DNA from: Pocillopora damicornis
Taxonomy: Eukaryota
Direction: 5' to 3'
NCBI RefSeq assembly: GCF_003704095.1
Contig: NW_020845410.1
Location: 1,426,001 to 1,490,000, forward strand
Length of the DNA stretch: 64,000 nt
Shown here piece after piece: positions 1 through 64,000 of this stretch. Made by a program: the position numbers and the translations under genes. Position 1 is the first letter of the stretch; every line of letters begins with the position of its first letter. The notes under the pieces were generated by a model. That model did not search any database and was not told where the DNA came from. It saw only the letters and a program-made list of their open reading frames with translations.

Positions 1-2999
1 TTACTTTACATTCTAATGATGAACTTCCTATCTCTGGTTAATCATTTTTTTGTCAGTATGCATGACCACAGAAATAGGGATAAAGAACTATTCGAATCAA
101 CATATTTTTAAACAGAGTAGAAGTATTTTCAATTTTCCCATGCATTTTATGCAATACGAATTTTAACTTTTATTTTAAGACCAACTTAATAAATGAAATC
201 TGTTGATCCCCGCCGAGATAGGGAGCGGCTTGTTATGAATAAAATTATTATATAAATTAGTGAGGTTTTTAAAGAAACTCCCCCAGATTTCCAGCGGAGG
301 AAAATAGCTCACCGAACTTTTTAAATTTAACGAGTAAATGATGAAGAAAAGAAATAGAGCAAACGGGATGTAGTCATTTCTGTTAGGCCAGAAATGTTTA
401 TTTCCAAAACCACTTGAATTAAGTTTTAAGAATTAGAATGCAGATTGTTTTCTAAATTTCGACCAACTCTTTGTTTGTTTCTGAACCTACAATGAGCTCA
501 TTTGGAAATAAAAAGGATTTATCCTTGCAATGTGCTCCTTTTGGAATTTTTGCCTGCACTTGAAAGTGAATTTTCTCAGATTTTAAAACCGGCTTCACTT
601 TCTTTCACTTTCGGTCAAATCATCTGTTTTAGTTGTGTTTAGAGAATTTCATGATACAAGATGCTAAATTTACCTCAAGACGATAAACACTAAGAACTTT
701 TCCCTTATTTGCAATTATACAACATTTTATTTTTATCAAAGATAACATGTTAAATTTGTACTCGGGTGGGTTAGTTTTTTGTCGCTGATACCGTCTCACA
801 TAGGCTCTTTGGGAAACATTTTCCTCAAAACTGTGTTTTTTTTTCTCTAGTGTCACCTCAGTTAACAAGAAATCTTTGTGTATAAATCTCAGCACAGCTT
901 GAGAGCAAAATTCAATTAATTTGTAGTATCCCGTGGCAAGCGAATCACCTTTATTGACACCATCGTCAACGCCTTGAGTCACAGACCTCTTTTAATTAGT
1001 CAAATCGTTCAACTAAAGAAAAAAGGCACTTGATACTTTTCAAGAACAGGAAAAGACTAACATAAATTGGATATTGTAAACTTCAAGTCTTTATTCTTAT
1101 TTGTCTTCATTTTTTGAAAATGGTTACTGACAATAATCCCGGTACCAAGCTTATTTACTCTGTATGTTCTTTTATTTATTGGTTATCATCCATGCTTTCT
1201 TTGTCTTTCAAAGCTGAAAATTGTAGCCTCCAAAGTTTTGATCCTCTGAGACTGGAGGCTGGTGTGGATTTTAATTCAAGCAACTTTTAACTGAGTGATT
1301 GTTGACCTTAAGACGACGAGTCCACGAATCCTGCCTTGCCGGCTTCTATCACTTGTAGGTTGTAAAAACCGATGGCTTTTCACACGAATGTTAACTGCAG
1401 ACCAGGCAAGAGACAATTTCGTTGATACGTTACTCAATAATAATAACATACATTTATCCTTCTTAAGAATTGGTATCGAATTTTCGGAAATTTCGTTGCC
1501 AGTCAATACTGCCTTTCAATTAATCCATCTCCCTTATCTTTTGAATGTACAAATATGAAGTAGAAGTGATTTTGTTTGTTCCAGCTTGTTAAACAAAGTA
1601 AATTTGGAGCTTTCTGTGGTCACTTGGAATTTTCAGCTGTCCTTTTATAAAAAATGGTTGAGGGAACATAAAAGCCGGAACTCAATTAATAAAAAGTGAA
1701 ATGCAATAAACTCCGAACATGCACACGACATTTTCATATGTTCTTGAGTTCCTTCGATCACAAAGGAAATTAGATTCAAATTAAAAAACGAGACCTTACC
1801 TTCGAATTCGTATTTTTCTGCCTGGCCATGAGTGCATGAATATGATAGATAAATCGAGCGAGAACAATTTTACATGCACCTTTTGGTGTAGCTATCTTTG
1901 GTGGATCATCATTATTAATATTATTTAAATAGTTCCTTTCATCTCGTTCAGTTCGCCGACGAAGTATGCCCCTCTTTGTCGAAATTTTTCTTTCAAAAAG
2001 TTCCATGACTAAACGATACTTTTCTCCTAATTAATGTTTTTTTCCATTTCCTTGGCTTTCCTAAACAAAGTCATTAGGGTTTCTTTGACTTTAATCGAAG
2101 TAAAGGGACGCTTCTGAATACGAGAATCACTTTTCCATAAATCTTACTTCCTTGTAAGATACCTATCAGATTTCTTCTTCTGAGTAAACAGTGTACCTGT
2201 ATCACTAAAAAAAATTGACTTGCTTGTCATCGATGATGTGTGGGGTGAATTTCCTTCCTCAGTTTTTATCGGAAAAAACCCTCATGACACGTTTGAGGCT
2301 CAAGGCTCAACCAGAAATTGAACTCGATTAACCAACATCGTGTGTCATTTCTTCAGCTTATCAATTGATCTTTCTGCTGATATTTTTCTCCTGTCTTCTG
2401 TTCATGCTTTGACGGGGCAAAATCTCGATGATTTAAAAGCAAAAATTGGAAAATAAAACGAACCATAAGAACCAAAAGAAGTGCATCAGGGATGATCGTC
2501 ATCAAATTCCAACTTAGAATTAGGGTGAAAGTAAAGGCTGGTTTAAACGTCTGTTGTGTGGTGTAGGCAGACTGGCAGGTCCTGCATGTTCTTCGAATGT
2601 GTCAGACTGGGGTTTTTACCTTGCTCTTGGGGCTCGTTCTTGTTTTTTATCATATTCGACGATAAAGGAAAAGTTTTTTTGTGTGGTTTTCCCGCGCGCG
2701 CCAGTCTATCGCGTCCTATTTAAGTGAAAACAAACTTTTCGAATTTTTCAAAACTTAGTCAGTAGTCGTATGATAAATTGCTTATTGACTGAGTTAGGTC
2801 GGGCCGGAAAATATATGGCTCTCATTTCATGACCTTGAAACGAACAGAAATGTCCTAAAATCGCACGGAGCAAAAATGTTCAAAAAAAAGGCGAAGATGT
2901 TTAATCCACACACTATCCTCTCACATTCATTAGAATTAAAGATAGCGGTCGTTAAAGATAGCGTTCAGTCCTGCAATTTTGTCTGCTCTTAATTTCTCT

Positions 3000-3276
3000 T
3001 TAAAACATTGCAATACCGCCTAAGTGTTGTTGATGTTCCTAATTTCTCGCACTCTTTTGTCAATCCAGTTGCGTATGAATTTAGAATTTCTGAGTTTAAA
3101 CGCGCGCTTATCATGTGCTGCACTAGGAAGGAAAAATCCGCGAACACGAAACGACCTGGAACAGTGAATTGTGCTCTTACAGTTTTTTCTCGAAGGCAGA
3201 GTGAGATATAGTACGAAACACTGCTATTCGCCTTCAAGAAGCATTTGAACAAGAAGCTATGGACACTAAACTTTAA
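3000..3276 (+). pseudogene. Class A GPCR relic (TM7 to C-terminus only), paralog of 4417..5397
   Basis: Translates to NFSHSFVNPVAYEFRISEFKRAL, versus NYSNSFVNPVIYVLRIPEFKQAL in the intact copy. It ends gaacaagaagctatggacactaaactttaa (EQEAMDTKL*, versus EQEDKETKL*). It is disrupted and the 5' part is missing. The 5' boundary is approximate. Confidence 0.85.
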
Positions 3277-3339
3277 CCATATAGGACAAGAGAACTTAAT
3301 CAGCGTTGAAGCTATGTAACAGAATACTTCCTGGTAGAA

Positions 3340-3530
3340 GAGCTGAGCATCGTCTACTTGCAAACCACGCTATTGACTGGGACATTGCGTATTGCCTAAC
3401 CTACAGCACCAACTCTTGTCAACGAATGACTATGAAAAGCTAGGGTATACTAACTTAAAACAGACACTCCCCAAAAGGTGTCAATAACTACCGGCAGCAT
3501 ACAACAACTTATTCAGTCACGAAATTTACA
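3340..3530 (+). mobile_element. Penelope-like retroelement remnant (C-terminus of GIY-YIG endonuclease region)
   Basis: The degenerate translation AEHRLLANHAIDWDIAYCLTYSTNSCQRMTMKS*..TNLKQTLPKRCQ*LPAAY fits the AEH..H.IDWD...R..LES...N end of Penelope ORFs. It contains stops and frameshifts. Confidence 0.75.
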
Positions 3531-3616
3531 CCACATAAGAACCAAACGTAACGCCCTAATGTTACCGACCGATCGAAACTAAACAAAAACGACCGATTTA
3601 CATTCTCTTGACTCAC

Positions 3617-3775
3617 ATTCGTTCAGACGAAAGGCTAATGCTCGAAACGTTAGCTTTTAAACTCTCAACGGCGGCCAATTTACGTTATCAATTCAGTTTA
3701 AAATACTAAATTATCCTGTTACACTCTCCCATCCGACGCAGCACCACAGTTTCTTTAGAGACTTACCCCCTTTAT
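3617..3775 (+). mobile_element. Short non-autonomous repeat carrying a degenerate minimal type I hammerhead ribozyme motif (3621..3654)
   Basis: GTT-CAGACGA-A-AGGC-TAAT-GCTC-GAAA-CG-TT-AGC, compared with the CUGANGA..GAAA..NUH core. Sister copies lie at ~58262-58345 and 63010-63273. Confidence 0.7.
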
Positions 3776-4416
3776 CCATTTACGCCGGTTGAGTATTATA
3801 GCCCATAGCATAATGGTTCAACTGACCAATCAGTTTACAAGAACCGGACTCACAACACTCCACCTTGTGTTACTTGTAGGAAGTGGATAGGGATGAATCA
3901 AGAAATTGTATAAAGTCAATATTGAGAAGTGCTCAGTTTCTATTGGTGAACTATGAGGGGATCAAATGGATCAACTGTTTCATTGAGCATCATTCGACTT
4001 TAAAGCGACAGACCGTCAGACATATGAGTCGTATATGAAATATTTCTTTAAAAAGAATTTTTTTTTGTCCGACTATTAACTAAAGTGAGAAGAAGTATAA
4101 TGAATTTGGAATATGAAGGCAGCAAATTTCAATTAAAAGCGATCAAATTTTCCGTGAAATACAGAATAACAACTACGCCTTTCAGTTCCATATTTGACTT
4201 TAAGTTAGCATCAGGTTATCTCCACCAATGAAATTGTGACATCTTGTCACCTGCACAGTGCTTATCTTTACAGCTTCAGAAAATGTACTGCCACTTACGA
4301 TGTTAGTACTCAGTGTTGACAGACCTGCGCTCGTTTTCTTTGGATCACCTCGCTTTCTTTTTTAAAATTCCGTTGATTGCAGACCTCTGCATAACTTTTT
4401 TTCTTACGCCAAGAAA

Positions 4417-5397
4417 ATGAGCAACACTTCGTTTTCCAAGGCAGAAGGTATCGTGTTTTGCAGCGCCTTCTTTTTGACGTCTGTTCTGATCGTCGCGGGA
4501 AACTTGCTTTCTCTTGTCCTCTGTGTCCGTACCAAAGCACTTAGGAAGAAAAGTTTCTTTCTTATCATCAACATGACGTTTGCAGATTTGATGCTTGGAG
4601 GTTTGACTCTTCCTATTTACACATACATTGCAGGAGCCACGCTCTATCCGCTTTGGACATTTAATTATGTTTTTGATTACAAGGCCGCCACGTTTTTCTA
4701 CTTAATCGCTGATACCCTGTTTGTGTTCGCCTCTTTGCTTTCTGCAACCTTTATATCCTGTGAGAGATTTTACGCAACGTATCAGCCGTTTAAACACCGA
4801 ACATTGTCAACGAATACATACAGCATCACCATTTTCATGCTATGGACACTGGCTGTCTTAGTGGCAACATTACTGATCGTGTTAAAAGAGCTACAATCAG
4901 TAGAATATGCAATTTACGTGGCAGTTCCTTTTACTCTAACTCTAATGATCATCATATGCGTTTGTAACGTCGGTATATGGAGACAATTCCAACACGCAAG
5001 TGCCGCTTCACAACAAAAAAACAGAGACTCGCAAAGAAAACGTTTTACAAAAACCTTAGTGTTTGTATCTACTCTAACTTTAATATGTTGGCTTCCTTTC
5101 CTTGTCATGAACATTTTAATGGTTTTATATGACGATGCAATATCGTTGAGGTTTTACTTAATGGTAAACATTCTAAATTATTCCAATTCTTTTGTAAATC
5201 CAGTTATCTATGTACTAAGAATCCCTGAATTTAAACAAGCGCTTAGTTCAATTAAGCTGCGGCAAGAGAGAAATGCAGCCATGAAACTGGAACGAACTAG
5301 AAAAGGAAGACAAGTGACAGAGCCAAGAATATTACAAACCGCTGCCAGTCATTTTCAAGGGCTTCTTGAACAGGAGGATAAGGAGACCAAACTTTAA
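4417..5397 (+). CDS. Intronless rhodopsin-class (class A) orphan GPCR, 326 aa, adenosine/MECA-like cnidarian-expanded type
   Basis: Seven hydrophobic segments. Motifs: GN (TM1), ADL (TM2), CERFYA (DRY equivalent), W in TM4, CWLP (TM6), NPVIY (TM7). Very short N-terminus with an NTS sequon. Confidence 0.93.
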   Translation: MSNTSFSKAEGIVFCSAFFLTSVLIVAGNLLSLVLCVRTKALRKKSFFLIINMTFADLMLGGLTLPIYTYIAGATLYPLWTFNYVFDYKAATFFYLIADTLFVFASLLSATFISCERFYATYQPFKHRTLSTNTYSITIFMLWTLAVLVATLLIVLKELQSVEYAIYVAVPFTLTLMIIICVCNVGIWRQFQHASAASQQKNRDSQRKRFTKTLVFVSTLTLICWLPFLVMNILMVLYDDAISLRFYLMVNILNYSNSFVNPVIYVLRIPEFKQALSSIKLRQERNAAMKLERTRKGRQVTEPRILQTAASHFQGLLEQEDKETKL

Positions 5398-6237
5398 TCA
5401 AAAAAGATAGCCACCAGCAACAAAACCGCAGAAACGGGACGACAAAGAAATGCAACGAAAAATTGGTTTAGTAAACTGATGTTTATACAACGTCCTCTGT
5501 CATATTTCAAACACTTTTCAATAAGAATCTTATCAGAGCAAAACGAGAGCAACACGGCAAATGACCTTTAACCATTGTCTTTGGAAAGCTGGTTTGCAAA
5601 CTCTTCTCGAGAGTTTTCAACAGTGCATCCATCATTGACCAATCAGAAACGCGATATTTTGTTGAGTATATAATAATACCAATTAACCATACTAGACATA
5701 CGTTACTTAAGCTAATGGTATGAGTGCGAACAAACACAATTGAATTTTGGTACGATACACATAATTGCGAATGTGGATATTTCTGGTACATATTATCACT
5801 GGATAATTCGACACAATTTTTCGATATCAATCGGATCTGTGAATTATTCTTTTTCTCTCTTTCACTTAATCAAGCATTTGGCACTTTTTTCATGTAAAAA
5901 CTGGCCTAAAACACACACATTTCCTTTATCATTCTTGCGTAACCAAATAATAACGAAACAGATGTAGATACCTTAAACTATAAAATATGGTCACAATGCT
6001 TCCTTTCAATAGCTTGAAGTAAACTTCCACCAATAACAATGAAATAAAGGAAAAGGAACCGCCATACATACTATTGTTATTGTGTAAATTACTTAGCTGT
6101 TAGTGAGGAACACTCACGTAAAGCGTTATCATTCTGCTTCGTTAAAAACTTTGCGATCTTCGTCTTTGAAATACCACTTGCTTTCATTTTTCGTTTTTTA
6201 CACAAGTCTGACAAATGCGTCTGGATCATCAAGAATA

Positions 6238-7232
6238 ATGTCTTCTAAGGCAGAGGGCATCGCTTTGTGCAACGCTTCTGTGTTGGCATCTGTTAATTGT
6301 TTCAGGTAACTCGCTCGTTCTTGTTCTCTGCGCAGTCAACAGGACATTGCATAAAAAAGGTTTAATTCTAGTCATCTACATAACGTTTGCGGATTTGATG
6401 CTAAGAGCTTTGAGTCTGCCCATTTTCATCTAGTATCTCGGACTGAACAATCCCGGGCTTTGGACTGTAAGATACATTTCCTCGTCTCTTAGAGATATTT
6501 TTCAAATCCGTTGACACCCTTTTCACGTATGCTTCGTTACTCTCTGCAGTCTTTATATCCTGAGAAAGATTCTACGCAACATACCGGCCGTTTAGTTACA
6601 GGAAATTATCGATGAGCACGTACTGCATCATCATTTTTACATTTTGGATATTAGCAACTTTAGTATCCACTATATATATCAAGTTAACGTATCTGGCCTC
6701 AGTTAAACATTATATGTATGCATCAGTCATCTTCTTTTTTAGTCTCACAATGATCATATGTTTTTCAGTGCAACATTGGTATTTGGGGAAAATTTCGAAA
6801 CGGAAGAGTCGGTTCACAACAGCAAAACAGAGACCCTCGAAGTAAAAGTTTCACAAATACTTTGCTGTTTGTTTCCGGTTTGACGTTAATATGCTGGCTT
6901 CCTTTAAACATTTGTAATTTTTTTTAAATATGTAGTTGAGATCGGATCAATACCTTGGAATTTTTATTTGATGGTGAGTAGTTTAAGTTATTGCACTCTT
7001 TTGTCAATCCAGCTGTGTATGCAGTCAGAATTTTTGAGTTTAACAAAGCCCTTCGTTTATGTCGCACCGGGCGGGTAACAGGCATAATCACGGACCGACC
7101 TGAGGGAGGAAATTGCGGGAAAGCGGTTTTGACGACGACAACAGAGCTAAGAATGTTACCAAGCGATTCTAATTTAAGGAGTCTTCGTCGACTGGTGCTA
7201 GAGCAGGATGTTACATAGATACTCGACTTTAA
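6238..7232 (+). pseudogene. Full-length GPCR pseudogene, tandem paralog of 4417..5397
   Basis: Colinear from MSSKAEGIALC through FADLML, S*ERFYA (TGA in place of Cys), CWLP and SFVNPAVY to the C-terminal LEQD. Multiple frameshifts and in-frame stops. Confidence 0.9.
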
Positions 7233-8635
7233 CCAGCTGGAAAAGAAAAACAAGCGGAGAATCAAAGATACGTGAGAGCGGTAGATCAGTAATTTGTAAA
7301 GAGAGTTTTCCGCTTTGATGTTGCGATAGTACCCTTTATTATGATTTTTATTGCGTTGATTGTGTATGCAAATAAGGTCTGAATGTGATTCTGGCATAAT
7401 AAAGATTGTTTTTTACGAATCTGAGTATGATACCCTGCCTTGAAAAAATTAATTAATACTCGTTCAGATATGAACTGGAATCAACTGGATCCTTAACGAT
7501 TGAACGTGGTGATACAGAAAAGACACAAAAAATGAAAATTTGAATTTAAATTATGATTCCAATGATGAAACAGCACAGCGTATGACAGAATTAACATATT
7601 TGCAATTAAGCTGCATAACAGTATTCGGGAAAAATTGGGCGCCAAAAGAGGTACCTGAGTTTAACATTATACTGACTTAGAGAAAAACGACATACGAGTT
7701 TATTGTTTACAGGAAAAATGCGAAATGGATGAGTTGCTGGTTTTGAGGAAGACATAAGTGACAAGAACTTCCCGTCACCTCTAAGATCGATGTGGATATA
7801 GGGAAATTAAGAGATAATACACTCGAGACGCCCAATATTTTATATCCATCAAGATGACCCAAAAATTAAGCGCATATAATTTTAAAAGGAGACATTCACA
7901 ATGGACTGACTTGCCATGATCCCTCTGACGCAAGTTGTCCTCAGCTGTCAGTCTTACTCCACCATTATAAATCCACCTGTTCTTCGATAATATGAATTGT
8001 TTAGCAGGAAAATGACATGATTAAACATATGTCGTGGACATAAAATGCGTTCATCGGTCCTTATTCGTGTGCTACTTAATCGTTCATATCGATCAATTTT
8101 GTGCCCACTTTTTTATTATATACAACCTTTATATCGTTTGACAGATTTCACGTCACGCATTGGCCTTTTAACCACTAAAAATAATTACACTTTCAAGTCT
8201 GAAAATGACTCCGCATGAAGATGTAGTCTCACCTGTCTCAAGTTATATTAGTATAATATGATACCATTTTAAAAAATGTTGTCCTAAAATTATCAGTTTT
8301 CGGCCAGCATTATGATCTGTCCAATTTGAGGTCTACATACATTTATAAACGCCACTCGACGGCAGTGCGGCTGCAGGAAATAGATTTTATTTGATCAAAC
8401 GAGCGTTCAATTTGGCCATTCCACAAATATCTGGATATTTTTTGGAAACAGCGCTACTGAAACCTCATATTTTGCTTGACCCATGTATTTCAGTTCTTGA
8501 AATGCTACTTAATTTACCGCTTGCTTCAGTAATCTATTAGTAAGGCAACATGAAAAGTTGCATCCGTGATCTCTTGAAATTCGTTTTTGTTGTCCTTACG
8601 TCTCCACATCACAAAGACAATCCCACACATACATA

Positions 8636-8759
8636 AAAACACTTCGGAAAAAAGGTTTCTCTCTAGTTATAAGCATGGCCCTTTGCTGATCTGATGTTAG
8701 GAGCCTTACCTCTTCCTATATTTGTGTTCATTTTTGGAGTCGACTATCAGCTTTCGACA
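8636..8759 (+). pseudogene. GPCR relic (ICL1-TM2 fragment)
   Basis: KTLRKKGFSLVISMA/(frameshift)/FADLMLGALPLPIFVFIFGVDYQL, versus KALRKKSFFLIINMTFADLMLGGLTLPIY in the intact gene. Not present in the ORF track. Confidence 0.8.
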
Positions 8760-8786
8760 GAAAGCGATACTTTTGATCCTAAGGCA

Positions 8787-8897
8787 ATTAGATTATTCGA
8801 AGGGGCGCTTGTTTGAAATTTTGGTCTTGGGGGTGGAAGCTTATTTGGGGGAGGGTGCTTATTAGAGCGTGGGCGCTTATTCAAGTAAATTCGGTAT
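8787..8897. repeat. MITE-like fragment with internal GGCGCTTATT-type subrepeats
   Basis: Four spaced variants (ggcgcttgttt, aagcttattt, gtgcttatta, ggcgcttattc), ending in ttcggta. Confidence 0.5.
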
Positions 8898-9006
8898 TTT
8901 TGTAGTTTACGAGCCACAGCAAAATGGTACATACATTTCATCCAACGTGGAAGAAGTTACATCATGGGAAAAAATAGCAAATAGCAAATGGGGGTCTGGA
9001 TACCAC

Positions 9007-12000
9007 ATGGTCATGCATAAAACCGAGGCAACGAAAATGAAGCAATGGCGGCTGGCTGCTGTAGGATTTAGCCTTGTAGTTTTACTGCTTGTAGCAAATT
9101 TCAGGTAAGCTATGGAGAGTTATGTTCAAAAATTAAAAATTAGTTTTGAATACGTATTCGAGTTTCCCTTGCTGCCGTAGCATACAGTTCAGGAAAAGGT
9201 CCAAACGTGGTAAAGCACAAGAAAATCAGAGAAAATCCATTGTTATCGATAAGATATCCACTTCAGCTGGTCCAGAAACTATAAACACAAGTTCTGTGGG
9301 TAAGTTCTGTCGGTTGGATGATACGAATTGACATATTCGTAGTTTTTTATTCACTTTACATTAAACTGTATTCGCGTGCCAAAAAATTACTCGAGGAAAT
9401 TTTCAAAATAATATTTAACTTAGCGGTAGATGTTGAAGTGATAAATGCGAATGTGGGTCCAGCTAGTTTACTTCGCCATTTTAATTCTCAAGCAAACATG
9501 TGCAAACGTTGACGTGTCAACATTCTATTCTATGTACTAACAAATAATGTACATTTTTTGTTTCCATGCGTCTGTCAATCGATGGTTCATAGTTACTGTA
9601 ATTATAGTAATAGTTTCAAGTGTGGCAAGAACATTGATGTTTGTAGCAACTCATTTACATGTCATTGAATAAGAATAGCGTCTATTGTGTTATGCCTCGA
9701 TCTTCAAAGCCTCCCGACACGTGTAAGTGAGGCGGACCAAAGTTGCGGGGTATTCTGAAGTTTAGCCCGCATTTTGAGGTCATCAGTGATCTACGGTGTA
9801 TACAACTGAACAGACACATAGCTACATGGGCTAAACTTCAGAATACCCCGCAACTCTGGTCCGCCTCACTTACATGTGTCGGGAGGCTTTGAAGATCGAG
9901 GCATAACACAATAGACGCTGTTCTTATTCAATGACATGTAAATGAGTTGCGGGGTATTCTGAAGTTGCTCCGCTACATGGAAAATAAATTTCTTTAAGAA
10001 TGATTCGGAACTTGTTTATTTTTTATGAGAGCTGAAACAACATGTTGACATATTGTTCTCTCCTTGGTGTGTGCAGAGAATGCAAAGATGATTCCAAATT
10101 CAGACTGTGGGAAGACTGAGGAAACTCAAAGGCTTGCTGAATGTGTTCATTGCAGTGATTATGAGAAGGTAAATCTTTTGCAATGCCCAAGGTCTATGCC
10201 ATCAGTAACCAACAACTTCTCTACAGTACTGTTCATTGTGGTGAATATGCTGAACATGTGAATTAAAATCATTTGTCTCATAATGTAGTCACTTAAGATG
10301 TGGATCATAACATTATGACATTGTGACATTATGCATGATAGGAGTTTTCTTTAGACAATAAGATGGAATGAATTTGCCTCAACTTATCAACTGTCTGTTC
10401 AGCTATGATTGGGTGGAATTTCACAGCTGTGATTGGCAAATTTGGTCAAAATATTCCTTTAGATGGTTCTCATGTTCATGGTGGAATACTTAACTTGTTT
10501 CTCTGACCCACTCTTTCTTTGCTATGTCCTTTACATTCTTTGCACCCCTCAGGGGAAAGGAAACATTTTTTTTTAACAATAAAACTGAAGAATTAATAAA
10601 TACTCAAAAGAAAGCTGGCAAGAAGTTTCTAGTCATTGATCATATCCCAAAAAAACCCTTGATAAATCTTTTTAGTCATTAATCATAACCCAAAATAAAG
10701 AGTAAAACAATCTCTATATACATACCCTTTACCTGTACTTACCTAGGTCAATGTCTGTACTGTAAGTCATGGACCAAGTTTTTTCCACTCAGGTTTACAG
10801 CCCAAGTAGGAAGCACATGGGCCATAAATACGAGCAGAAAAAAATTTTGTAACTTAACCCTTCAACCTCCAAGATCTGATTGCTAATTCTTCCCTCTTGG
10901 TACTGCACATTACCTTGTCAATAAGTTATTAGAATTTGGTGTTAGATCAAGATAAGATCTGCCTGATTATTTTGTTTATTCTTATTACCTGTTTGTTGGA
11001 TAATGCATGGACATTTAGGGGAGAAGTTACATGTTAATCACTTGTGGGAGTTAAAGGGTTAAGTACAGACCAAGAAAACATGGTTAGAAAGATATTTATT
11101 ATTTCTGTGTCAAGTTGGAAGATTTCAATGCAAACAAACTTTTGAGGTTAGCAGACCATACTGTGCGATATCAATTGCTAAATTTACCAATCATGATAAC
11201 CTATGTAACTGAGAGATTTTAAAAACTAAAACAAAAGTCACATATAATCTTCTTATCTAGTGGTAGGTAGGATAAAGCACCTTTTTGATTAATCAACTTT
11301 ATTATCTCTGGGTCAAGTTGGAAGATTTCAATGCAAACAAACTTTTGAGGTTAGCAGACCATACTGTGCGATATCAATTGCTAAATTTACCAATCATGAT
11401 AACCTATGTAACTGAGAGATTTTAAAAACTAAAACAAAAGTCACATATAATCTTCTTATCTAGTGGTAGGTAGGATAAAGCACCTTTTTGATTAATCAAC
11501 TTTATTAACCGTAATTAACCGTAATTGTTCTACAGTATGGTTAGGAACAATTAAACATTGATAAATTGCAACAAGTGTAAAACTTTGTGGGCTGTCTCAT
11601 ATGCAGCAAAACAAAAGTTTGATCATTTTACTCCAATAATGAAACAGCTTATAATAAGCTTCTTCCCATACCTGTGGCTACAATGTTTAAAATCAGGAAT
11701 AACTTAGCTCCCCAGTATTAAACTGAGCTTTCTAAGGTGCATAGATATAACACTAGGAACAAAGACAGCTTAAACTTACCCAAATGCTGCACCTCACTTG
11801 CTCAACAGTCCTTCATACATCGTGAAGCAGGAGTCAGTAACACTGTTCCTTCTAATATCCAGTCTAGTCCCAGTGTAAGCTTATTCAAGTTTAATTTGAA
11901 GAAATATTTATTATCTAAATTTTTAAATAGCTAGTTTTAATCATTATGATGCTCAAGCAATATCATTGTTCTTCTAGTCTTTGTAATTGTATAATTTGTA

Positions 12001-12891
12001 TATAAAACAAACTTATTTTTAGTACGACAGAGAGAGAATGACCTGGAGCCTTACAGTACCAACTTGCAATATGGGAAACTTGTAAAATGTGTCTGTTCGT
12101 CTCTTTTCTTTCCACAGAAAAGCATTAAAGGCTGTCTACAAACTGGGAATATACAACTTACATACTGTGTTACCTCTAATATAAAATTCTATGGAAGGTG
12201 GGTTTGAAACCATTGAAGAGTAGCAGTTTTTCTGGTGGAAGAACTCAACAAACCATCTTTTTTTTCTTTAGCTGTAGACATATTGCACAATGGGAGGAAA
12301 AAAAATTCTGGATGTTTCAGGTAATGGCTCCAGCAGTATTTCACATACACATCATAAACACGGTTTTTAGTTGCTTTTCAATAAATTTTACATGGATATC
12401 TCAAACTCAGTGATAAGAATACAGTCACATTCATTCAGTGAAATTATTTCACTTTCATTTGGGGCCAGGACTAGAGATGTTAATAGTTGCTTACTTTTGG
12501 AAACAATTTTTTATTATTTTGTAGATAATAATCAATGAACCCGTGTAAGGTCATGTCTCACAACTTGTGAAATTTGAGAATGTTGGCATGGGGTAACCAA
12601 TTTGCATTCCACATAAGCAAAGAGATTATGGCATAGATAACTAAATGCTGCTTGCATTAACAAGTGTACCTAAAATTCACATTCCAGTGATCCAATTCTT
12701 TAGAGAAAAATTAAGCAATTTGTTGCAACATTGATTCTCTTTATGTGAATGTTACTGTTCTGATCTATCTGTAGGGCATTGTGTTTGTCATGTTAATAGT
12801 TTCGTCATCTGCGGTATGGTTAAGACAACGGCAACTGGATAGCGTGTTTTATCAGAAGGTTCAGAAACAAGTTGAAAGCGAAACAATATGA
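9007..12891 (+). CDS. JTB: Jumping translocation breakpoint protein homolog (6 exons)
   Basis: Exons 9007(or 9037)-9104, 9181-9299, 10077-10168, 12118-12197, 12272-12320 and 12775-12891; all GT-AG and phase-consistent. The protein has an N-terminal hydrophobic segment, a six-Cys ectodomain (CGKTEE..ECVHC..GCLQTG..YC..SC), EKKFWMFQG, a TM helix and RQRQLDSVFYQKVQKQVES. This matches human JTB FWKFEG...RQRQLDRKALEKVRKQIES. Confidence 0.92.
9646..9971. mobile_element. MITE (9828..9971) with 23-bp perfect terminal inverted repeats (TIRs), plus an inverted truncated sister copy (9646..9768) in JTB intron 2
   Basis: TIRs are aacttcagaataccccgcaactc (9834-9856) and gagttgcggggtattctgaagtt (9944-9966). 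The flanking direct repeat gctacat is at 9821-9827 and 9972-9978. 9646-9768 is the reverse complement of 9828-9950 with 3 mismatches. Confidence 0.85.
10854..11062. mobile_element. piggyBac-type MITE (family A), TTAA-flanked, nested in another repeat
   Basis: ttaa-cccttcaac...gttaaaggg-ttaa. Homologous copies at ~14828-15037 and ~56873-57074. Confidence 0.8.
11095..11507 (+). repeat. Near-perfect tandem duplication, 203-bp period
   Basis: gtcaagttggaagatttc...aatcaactttatta occurs at 11109-11304 and 11312-11507, with tttatta at the junctions. Confidence 0.95.
11525..11940 (+). mobile_element. Decayed 3' end of a CR1/L2-clade LINE ORF2
   Basis: Fragments CSTVW, KLQQV, KFDHFTP, MFKIRNNLAPQY and HRYNTRNKDSLNLPKC..SLFKFNLKKYL are typical of the post-RT C-terminus of CR1/L2 elements. 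Stops and frameshifts are present. Confidence 0.8.
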
Positions 12892-14354
12892 TTATGGATG
12901 GATGCACAGGAATAGGAAAACTTGCAATAAAATGTGGAGTGGGTCGATGGATCGTCCTGTACCTAATATTTATTCAATTCAGAGGGAAGTACCTGGAGTT
13001 GGCCATTCAGTAGTGATTAAGGAGGAGGCAGATGCATTACCCCAAACTGATGAAAGAACAGCAGATGTTGTCCCAAAATATAATTTTTGTCAAGATTCCA
13101 ACACATCATACATTAAATTTGTCTTTTATTGACATGCAGAGTGTCCATAACTGAGGCAGAAACTTCATGGTTTGCATGCGCTTGTCATCCCAGAAAGATG
13201 GAGAATAATATCAGTTTTCTGCTTTTTTAGGCTGAGTTATGGACTTTTGTAACAGAGAGTGGTTTGGGTTTGACTCAACACACCTCTTGAAATTCTATTT
13301 CAAATGTTCTGACTGATACTCTTTAAACCTACTTTGATATATTTTATTTATTAAAATGAATAGAGATGGCTGTCACCTTGATATACATGTACTGTGCATG
13401 TGGCATGCATTGTATTTTATTTAAGATGAATCCACTGAAATAACTGAAGTGCTAGTGAGAAACAACTCATTGTTTTGAAATAAAAAAAATTGTTATTAGA
13501 AATGATAGAATTGGAAAGAGGAAAATGGCTTTGTGTAGACTTAAATATGGAAAGACCTCTGTAGGTGCCAATAACTACTTCAGAAATTTTTCCTTTGGAA
13601 TGATCCAGTGTATGTCAAGAAAGGAATTTTCTGTTTATTGGTACTGAAGCAGGATTGATATCATGCATCAGTTCAGATAAATTTTTATAGAACAAAATGT
13701 TTTGAGGTAGAAGTTTAACTGTGTTAAACTGCAGAGTAATGGTGAGTTCACTTACCTTTGCAAAATACATGGATGAAGCAGTTCTTGTGTGCACTATAAA
13801 CTGTACATTCCCTCCTGCATGTGCTATTTGTGACATGAAAACATACTGTATATCTTTATTATCTGTTGCCATGCGTAGTACCAGTTGTTTCAAATACACA
13901 CACAACTTAGAACTGATGAAAATATTTAGAAATATCCACTTTAATCAGTTCCCTCAGAAAAGTATGGATAAGACAATATAAATATGAATGTAGAGTTCTT
14001 CTCGACAGTTGCTGTAAATAAATAATTTTTAGTGCACATAATAAAGATGAAGTTTGTTGAGAAACTGTACGTGTTCCCATTAGTTGTTGTTGTTGGTTTT
14101 TGTCTTTCTATGCTGTATCAAAATTATTGTCAAAGACACTCAATTTAATAATAGAAATAATAAGAAAACAATGATATCTGTTTTTAACCGCAGTTGATGC
14201 AGTTGAATTATTAACTATCTCAAGATAAGCTTTTTCTCCAGACCTATATATTTACTGATAATCAGAAAGAAGGCTCACAATGAAGTTCTATAAATATCCT
14301 TTGGTTTTCTGATGCAATGCTGACAAGTCTCATTTTTGGACCTGACTGTCATTC

Positions 14355-14490
14355 TTTAACATCAATGTGCATATTTTTTTAATGCTGTTCTATATACATT
14401 TCCTAAGGCACTAGTACAACAATCGAGAGCCTCTTCAGTTGGTGATTGTTTCCTTAATTCTCATGAATAATGAGAAATTAGATGCCAATA
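14355..14490. repeat. MITE family B, degenerate copy
   Basis: Shares aacatca.tgtgcatatt...tttcctaagg...aatc.agagc.tctt.agttggtgat with 15321-15460, 46590-46777 and 55610-55823. Confidence 0.6.
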
Positions 14491-14604
14491 TCTCTGACCT
14501 GACAAAATGTAATTATCCAAATATTTTCATTGTTTACAAGACAATTGTTATTGAAAGTAAAAGCTGTGCAGCAGTAAATTCTTGAATTACTTAAGAAGTT
14601 CCCT

Positions 14605-17600
14605 TCAATTCGCTGACAAAAGGGCTAATATTTCTGCATTTTCGTAAGTGACAGATGAAGGTGTGCTTTGCAGATCACCACCACTCTCTTTGCTTTTCAT
14701 ATAGTTCTCTGCATCTGTTACCATTGCTTTAGCAACTGTTGCCACAGGTATGGATGTCATCACCAGTTCTAATAACAGAAGAAAACAATCATTGTTGGGA
14801 TAAGAGATGAAATCAGGGTCAAATTCTTTAACCCTATTACTCCCAAATCTAATCATGAACTCTCCTTTTTAACTGCTACACATTTCCTTGTAAATCAGAT
14901 GTGAGCAATAAGATTAGATTAAGGTAACAACTTCTGCCTGATAAGTTTGATTAAATCTCATTACCTGTTTGCTGGATAATGTGTGGATATTAATGGGAGA
15001 AGTTAAATGTTAATCAATTCTGAGAGTTAAAGGGTTAGGAGTACAAAGGACAAAGAGTACAAAGGACAAAAAATGCGAGAACAAGGCCTTAGTAGGCTGA
15101 TGAGCCAAGAGACCTATGGAGCTGCAGGGCATCTAGCCTTTGTGGATTGAGGTGACTAAGAGTAGTCCTGTGGCCCCATTCTCCCCATTAGGAATGGACA
15201 CAAAAATGACAATGATGATGAAGAGTATTACTACTCCTTGCATGGAATGCCTCAGTGTATTGCCTGTCAGGTTACCCACACAGTTTAATCAGGTATTGCT
15301 CACAGTGAAGCAGCACTCATTTAACTCTTTACACCCTAACATCAGAATGCATATTCTTCATACTGTTTTCCACACATTTCTTACAGTGCTTACAAGGAGA
15401 ATTTGACCAACAATCAAGAGCTTCTTTAGTTGGTGATCATTTCCTCCATTCTCCATGGTTAAGGGGTAGTGCAGATGAAAGTAACCCAAGTTGAATATAA
15501 CCTGCTCACTTACTTGCCATCTTCTCTACAAATCTCTGTTTGCTCCCTCGGTCAAGAAAACCAGGTCTAAAAATGCTTGTGTTTGGAAACTGCATGTCCT
15601 TCAATGCATTCTCCACCTGAAAACAGTTTCAAAAAACAGTTATCACTCTGGCCCAAATGTTACTGTTATTGCACAGATTAACAAAGGAAGTATGTAGTGC
15701 TTGTGTGGTGTCAATTCAGGTTCTCTTCTGATTTATTTTTGTATGCATGACAGAGTGAGGTGAAGAAGTGAATATCTCAGGAGAAGACAACAGTTATCAA
15801 AAACATACCTGGCCTTTTGTTTTCAGGTAGAGGAAAGAACTTGAAGCTGATGCACCTTGAGAAGATACTAAGGACACCTGAGGGACATCTGCCTCTTTAG
15901 CAATTTTTGCACAGTTAACCACATAGTCAAAGTCCACATGTTTAAAGGCAGCCTATAAGTATAAATAAAGAAAAAGAAACCTTTCTATGAATTAAATGAT
16001 TTAAGTTACTTCATTAAGAAAACTGACCAGAAGAATGATTGGGAACTTCCAACCAACATAATCTGTAGAATAGGACTGTTCCTGCATGTGACACAGATTA
16101 ATCTCTCCAACCTACAGGTTGGTCATAGTTTGAAAATTTTTCTGAAATTTCTCTCTATTCAACGACAGGTTCATATTGATTTTACACTCTGTCAAATACA
16201 CTTATTATATCTCTGAGTTTGTACGTGCATAGTAATTGGTCATAGCCAATTCACTTTATGGTCCCTAAATTCCCCAGAATGGCCCCAGAGATATAATAAA
16301 TATCGTACTAACCTCATTTTCTTGATCCATATCATAAATTATGCTACGTTGTTTTTTTCTGCAGGAATTAAAGGTCTATGCCCTTCATGGATGGGCCATA
16401 AAATCAGAGCAGAAAAAACTTGGTCTGTAACTTACAATACAAACTTGAACTTAGTTAGAAAGAGGTACCAGTATATTTCATCCACTAGATCTGAGACCAT
16501 AACCCAGAATACTTACAGCAGATCCTGCAGCTCGTCGAGTTGTGCCCAGAGTACAAAAGAAGACATCTTTGTGCTTAAAATGTTCACCAACTGTTTCAGT
16601 GCTTAATTTCTCAAAGTCTGAAGTTAGAGAGAGATAATTTGTCTCAGGTTGGCATACGATATAAAAAATTGCAACTTTGGGAACCACTCAATAACAACAG
16701 TGCTTGAATTTCTAACATGAAAAATATTAAAATATGTGATTTTAGAATATACTTTACCTATGACATGTTGCTCCAGTCTTCCAGATTCCTCTTCAGCTTT
16801 TTGATCCACAGAATATTCTGAAGGGATTGTGGCATTTCTCCGACCCAAAGAAACAACTTTGGATATATTCTGAAATTGTTTATAATCAAGCAATTTTTAA
16901 AACACACAATATACATGGTTTTTAATTTATCACATGATTATCAGTACATGTACATGTTGTTGCCAACTCTTTTAAAAGGTTATAAAATCAAATCAAACTC
17001 TCCCATACTTATTTGAAATAAACTTTTCAATGATAGCCTGCCGAGTTTAGAAATTAAAATCAATCTTTAATCAATAGTATTTTTAAATTACTTTGACTGT
17101 TGTACTACTGCATTCTACGACAAAAAAGGCAAACAAAGAAATGACAGGAAATATTCAGCTTATCATTTACCTTCCGTGATTTTAAAGCATTCCAAATACA
17201 CTCTGAAATTAAATCGACTTATTCAAAGATTGAGATTACCAACGATTAGACTTCTAAATATTCGAAAATAAAAATAAAATAAAATAAATATTTTCATGCA
17301 CTGAGAGCTCAAAGATTGCATTATAGCAAAAGAAAAATGGTAAAAAAAAATAGCAATGACGGTATTTTTAAACTTTTGAACATACACAGTGTAAGGTTAC
17401 TAAAAATAAATTATTGTTCATTTATTACATAAATGGGTCACGCCATGATCAAATAGTTGTGAAATAACTACTGAAAATATCACGATATAATCGTTTGAAA
17501 GGGATTATTCTCGCAGAGGCGAACCTTAGAGTTTAAAAGTTCTCCCAGCAAATGTTCTCCGATAGCTCCAGTAGAACCGATCATAACAGCCCTCATACCC

Positions 17601-17647
17601 GGCGGCTCAGCAGCTGCGTTCGAACCCGTAACATTTCCTTCGGCCAT
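14605..17647 (-). CDS. HTATIP2: Oxidoreductase HTATIP2/TIP30 (CC3), SDR-like NAD(P)-binding protein (6 exons)
   Basis: Exons 17647-17525, 16869-16758, 16617-16517, 15952-15809, 15616-15514 and 14768-14605; phase-consistent GT-AG. Motifs: GSTGAIG, LGRR, FCTLGTTR, FKHVDFDYV, LVSSQGA, FLYLKTKGQVE, SIFRPG, SIPVATVAKAM. Confidence 0.93.
14828..15037. mobile_element. piggyBac-type MITE (family A)
   Basis: ttaaccctattactccc...gagttaaagggttag, colinear with 10854-11062. Confidence 0.75.
15321..15460. repeat. MITE family B, partial copy
   Basis: ttaactctttacaccctaacatcag...aatcaagagcttctttagttggtgatcattt, colinear with 55610-55823. Confidence 0.7.
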
Positions 17648-20600
17648 ATTTCTCTGATACCCCAAGTATCATTGCGTGCTTTGCCTAAGCCTTGCAAGAG
17701 GGAGACTAAGAGCTAGCGATTGAAAAGCAGCTCAACCACCTTTGTTCCCTTTGTGACGTTTCTGAGGCTGACTTCTCCATACAAGATAGATTAATTCAAT
17801 TAAAGCCATCTGTTCAGCCGAAATGTCAACGTAGGAAATAATAGTCTTTGATGTACATTGAGACAAGAGCCCGCTGAGGTGCACCATTAGATATGACTTT
17901 ATCAATCCGTGACTAATCAGTAAGTTCGGGTGGCTTCGCATCTGGTAAAACCGATATGGATACAAATTTCTCGCGGACTTCTTTCAGAGCAAGGCATTTC
18001 ATAAAAGAAAAGTGTATCAGCCTTCTTGAAGCGTTGTCACCGAACAATTCTTTAGTTGTTCACTTTAATTAACAAACTGTAGAATTCTTGATAAGTGGAT
18101 CCTTGTTATCTGTGGGTATTCCATTGCACCACTTCAGACAATTACCCGACAGGTTAATTTAATCATGTTTTTATTTATCTTAACCCTTCATGGGACATTT
18201 TCCCATGGACAGGCGCTCTCCACTCAAGTTTCCGTACTGAAAAGTGTAACACAGGCAAGGGCGTCGAAGGGGCGGGTGGGGGGATCTAACCACCTGATTT
18301 GCCAAGAAAAAATGGAAATTTGTACTCATAAGACATTTAAGACAACCTTACATAGTCACAAATAGAAGAAATCCGCTAATCTTTGAGCCAAACCCCCTCC
18401 CCCTCCCCTCCACGTCTCCCATTCCCAAAATTGTAAGACCCTCAAGGGTTTGGAGGCAAAGGCTAACAGCCGACGCGTCTGTAGGTTTAGATTTAAAACA
18501 ATGGTTCTTTCTAATTGATAACAAGATTATGGAAACACAGACTATTGCATAATTCCGCCTCAAAAAAATTTGTTTCTTACATAAACAAAAAGGTTGTCAT
18601 ATTTACAGGATTTTTTTTCTCATAAATCCCTTTTAATTCTTATTACTGTATATTTTGGCCAACAGCCATTATCCCGGAAAAAATCTCAAGTACTAGAGGA
18701 TCGAGAAGGTTCCCGTAGTTACGTTTAGTTACACGAACTACAAGCCACGATCATTTGACGAGTTTAAGATTCGTGGTTATGAAATATGACTTCATTTTAA
18801 CAATTCCCTAATGAAAAATAAACGTTTCAAAACTGTCTCTCTTGGCATTCTCCTCAAAGAAACTTATCTCAAATATTTTTTAGGGATCATCCAACGAAAT
18901 GAATCTCAAAGCCTTTCCAACTCTTGAGATTTTGCCAGATTAAAAAAATAAAGATGACTGTCGCCAGCAATGCATTGAAATTTTCTAGAAACCATAAATA
19001 AAGAGTATTTCTTCAATGATAAATATGGCGTCTTGCTGTTAGGTTAAATTCAGACCGAGCTGATTTTGAGAGGTTTTACCAGGTGTATTACATCATGTAA
19101 TGGTATTCTTATATTATCCATTAATGAAAGTCTTCAAAATCTGACTTAAATCAACCACATCTCCACACGAAAAAAAAGCAAAGGCACTATCGAGACATTA
19201 TCCAATGAGTTATTCAACTTTAGTATGATTCATCCTCCACGTTGGCAGACGAAATTTGACCCCGTGTGGTATCATGGGATTTCTTAATGGCCACCTTATC
19301 GCAGATCTGCCCATTCTTAACTTACGTAACAGAAAAATCAAACAATGGTCTTTCCAAGCTTTTGTCTATTACACGTGAAATTATTTTAAGCGTTTGTTCA
19401 GAAAGGATACCAGGAATAAATCTCATCTGTAATAAAATACTCAAACAACCCAACAGTTTGTTTTTGACCCAGACGAGTGTCTAAGACCCTTGAACTTTTT
19501 CATCTGAAAGGAAAATCGACCTTAAATTTTAAGCAAATTTCATTGACAACCATGAACAGTGGAGCAAATTAACGAAACCATATCTTTTATCCGATGTAAA
19601 ACTTCCTAACAATCCAAATCGTTTGACATATGCGACAAACACGTGCAACAGAAGAGTCAAGGTTGTCGGTCCACTGAGATCAGAAAGGTTTGAATCTCTT
19701 ATTGTCTTTGTTAAATTTTCATGAGATAATAGCACTTGTTTCGACGTAACTCCCTAACAAATATCCAACGCCGATTAGAGTCATAGTCTGAGAAATGTTT
19801 CTGTCGCATCAAAGTTTAGCTGAATCGTACAACGACTAAAGCAAATTGGATTAAACTTCACATAAATCGAAGCATTAGCAATTTCAACTTAGACATGCGT
19901 GGCGCGGCGCGCGGGAACGAAACCGCAATTGTTCATTGCTTCGAGTACATGAAAACTCACTGAAAAATTGAAAACAGGTAAAACCGCATTAAATAGAACA
20001 GCGACTGGATTAACAAGTGGCCAGGTGTCTAGTTTCGTGGAAGGAAAATGATCCCTCACCCGACGATATTTCTTGTGAAGGGTCTCTTATGCATGGAAAG
20101 GTAATTCAATCTTGTATCTCCCGCAGGATCAAACGTTGAGGACATTAAAAATATTCACTGATCTATCGAGCAAAAAGACTTCAAGTACCGATTGACGTGT
20201 ATTAGCTTTAAATTTAGAGAGACTGCTTTGTAGAATGGCAGAATTTTTAGCATAACTGAAAGATCAAAGCGGTAGAAAGTTCCCTAAAGCAAAATGTTTT
20301 GACGTAATTTGACTAAATTAATTGGTCAGCCTCTCGATGCTCTTGCTTCGAAGTATTTTTGTAGAAAATTTTCGTTCTGATATTTTTCTGCAGGTGCTCA
20401 TGCTCTCATATCACAACACTCGCTCGACTCGATGCGTTTTTATCGCTCTTTTCTAAAGTCTCATTGGCCACATAAATTGCTGTTTGACTAAATAATTCTG
20501 TTACGCAATTCGTTGTTATCCAACTGAACTAGAACCTACTCAGTTTAAAATAGCGATTCAGTCAAACTTCTCATTTGCCTCTGAAGTTGTTACTGTTAGT

Positions 20601-23600
20601 GCTGAAATTAAGAGTAAGGAAATGAATCCATATGACTTTCCTATACTTGCGATTTTAATAAATAAAAATTGTTCACACTGTAGGTCTTCGGCGCCTTATC
20701 GAACATGCAATGATGTCATGTTCTACTACATATACTGCAGTTTCCAGTATTTTCCCCTCAGCAATAAGAGAAGTGATCAAAGTAAGCTATTGGAAAAATA
20801 TTAAGTAGTAGAAATAACAATGGCAAGAAATTCACTGACTAGTGAGCCGAAGAAGAATGTTTTGTGAACCCTAATACTTCTACCTCATTGCTCGAAATGA
20901 AAAACAATGTTGATGTAGTTTATTCCTGCCTTTAGTTTGCTGTCTTTGACGGGGTTTAAGATTATAAAAAAGAGATTTGATGTTTACTTTAAAAGAATTT
21001 AAAGCAAGGAATGATTTCAAAGAGTAGGGCTTTCCATTTCGAAGTTTTTTTTGCCCTTCACCTGAAGCAACGAAAGCAAACACGTGGATCGACTCTGATT
21101 CTCTATGTAATGTAGATTGCACACAAAGTCACGACAACCCCTTCCAATAAACAACCGATTGACCCCTCAAAAAATTTGTTTTAGTTTTATTCAATTTAAA
21201 CAAGATGATAACAAATTAATCGAATGTTTTTCTTTCGAATCAGCGAACCTTACGATTCGAAAACCTTTGACACAGGACAGGAAGTTTATAAAGCATGATC
21301 TCAGTCTTGCTGAAAGACTTGTGACGATGCCAAAGCGCAAGCCTTTGCCGTGTAAAATTTCACAATTTAAAGTTTCAGTTGTATTATTTTCCAGGATTTT
21401 AAAAACTTAGTAGAGAGCTCTCAGTTTAATTGCTTGATATATCATACAAAAAGGCAACATATTTCTTCAGAGAACAGAAGGTTACTCGAATCAAGAGACT
21501 ACATGTTAGTGTCATCAAAGTTGTAAGCTTCACCTGAGCTAGTCATGTTCAATACTTGTTTATTCTAACGATCAAATTTTGTATAGTCATTCAAGGCAGC
21601 AAGTTAGATGCAGAGAATCTTTAAAGGTACAAAAGTTATAGCCTGGCAAATCAAGCCACAGAGCACAGACTCTTGCGATTTGCCCTGATGATGTTTTCAG
21701 TAAATACTGTCTTGAGATATTTTTTTAGGGAGGCTTTCTTTTCAAGCCTGAACATTGATAAATTAAATTAAAACTAAATAGCATCCACAGAAGTTACGGT
21801 CATATTACCAAGTTTGATAACTCAAACAACTCTTTAATGGATACTTTCATCTAAAATAAAAATCTGACATAAAGCAACATTATGAAATTGTTTTTTTAAG
21901 ATGCTCTCGGTAGAAAAATGGCGGACGAAATGACAGTAAATAGCTTCGTTGACAGTAAATAACTTCTTTTCAAATCTTGGATTTTCTATGAGTAAACATC
22001 GGAGCTAAAAGTATGTTTTATAAAAAGCATAAGTGAGTGAAGTAGAGCTTTGCAGTCGAGAGATATTGAGACTGAATTCTTGAAAGAGTATTACATGCTA
22101 ACCCGGTATGCTATAACTCTATGGTGATGTTGTTATAGTGTCTCAAAGTAAATGGGCTAAGAGCACGCGAAAAAAAGTTAATTTTTAAGAAACAGAATTG
22201 TTTGGGGAATGACAATGTTAAGCAAAGTAGTATGCATGTGAACCGCTGCAGGCAGAACATTTCAACTGGTGAGCAGAACTTTCATGAAGCACTGTTGACA
22301 GTTATGCATGGCTGTTTCATCTTTCACTGAGTTTTAAAGATCCAAAGCCCTGTGCTCGATCTTTTCCATAAGGACGGGAAACTTTTTCACTGAGATACAT
22401 ACTACCGTGTGTGGTAAATGCCATACAAATAGTACCCTTGGCTTTGGTGGGAAATAAAGTCTAGCACATGGACAAGCCTTGAATTAATGAAGTGCTTTAT
22501 CTCTTTAAGGAGTCGGCCAGAGTTCAGTGTTAATCTTAAGGGCTTACGCTTATTATGGCCTAATTTAAAACTCCTCTAATACGGAAACTTTTATTTCTTG
22601 TGATCATTATCGAGTTAGCTCGCTTTTTGCAAACACACATGAAATAAAAAATAAAAACTATACTATGCTCATATAGAGCGTGACCTTTCAAACAAAGTTA
22701 TACAGCATTCAGAAATGATATTTTATTTTCAAAATTCGACAGATTTTTCGTTCTTTGCCCAGCTCTAGGTGGTTCCAGCAGTTAATTACTATATCCAGTG
22801 ATAAGAAATACCACGTCTATGTGGACAGTATTTGAGAGATTTTGAAGAGCAGAACTATATTAATGACCCGACCGTCTGTTGTTACATGTCCGACGCAACT
22901 TTTGTTTATAATCCATATCCAAATAATTATTTTCAATTTATGAGCTGCGTGCAATTGACTTTTCACTCCACATACTTATTTCAATATATTCGCTGTCTCT
23001 TTGTTGTTATGAAACGTTAATCTTGTAGAGCTTGCAAACGGTACTCTCTGAGGTGCACTGGTCAGCCATTGGTAACACAGAGGCCTTTGTTAAACTTAGA
23101 CTGAATGCTCGAGGCTTCGCTCGACTGGTTCCCTTGTCCTAACACAAAAATAATGATTTATCACTGTGTCATATTCTTGTCTTCAGAAATCAATCTCAAT
23201 GACCCTTCGTGTTACTATAAATGAACGGTAATTTGCTATTTTTGTCCCAAATGTTTTCAGTGATGTTGGTTCGTTTTATATTGTAGGGCATTAGATATAT
23301 TTAATATTTCCCAATTTACGACTAAAAAGAAACATTCCTATTGAAAACGCTTCGTCCATTCTTAATTATCTCTCTGCGAAGATTCCCTAAATTTTCAATT
23401 AATCTCCGATTAGGAAAGAATGAAACAAATTATAGACAAATTTCATTAAAGTTTTTGTTTTAGCAACGAACGTCTGGTGTGTGGGGCAGTACTGTAAAAT
23501 ATCATTTGATACCATGTTTACGATAGCCCTTATAGAGAAACGAGTGGAAAAAAAAATACGCAGCCCATATTAGGAACAAAAATGCCATACATTTGAGCAT

Positions 23601-24507
23601 ATATCTTAATTCCGTGACGGCTTAACCCACTGCGGCTCAAGTGATCGATACATCATTCAAGGCCGGGCGTTTTTCAACATTGAGAGGCTTAAGAAGTCAA
23701 CTAGCTTTTAATTAAACTTTCCGGTTATTGTTAATCGCTACCAACTGCAAAGGAATGCGTATTATCATCCATTTAAAGCAGAATGAGCTGCAAATCCATT
23801 TATCATCTACCTCATTGTTGATCTTTCATGGTCTCCAATTGCAGTTATAAAAAGTGTTCGTAAAATGCGAAAGTGTACATCCTTTTCAGCCTTAGATTCA
23901 CAGAATCGTTTAAAGTATCCAGCACCAAGTGAAGACAACATATGATAGTAAACCGCTAAACTGTGTACTTCACTGAAAGGTAAAACCGCAAAGCGAAGGA
24001 TTATCTTTTCCACCCGTTCTCTTTTAAGCTTCAGCACGCAAAAGAGACTTGAAAACTAAATAGAGGTTTATGAGTGCGACACAAGCTGACCTTACAAGTT
24101 GCTATACAAATAATATTGGACCATGTGGCGCCTATAATCTTTATTCCAAATAAAAGCTGATATTAGCGAAGGTTTCAGGATCGCTAAGGAATCAAGGTCA
24201 CAAGGAGCTCGATGATGACGTAACAAGGTTGCTTATCAAGGTGCGAAACTAATTCGCACGTCTGCCACTTGGTTGGAGGTATGAGTGCTAACGAGATGGG
24301 GGTCGGACTAATGAAACTTAATATATTGGATGCATCGAGTAAATGTTTACCCTCTTGTTATATTCGATTTCCATGAGTATGACTTTTTTCTTGCTACTGA
24401 ATTTTCTATCTGCCTCCTTGGTCAATTTATCAAGATTAATTCCGATCCTGATAAGGTCTGACATAGCTTTGACTGGATGCTTTTTCCAGGGAGTCTTCGC
24501 ACACAGC

Positions 24508-24950
24508 GACTGACTGTCTGACTGGTTGACTGACTGATTGAGTGACTGATTGTCTGACTGACTGATTAAGTGGCTGACTGGACTGACTGGTCCACTGAGT
24601 TAATGTTTGACGGATTGACTGACTGAACTATCGTCTTACTGACTAACTAAATGACTTACTTGCTGACTGTCTTAATGATTGAGTAATTGTCTGAGTGACT
24701 AACTGAATGACTTACTAACTGACTAACTGACTTACTGACTGACTCACTGACTGACTGACTGGCTGACTGACTGATTGGCTGACCGACTGACTGACTGGCT
24801 GACTTATTATTAGTGATTGGCTGACTGACTTACGGACTGAATGACTTAGTCGCTCACTCACCTACCCACTGACTCGCTTACTCACCAGCAAACTCACTCA
24901 CTCACTCATTGACGGATTGGCTGACTAACTGATCGACTGGAGGATTGTCT

Positions 24951-24984
<34 letters not shown>

Positions 24985-25085
24985 GTGGCTGATTGATAGA
25001 GTGACTGACAGCTGGCTGACCAAGAACCGACCACGTACTGGTTTGCCGACCTACTGGCCAACTGAAAGAATGGATGAATGGATAA
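24508..25085. repeat. Long degenerate (GACT/TGAC)n tetranucleotide microsatellite
   Basis: About 570 bp of gactgactgact variants with an internal (CTCA)n patch. Confidence 0.95.
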
Positions 25086-27921
25086 ATGAAAGAAAAAATG
25101 AAGGATCGAACTTGCTTGAGCAGTCAATTGACTCTATATAAACAAATGGTTTTACATTTGTATGCTTAAGGATTCAAATGACCGATAAACCTACTTACTA
25201 AGACATCTAAGAAGATAAACCCTAAGGTAATATTTCCTGCTTACTGTAAGACATTAATTTCCTATATAAAAGAATGCAGATTCCCAAATTGTGTTGGAGG
25301 ATATAATGAAATTTTAGCAAAGTTCATAATCTTGTAAAATGCTTTTGTCATATGATTGTGCGACTGTAGTCGGTGACCTTGGGTTTTTAGCAATGAACAA
25401 ATGCGGGCATAACATTCATTAACTCTGTATTTTTTTTGTTTTCCCCAATGTTGTATAAAAAGTAGCATGCGCTTCAGATGTAACTCCGTGATGAATTAAC
25501 ACCCGCGAGCTCCAGAACTTTCAAGCAAATTTTGGAATCTCAATTTAGCTGTACTCATGTGGGAGGCAATAGGCAAAAGTTACAACTTCAGCATTACAAG
25601 AAAAATTCCAGCAATGTTTTTTGATTTAATTTAATCACTTGCTTTGTTGACAGATATGAGATATGATCTTATTTATTCAACACCCTTGGGGACATTGACA
25701 AGGAATTTTCGGGGTGGTTTTCTACAAATGCCACCAAGAACTACTGATTAACTTGAATTGACAGACCTTGAATCTTTGGGCCAAAATTTAGAGGCTAAGG
25801 GTTAAAAACAAGGATTGCAAGATTTTCGTGCTTGCTGGTTCCACTGAGTAAAATACTCTTGACCTTTTCACGACATCGCGATAAGTCCTAGCTGCAAGTG
25901 ATAGCTCTGGTGAAATTAATACTACGAAACTGACACTTTTTCTGAGATGTGATTGAATTGCAAATTTTTTCCTTTTTTTTTTTAGCTTGACTGTATTGTA
26001 ATAAACTGTACCATTTTAACCCTCTGTTGATAATAGAGAGCCTTCTCAAACTGATTGAAGAGATATAAGCCCTAATTCTTAAAGAATTTTCAAAAATCTA
26101 TATAAATCTGTTGCTAAACATAGACTATTGCAAAATCTAACATTCAATCCAGCACATCTCCAGACGGTCAAGAAATCCCTGCTCGACTTCAATCCCAGAA
26201 ATACTGCGGCCAAGATACTGATATCCAAGGTGGGTCATTTCCACATATTTCAGACAGTAACCCAGAAAAAATCCTTTTAAGACAAAAAGCTCTTTAATTC
26301 CAATGACAATAAAGTTAATGTAGTTGAATATCTCAGTAAATGAGGATTGAATCATTCTTGGCAGAAAAATACATGCTGTAATTTGGAAGGCTTCATAAAG
26401 TTCTTCATGTCGTTGTTTAATGGGTTTTACAGTAAGGCGGAAGCTGACTTTTACATACAGCTTGGTCCACTAAGGGGCATAAGAATCGTCATTAATGCAT
26501 CACCAGTCTCCTTGTGATGTGACTTGCAATATAAATAGTGGTTTTCTTTGATGAGTTGATCGTTTTGCTGTTCCAGGTTCAAAGTTTTTGAACTTTCAAG
26601 GTTAAGAATTATAGGAGCTGGAAAAAAACTTCTAGACATCTATTGGCATGAGACCGTTCGATCCTCCAAGTTTAATTCAAAAATTATTTTGTCAGGGTAC
26701 ATAAAACTGAGATTTGGATAGCACCAGTCCGGAGCTGTCTAAATTTCTTAGAGCGATTTTGTAGCGTTTTAGCAAAAAATAGACACAGTTGATCAGTACA
26801 GATTCATTGTACTGTATTTTCTCTTATTTTCAAGAGTTTAAACTTGAAATTTAGAGACTTACGGTGCTCGATGACTTATTAGGTCCATTTTTAATCACAC
26901 TAATGCCCGGGATTTCTCGCTGAATTGGAGGAGGGCGTTGAGAATGAACAATTTGTCATCGCGTGTTTCTTTTTGTTTTGTCGTTATTTCAAAGACATGT
27001 TTTCAGAGGAAATTAATTACAACGCGCCCAAGAGAGTTTGAACAAAGGAGGTAACCGCAACTACAAATTCACTGCATTATTTTGTTACTAGGACCTTTCA
27101 GCTGCAGTTTGATCAGAACGATTCGGGTTGTCCGCTCGTCTGCGTCGTAAATATCACAGTTTACACCACCATTCTAAATGGTGTTGTCATTGGAAATAAA
27201 CGGCAGTGGTCGAAATCTATTTGTCCTGAAAGCCTTGAATCCGCTAAAAACTCCAGCATTCAGTACAAAAGAGTATGACACGTGCAAAAATGTCTCAGAT
27301 AGGTCTCATGCGAATATTGCCTCAGGAATCATTGTCTGTTTTGAAACACCCGATGTTCTAGTCTGTCGTTCCACTGATTTTACCTTCAGCTTTACTGTAT
27401 CAGCCTCGCGATAGATCAGGAACAAAAAAATTACCTTCAAAACCGATTTACAAGACGTCCAAATTAACTAATATGAGCCAGACTTTTTCAACTTCAGTCA
27501 TGTTGACCCATGCTAGCCCAGTAAAATACGAAGACGTGATATCCTGCTTACAAACTTTTCTGGCTTTACATAGTCTCTCTAAGTCACAGTGGAGAACTGA
27601 GACAACTTCAGACTGAGAAAAATTGACGTTTGTATGTTTCGTTTTTGCAGGTGACGCACTGGGGCCACTGAACTGTCAAATAACAATCAGAAGTCTGGAA
27701 AGAAGAAATTCGGGAGCAAGGTGTTATTAGCTCGAAAAATTTTGTAGAATTGTCAGCTATCTTACACATCCTTGCGAAGTTATAATCAGTTAGAATGCTA
27801 CTTAATGATTAAAACTGTATTTACCACTGTAGAACACCCTCTAATGCTCTCAGTCATTTTCATTTATTTCGAAACAGCTGTTTTGATTAAAATCAGTTCT
27901 GATCCTATCCAATGGAAAATG

Positions 27922-27996
27922 CTAAATTTTCTACAAAATCTCTCTAAATTTTCTACAAAATCTCTCTAAATTTTCTACAAAATCTCTCTAAATTTT
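27922..27996. repeat. 22-bp minisatellite, ~3.4 perfect copies
   Basis: ctaaattttctacaaaatctct x3, followed by ctaaatttt. Confidence 0.95.
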
Positions 27997-30900
27997 AGTT
28001 GAGTCCATTCTCGCCCCTTCGCCCTTGAGAAAACTGGTCAACATTTTATTTCAATTGCAATGAAATTCTTACGAGTCAATGTGAAAAGTGATTGCAAGTC
28101 CTTGAGTATGTTCACTGGGGTGAATTTCTGTGGCTGCTTTGGCAAACCTTGATTTAAAAGTAAAAAAACAGAGTGGACTGTGTGGTATTTTAGTCAGTTT
28201 AAGCTTTGAAAATGTATACTTAAACTGTAGTTCACCTGCACTTCATTACGCAATCTAAAGTGCAGGAGCTTAAAAACGTGAAACTCAAAATCACTGCGTG
28301 AAGCGAATTTTCCTCCCTACTGTTGTTTATGTTGAAAGCTGAATAAATATTCGACTTTTTGTCACGTTTAAAATGCGCAACTATTTTAGAACGGACAAGT
28401 GGAGGACTTGAATAAATTATATCCTGATTCAATGACAGAAAGCTATTAAATATATAGAACACGAAGGCAACAAAGCTACAAAAAAAGTGAGTCAAGAGAA
28501 CCGTTTGTTGTCATTAGGACTTGATCATCTACCCCCATGTTTCTTTTAATTTTCTAACGGACCGGGAAATTGGTAAAACAACGCCTCTCTGGCGGCGGTT
28601 TGAAATTGCAGTTCCTAGTCTATTTATTCGAATATGATGGATGTCAATATTACCTGTCTGTGGTTTTAATTGCTATAACTCAAGCACGCAGAACAGTAAC
28701 GTAAGCGACCTTCCAGAAAAGAACCAAAATAGTTTTGTTGTTAAATTTTTATTTGCTTCGGAAAACGGCCCTCAAAGCCGGGCACAAGTTCAATTTCACG
28801 AGCGAGTGCATTTTCCGAGAAAGACCCACTCAACCAAAAGATACAGCTAAAGTAATTTATAAATAGATCAGTGGGCGACGGAAGCTCTGAGAAGATTATA
28901 AGAGAAACAGTACCGCGTTTGGCTGAAGATCTGCCGCTTATTACGCAATACTTGTCGTAACTCTATCAGTGGCAAAGGAAGCATTGATGAAAGTTTACGA
29001 AAGCAAGCGATAAACTAGGTCAATGAGAAGAAAACAAATATCTCAGACAGGCTTGAGTATTTGTCTAAAAGGTTAACCTGAGTGACCGCCATTGTAATGC
29101 TGTAAGACTTGTTGTGGTTTCAACTTAATCTAGGAGCAGATAAAATGAATTTTGAATGCAGCCATTAAAGAAAACATGTATAGTTTTGCGTGCGGATAAT
29201 GTGTAACAATTTTCACTAGGCTGTTTGGCATAGACATAATGAATCCATCTCAATAGAGTTTGCCTGAGGTTAAGAATGTTAATTAGTAGCCCGTGTGGAT
29301 AACATCGAGTCACACGAACGTTTTAATTCCTTTTAATCCCACTTGCTCTCAAAGAGAAATAAATAACAGGCCTTGTAAAGTCTATCAGAGCTCGTTAAGG
29401 GGGCGAAAATCGGCGACAGTATCAGGCGTAGAGCTTTCAAGGTCGAGTTTTTTAAAGGTGAATAGTCATAACATAAAGCAAGCACGTCAAAATACAAAGC
29501 ACCTTGGCCGTGTAATCAACGCTACCATCTACAAATTGTGTATAATGACTGGAATTCAACAATAATCAGCACTAAAAGAACACGCAAACTTGCTGCCTGT
29601 CTTCTCTTTTGCATCTTGTTGTATGTCCAACAGCTTCGAAGCGAAGCTTTCCTGAGCACCTGACACAAAAAGGTTAATGCCGACAATAGATTGCTATAAT
29701 AAAAACATCGAGGGCAATTGTTTCGAGGTTCTCCGAAAGGAGCAGGGTTAAGACATGTTGTGGATTATTGTTATCTCTGTCCACTTCCCTCCATTCGTTT
29801 ACCAATATTAAAACGCGGATGGAATATTTCTCGGGGCGATTTTTAGTAGGATCGAGAATAACGTAGATTCAGTGGTGCGTTTATGCAGAAGACTGTTGAC
29901 ATACAGCTGGAATGGAAATTGATCCATTTCCTTTTGCCATCAGCTGAAATTGCCACGAGGAAGTTAGTTTTCAGTTCACAAAATAAATCCATTCGAAATT
30001 CAAGCAGTAAAATTGCAATCCTTCCTTTAATAAAGAACTTCCACTTCAAAAATGAGACAAAATTTTAGTGAGACTGAAAAAAATTACATAAAGCTACGAC
30101 AATGAGAAATTCAAAGAACAGACACTCAAACAATCGAGCAAAATTGCTTTTAGCTAATATACATACGAGGCAGACATTGTTGAATTTTATGAGTACACGA
30201 CAAAATCCGTCTAGCACGCAAACTTTTAAATGGCTTTCCAAAGCCTTTTTTCACGCGATGAATCACGCACAGCTTTTTTTTAGAATCTCTGTTTCCACAT
30301 AAAAGCTAGGTACTTCAAACGGGGAGAAACCAATAAGGAAAAGATATACCAGGGGTCGATAGGTCGATAATTGCGAAGCAGTAATGTGATTACAGCGTGT
30401 GCTCTACTGGAAATAGCGTGTATTGTTACAAAGTCAAAATCCCGCAAAAAAAAATTAAACTAACAGAAGAAAGATCACGCCATCACGCGACATGCAAAGC
30501 TGGGGCGATTCCAAACGGCTGTAACAATATTAAAAGAGAGATTTAAGAGCAGGAAGTGTGCAAAAAATTTAATAAAACTTAAAACAAATAGTGTTTTACT
30601 AGGTCGTTTTCCCAGCTTATTCAAGTCGCGGCTTGGATTCTGTGAGTGGCAAGTTATTACGCAAAAGTGGCAGAGAGTAAACATTGCTCTTTATTTTGAA
30701 TAAAAACTGAGATCACTGAGATCTGTACAAAAGGAAGAGTGTTTATCTGGTGTCTGAGAAGATTAATACAATCCACAACAGCGGAGCTTTTAAAAAAATT
30801 CCGCCTTTAGCCACGTATACATCAAACCAACCAGTGGCTCTTTCAGTACGAAAAAGCGAGCCCTATACAGCCAGGGTAGTTGTCTATTATAGTTCATCAA

Positions 30901-32995
30901 TGGCGAACTTGCGAGGTTCAGGAGGTTAATTTTGTAGTTTCTTGGTGTGATGTTTAACAAGTCTTTAACTCAAAGGTCACTTTTGATGTGTAACAGTGAA
31001 TTGCATTCTGTCTTCAAAGTTAACGATCGACGGACAGTTGATGATTCTGTGCAAATACGCGACTCACGTCCGAGTTTTAGGACTTGACGCGAATATAGCC
31101 AAGAACGCAAAATCTGCGGATACAAAGTCGGTTGACAAGCGGTGAAGATTAAGATTTCTTGTGAGAAAGGAAAAATCCGACCTCTGCTTTAGCTTATGTG
31201 AAAACAAATATGTCCAAGAATCCGTCTTCTCGAAGTAGAGGTCATTTTTAATCGACAAAAACACTGTAGGATATCGATAATACAACTACATGCTTTGACC
31301 TCATAATCTAGTTGTAACTTCCCAAGCTTCTGTACACCAATAAAATAAATATCAAGAGATGTGAGTAGGGCATTTCCGTGTCAAAGCAATTATTTACGTA
31401 GGTCGCTCTCTTGCGGTGAGTTTTCCGTTTTCCTTTTGTGCACAAGGGCTATCGTAATATAAATACTGCTACTCATAAGATTACGCCACCAAACTCTCCC
31501 GACCTTCGCCAATAGTACAAGTCACCTCTGGTGATGTAAAGCTTATTCTTTTCTTACTCAGGGTGACAGTTTGCCAACTGATATTAACTTTAGAGAAAGC
31601 CATAGGCAATAGCTTTGTGTCTATTTGTCACTTGGAGCTGAAACACGGACAAAATACCAAGATGAAAACTTAACACTCAAAATAAGCCCCTGCACAGAAA
31701 ATTGGCCTCGCTAGTTACAGAAACTGAGTTACAAATCGACCAACAGACACGCACAAAAAGATCAGCACAATTTACCGATAAATTTGAACCAGACTTATTA
31801 CCGGAGCTAGCATTGTTTAACCGCCTAAATATTTTTGAAAACAAGAGCTTGTTTACACTGAGCACTTTTCGTTTTGGAAAACGATAGGACAGGTTCCACG
31901 CCTATCGGTTGTTTTCTCCGCGCATAGAGCGGCTATTTAATCCAGTTAAATTCGAAATAATGAGAGTAGGTCCTTGGACAAGCCAAGAGCCTGCGCTCAT
32001 GTTAATGCAACGTGAAATAGTTTCTGGGATGTCTAATTATGCTTCCAAATAGCTCGTTCAGTCGACGTGGAATATTTTTATCGGCGTGAAAAGAAGTCCA
32101 ATAAATTCGGCTTAACCGTTTCGATAAAGGCGGGTAATACGACCAGAAATGACTGACTTGTTTCTGTTATTTATAAGGCAAGAGATATCTTGACCTATGT
32201 CGACCAAACCAAATAACCCAGATTTCATATTTAGTTACTATGAACGAAAAATACGTCTGCATGTGATATTACCATTACCGCTTGCGGCGATGTATTTTTC
32301 CATTGCATGGACCTTGGAAGATAATTCTGGAAAGCCACACCACTTTTTCTCCTAAAAATTCTCTTTAATTTTGTATAATTTCAGTGATGATGTCTTGGAC
32401 ATTCAGGTTTTGGACACACAGTAAAGAAAATACTAGTACAATGATGTTGCTCTCAGCAACATGGCCAATTTCTTGGCTCATATAACAAAATCAAACACAC
32501 GACGAACTCACAGTTCGAGGGAATGAAATACATTAACAGATAGCTAAGCTACGTCGCTGTCGAACGGCGATGAAAGAAAAACAAAACTATAGAACCTCTA
32601 TAGAAAGTCTATTTTACCTGTCTTACCACGAGCCTTAGTGAGAAGACTCGCGTGGCGTCTACAATTGACAAAGTTATTTACATAACATAGTTTACTTCGA
32701 ACCTCTCCGTAGCTATATCAAAGATCATACCTTTTAGTTTCACTCTGGAACGAGCGTTCCATTCTCTGTCCTCTGCAAATACTTGTAAAATACTATACGT
32801 TTCTCAAAGTACAACAAATATCCTCTATAATTCGCTAACTATGAAGATCACTAAAGGTTTTAAAGGCTCAAAGCCCGTGATTTCCTAACATTGAAATTTG
32901 GAACAAGACGAAAACGTTTAGTGTTCTTTGGAAGAACAGCAAGTGCGGCGCGGCGACCGGCCAAGCAACGCCAATTTGTCTCCGTGTCATGCTTC

Positions 32996-34461
32996 TTATG
33001 TACAAGGAAGATAAGGCCAGCTTGTAGGCGTTCCGGACAATAACATATCTCTAAGCAGAGTCTCAATTGGCGTTTTACCCACGAGACGCACAAAGAAAAG
33101 CTGTTCGACAATGGAAGGGTTGATACTTCGTAAAGATGGTAACCTCAACAACAATTTTCCAAAGCGAGTGGGTTGATTTGGATACTGATTTCTTGTATAC
33201 TCCTCCAATGCACATTGTGTCTTTTCCTGCAGACTCTCGATGTACTGCGGATCTGTCAGACCGGAGGCATCTGCGAAAATACAATTATATTTCGTGACAT
33301 TGCAAACTTGAGCTGATGTTGTTTAGCGGAGAGATAGGCGGGCAACACACTCCAAACAGCATTACTATTAATTTGCCGCGGTCGATGGATCAAGATCTGC
33401 TGATTTTCGCTGGCAGTTATGAAATATTAAAATATATTAGAAAACCACTTGTAGCTACAATTGTTGCGCCTGAAATTAAAACTTGTATCCTTTCAAATCA
33501 TTCACCTGATGTAAAGAGGACGATAGCTTTGAGACACGCGAATTCTGCTGCATCCACATGGAGATTACGGTACTTCTCGACCTGCTCTTGGAAGATTCTT
33601 ACATTATCCATAAAAGTCACCATTCTATCTGGGGACATGTGGTTCGAATGGATACCAGCAGTGGCCAACAGAGGGGCAACTTGAAGAGGCATCGGACATT
33701 GGGCGGCGTTTAGTACAAACAATTCACTCCAAACCAAACGCAGAAGTGCTACTTGATCGGTGACTGCCAAGTCCGGGAAGAAGGGAATATTTCTTGCCCA
33801 TTCCACAGCGCTGAAAAGCAAACGAGCCGCCAATTCGCAGATGTTCTCGATGCCCATGATCCCACAAGGCATGTTTAGACCCTGTTGGAATCGCGCCGTG
33901 GGATATGGTTCGGCTCTAAGCAGCAAGCTGATGAATCCAGAAAGGAACGAGTGCCCGTTTGTAACATCAGCGCCATTCAACGCTGAGTGTTGCGGACTTG
34001 GCTGAGGTACTTGTGTAGGAGGGATGCGACCTCGCTGGACGGCTGTCGTGAAAAGGTGAAAAGGTTCATTCAACATGTTACTCATGCACTTACAACAGGT
34101 ACTCACAACTATAGTCAAAGTGACGCTTACGGATTTGCTACTCATATGAAAATTTCTCACCCGTACCCTCGCGTCTCATGCCGACCTTGATGCATTTTCG
34201 CAGCCGGCAATACTGACACTGATTTCGATGATGCTGATCAATGGGGCAATTCCGCGATGCTCGACAAGTGTAGCTGAGGTTACGGCGAACGCTGCGCTTG
34301 AAAAACGACTTACATCCCTCACAGGTAAACACTCCATAATGTTTTCCAGAGGACTTGTCGCCACAAACTGCGCACTCTACTTGCTGCACATTTTTTTCAG
34401 ACGGCTCCTCAACCGGTTCGGTCTTCTCCGTGCACCAGGTTGAAACAGGGACCACGGCCAT
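32996..34461 (-). CDS. NR2F: COUP transcription factor (NR2F1/2/seven-up-type nuclear receptor), 3 exons
   Basis: Exons 34461-34167, 34042-33506 and 33270-32996; both introns phase 1. C4 zinc fingers [33 protein letters not shown]. Ligand-binding domain [30 protein letters not shown]...[13 protein letters not shown]...[23 protein letters not shown]. Confidence 0.97.
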
Positions 34462-34499
34462 ACCACCCGGTAAATTAGGACTACGGATATAATTATAAA

Positions 34500-35050
34500 T
34501 CCAACAGTTAGTGCTGTTTCGCGAGCGGCCCGTGTTCCTGTGATTAATCGCTCAGTAGCGAGAGATCATTGCACGCGGAAATAATTAGTGAGTTCCCAGC
34601 AGCGCGAGATCTCGCGTTGACTTACTCGACTAGAAATCCTTTGCGCGAATGCTTTTTTTCACGCTGCTAAGTGGCATATGTAGACGTGTAGCGGCAGAGG
34701 GGAGAGCACACAAGCGGCAAACAGTAGCTCGCTATGTAAAAACATCAACTGTGTCATGTCTGTAAAAGCTGAACTTTGACATAATCTGTTGGAACTGTCG
34801 GGTATCCGTGGAAACCACTGCTATATATGGTCCGGCTGTCAAATCGAGGTTCAAGGGCTCTTTAACAGTTGTGACTGAAAAATTGCTCCAGGGCTTAGGA
34901 ACGTTCAGCCTGATTGCATTTATTTGTCACGAGGAGCGAGTGATTGGCCAGAATCGCCCTTTACTGACACGGCGAAGACTCTTTGTCTGAAACGTCAGTG
35001 TGGTTTTTTTATTTCTAACTTCGCGAGCTCAGTACTCGCGCCTTTATAGA
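34500..35050 (-). promoter_or_regulatory. Putative CpG-rich promoter/5'UTR of NR2F
   Basis: CCAAT box (ATTGG at 34943-34947), TATA-like tatatat (34822-34828), DR1-like TGAACTtTGACAT (34770-34782) and palindrome CGCGAGATCTCGCG (34603-34616). The transcription start is not determined. Confidence 0.55.
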
Positions 35051-38000
35051 ACAACAGCTTCAGGCTATTTCGGCTAGACAACGAGAGAAATTTTAATGTC
35101 AGATTTACTGACCATCGTTGAAAATAGCCATGGCAGCTAGAACGGTTCGCATGACTATCATGCGTGAGTTTCGTTGGGTAAACAGCAATTTAACACTTTG
35201 ACGTACGCACGTGAAACTAGATATCACGAACAAGATACAACGGCTACAGACTCGCCAAGGCGTTGTACGAGTAATTGTACCTTTTTCTCCGCTTACTCGG
35301 TTTGTTCATAGTCACGCCGGTAGATATAAAACAGAGCATTCCCTCCCCTTACGCGGAGGTCTTTTGTTCAGGAAACAAGTTAGAAATTCCATTTGACCCG
35401 CGTGTTATGATAAGACTTGGACTGTCATCGGCCGGCAAATTTAATGACAAGCCCTGATAACGGATCTTACAGATTCTAGATGGATAATTTTCACTTCTCC
35501 CAAAAACATACGCTAAGACACGCAACCTTTGAATATTTACACAGGCATTATACAATTCTCTACAATGTATTGTTTGAGAGGGCGATCCATGTCTTAAGCT
35601 GTGGGGTTCGTAGAAGCGGAAAAACATCGGAACCAGCGGGAAATTTGACCGATCGACGACAACATCGCACTGCCAAGTGCCACAAATCCTGGCTTTCCCA
35701 GAGATACAAGCTAAATGATTTTCATATAATTTGCATAATTAAACTGCGAGAAATACCAAGTAGATACTACTAAACAAAGATGTTTATTGAAGTTGATCGA
35801 CCGCCTGCTATCAGTAACCCCGTACGCGAAATATCATTAAACCAAGTCACGCAAACTATAGTTTCTGAAGAAGCAATTTACAATGGTTAATTTTAACGAC
35901 CTTGGCTATTAATCGACGTAAATTCAGTGCTAAGAGCCATTAGAAAACCCCAAGAACAATTATTGAGTTTTAAAACGGCTGCATATTTAAATAGCTTCAA
36001 TCATTTTTTCTGTCGAATTCTCCAGTGCTAGCTAGACAAAGAGTCGCTTGGGTGCATTCTTTTAATAGCTCGCATTTTGCGCGGATAAAATTGCACCATT
36101 ATAAAAACACTAAGAACTGATGATAATAGCCAAAAGACAGCTTGATGAATTGTGTTTATACAAAATTATATTTAACCTTGACACGCCAGAAAGGGCGGTG
36201 CTTAAGTCTTTGTTTCGCGTGCGAAACTAGATCCAACTTCCGCAGACACAGTAACTAAATATTAAACCCCAACAATGAGTTCATCTTGTTTTCTTTTATT
36301 TTTCCGTACAACGTAACTAGGACTATCTAGAGTGATCTCGCAAAGGCGTTGCAATTACCAGTTGCAAATATATAGATGTTGACATCAAACCGCGATAAAA
36401 ATGCACTTGCTAGTTCCGCTTTTTCACGATGTTGGTTAGTTTGTTGACGAACACAATGAGGTCATAGAAGTTGATTATTGTGATCGATAGTGTGTTTCGA
36501 CTGGAGTTGTACATTAGTTGATTTTTACGCCTAAGCTTACAATAGCTTCGCATTTCCGGGTCGTTTCGATTTCCCCCAGCTAATTTGCAGTGTTCACGGG
36601 CCCCCACTGAATAAAGAAGGCCAACATTTGCTAACAAAAGCGGAAAAATGACTTTGTCGCTCAAGATAGCGTTGTGAAATGTGTACAGAGCCAGTCAGTG
36701 GAGCACGTGGCTCAATGAATCCAAGGTTAAACGAAATTTCAAGCAGTGAAGCCAAAGGTTGAAACAATGATCTAATTAAAACATTACCAAGTTTAAGAAG
36801 AAGGAAATGCCACTTGTTACTAGGTCAAAAAGCTTTTCGACATTAATCTTGACAGGATGTTTCTCGCAAACAGTTTACGTAATGCAGCAGTTACCGCGAG
36901 TCTTAATGTCCCACTTGATGGTAAAAAATTTATCAAAAATGTTCTCTTTACCCAATTATTCAGGAATTTGTGGAGCGAAAATAAGTTTGGGTTATTTTGT
37001 ACTAACTTTTAAGCCCACATAACACCACTTTGTGAAGGTATTTACGATGAACGTAACCACAAAGATCAAAGTTCGCAAAGTTTATCCTTTTGAAACAAAA
37101 ATCTTTTCCCTCTAATAATTTTATGTGTGACCTGGCCTATTCAATACTGCAAACATTACCAAAAACTCTCAAATCCTTGAAGGTTTTGCTGTTAATGTAA
37201 AAATTATTCTCTTCCTCTGAATACAGATTATGATGGACAACTTTCCAAAGCATATTAAAATTGATATCTGCCTTTTTTGTCTGATACAAATTGTTCAAAT
37301 TCTGAGATTGTCTACTGCAACACAGTGGGTGAACAAAATCCAATTTTCACGGTAACACCACAGGTATTTAAAGTCGAGAATCACATTCCTTTCTCTCCAC
37401 AATAGCAAATAACAAAACCTGATTATAAAGAGAGAGCTATGTAATCCAATTGCAAGAGGTGTTTCTTAGCTAGTTACAAGGGGGGCTTACGGTGATGTCT
37501 TTGCGCGGGTTAAAATCGGCGGCGTGAAAATCCAAGAATTATCACATGGATATCATAGCCAGCTACAATAACCAGTAGCATCCATCCCACTCAATAATTG
37601 ACAATCACCTTTGGTAAGAATGTTTCACAATAACACAGTCATTAACGGAGAAATGTGGTTTTCCCATAGCTTCTTCATCAACACTGTCCGCTTATTCCCT
37701 ATGGATAAATATCTTGTTTTTCTTTTATACAACCAAAGCAAGCACTATCGATTTATTTTTCCCCAACGATGCAAGAAAAACTTGTTACCTTTCACGGAGT
37801 GAAAAATGTCCTTTAAAACACCTTGATATACTTATTACCTCACAATCTAAATTTGAAAGGAAGAAATCTTTATCAAACAACAATAAAAACAACAATATAA
37901 CAACAACCCAATTAAAACAAGACAGCAGAAGCTTTCGGTCCATTTCTTACAAGTCGTTGCTAATGCCTTTTCTGGTATCTGGCATTTCACAGCTAATCCC

Positions 38001-40199
38001 TTGCCAATTTGACTTCTAAGGTTAAATATAAGAGCGTGTTTTCCAAAGCCATTATCTTGTTATCTCCAAATGATTAATATATTTGACACCCATCAACTTT
38101 TCGTCTGTCTGCCAATTCTTAACAAATGAACACCGCCCTATAGTATTGGAGATCTTAGCTTTGAGATATTAGCGCCCTTTAGATCAGTCTATTAATTGTA
38201 TGGCTCTCAAATCTGACAGCTATTTTACATAATACCACAAATCTTAAAGAAAGCTGGAGCATTCTTCTGCTTCGCAGACCCTTTCCTAAAACACGTCTCC
38301 GTTGCCACTTTCCCTAAAACTTCCAATGGTCTCCATATGTTTCGTTCCTTAACATGGTTTTAGTTCAAAGCATGTATGTTACCCTTGGATAAAATGTTAC
38401 CCTGTCACCGTGTTACAACAAGGCACAAATCGGACTTCACATATTATTTTACTGATCTAAACAAGTTTTTCTGCTTTAGATAGAAAGCGCACAATAGAAA
38501 GATAGATGGAGTGAGCACAAGTTGATCTGAAATCTCAAGCACATCTGTTGTCTGCCCCGCCAATACCAGCCTTAGCCTCCTATAAAGCTGCAAGTGAAAT
38601 TTCAAGAACGATTCGGTTTCCTTTAGTGACCGATCAACAGAAGACTAACATCGCAAGAAAAGTAATATCTCTATGCTACGAAAAAAAGCTTCCATTTAGC
38701 ATCATACATTCGTCGAGACTAAGAATACCCGCACGCGAGAAGATAGTAACAAAACTGATCAAAAACTCCAATATGTTAAAAAATTGAAGATAGTATCAAA
38801 TACTCAAGAGAGTAGTTATGAAAAGCAACGCTATAAAACTGAAGTTTTTGAACTCTTTTCACAAATGTAAGTTGAGGCATTTTCCCCTCTCAACATAAGC
38901 GATGGCAAATATTGCTTTCATTGTAGAAGCAAACGAGAAAATGATATGAAGGGTGGGGCTATGAGCTGTACCGACAGGGAGAGGGCTTCGTCTCACATGC
39001 ACCAACAGCGAGGGGTTCCGTCACACATCAAACCAACCAATAGGGAAGGAAGGTAAACGAGACTTCTTTGTGGACGATAATAGAACGGCTATGATACCCA
39101 TTTGCAACGACCTATATAACTCCAAAGTGAAGCAATGCTGATAAAAACTTTTACTCAATTGACAAACGCTAAATAAGGATGAATTTCTCTTCTCTCCCTA
39201 TCGCTGCCTAAGCTAGGTTCGTAGAGAAAAGTGGCATTGACTTTTATACTTACTAAAAGTCCTCCATTGATGTTCTGTTCAGAGAATTATGGTAGAAAAC
39301 GTAGTTCTGGGAGTTTGAAGATTGCTCTCGACTCAAATTACCAGACAGACACCCACAGCTAAGATTTCTATTGTTTTAGGATCACTCAGACAAGAGCGAC
39401 GAGAACGAACTGGGCAATCTTGCGGTCATAAGAACAATATAAGCCCTTTTTGCCTTAACAAATATTGTGCACGCCCACTGGCCACGTTTTTTAAACTAAA
39501 ACAAACCCACTATTCTTTGGACTAAATCAAAAACTACTGCTGGAACAATTCAAAATAAATTCATTAAAAAATACTTTTACGACTTGTTTTGAAATAGAAA
39601 GAAACCTAACCTTTTACAAACTTCAACTACAAAAACAAACAAAAACCCGAGAGGAAAACAGCGCAAAAATGATTATATAATCAACGGTTACTCGTCACAA
39701 TTCATCGCAATTGTTTTTTGAAAAGGAAAGCCTTCTCTTAATGAAATAAGTTCCTAAGTTTTTGTGAATGTTGTCAACGTTTCTTTTATTATAACGGAGT
39801 AGGAATTTAAGCGAAGTTTTCATTGATGATTTAAGAAAAGCCTGAAGATTCACAGGTGAAATTTGAGGACAACATCTTCTTTATTTATGTATCATTTCAA
39901 ATAACTTCCCCTCTCTCAAGAAAATCGGAAACACTGACTCTTTTCATGACAAAAATGTCAGCAGTACCTGTGACAAAAGGAAGTTTTTAATTGTAGGTAT
40001 CAATAAGTTTTTCCTCCATGTGACAGCTCTCGATTGAGGGACAGACAAGGGGAAGAGAAACAACATATAGGGGTTCTTTGCCATTTTCAAAACTGATTTA
40101 TGTTAACGAGGAAAATCATTTAGATTCACGTTCGTTGAACCCACGGCCCTTTAGGATGTTGAGTTTTGCTTAATGGTTATCTAAGCACTGAAATACTTT

Positions 40200-40420
40200 G
40201 AGTAGACGATCTTGTACTTTGATGCATTTTACTGTTGCCGGTGACAGTGATTAATGTTATCGACATCCTGAGCGGAAGTCAACACCAGAGTCAAACGGGG
40301 GGTTGTTTGTTAGTCAAATGTGTTAGGTCTGGTTCATGGGAACTAAACTTCTACAGTGATGTTATTGGGTCGCCACACTCAGGATGTGATCGCTAGTTGC
40401 GGTTAGTCAGTTGGTAAAGT
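40200..40420 (-). mobile_element. Possible very decayed Penelope-type 3' end/pLTR
   Basis: The reverse strand gactctggtgttgacttccgctcaggatgtcgataacattaatc has minimal-hammerhead-like spacing, but the core is heavily mutated. Confidence 0.35.
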
Positions 40421-43400
40421 TATTTTTTCTACTCGATTCCTTAAGAACAAGTCGTTAGTGAGAGAAGGCTGGTAACTGTTAACATCTGTTGAGAGGGCTT
40501 TGATAGAGAAGTTAGCGAACCACCTCTCTAAGACAGTTTATGAAAATCGTCCAGGCTGTAAATTTAACATTTCGCAGGATCTTAGTTAGGAAGGAACATA
40601 GTCAGTCGATGATGATCATGAAGCAATATATTTGTTTACTTTCATCACCATTCATTGTTATTCCTTCCTAAACTATCATTGTATTGATAGTTTTAGTTTT
40701 CTTTCATTTACGTCATTGGTGAGAAAGAGCCTTTTTTTTCAAGAAACTTATTTTTCAAGCTTTTCTTTGCGTGTTTTAAAACAGTTCGAGGACTTTTCAG
40801 TTTCCAAGGAGGTACCGGATACGCTACTAAAACTCTACAAAAAATTCTCCAGTAATTCACAAAACCCTATGAGAATGACACTGAGCCGATTTGCCAAAAC
40901 ATCCTGAGCAACATGAAGCCCGAAATTTACAATTTCCCACAAAAGGTCAGATTTGTCGGTGCATTGACGTAAGTATTGCGTGAGAAACCAAGAAGAAGCG
41001 AGATATATCTTTAAGCTGAAAACTTGGCACACATCGCCAAAGCTAAAATTCCCTCTATAATTAGTCACGTTTCTTAACATGTTTCAGCTGATTTGGCATG
41101 AAATTTGAACATCATCACTATTTAGCCTAAGGATCTTAAAATACTTCGTAAAGTCAATATGTTTCAACGCGTTTCTTCAATGTTCCAATTTTATACACAC
41201 GGCTCCTGTCGAGCAATGAGTTCATCCCTTTTGTCTTAATCCAAGACACCAGGCAGAGGTTACTGACAGTAAACTTGGCCATTTCAAATACTTAGAATTT
41301 TTCGATGTGTCTGCCAAAAATTTTGTTCTCTTTCAGTCAACCAAGGAGTTATCAAAAAATCTAAGCAGTCGGCTCCAACAAAGGAACTTTTCTCTCTTCT
41401 ATTTAACGAAAACGACGAGTAACCATTTTGATATAAGTGATAAGATTGTCTGAAGAGGAGCGTGGGCAATGCAAAGGAAAAGGTTGCTCTTGTCACCCTC
41501 ACAGTAGGCAAAATGCAACACAATGTGAAGTATGTGTTCCGGTTTAAGGTTGTGAATGTATCACTGATTTAACAAAACACTAGCGGACAGGCCAGACGTC
41601 TTCGATACAACTAGGTGTTTACCGTCGTGTTTACTGCTTAGATTGACGAAGACGTTTACTATATGGGTTCACCGTCCGTTATGAAAAGGTTCAGTATATC
41701 GAGTTTCCTGAGACAGTTGAGTAAAAGAACACAACGGATAAATGCCTCACAGAAATTTAAACGCAAATTAGCCAAAGAGAGCAAGGGAGAGATACACTTC
41801 GGTTTTAGCTTTGTCTTTGAGCGACAGCCACAAATGACTTAGAAAAAAAAAACTCAGAATTTTGAGGTATCAGAAGACAATGTATCATGTGTTCGATGTG
41901 TTTTTAAAAGGAAAGGTTTATTTTGTTAACTTTGGTTTATTTGAAACGCAAATAATTCAAAACTATTACCAAGTATGTTGTGAGATTTGCAGCTACAGAA
42001 AAAGTTTCGAACAGGTAGTAATAACTGGGTGGTGGCTTTTAAGGATTAGTTTCAAACGTTTACGTAAAAAACACACACGAAAGAATTGTTCTTAGCTAAG
42101 CTTAGTCTCCAACACAGACTTGAAAAGATTGTACATCACAAGAGACATTCCAACATGAAAGTGACATTGTAAGGTTGTGAATGTTCTTAATGTTCCATCG
42201 AAACCGAAAACTTAGTCAATGAAGTTTAAAAGCAATTTTCACAGTACACAGGTATGCACTTATTGGCTTTAGTTACTGAACAATATCAGTCTTAAAAAAT
42301 GAGTGAAAATATTTCAGTATGACAGCAAGATGGTGAAAACGTGTTGTTTTAGTAAAACATGTGTTCGGGTACTCGAAATTTTGTGAAAAATACTCCTGTT
42401 TACACATGATTTTCATATTTTGTTTAGGACACTTCGGTACGCAAGTACACGCTGAGAAACTAGCTTGCGTTTCAGCCACTTAGTATAGCTGCTAGACAAC
42501 AGCTTTTTCAGACTTTTATCTTTAGACCCAAAAGTTCAACTGTGCAATTAACCGGAGCACATGAAAGTATATAGAGACAACAGCTTCTGCCTTGTTGTCT
42601 GGCGTTAAGTCGAAATTAGAACCACGTTTTACTTTGTAGAACTCAGCACAATATGGCTTGAGGTGACACATCACGTTGTATGCTCGTGTTCGAGAAATTA
42701 TGTCTCTAATCGTATCGACGTATCCTATATCTTTGATCTTCTTCTACTGAGGCGAAGAAAAGTTCTTTAACAACAATAACATCCATCTCAGTTACAGCAA
42801 TACGAGGCAGTGCACAGCTGCCAACCAAATCCGTAATTGTAATTAATCTTGGAAGTAAGCAACCTACTTAGTTCAGTCACGTTTCTGGAGATGTTTTTTT
42901 TCTTTTTTATCAGGATGATTGAAGATTGTTATGGTTTGCAGTATCATATTAAAGCCACAAAAAGATTATACTTTTATGGGGCAATAAATGTTTAATCTTG
43001 TTCTTTATAATTGGATAAATATTAACCTAAAACCTTTCGACAGAGCAAATTAATTGCAAACGACAAAATTTCTTGACGCTAATGTTCTCAATCTAATCTT
43101 TGTAAACCCACTTCTTAAATGATGGAAGCCAAAGAAAAATAAGCTCAACTGAATTTGAAAGGCGAAGATTTCTCAGGTGTCTGCGTTTCATTATTTGGTT
43201 CAAGACGACGAAACGGACGGAAATAAAAATAAATCAAAGAGATCATGATTGATAATTTTCGCGCAGTGTAATGTTGCAGTGTAATATTGCATATATGACA
43301 TGTGAAATGTGATCTTCTAGGACACTTTTTACGACGCCCTCTTCAAAGAGAAGGAAATTGCACGAGATTCTCAGGCCTTTTACATCCCATCCTCAAAAGT

Positions 43401-46400
43401 TACACCCAACAATCGATAAGATTTCAGCTTTCTTTACTCGACCAAATTGACAATCGTCGCGAATGACAAGAAGAATAAAGTGCGCGCACGCCAGTCTACC
43501 GCTTATGTTGCAGACTTCACGACTGTCTGAAAATTTTGACTCCGTCTGCCACAATACTAACTCACCACGATCGCTACATTTGTATTTCCGAGCACAAGGA
43601 GCATCACGTTCGCATATGCAAACACCGAGATCATGATTCTGTAAGTGCGCTAAGTTAGAGTCCCAGAGCACTAGGACGCGCGTGCGATTGATATACCCTC
43701 ACACGAGGACGTTACGAAATAAACCGTTATGGCACGGAAAGGGCAGTCGCTTATCCAAGACCCAAGGCGCCAATGAAAACATAAAACAATTAATTGAACG
43801 GTGTATGTAATTGTTTAAAAGAGGCAAAGTTTACAGAGGTGAACCTTCTTTGGGGCATTCGAATACATTTGGTGTTGGTCAGTTGAAAATGGCCTCGAGA
43901 ACTATTTCAGTTTTATCTTGCATTACACAGTTAGGAAGCGAGTTAAGAGATCGCCGTCATTTCCTTTGACTTTCACACTTCACTGTTTAAGTTTGTGGTT
44001 TTCTAGTTAAGCCGAGGTTGTTGTAAATGTTTCTTCTAGTTGTTCTTAGTGACCTAAGGGGCAATATTTGCACTCAAAGGTATTTCTAATTTTAGCCGAG
44101 ATCAATCGCAACCAACATTTCGTACAACACGATGTCATCTAATGTCTGCACTCGTCTTTACCAAACACTTAAATACATAAATTCTAAAATCTGACACGGT
44201 TGTACATTACCTTGCAGAGATGTTTATCCTTCACTTCAGCCGTATGAATGGTTTGTCAGTGGCTTCCGAAAGAACAGCACCAAGCAACGTTCAAGGAATA
44301 TTATGTTGCTGAGTGTAATATGATCGTACCAAGGTTCACCGATATCTCGTGACCAGACTTCTTAATCTAACGGAAACGATGATCTAAAAGCATAAATGCC
44401 AGCGCGAACGCAACTGCATAACAGAGGATAAAAACTGAGATCTGCTTCCCTAATAAAACAAGGTAAAGGAAGATTAATGTAAATTCGAGGCTGATCGCTT
44501 CATTCTCTGCTCTGATTAGGCATTTAAAGCCCCGTAAGAGGAGATCGCATTCAAACGTTTATCCGCGACCAAAGTCGCGAATGCAGACGTGTAAAGTTCT
44601 GTGCGATAAAAATAATTGTTTTTCCACTTTGGGGTAACCATCAAAGCGACCTTCACAAGTTTCTTGTTGACCTAATATGATGATGTAAAAATGTCAAAAG
44701 ATTTTATCGGTTGAAACCTCATCTGCAACCCTCTCTATGTTGTTTTCTCGCTAATTTTGGGTCGGCGTCAAAAGCTTTGATCCGACCTATACAGTTAGGT
44801 TATTTCTCTATAATCCTTTGCGGAAGTATGTTTTTATGGTTCTTTATCACGGGAAGCAAAGCCTGAAAACTGATGCCAAACATTCTATTCATTTCATCCT
44901 TGAGCTAGATTACTAAATTGAAATAAAAAATCATACAAAATTCTCGTGAGTTTTGTTTTCACTTATGAAAACCCCACAAAATTCAAGGATGCCTATCATG
45001 AGAATTAAACTATTAATGAACTTTGTCACGCGAACCCTCCAATAGCCTGATCGAATGATTTCGTCGCGGAAGCCAGTGAAAAAAGGCGCATGCGTGTGTC
45101 TTATCACAACCCACATGGTACTGCTTAACGATCTTACCTTGTCTAAAAGTTCATATGGAGCAAACAGACAATGTTTTGAAACATAACGTCCGTGAAGCAA
45201 TGTGTCCACGTTGTATATCTTCGGGTGTAAGGGCCAGATACAATAAAACAGGAATTGGAAGCACATCAGTGTAGGCAAGTATGAATTTTGGACAATTCGT
45301 AAAAGTGAACAAGATTCCTACTGGTGAGAACACTTGTCCCGGCTGCGAGAACGGAAATGGCCTCGTTCCGTTCATCAGCTCCCCATCGTTATACGATGTT
45401 TACGGTCAGTTGTATCTTACGTCATGAGAAAATAATTGTTCTGTTGCCAACACTTAGATGTCAACACTTTCTTCAAGGAGTTCGTACGATCGTAGAAAAC
45501 TCGGAAGTTTGTGGGGCACGTGGTTTAATTACCAAGAAAAGTTTACTTTGGCGAGATCTCAATTTAGCTGACGTTTTTATTAGATTTCTTTCTTAAATTA
45601 TCATCTTCGTCCTGAATAATTCAATCTATCATTTCTTAATCTTTTTAATGGAATCCCTCTACTTTAAAAGTAAAACTTTAAAACTGTAATACTACAATAG
45701 AGCATAGATTTAGTTACATACTTCCGAAAGGCTGGCTGTGGGTTAAAATGTCCTGCCTAGGAAAAAAAAGAATTGATAAGAATTGACAACCTTGAGACAG
45801 TCTGCGAGTGCGGTGGCTCAGTTTACACTGAAGGATCATCTCAACGTTTTCTTCCTGATTTGCAGCCCGATGTTTTCCTTCAGCGAACTAGGAAATTTTT
45901 AACTTCAATCTGCAGATCTGCAGACTGAAATTTATTACTTTGTGAACCGTATTGTTTAAAAAAAAAAAAAAAAAAAGTGGGGAGGGTGGACAAATTACCT
46001 TGCTGATTCTTTGCACTATATCAAAGAAATAATTAGCTTTTGGATTTCAATTTATTGGCAAGATTGTGCGTACCTTGTTACAAATTCAAGAGGAATTTTT
46101 TTCGGATTTATCATTATTGCTGTATATTCATGGCAGATGGGGAAAGAAACAACTAATCAAGATGTTTTCTTACTGGTGATTACACCAAATTTTCGACGAT
46201 CAAGGTTTGTACGGATTTTCAAAAAATGAGGGGGAAATGGTAAAGTAAGAGTTGTAGTTGATGCTCCAACTGAGCTCAGGATACAGAATTGACCAAAGCT
46301 GTTATAGGATTCAAGGAACAGTTGATATCGATCCCATTCTTTGGGGTACAAAAATGCTCCATAAATTAAAACGCAGCTGTTAACCTGCCGGCGATACAGG

Positions 46401-46505
46401 GCAACCAAAGTGTATCGCAGACAATTAAAAAATTCTAAGTATCGTTCAAGCAATCTCGATGATAGAAATATTCTCACAAAGAAAGAAAAAAAAACACGTT
46501 TACAG

Positions 46506-46900
46506 AGGGTCTCAATAGGGTTAACCGTGAGCCGGAAAACAGCCAAAAATTAGCCGTCAGGTGTAAGCAATTGACAAATTTAACACTATAACCCCTAAGA
46601 GTGACTAACATCTTGATTCTCCTTACAACATCACCCTTGAATCAAACATTAAGGTCATGAGAATAAAGGAAATGATCACCAACTAAAGAAGCTCTTGATA
46701 GTAGAACAAATTCTCCTTGACAGAACCCTTGGAAATGTCTAGGGAGTAGTAAGGAGAATACGGATACTGATGTTAGTCGTAAAAAGAAAACAACCGTAAA
46801 ACAATTTCTGGTGACAACAATGGGAAGATATCAACCGTTAGCCCAAAATTGGCCAAAATTTTAACCGTTAGCCGTAAAAGCCATCACTCCATTGAAACCA
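46506..46900. mobile_element. MITE with aaccgttagcc subrepeats containing a nested family B MITE (~46590-46777)
   Basis: Termini ggtctcaat...attgaaacc, with repeated aaccgt(g/t)agcc. The internal segment is the reverse complement of the 55610-55823 family. Confidence 0.65.
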
Positions 46901-47164
46901 TCTATATAGTCTTAGACATTCGTATCTTGATGGAGTTATTTTTGCCCGTTTACTAATTTGCGCCCATCAATTGCAAAAGTTATCTACAGCTGCTTGATCT
47001 ACTAACTACAGTTACGATTGAAAAACGTTTTTGAAAGTTACGCTATATAAACGTGAATTGCATAGCCCGCGAGAATAGGTAGGTTTCCTAGTCCATTTTA
47101 CGTTACAATGAATCAGTCCACTTCCCATTGTTTGAAGCTGATGCATAAAAAAGCCTTCTTGTCT

Positions 47165-50100
47165 CTATACATCAGCCAGTTTTAACCATTTTTCATACAG
47201 TTCATCCTTTTCTTTTCGGAGTTCTGCCATCTTCACTCGAAGCTCACTCAATTCTGTTTTCATCTCATCACAATCTCGTTTTATCTCTGCCGCTTTGTCT
47301 TCATTAATTGAGTCAATATTTTTCTCTGTGCAGAGTCTAGTGTCCAAGAGTTTTTGATAGTTATTTCCGTCAGTACGAATATTCTTCTGGTAATTCTTAA
47401 TGAGCGATTGCAACGACTGACAAGAATTTTGCAGCGCGTGGGATTCTTCCTTCAACTTACACTCCGCGATGTTAAGGAAATGTATGAGTGCCTCTACGCT
47501 ATCGATGATTATCGCACTGGAGGGATCTAGTTCACATGTCCTACGATAGTATTGAACAAGAAAACCAAAATCACCACGAATTTTGCTCAGTCTTGTCACT
47601 ACATCCAAGAAACGAGTAAGCTGATCACATGCCTGGTCTAGTTGTTTCTTTCTTTCGCTTGAACTTCCACCTTGAGGAAATTGAGTCCAGGGTTTTGGTA
47701 ATATTTCCTTATGACTATTCCTTAAAGGAGCAGCGTCCGTGTTGACGGGGGCGGCCCTGTTCTGATTCAGACTGCTGCTGACTGACTGAGCAGATGGCTC
47801 AGGAATATCAACGCTGTTGCTCATAGAGGACCTTCTCACAGTGGCAAAATGAAGACGTTGCACCAAGGGATACACAGGAGTTGGTTGTGGCGCCACAGAA
47901 ACACACTGAATGCTAGGTTGCTGCCAGCCTGACGGTGAAATGAAAGGGATTGCTACTAAAGGATAAAACCGCTGGAGACTTGCTGGGGGTGTTTGAGGCG
48001 GCACCGTATTCACAGTAACAGAATTTCCTGATTGTGGCAAACGGCTTTGCTGTGCGTTGACAACTTCTACTGGCCTGACGTTTGAAGACGCCATACTGTG
48101 GGATAGTGGAAGATTACCTGAAGGATGCATGTTTGGGCTGCTCAACGGCACGACGATGGAATTCCCTGTATGTGCCGTGGTTATTGCAGGCCTGACATTT
48201 GAATACACCACACTAAGGGATGGTCGCAGATTACCCGAAGGATGCGTGCTTGGGCTGCTAAAAGGCATGACAATAGGGTACATTGTTTGTGCCGTGGTTA
48301 CTGCTCGCCTAACGTTTGAAGACGTTATATCTGGAGATGTTCGCAGATCGACCGGAGGAAACAGTTTGGGGCTGCTCAAAGGCATGCAGACGGAATCCCT
48401 TGTACGTAACGTGGTTACTGAGGATGACAAACGGCATTGTTGTTTTTTAACGTCTTCCACTTTTACTGGCCTCACGTTTGGAGAGGCTGCTCTAACAAAG
48501 GGTTGCAGACTATCTGGGTTGCTTAAAGGCGCGACAATGGGATTTCCTGTTTGCACCGTGGCTATTGAGGAAGGCAAACGGTAATGTTGTGCGTTGGCGT
48601 CTTCTAATTTGACAGGTCTCACTTTTGAAGACGCGTCACTAGGAAATGGTCGCAGATTGCTCGAAGGATGCATGTTTGGGCTGCTCGATGGCGCGACAAA
48701 AGAATTTCCTGAATGAGCCGTGGTTATTGAGGATGGCGAATAGTACTGTTGTGCGTTGGCGTCTTCTACTTTTACTGTCCTCACGTTTGGAGACGCAGCA
48801 CTAGGAAATGGTCGCAGAGTTGCCGAATGGTGCATGTTAGGACTACTGAAAGACAACGAACTCATCTCTTTTACAGTGTTTATTTGAGTAACTACATCAT
48901 GAACCTTATGAGGCACACTATCTGATGCTGACGTCTTTCTGTAATTGGATGCCTCAGAAGAAACACAAGAAAAAGACGATTCTTCATTGGCCGTAGCTGA
49001 AAATGTCCGGTTACAGTTATTTTTATTCGCTTGTTGAGGTATTACCCCAGGTAATGACAAGCCATGAGAGGATCTTTGTTGTTTCAACGGACGGCTTGGC
49101 ATTTCAGGAGGAACTGCGTAACGCTGATTACTATCTGAATGGCTGGAATTTTCACCACTGCCAGTTATCAACCCTGATGAGAGCGTAAGGCAAGGAGTGG
49201 CCACTTGAGAAGTCGATGTTGCCACGTGCATTGGCTGCTGCAATTCTCCCTCTCCCAGGAAACAAGTAACTTTGTCTGCAGGCATGTTTGAAGACACTTT
49301 ACCTTTATTCAATGCAACAGGCATAGAACCTAGAGAGAAAAGAGAGAATAGAAATGTAAAGTAAGAAAAATAATTCTAAATCAACAAAAGATATAATTGA
49401 ATGGGAAGAAGAACCACAGTAAATAGTATAAGAGAGATGGTAACTTTTGAGGTCGGTAAAGAAATAGAGAAAGATGTTTTTCGTCTTGTCACGAGCGTGG
49501 GACAAAGAAAAAATTCAGAGTCCCCGTGAGGAATCGAACATCAGAGGTTCGCATTCCGCGCACCTATGCTCTACTACCGAGCAACAGAGACTCTAATGTG
49601 AGCGAAGCCTATAACGAAGTTCATATGACACGAGTCCTGCATAATGCTTGGATCAGCATATGTCGATAGCGTCATGTTCGTAAATAGAATAAGAGAGAAG
49701 AACCACAGTGCGCTTAAATCCTGGGTCAAACAATTGAGTTAACCAATTGGAAAATAGTACAGTCCATTTTTAAAAATATCCTTTTCCCTACTGACCAGGA
49801 TGGGATCTTGCAAGATTCTTCTTTCTTCCAGCGCTAACACTCATTCTTGCCGCGTTCTTTACCCTTGGATCACGTCGCTTGACTTTACCGCATCTCTCTC
49901 CACTTGTGCACCCAAGACAGGTACTAGAACAACACCTGCTTGTAATCAAAATTCGTCTAGATTTCCTCTGTGTGGAGTCTCCTGACACATCATGACCCAC
50001 TCTCTTCTTGCCAAGGTGTTTTGCAGCAGATGGCAAATACTGTATTGAAAATCCAACATTCCCTGGCAATGGAATACACTTTCCAACATCAATTTCATCC

Positions 50101-50213
50101 AACACAACCTTGAAGTCACGTATCTCTCGGTTCAGACTTGAGCGCAATGTGTTCTGTTTTATGAAGGTATCCACAGACACGCCTTTATCAGCTTTTTCCC
50201 TTCTGCTGTTCAT
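47165..50213 (-). CDS. Uncharacterised ~860-aa protein: basic/Cys-containing N-terminus, six 39-54-aa Ser/Pro-rich repeats, C-terminal helical/coiled-coil region (2 coding exons)
   Basis: Exon 50213-49796 (donor G|gtcagt, phase 1) joins exon 49329-47165 (acceptor tttctctctag) in frame. An in-frame TAG lies upstream of the ATG. The second exon is a 2.1-kb uninterrupted ORF in AT-rich DNA. Confidence 0.8.
49421..49695 (-). mobile_element. tRNA-derived SINE-like unit, circularly permuted, flanked by a 14-bp TSD
   Basis: tRNA-like segment at 49593-49518 (GAGTCTC/GGGACTC acceptor stem, A and B boxes, T6 downstream). TSD agaagaaccacagt at 49407-49420 and 49696-49709. Homologous to 61345-61780. Confidence 0.85.
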
Positions 50214-50289
50214 TATTGCTGGACAGTCTGTCTACCCAAGACCTAACAGGCTTTTTATCTGTTGAGTGTAAAGACAGTAAATTAAACAA

Positions 50290-50445
50290 AAACTAATTTG
50301 AATAATAATAGTACTAATTATAGCAATAATAATGTTAATGGTAATAATTTAAAAAAATGATGATAGTAAAAATAATAATAATGATAGTAGAGGTAAAGAA
50401 AATAATTACAAAAATTATCATGATGATAACAATAATATCATTTAG
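50290..50445. repeat. Degenerate (AAT)n low-complexity tract
   Basis: aataataatagt...aataataataatgatagt... Confidence 0.8.
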
Positions 50446-51554
50446 ATTGATTTCTAATCATCTGTGATGGTAATGGGACTAAGTGGAGTCTAATTCGGTC
50501 TGAAATCATACCAGTGATAACAGCTGTATAACAATAACAGTATTCACCATTAATAGTAAAGGTAAAAATAAACTGTCATCATTCATATACTAAGAGAAAT
50601 AAGCTTCGAAACTGTTGTTGTAAATATGCGAAAAATCTGATAAGTATTCTTATCATCCAATTTATTACTATGAGAATAGTGTAATAGGGTTTTCATGGGG
50701 ATGCTTTTAAAAGATTTCCAAGCATTTGAAAGTCAGATTGTACTAATAAACAATACTTATACATTGTAGGGAAATAAGATCGAGTAGCTATCGTATATAA
50801 AATGAAATTACGTGTGCACCTTTCATTTGTCCCAAACTTCGAGAAAAAAAATACATCTGGTGCTGGTCCTTCGAAATTAAAAAATGCTGTAGGGTTTTTA
50901 AGCATATCTTTGCGATAACAAGGATTCGATCGCCTGTTTAGAGATTTGGTCACTCGCTTCTGTCGAACTACTCAACATAATAAACTCAGCAATACAAAGA
51001 TTTTTTCTAAGTAATACGCAGCAGCTAATACTCAAGACATACTTACACACCAAATACTTCTCGAGACTACAATAGCCATTTGCGAACCATTCGAAAGGAT
51101 CGACAAGATATATCTATGCTTCTGGATAATAAGTAAAATGGCGGTCAAAACAGTTTGTAGTTCCCAGGAGACATCGAGGAAAGCTCGAACAGATGTCAAG
51201 GGTGCCTTTGTCACGCAACACAACAGGTCACTTTCTAATTTCTCACCACCTCCAGTAGGATTTGCAAAATTTGATTTGCCTCTTTTATTTTTAATTCAGA
51301 CTGAGTTCCTATATGAGTAAAAAAATAAACAGATAAATCAATTAAAAAAATCAATCAATCGGTGAATACAGCCGCGGTGTCATGACAGAGTACTAATTTT
51401 TCCTTTGACTTTACATCTGTTTTTTTGTTGTTGTTGTTCGTATGCGTTTAATATTGCATGTGCTCAGCTTGTGTCTCCTGCACTCACAAATCAAGCAAAA
51501 GAACTTACGTAAATGAGAGTTACCATTATCTTCCCATAGTCCCGTATAATTATA

Positions 51555-51590
51555 CTAGCAACGTGGCCTCTCTTTTCTTCTGACGTCACC
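51555..51590 (+). promoter_or_regulatory. CRE (TGACGTCA) and ACGTGGC element upstream of Rab1-like copy 1
   Basis: acgtggc at 51561-51567 and tgacgtca at 51581-51588, about 190-215 bp upstream of the ATG. Confidence 0.4.
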
Positions 51591-51775
51591 TTGCGCAACA
51601 GCAGGTACCCTTAAAAATTTCAACAAAGCCAACATGACAAATGAAATTTTATTTTCATGGATATGGAAATTAGCTCATGATTTGCCACAGATAAGGCAGT
51701 TCCAACTAAACCATTGAAAAAACTTTTGCTTTAACGAGCAGAGTCAAGCGTACCTTGTTGTTATATATTTTCCTG

Positions 51776-52399
51776 ATGAATGCGGATTACGATTATTTGT
51801 TTAAACTTCTCCTGATAGGGGACTCCGGCGTTGGAAAATCATGTCTCCTGATCCGCTTCGCAGACGACACGTTTACGGACAGTTTTATAAGCACAATAGG
51901 AGTGGACTTCAAAATAAGGACCATTAATGTTGAGGGAAAAATCGTTAAGTTACAAATTTGGGACACTGCTGGACAAGAGCGCTTTCGCACGCTAACGACA
52001 GCTTATTATCGAAGCGCACACGGGATCATCATGGTATATGATGTGAATGAAAAGGAAACTTATTTACACATCGATCAGTGGCTGGAAGAAATAGAAAGAT
52101 ATGCTTGCGGCGGAGTGAACAAACTTCTTGTGGGAAATAAATGCGATTTGTTGGGTAAACGCCAAGTTGAGTACGAGGTGGCCAAAAGTTTCGCGCAAAG
52201 ACTTCAGATTTCGTTCATTGAAACAAGCGCAAAGGACAGAACCAATGTTGACAACGTGTTTTATACAATGGCGGAAGAACTAAGAGAGAAGCTTGGGTCA
52301 CCCCTGACTTCTCCCGATGGTGGAGGTGAAAATTTAAGCTTGAAAGACAGTACTCCGGTTAATACAAGTAACTGGCCGAAATGTTGCAGTTTTTCATGA
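51776..52399 (+). CDS. Intronless Rab1-like small GTPase, copy 1 (207 aa)
   Basis: [54 protein letters not shown]-terminal CCSFS. The ATG at 51776 aligns with the Rab1 start. Confidence 0.93.
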
Positions 52400-53332
52400 T
52401 TGAGTGGTAGTACTTGCGATTGTTACGAATAATAAAAAGGCTCGATATTTGCTCATAAACAAGACAATCACTTCAAGAGAGATTACGATTAAAAATATTT
52501 GTCTTCAAGGAGTATGGTGAAACTGTAACCTGCATGCGCAACCACTAGGAAAGTGTAGTGTTGTATTGGAAGTAAGGGACATTGTAAAATGGGTAAAGAA
52601 ACACTTTCGAAAGCTTCCATTGGAAAATCAAAATTCTTGAGAAAGACAAAGTACTATTCAATACATAATTGTGGAAGGAATATGGCTTTCAAATGTTATA
52701 TGCAAAAAGGGAAAAATTTTTAGTTTTTGGACAGATACAGTTTGATTTCAACATTTTGGGTAAATTCCAAGTGCGTATATGTGTTTTTATCATTGTTATT
52801 ATTATTAAAAATAACAAAAGATGAAAAGTAGGGATTCAGACTGACCAAGTTAATATTTTGCAGCTTTAATATTGGGAATTGGAGGAGGTCTTTTATTACC
52901 AACTAGAACGAATCTCTAGCAACAACTATATCGGAAAATCTAGAATTTACATCGACATGAAAGTACTGACGCTTTACCTTGCATGATAGTTGGCCGTTTT
53001 GGTAGGCAAATAAAAAAGCAAAATATGCAATGTCAGGAGGATTTTTCCAAGGGTTAAGGCTCTCCATCTCTCTTAGGAGGTGCACAGGAGTTAATCAGTT
53101 GGAGGATATAAGGTTCAAATGATCTTCTTTTTAAGGGCCTCTGGGCTATATATATTTGCATGTGTGCATATTATATTGTGGCACTGGACCGCAAAATATA
53201 TTCACTGACAGCCGGCATATAAATCGGCAAGAAGCCAGTGTTAAGAGCTATTCAGTTTTCAGTTATTTCTGGTTCAGATGAACGACAAACCCCAACGACT
53301 GCGTTCAGAGACAAGACAGAGATCTCTTCGTA

Positions 53333-53971
53333 ATGAATTCTGATTACGATTACTTGTTCAAAATCCTTGTGATAGGCGACTCTGGTGTTGGAAAATCGTG
53401 TCTACTGATGCGCTTCATAGACGACAAGTTCACAGAGAGTTTTATAAGCACCATAGGAGTAGACTTCAAAATACGCACCATGAATGTGCATGGAAAAATT
53501 GTCAGACTACAGATATGGGATACCGCAGGACAAGAACGTTTTCGTTCGATTTCGGCGACTTATTACCGGAACGCGCATGGAATCATCTTGGTCTACGACG
53601 TCAATTGGATGGAAAGTTTTTTGCACATCGATCAATGGCTAAAAGAAGTCGAACGAAACGCAGGAGCCAGAGTAAGCAGACTTCTTGTTGGAAATAAATG
53701 CGATCTGGAAGGTAAAAGACAAGTTGATTATGAAGTGGCAAAAAATTTCGCTGATGACATTGGGGTTTCGTTCGTTGAAACAAGCGCGAAAAATGACACT
53801 AACGTCGATATTGTTTTTAACACAATGGTGGAAGAACTTAACGAAAAGTTGGCGAGTGGTTTACCTTTAATGGCCACTTCTCCCAACAATTCGGCCAAAA
53901 GTTTAGGTTTGAACGACAATCAGTTACCTGCTGAATCAACTAGTCGGCAGAAATGCTGTAGTTTTTCCTAA
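53333..53971 (+). CDS. Intronless Rab1-like small GTPase, copy 2 (212 aa)
   Basis: All G1-G5 motifs are intact, C-terminal CCSFS, tandem paralog of copy 1. Confidence 0.93.
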
Positions 53972-54551
53972 TTTTTTACATAGTAGATCAGTGGTCGAAT
54001 AGGAATTACTGTATTGTCTTAAATATTGTGAGATGCCGGTCAATGATGATCGATGAGCAAATGTTTTCGACTCTCGCACATGATGCTTAGTGTTTCTTGA
54101 CAGCCAAGTAAAGCCCTTTAAGAGGAGAGCTGAACACATTATACTACATACACTGTATACAAAAATGAGATGAATGATTCAGTAAAAAAAGTGAATATAT
54201 TAATAAATATACAGATAAATAAATAAACGAACAAATAAGTAAATAATTAAAAACCATCGCGGCAAAAATTTTAGTTCAAATTATCTTGATCTTCGCCGAG
54301 CTCTATATTGACTCAGCGTATTCCCCTTGATTTGCGTCACGATTTGCGTGACATCTGCGGGTTGTGTTGAGCCTTTAAGAACCAAAACATGGCTCAGCGG
54401 AGTTAAGGTCTGCTATGTAACATGCACAAATAGTACACTCCACGTGAGGGAACAGGGCCAATATTGACGTGAAGGCTTTCGGAAGTAGACGTCTGGATTA
54501 CACTCTTTTTACCTTTGAGATTGCGAGATATCCGAATCGTTTCTTCGAATA

Positions 54552-57500
54552 ATGAGCGATATTGTAGAGCTGCAAAGTCCTGATGGAGATCATGCAACTA
54601 TTCAACTTCACGGCAAGGGGATAATTATGAGAATTTTGTGTGCTGTTCATCACGTGAAAGAACTCCTTAGGCACCATCTGTCGTTTGTTGCTCCAGTGAA
54701 ATATTCGTCGGAGAGAGAACTAGCTGCAAGGGGAAAGAGAATTCCGCGTCTCCCAAATTCCGGATGAAAAAAAAAAATGGACTATACCCTGACAATCAAA
54801 TCAGCGTATTCCAGACTTGAGTGGAAAGCTTCCCACTTAAATTAACTCCGGTTTTACGTTGAATTAACTGTTTTCGAGAGAGTTTTTTCTTTCTTCTCTA
54901 TGTTAAGTTTTCTGTCCTAGTAACTTATGTTAACAGGTTAATATCAAGTGCATTTGTTATGTCAATCTGCGACTTGTAGCTAAAATAATAATGATTGGGT
55001 TGGTATGATTTCTACAGGTGCAACTGTGACGTCATGGAAGTGCAAAGGACGGGAAATGCTGTTTGTAAGGTAAATAATTCAAATTCTTCCAAACCTTTCC
55101 ATCTAGCGATACCAGCAGACTGGCAAAAAACTTGATTAGCTCTTTTTTAAAATATTACCAACGTTTGACTGAAAGAAAATAAAAACTTTCCTTTAGAAGC
55201 CACTCATTGTGACATGTTTTATAATCGATCTTTCATAATTTATTTTTTAACAGTGAAAAGGCGGTTTTTGACAAGAAGAAGGCGATCAGAGGCGGTATTC
55301 CAGTAGTGTTTCGTAAGTAATAATCGTATATTGTGAGGACAGGAATCAGCTGCTATATATTGGAAGCTAATCCAGTCAAATTTCACGTGAAGAATATAAT
55401 GCTTTGAAAGAGCCAGGATCAAGATTGCGATGTAATTTATGCTGTTGCAATATGTCTTGAGGAACGAATCCTAGAATGGTTTCTGTTCAACAGCAAACTT
55501 TGGACCATGGAGTCTTGGACCTCAGCATGGATTTGCCAGAACTAGCCAATGGCACATCAGCCAACATCCAAAGGTTTGGAAAAAAATCAAATGGGCCTTG
55601 CAATTTAACCTAACCCTCTACACTTGAACTTCAGTATGTATATTCTCCATACCATTCGCTAGTCATTTCCTAAGGTGCTGACAGGGAGAATTTGTTTAAC
55701 AATCAAGAGCCTCTTTAGTTGGTGATCATTTCCTTTATTCCTGTGACTTTGATGTTGGATTCAGGGGTGATGTTGTAAAGAAAAATTAGATGCTAGACTT
55801 ACTCTTAGGGGTCAAAAGGGTTAATTCACTTTCTATGTTAAGCACAGATGTAGGGGAGATATTTGGAAGACTGGATGGCTAACAAATTGTACATCAGTTT
55901 AATCAAAGGAGATGGAGGTTATTTCCATAGGTATCAGGATAGGTCTGTGGTATCTCAAAGGATTTAAATTCATTAGGTGCTCATTTTTTCAAGGAAGAGA
56001 ATGGTGAAACAAGAGCAGTGTTTTCTCTAGAGGACAGTGAAAGTACAAGACAAATGTGGGATTATAAGTAAGTGTCCCACTCTTATCATGGACCCAGTAA
56101 GGTGCTTGGGTTTGTTGTTGTTGTTTTTTTTTTTTTGGCAGGTGCAAATATTTATTTTGGAATCTGGTAACTTTTAAAATTTTTTTTCCCTGTGAGACAT
56201 TTCTCTTAAAATTCCACAATTATTACTCTTGAAGGTTTAGGGTTCTGTATGAAGTGACTGTGGGAAAGCAGCATTTAAAAACCACCATCACTGTTGAAAA
56301 CAAAGGTAAAATAAAATGTTCTAGATAAAAAAAAACCAAGGATACAAATACAACATTAGTAACATATTTTTAGTTAGTTGTCTAGATTAACAGCTACTGC
56401 CTGTTATTTTTCTAAGCATTTATTTTATCCTGGATTAAAAACACTGTTGTCAAAATCAGGTCAGTCAAATTTTAAAAATATTTCTGAAGGTGACAATGAT
56501 GTTGGAAACCTTGGAAAATATGTTAAGTTACATTGAATGAACTTTGACCATTGGTTTAACTAATTAATTTTGATTAATGCTGACAGAAGTGAATGAAACC
56601 ATCTTTGTTAGACCTATTTAATAAATATTTTAGGATCTTCATTTGAATTTTTCATACAATTCAAACTAGACAGTTTGCATTCGTGATCTTTGCAGACGAG
56701 AAAGCCTTTGCCTTTACCACCCTTCTACACACTTATTTACGAGTTCCTGATGTTACCCAAACGACAGTTTCTGGATTAAAGGGCTTAAACTATGTTGATA
56801 AGGTGAGTGTTCCAACTTTAATTAATGCTTTTTTGAGCTGAGTTTAACAGGGAATATACACAGCCTCATGTCTGAACCCTCTAACTCCCAGTAGTGATTA
56901 ACATGTAACTTCTCCTTATTGTATCTACACACTATCCAGCAAACAGGTAATGAGAATACTCAAACTTATCAGGTGGAAGTTGTTATCTTACTCTGACATC
57001 AAATTCTTGAAACTAATTTACAAGGAAATATGTAGCAGCTGGAGGAGAGAATTAACAACCAGAACTTGGGTTAACCTCTCAAGTCCTAAGAGAGAATGTT
57101 TATTTTAGTGTTTTAGTGCTGAGTACTCTGAAATTATTCTTTGTAGGTTCTTGGTGGAAAAACATTCACAGAAAGCAATGAACCTGTGAAAATTAATGGG
57201 TTTGCAGATAGGTAAATAAATGTAAATAAATGTAATTTTACCTAAATTGTCAAATTGAAATTCAGACACATTGTATGCATAATTTCATTGGCAATTCTTG
57301 ATCAATTTTTTTTTTTCAATTTCCATAATTTGAAAATCTAGTCATGACTAATAATAACCTGAATAGAACATTACTTAGAATGAAAAGGTTCATATGTGAG
57401 CTGAGAAAGCATTTGTTATTACATCATTTGATTAAAGGCACTCATGCTACTTGTCTAACAATTAGGCTGTACCATATGGGTGAAAGTTTTCTTTTCTTTT

Positions 57501-57958
57501 CTTTTTTTTTTTTTTAGGGTTTACCAGAACTCTCCAAGTGAACACAAGATAACAAATGTTGGCTCTAAAAATTGTCATGTAACTCTCTGGAAGGAAAATT
57601 TTCCAGATACAGGTGACATCAAAAAATTAAATTGTAAGTGACTTAATTTCTTTTGGTAGACTAATGCATGTTTTTGTTTATTTTTCAGTTGTGTGGAATC
57701 CTTGGGCTCAAAAGGCCATTTCAATGGCTGATTTTGGAGATGATGAGGTTTGTTCCTCTTTACCACAAGTTGAGTACTTTGCTGCCCTTGAGGGACAAAG
57801 AAAATGATTTGGAATGATTTTTAAAACTATTTCCTTTTCATCTCTTGTAGTATCCCAATATGCTATGTGTTGAAGCAGGATATGTCAGCAAGCCTTTTGT
57901 ACTTGAGCCAGGAAAGAAATTTGAAGCCCAGCAAACATTTTCATGTTCTTGTGTTTAG
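54552..57958 (+). CDS. Glucose-6-phosphate 1-epimerase (D-hexose-6-phosphate mutarotase, aldose 1-epimerase family), 11 exons
   Basis: Exons 54552-54612 (GC donor), 55018-55069, 55254-55312, 55494-55573, 55994-56067, 56235-56305, 56696-56802, 57147-57211, 57518-57612, 57689-57747 and 57851-57958. Motifs: HGATVTSWK, KAIRGGIPVVFPNFG, QHGFAR, LHTY, DRVY, VVWNPW, MLCVE. Confidence 0.93.
55610..55823. mobile_element. piggyBac-type MITE (family B), near full length
   Basis: taaccctctacac...ggggtcaaaagggttaa termini. Four copies occur in the window. Confidence 0.75.
56873..57074. mobile_element. piggyBac-type MITE (family A), opposite orientation
   Basis: Reverse complement of 10854-11062 (aaccctctaactccc...gggttaa). 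Confidence 0.75.
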
Positions 57959-58261
57959 CCTTGAATTTTCATACAATAGGTAGTGACCAAAATCAAGTTA
58001 GAAATGAAATTAATAGGTAGCTCTGATAGCATTAGTGCAGTTTGAAAATAAACTACTACCAATAAAAAATGTAGGGATGGTAAAAGATAAGACTAATGAT
58101 AGATGTGGGTAAACAGGAAGATAGGATTAGGATATTTTTTGTGAACTAATAGATGTAATGACTTTTCTGTACTCTACCTGTTTAAATCAATTTTAAAAGG
58201 ATAGGGATTGTTTTTATCAGTTTATAAGGGTAGTCAGAGTATAATATACTGTAAACCGTTT

Positions 58262-58345
58262 TTTCTAATGTAGGGCTAACACCCCAATCATCAGCTTTAG
58301 AAATCCTTCATGGGAGCCAATTTACGTAATTAACTCAGTTGAAAA
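58262..58345 (+). repeat. Degenerate copy of the hammerhead-bearing repeat
   Basis: ctaatgtagggctaacacc...catcagcttt...gccaatttacgt...aactcagttga aligns with 3624-3700. Confidence 0.6.
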
Positions 58346-59341
58346 AAAAAAATCTCTGTTCAAACTATGTACTGTTATACACCAATATGAGTGATGAATT
58401 TTTTTTCTTCAAATCAAGATTGTATTATACAAGCTATTCTCAAATTTCCAATACTCTCAAAAATTTCATGTCTAGGTGTATAAAACAAAGTAAAATATCA
58501 GCCTGGAACTACTAACAATAACTGTTCAAATAGACTAGAAGTGTGTAGAGCCAATGAACTGAAATCCAAACAACAACATCGATCTATTTGTGCATTTAGT
58601 TAAAATCATACGTCACTAGAAAACTGTTACAAAGACAGTTTCCTTGCATTGTATAAAAATAATTAAACAGTAAAAGAAATTGCATTCTAAATGGATATTC
58701 ACAATGGTAGTAAAATAAAAAATGTTATTTAATTACCCTGAAATATTGAATAACAAGGATATAATATCAGCTTATAAACTAAGGATACCAGCTGGGAAAA
58801 AAGACAGCTTGCTGCTGCAATGTTGTGTGTTATTTCTAATAAAAAAGTACCTTTGGAGACTGTAGTTTTTTTTCAGTTTGAATTACTTGTCCTTTCTTAC
58901 TTTGAACATTTTCTTTCTCCTTCACCTTCAATACTGTAAGTTTTTCATATTTTAGTTTTTTGGGGGAATGATTAACCTGAGAGGATTAATGCCTACAAAT
59001 AATATGCGTATTTCCAAAACAGTCACAAATAAAAGTGTTTAACAACTCACACTTTTCCCAACCATAGCAGCTTAGGTGACTTACCTAAGCTTCTTTCTGT
59101 AATCTTTTAAACAAAATTTAAATAGTATTCAGTGTCATCATACATTCAACCTGGTAAAAGATAGCCTGTACTTGACCTACTACAGCTATAACACTGGCTT
59201 CTTCCAATACTGCATTCCACAAAAGTCAAAAGAATAACTATTTTGAACAAAACCACTTGAGTAAAGAGCAATGAGCTTTAAGTTCTTTTTTCTGAAATTC
59301 AAAAGACATGGAACTCAGACACAGGAGTGGGACATGTGGGT

Positions 59342-62300
59342 TTATAATCCTTCAAATATCAAGTCAAGGGCAGCTTGGACGTTACCACCAGTAGCAGTGA
59401 GAGCCTGGATACTGAGTGCATCATCTGTGATTCCCATATCTCTGAGTTGCTGCAACTGTGACTGGAAATATTCCAAAAATGGTTATCACTTATCTTTATC
59501 AACTGATAGATTAATAAGTAGCTCACACATATGTGTGAAATAGTATCAGTTACACTCATTAAAATTATTATGATCTAAAATTAAAAGTTATAATAATTGT
59601 TTCAATGACTCAAAAGGGCTGGGATCTGAACAACCATATAAGTAAATTTGTTGGAATGTGAACAAAAATTGGAATACATTAAATTAAGGAGGTCTTGATG
59701 GGAGTTAGAAGGTGACAAATATCACTTAATGAAGTTGATATAATTATTGCAAAGAAATGTTTAAAGTCAGAATGATGTGATGCAAAAGTTCACGAACCAA
59801 CAGCAGTGTCCGATAAATTCAATAGAGATTATTCCTTTCTAATTGAATGGATTCACAAGTAACAATCAAGTTAAACAGAAAAAAATAACTTAATATCGAT
59901 ATTAGTCCCCAGAATGTCAACAGTGAGATCAATGAGTTTCTAACCTGAAGCTGAGATGATTGCTGAGAAATGTTCATGACAGATGCCACCGCTTCACTGA
60001 CCATATCTCTTGTTATGGTTGGTCGTGAACTTGACGCTCTTGTACCTCTACTTGTTGATGGGATGACTGGTGAGAAAGCTGATGTTGAAGCACCTCTGCT
60101 TGTGGATGGCCCAGCTAAAAAAGTGAATTACATTTCCCTTAAAATACAATACAGTCAAGCCTTTATGGCCAATCCTATGGGAAATATCAACTTCTAGTGA
60201 TACCAGCAATTATGTAGTGGAAAAAATTATAGTTTGCATGGAAAAAAGGAGTTTCTTCATCCTCTCACCCATAATGTAGTTGTTGCTTTTGTACACATCA
60301 CATCTTCTTGAAAACAAATAGTGTGCATGCCATCAGAATTCAATGTAACCAACAATCAGAGCTCAAAAGGATTATTGTGTCAGCACACTGTACATACATG
60401 ACAGCATAATTTTGAACTAATACCCTCACTTACATCTTTTATTTACAAAGGACGCTGCACAAACCTTCACTGCGTGTTGAAGAACCTGGAGAAATTCCTG
60501 CATTAGCTAAAGCCGATGATAATAATGATGATGTGACTGGTTGCCGAGATGATGATGCTCCTCTTGAGGCCGCAGCAGATCTTAATGCTTGGATACTCTC
60601 TTCATTTGCTGCCACCAGTTCAGCTTGAGCAACAAGCTATGGATGAAAGATAATACTCAAATTAACATCTAATAAAAATTTTAGATGTGATAGGACACAA
60701 AACATGATATCTCACCCCTGGATCCATGCCTCGCAGTTCATCATCAGAATCATATGTGTCACCAGCCATGTGACTCCTGGTGGAATGTTTACCTACCCCT
60801 CCCTCCTTGGCAATTGCTGCAGCAATGTAGGAAGCTGCCTGAACCAGGCTTGGATGTTCTCGCATTACCCTGTAAAAGATAATTACAAAAAACTTCAGTT
60901 GGTAACAATTTGCACAGAGAGTTCAAGATCACATTCAATTTATGGCTGTTATTAAAACTATTGAAAGGTTATTGTAAAACAAGAAGACAGAAATTCGTAA
61001 ACAGTGAACAACTTAGAGAGAAAAGTTAATTTCACTTACGTCTCAACGTTTGCTGTCTGTACAAGTTGTTCAAGAAGTTCAGGATCTTGAAGAAGAGCTA
61101 AGAATTACATGGAAAAACATAAGCATATAAAGTGATTCAAATGTTTTAACTTTATTCTTCAGTAGCACAGAAATAAAAAGAAATAAAAATTAATTAAAGA
61201 AGAACCAAAAATAAGTAAATTACAGTAAGAGAAAAAGGATTAGCATTTGGGCAGAAAAACATTTAAAATGTCTCAGAAGAGATCATTAACTACAAGGAAG
61301 GTCAACAATGTATATGTATGGTACATGAATAACGACCTATTATCAGAAATTGAGAAAGGTGTTTTTTGTCTTGTCATGTGTGTGGGACAAAGAAAAAACT
61401 CTGAGTTCCCTTGAAGAATCGAACCTGAGACCTCTGATGCTCTACCACTGAGCCACAGAGACCCTACAGTAAGTGAGGTCTATTACGAAGTTCACATGAC
61501 ACACATCCTGCATACTGCTAGGATCAGCATTGTCAATAGCATCATGTTTGTAAAGAATAAAAGAGATGGTAAGTTTTGAGCTTGGTAAAGAAATTGAGGA
61601 ATATGTTTTTTGCCTTGTCACAAGTGTGGGACAAAGAAAATAATTCTGAGTTCCTGTTAAGATCAGAACATTAGAGGCATTATGCAGGACACATGTCATA
61701 TGAACTTTGTAATAGACCTTGCTCACTGTAGAGTCTCTGTGGCTCAGTGATAGTCTAGTGGAGCATCAGAGCATGAAATCAGATATTCACCAAGCTCATA
61801 TTCTTTACATACAACCTATGATGTACACAAATATTACATAGAATTTAAATTTGGTTGATAAGTAGTGAGGGATGCTGAGGCCATGTGGTTGTAGTGTGTG
61901 GGCTTGGATCACTAAGTCCAGGGTGATTCAACCACTAACTAGGTTCTTATGTTGGATTCTTTGGTAAGTCACTACTGTCAGAGGATATTTCTCCACCTAG
62001 GATTATCAATGGGTACCTGAAAACTGTTAGGAAAACCTGGCAAATTAAAGGACAAGGGGGGTGACTTTGCAATATGCTGGTATCTTGTGCAAGGGTAATT
62101 AACCATACTATCACAGCATGAACCCTCTGCCTTATAAGCTGACATTATGTCATAAACAGTTATAACAATTCATTGTAATCAGAAATACTCACTCATAGCA
62201 ACATGATCAGATGATAATCCTGGAGTGGCTACAGTCAGTTGTTCAAGCATGTCTGGATTGGTAAGAATTTTTTCAACCTGACAACAACAACAAAAAAAAC

Positions 62301-64000
62301 AGTTGAATCAGAAAAAAAATACTTTTCACTCCGAAAGTTTTTTTTATGAAAAACAGCAAAATTTTCAAGAGATCTGAAACTTACTGTATTTCTGTAGGAA
62401 GGGCTCTTGATGGCTGCCTCTAAGACAGGGATCACTTCAGTGATTGGCACATCATCTGAATCAAGTTCTTTTGGGTGAAAAATTAAATGACATTAAACAA
62501 AAACCATGGATGTGTTTGCTTTAATTAACAATACTATATTAAGAAATTGAACTGAAAAAAATTAAAATAATTAGGAAGTGGCCTCTATATACCAAGCTAT
62601 AAAGAAGAACAGACATTCACAATTAAAAGTAGAGAGTCTACCTCTGTAGCATTCTTTGTCTCAGAAATATTCAGAATTTACAATTTCTGACCCAAGGTAT
62701 TTCATAGCATCCAACATGAATTAAGTATTAAGTCTATTCTAACACTAGATGAGCTAAGGAGCTCAAGCGCATAGGAAAAAGGTCTCATTGTACTAGCTCT
62801 GTACTTTATCTAGTTAGGTGATCTTGCCTCACTTGTTTGAAAGGGGATAAAACCCTCTCCACTGGATTTATTACTATCCAGCCTGAAACTGTCCACAGAA
62901 CAAACCAGATGGCAATTGATCTACTGCTTGTCTAATCATCAAACAACTTAACTTGGATGACTGAATTTTCCAAACATAACTTGATACAACCTGACTTCCT
63001 GAATAACTGAATAAAGGGGGTAAGTTTCTAAGGAAACTGTGGTGCTGCATCAGTGGGAGAGTATAGCAGGTAATTTAGGGTTGATAACTGAGTTGAAAAT
63101 GTAAACTGGTCACTATAAAGAGTGAAAAGGCTGACATTTCAAGTATTAGCTCTTTATTTGAGTGATTGTCCCCAATTCCTCCGACAAAGGGCTAATGCTC
63201 GAAACATCAGCCTTTTCAATCTTTACGGTGGTCAATTTATGTTTTCAACTCAGTTGTTAACACTTAATTACTTACTTCCTGAATAACTGCCTTTAATTTG
63301 GCAAGCACATATATTCTAAAAAACAAATGCGTCATTTTCACCTATGGGTTCTGGTTCAGGGTTCTTTATCATCACATAAATAGTAAATCCATCTTTGATT
63401 CCATAAGAGTCCAGAGTTTTCTCGTCCTTAAGCAGTTCTCCAGCAAATATAAAATCTAAAGAAGACAATTTATAGCTTCAGTGAATCTTTCGTATGGGTC
63501 AACAAAGTATAAAATATAATTTGTAAATCTTACATCTCAATACTTAAAATATCTGATAACCATCTTAAAATACAAGGGATCTGATATAATATTTACAACT
63601 ACTTGATGAGCTAAAACATTTTCAACAAAATAAAAAGATTTCCTTCGATCGAGTGTTTTCTTTGGTATTTTTACAGTTTCCCGGCATCCACGACAGCTGC
63701 ACGCTTGTTTCACAATGATGTGTTCCTTGACTTTTCTTATTGACCGCTTTTAAATGAAAGATGGCAGACTGGTTTTTTTTTTCAAGCATCAAATAGAGAA
63801 GTTTTATGGAGGAAATGAGAGGATATAGTGGTAAAAATAGACACTTTTATGGGTTAAAAAAGTCCAATGATCATCTCACTCTGCTGGTCAATCGGTATGT
63901 TCGTCTTCGCTGCTGCCTTTTCCTTCAATTCCTCAACTTTGCAACTTAACTCGATGTCATCAATGATATGCTTAGTATTGTGATAAGCTTCTTTGATTCG
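59342..64000 (-). CDS. UBL7: Ubiquitin-like protein 7 (UBL + UBA domains), 5' end outside the window
   Basis: Exons >64000-63880, 63455-63342, 62455-62385, 62277-62193, 61097-61040, 60869-60716, 60636-60465, 60114-59945 and 59461-59342. UBL domain IPIDQQNFIFAGELLKDEKTLDSYGI; VATPGLSSD; UBA domain QLQQLRDMGITDDALSIQALTATGGNVQAALDLIF. All match human UBL7. Confidence 0.92.
61345..61780. mobile_element. tRNA-derived repeat: ~1.2 tandem units followed by an inverted partial unit
   Basis: Homologous to 49421-49695 with a different start point. gtgggacaaagaaaa occurs twice, and ~61680-61780 is the reverse complement of part of the unit. Confidence 0.85.
61865..62145 (+). mobile_element. Decayed tRNA-headed SINE (different family)
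   Basis: A-box-like ggccatgtggttgtagtg head, followed by a ctccacctagga..aatgggtacc core. Confidence 0.5.
63010..63273. mobile_element. Inverted pair of hammerhead-bearing repeats flanked by a 16-bp TSD
   Basis: TSD acttcctgaataactg at 62994-63009 and 63274-63289. Minus copy ~63012-63166; plus copy ~63175-63270 with CCGACAA-A-GGGC-TAAT-GCTC-GAAA-CA-TC-AGC. Confidence 0.85.

Follow-up and report, generated by a model that had tools for sequence, protein, structure and literature searches.

The window (the whole 64,000-nt stretch of Pocillopora damicornis DNA analysed here) holds two insertions of a short repeat family that lacks an ORF (Table 1). Insertion 1 is a 275-bp segment between exact direct repeats of 14 bp, as the earlier note had reported, and it lies in a spliced intron of 466 nt. 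Both of its junctions were present in contigs of three other samples, which, together with the position inside a spliced intron, indicates that it is not an assembly artefact; no empty-site allele was found in the 4 runs examined. The element sequence also occurs in contigs of RNA runs labelled coral; copies of many kinds are seen there, and their presence is no indication of expression. Positions within the repeat are given below on a 260-nt majority unit (u1-260, with tRNA +1 at u90), and ends are read in the tRNA sense. Insertion 1 is 91% identical to the family majority. It runs through one 261-nt period and 14 nt beyond, the overlap (49421-49434 against 49682-49695) being 13/14 identical. 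This agrees with the earlier description of the insert as one unit with a short redundancy; the overlap is real over 14 nt, but the fifteenth base then counted is the first base of the target-site duplication (TSD).

Insertion 2 comprises a direct arm and an inverted arm. No TSD was found around it, and the outer end of the inverted arm falls outside both of the 3'-end zones described below. This second locus had been thought to begin at another point of the same circle, to run for more than one unit and then to invert. It does involve another point on the unit, exceed one unit and invert, but the supposed points of beginning are in both loci the 3' ends of the element. The two loci represent one distal-ended and one proximal-ended copy, which accounts for the apparent change of starting point.

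Table 1. Features of the two insertions and their surroundings (positions in the window)
Feature	Position	Strand	Remarks
Host intron, GT-AG, insertion 1 in sense orientation	49328-49793	-	spliced contig, run X18; flanking ORFs
TSD, left copy, 14 bp	49407-49420	.	exact match
Insertion 1, 5'-truncated, 1.05 units, u244 round to u2	49421-49695	-	ends at distal 3' site
Distal 3'-end zone u250-u10, 3' end of insertion 1	49419-49431	-	
Block u187-250, similar to 3' tail of Poseidon-like PLE pseudo-LTR	49431-49494	-	score 39
Proximal 3'-end zone u204-226, read through in insertion 1	49455-49477	-	
T6 run directly after tRNA-like module, Pol III terminator-like (putative function)	49508-49513	-	sequence
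tRNA-like module u90-162, A and B boxes, decayed in insertion 1	49519-49591	-	
Conserved block u16-55, likely hammerhead stem I/II scaffold of Poseidon-like PLE without catalytic core	49626-49666	-	
Stem II equivalent, inside the u16-55 block of insertion 1	49635-49652	-	
TSD, right copy, 14 bp	49696-49709	.	exact match to left copy
Insertion 2, direct arm, u157 round to u221, 325 nt, 1.25 units	61345-61654	-	ends at proximal site
tRNA-like module of insertion 2, direct arm	61462-61404	-	
Insertion 2, inverted arm, u34-131, 106 nt, head-to-head with direct arm	61677-61782	+	

As had been noticed from the letters of insertion 1, the tRNA-like module sits in the middle of the unit and not at its 5' end, it is accompanied by T6, and there is no poly(A). 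The acceptor stem retains 7/7 pairs, two of them G.U; the anticodon stem is disrupted, and 3 positions of the A box deviate from the family majority. These two defects explain why neither ARAGORN nor Rfam reported a tRNA in the window, Rfam giving nothing meaningful on the window copy. Since this copy has decayed, the identification rests on other members of the family: ARAGORN called a tRNA in 27 of 44 loci, and the Rfam tRNA model scored 33.8-49.2 bits in 4/4 loci. The anticodon loop is non-standard, and 25 of the 27 ARAGORN calls were returned as undetermined.

The family is large and old. Genome-wide searches gave 1,391 candidates with a full-length query and 1,583 with a two-unit query, and stretches chosen without regard to the element contained 3 insertions in 189 kb and 7 in 568 kb; scaled from these to 234 Mb, the copy number is about 3,000. 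Gathering copies and mapping their breakpoints, as the earlier note had proposed, yielded 240 non-redundant insertions recovered through several anchors. For statistics on ends (n = 198) we removed the set found with the full-length query (L001-L030), which is biased to the permutation of the window copy, and the insertions touching N; TSDs were counted in the 228 insertions without N. Median identity to the majority was 90.7%, and a single piece of 238 reached at least 97%. No match to the element was seen in viral contigs, and the one match in bacterial genomes was confined to the search pattern.

The 3' and 5' ends of these copies are distributed differently. On the 3' side, 233 of 268 ends fall into two zones about 45 nt apart that together make up 17% of the unit, namely a proximal one at u204-226 (152 ends) and a distal one at u250-u10 (81 ends). 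The zones had been drawn on sample 1, where they held 117/140 ends, and when applied to a fresh sample they held 116/129. The free circular permutation originally proposed is at odds with this distribution. There is no poly(A) or simple-repeat tail, and two 3' zones take the place of one 3' end. The 5' ends, on the other hand, are scattered round the unit, head-to-tail continuity is seen at every unit position, and 70 of the 198 insertions exceed one unit, which bears out the claim of a template longer than that. An equal number (70/198) are head-to-head, the sole inverted arrangement encountered, and their end pairs follow a clear rule: 48 combine a proximal with a distal end, 1 is proximal with proximal, 1 is distal with distal, and the remaining 20 include an end that falls in neither zone.

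TSDs are present beyond chance. Duplications of at least 8 bp flank 53/228 insertions, and mismatched flanks give 1.8%; for at least 10 bp the figures are 33/228 and 0.25%, and these longer duplications are 74% AT. The lengths run from 8 to 14 bp, none of the 53 being longer.

A metagenome scan returned 120 loci, of which 106 formed set A and 9 set B (with the same majority); 5 were set aside, 4 as pattern-only matches and 1 as a 39-nt stretch. The 106 loci define a sister family with a 261-nt unit, about 80% identical to the coral one. It shows the same end structure: 101 of 113 3' ends lie in the same two zones, pairs are mixed in 6 cases and same-type in none, and 2/113 stop at the tRNA head. 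Divergence between the families is very uneven. The block u16-55 differs at 0/40 sites, its neighbours at 5/11 and 18/37, u156-195 at 1/40 (partly a search anchor), and the tRNA module at 25/74. Both families retain the A and B boxes. Five tRNA stem pairs, three of the T stem and two of the anticodon stem, have changed on both sides, with three stem pairs broken in the sister family. The compensatory pairs amount to a difference between two lineages, not to many independent events, and they could instead reflect the capture of a different tRNA gene.

The coral genome also contains Penelope-like elements (PLEs): 145 reverse transcriptase (RT) matches and 7 PF01541 matches, 6 of the latter beside RT-like or PLE-like ORF pieces. 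Two families were informative. A Neptune-like family (L131/L092 type), with an extra cysteine motif ahead of the nuclease, places 47/59 of its 3' ends in two zones, the ends being 59 nt apart; its head-to-head insertions (n = 13) include 10 that join a proximal to a distal end and none of the same type, and 4/10 of its TSDs measure 15-17 bp. The second family, which has no extra cysteine motif, likewise has two 3' ends, with 5/8 mixed pairs and TSDs of 9, 11 and 13 bp. We infer that it is Poseidon-like; its PLE status is suggested by similarity to RT and GIY-YIG pieces, no intact ORF having been seen and Pfam naming neither L530 fragment. Six other GIY-YIG loci had nothing in common with the unit. 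Two 3' ends and mixed pairing are therefore common to the unit and both resident PLE families, in line with the first reading of the repeat as Penelope-associated and retrozyme-like.

Physical contact between the unit and these elements is limited. Insertion L071 is a clean chimera of the unit and the Neptune-like pLTR, implying that unit RNA and Neptune-like RNA took part in one insertion event, and L131 also joins the unit to this pLTR. Overall, 4/233 unit copies adjoin the Neptune-like family against a background of 0.86%, which is no enrichment, and 0/240 adjoin the Poseidon-like one. Features described for PLEs are truncation at the 5' end, partial tandem repeats, a 5'-truncated copy in inverted orientation, and a tail of 30-40 bp that is often present at one end only (PMC8557442). 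Work on a Poseidon element shows that RT starts at two internal sites and that the tail is the stretch separating them; AT-rich DNA is cleaved on both strands and each is extended, a dimer is predicted, and insertion in vitro proceeds without hammerhead cleavage (PMC11167929).

We screened 17 PLE 3' regions before the Poseidon-like match was chosen, so that the shuffle P values that follow need an approximately tenfold correction. The Poseidon-like pseudo-LTR and the unit share two colinear blocks flanking the tRNA module (score 72, 3/1500 shuffles; 18/1500 for the sister family). Block one, u6-56, aligns to the minimal hammerhead of the PLE with an exact 14-mer (0/2000 shuffles), and block two, u187-250, aligns to its tail (score 39, 2/2000 shuffles); with the sister family, neither block reaches significance by itself (151/2000 and 230/2000). 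In this alignment the proximal 3' ends of unit and PLE coincide, and the distal zone of the unit lies 5-15 nt past the aligned PLE end. Profile scores were at most 10 bits, for the hammerhead block in 6/233 pieces and for the tail block in 3/233 (on the opposite strand in 2 of them); reversed controls stayed below 5 bits. Taken together, these similarities suggest a remote homology between the unit and the Poseidon-like pseudo-LTR, which we consider probable. An equivalent match to the Neptune-like PLE as the ancestor of the unit was at chance level.

The hairpin just 5' of the tRNA, singled out in the earlier note, falls inside the conserved block 49626-49666, and the 40/40 nt identity between the two families supports the view that the region matters. 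Its stem reads TCCT/AGGA in 95/148 and 47/62 unit copies, and the corresponding stem II of the PLE reads GACT/AGTC in 29/36 copies, so that two base pairs differ on both sides; stem I is retained too. The TCCT/AGGA pairing is thus likely to be real, but as a plain hairpin and not as the pseudoknot once suggested. Both single-stranded halves of the catalytic core are absent in the unit relative to the PLE hammerhead, their assignment following what we take to be the standard core numbering. Judged on these comparisons, the hairpin is likely the stem I/II scaffold of the Poseidon-like hammerhead with the core deleted, a reading that disfavours the idea of an unrecognised ribozyme. The CTGANGA core is absent from both strands of the family majority, in agreement with the first inspection. 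Rfam found no hammerhead in the unit, a weak test since it also missed the PLE's own minimal hammerhead.

Other folds were considered for this region. The hairpin with pseudoknot is not the minimum-energy fold and is not kept in the PLE homologue, and HDV-like, pistol and twister folds did not fit u16-55 when compared by eye against their consensus features. Folding z-scores were -1.9 for u16-55 and -0.2 for u5-60.

What kind of RNA was copied can be approached through the 5' ends and lengths. tRNA heads hardly act as stops, as 4 of the 140 pieces reaching a first head and 1 of the 7 reaching a second end there; copies not stopping at the heads point to a template that was multi-unit or circular. 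This also upholds the view that the repeat is not an ordinary SINE. Because T6 follows the promoter boxes and precedes the RT start zones, a Pol III transcript that terminated there could presumably not be the template. One turn plus redundancy is not a special length, contrary to what insertion 1 had suggested, 14 insertions of 251-270 nt being observed against 11.2 expected. None of the 240 sampled insertions reaches two units (copies of 567, 614 and 828 nt came from a targeted search alone), and the longest copy has 3.2 units, although arrays may be collapsed in this assembly; the indels between its units fit one later duplication, not three laps of a circle. The break rate doubles past about 270 nt (0.0163 vs 0.0080 per nt), variants common to two turns of one insertion amount to 9.6% against 3.0% between insertions, and there is no clear 5' transduction of host DNA (distant TSDs in 2 cases vs 0.8 expected). 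These last three observations fit a circle and linear multimers alike. We lean towards a linear multi-unit transcript as the template; a closed circle is a possibility that we hold with less confidence, and template jumping appears improbable.

The earlier note had raised processing at RNase P/Z sites. Seven pieces start sharply at u89-91, but ends at the RNase P site are not in excess (5 observed vs 10.5 expected). Downstream, 5' ends at u163-175 number 15 vs 8.6, with weak replication, and a further spike occurs at u126-127. Because the break rate climbs with AT content, from 0.0055 to 0.0157 per nt, we do not read either as an RNase Z or modification site; the excess of copy ends near T6 likewise tracks AT content. 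Two further candidates were dropped on retesting. An RT stop at m1A58 (10 vs 3.5 in sample 1, post hoc) gave 5 vs 5.1 in a pre-registered retest, and a depletion at u61-108 gave 20 vs 26.6 (P 0.12).

The explanation that we consider likely is that insertion 1 is one degenerate member of an abundant 260-nt repeat family that encodes no protein, is probably moved by a PLE RT-endonuclease and probably derives from a Poseidon-like pseudo-LTR. Such a pseudo-LTR would have taken up a tRNA-like gene and T6 between hammerhead and tail, and would have lost both halves of the hammerhead core, stems I and II being kept, probably as a handle for the PLE protein. The RNA that is copied would be longer than one unit and would have no favoured 5' end. 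A PLE dimer would nick AT-rich DNA once on each strand, the nicks being 8-14 nt apart, and cDNA would start at two internal RNA sites separated by about 45 nt. If a single strand primes, a simple 5'-truncated copy like insertion 1 would result; if both do, the copy would be head-to-head, its two ends being one proximal and one distal. Should 5' joints arise at AT-rich cDNA ends, the length of insertion 1, a full turn and 14 nt more, would simply be one value in a continuous range. Two observations sit uneasily with the PLE model: how a transcript passes the internal T6 is left unexplained by it, and a TSD was detected in just 53 of the 228 insertions.

Retaining the same PLE partner, one may instead suppose a 260-nt RNA circle as the template: RNase P would cleave consecutive tRNA heads to release a monomer, which a host ligase would close, the tRNA fold having replaced the hammerhead. 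This would account for the missing 5' barrier at first and second heads, the scarcity of genomic multimers, the doubled break rate after about one unit, the variants shared by turns of one insertion and the want of clear 5' transduction, and it would give a role to the five compensatory tRNA pairs and the seven pieces starting at u89-91. Every one of these points, however, also fits linear multimers. Furthermore, neither the length spike at one unit nor the excess of RNase P-site ends is present, the A58 stop of sample 1 vanished in the retest, the 3.2-unit copy looks like a later duplication, and RNase Z is expected to cut an RNA of this kind. We regard such a circle as rather unlikely. Still less probable, in our view, is that the partner is the more abundant Neptune-like PLE and not the Poseidon-like family. 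Chimeras L071 and L131, the common two-end rule, and tails sharing a 9-mer and flanking bases (position-constrained P 0.007-0.027) speak for it; on the other side are whole-vs-whole and two-block scores at chance, the unenriched adjacency, ends 59 nt apart, and the TSDs of 15-17 bp, beyond any of the 53 unit TSDs.

Two more conventional explanations appear highly improbable. A tRNA-headed SINE moved by a LINE, with tandem pieces made later, would agree with the A and B boxes of both families, the TSDs of 8-14 bp and the seven pieces starting at the head. Yet 136/140 pieces continue beyond the head, so that copies do not mostly start there with a fixed tail; there is no poly(A) or simple-repeat tail, T6 stands ahead of the 3' part, and the two 3' ends obey an opposed pairing rule. 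Equally remote is spread as a satellite or by DNA-level rolling circle (Helitron-like), despite head-to-tail continuity everywhere and one copy with a likely DNA-level duplication of units. The copies are dispersed and mostly shorter than two units, and the TSD and end data contradict such a spread: TSDs are long, 3' ends are fixed and 5' ends variable, and inversions occur. To our knowledge, Helitrons make no TSD.

The closest likeness is to animal non-LTR retrozymes, which occur in corals, measure 150-450 nt, have no ORF, are arranged head-to-tail with TSDs above 4 bp, and have been proposed to derive from PLE pseudo-LTRs (PMC7229834; bioRxiv 10.64898/2026.07.22.740005). The unit resembles them in size, lack of an ORF, head-to-tail order of short tandem units and TSDs longer than 4 bp. 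It differs in having no hammerhead core and in carrying a tRNA-like module and T6; its copies are mostly of 0.3-1.9 units, whereas retrozyme arrays of up to 62 are described, and any circular form of the unit is putative. The schistosome elements Sm-alpha and Sj-alpha are tRNA-related and SINE-like, with a Pol III-type promoter in a tandem unit and multimeric transcripts (PMC6765202, PMC2770079). By description they match the unit in having a tRNA-related promoter inside a tandem unit, but Sm-alpha has an active hammerhead and the unit probably has the stems alone.

Among PLEs, the Penelope/Poseidon type (such as PAc of Anolis) shares two 3' ends, an optional tail, 5' truncation, partial tandems, an inverted 5' copy and AT-rich targets (PMC11167929, PMC8557442); the unit departs from it by the lack of an ORF, a tail of about 45 vs 30-40 nt, the tRNA-like module and the probably disabled hammerhead. 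MRC1 and other putative Chlamys non-autonomous elements are alike in head-to-tail order and resemble an autonomous family at the 3' end, and their clade is described as without canonical hammerheads (PMC8557442). They are algal, the section describing them mentions no tRNA module, and the partner of the unit appears to be a PLE with a C-terminal endonuclease. In its behaviour the unit is like a non-autonomous PLE, and it has likenesses to animal non-LTR retrozymes and Sm-alpha; it falls outside the retrozymes by lacking the hammerhead core, and outside SINEs by its head and tail. No published account of the family, or of a hammerhead-less PLE parasite bearing a tRNA, was found in the freely accessible literature searched, and the family may already be catalogued, for example in Repbase or Dfam.

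What appears new here is a likely disabled, invariant hammerhead, together with a maintained tRNA fold and the proximal-plus-distal rule. The 48:1:1 distribution of end pairs provides genomic evidence that two target strands make asymmetric use of two RT start sites. The unit also supports the in vitro result that PLE insertion does not need hammerhead cleavage, and its invariant 40-nt block is a candidate for, and likely, a protein-binding signal. It is by the hammerhead that retrozymes are defined and detected; an element descended from a PLE pseudo-LTR, without the catalytic core but with a maintained tRNA fold, would escape such searches and be filed as a SINE or as tRNA pseudogenes. A bolder view, which we think unlikely, is that this is a retrozyme that gave up catalysis: with the core deleted, the stems would serve as a dock for the Penelope protein, and a captured tRNA fold would provide monomer release and a circle by way of the host's RNase P and a ligase. 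If that view is true, it would mean a ribozyme-free, tRNA-mimic route to circular retrotransposon RNA, widespread in corals and missed by hammerhead-based searches.

Among the unusual copies of the tRNA-bearing unit, the genomic locus L071 (8947-9348) holds a single insertion with two arms. Its left arm is an inverted unit with the 3' end at the proximal site (u204-226), while the right arm begins as unit, switches to the pseudo-LTR of the Neptune-like PLE at a 3-nt microhomology and terminates at the distal site of that PLE. Another locus, L408 (1885-3015), contains an arm of 3.2 units, in which a T-arm deletion is common to units 1 and 2 and a 2-nt deletion is common to units 2 and 3. This pattern is consistent with the duplication of one unit-length segment.

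In 35 of the 64 Neptune-like pseudo-LTR pieces from loci L008-L146 and the window, the start lies just upstream of the hammerhead core, within 27 nt. Such a 5' pile-up is a feature of these pieces, whereas the tRNA-bearing unit does not have it; alternatively, the pile-up could be due to subfamily divergence upstream. In another Neptune-like PLE (L061 and L065), a canonical hammerhead retrozyme-like sequence adjoins (TA)n at the 3' ends, 300-450 nt past the ORF stop. By eye, the target site of the unit copy, rebuilt from window positions 49410-49420 and 49710-49719, looks similar to a stretch of about 20 nt in the 3' end of the PLE family L062/L066, a likeness that is probably due to chance.

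The pseudo-LTR pieces and other repeats of the window are collected in the table, including two more short dispersed families of 130-200 nt. The window also carries an intronless ORF of 229 aa, named Rab1-like by eye, and a neighbour 76% identical to it (51710-52399 and 53327-53852 for the two).

Repeats and host-gene exon in the window
Feature	Position	Strand	Remarks
Pseudo-LTR piece, Neptune-like PLE	3616-3775		
Pseudo-LTR piece, Neptune-like PLE	58264-58341		
Pseudo-LTR piece, Neptune-like PLE	63010-63271		head-to-head, 16-bp TSD
Palindrome	9646-9950		305 bp
Tandem duplicate	11095-11507		203 bp, near-perfect
(GACT)n tract	24508-25020		
Copies of the two short dispersed families	10745-11067, 14873-15045, 15322-15453, 46591-46776, 55611-55812, 56872-57069		
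Large exon of host gene	47165-49327	minus	contains coding repeats of 117 and 162 nt

A distinct second tRNA-like repeat family was seen in the same genome (L042:1654-1800, L036:1143-1286, L313, L082, L112, L127, L280 and L321). In its copies a T-run follows the tRNA part, they have a 3' end in common, and head-to-head pairs are present; this family is probably a further element of the same kind as the tRNA-bearing unit.
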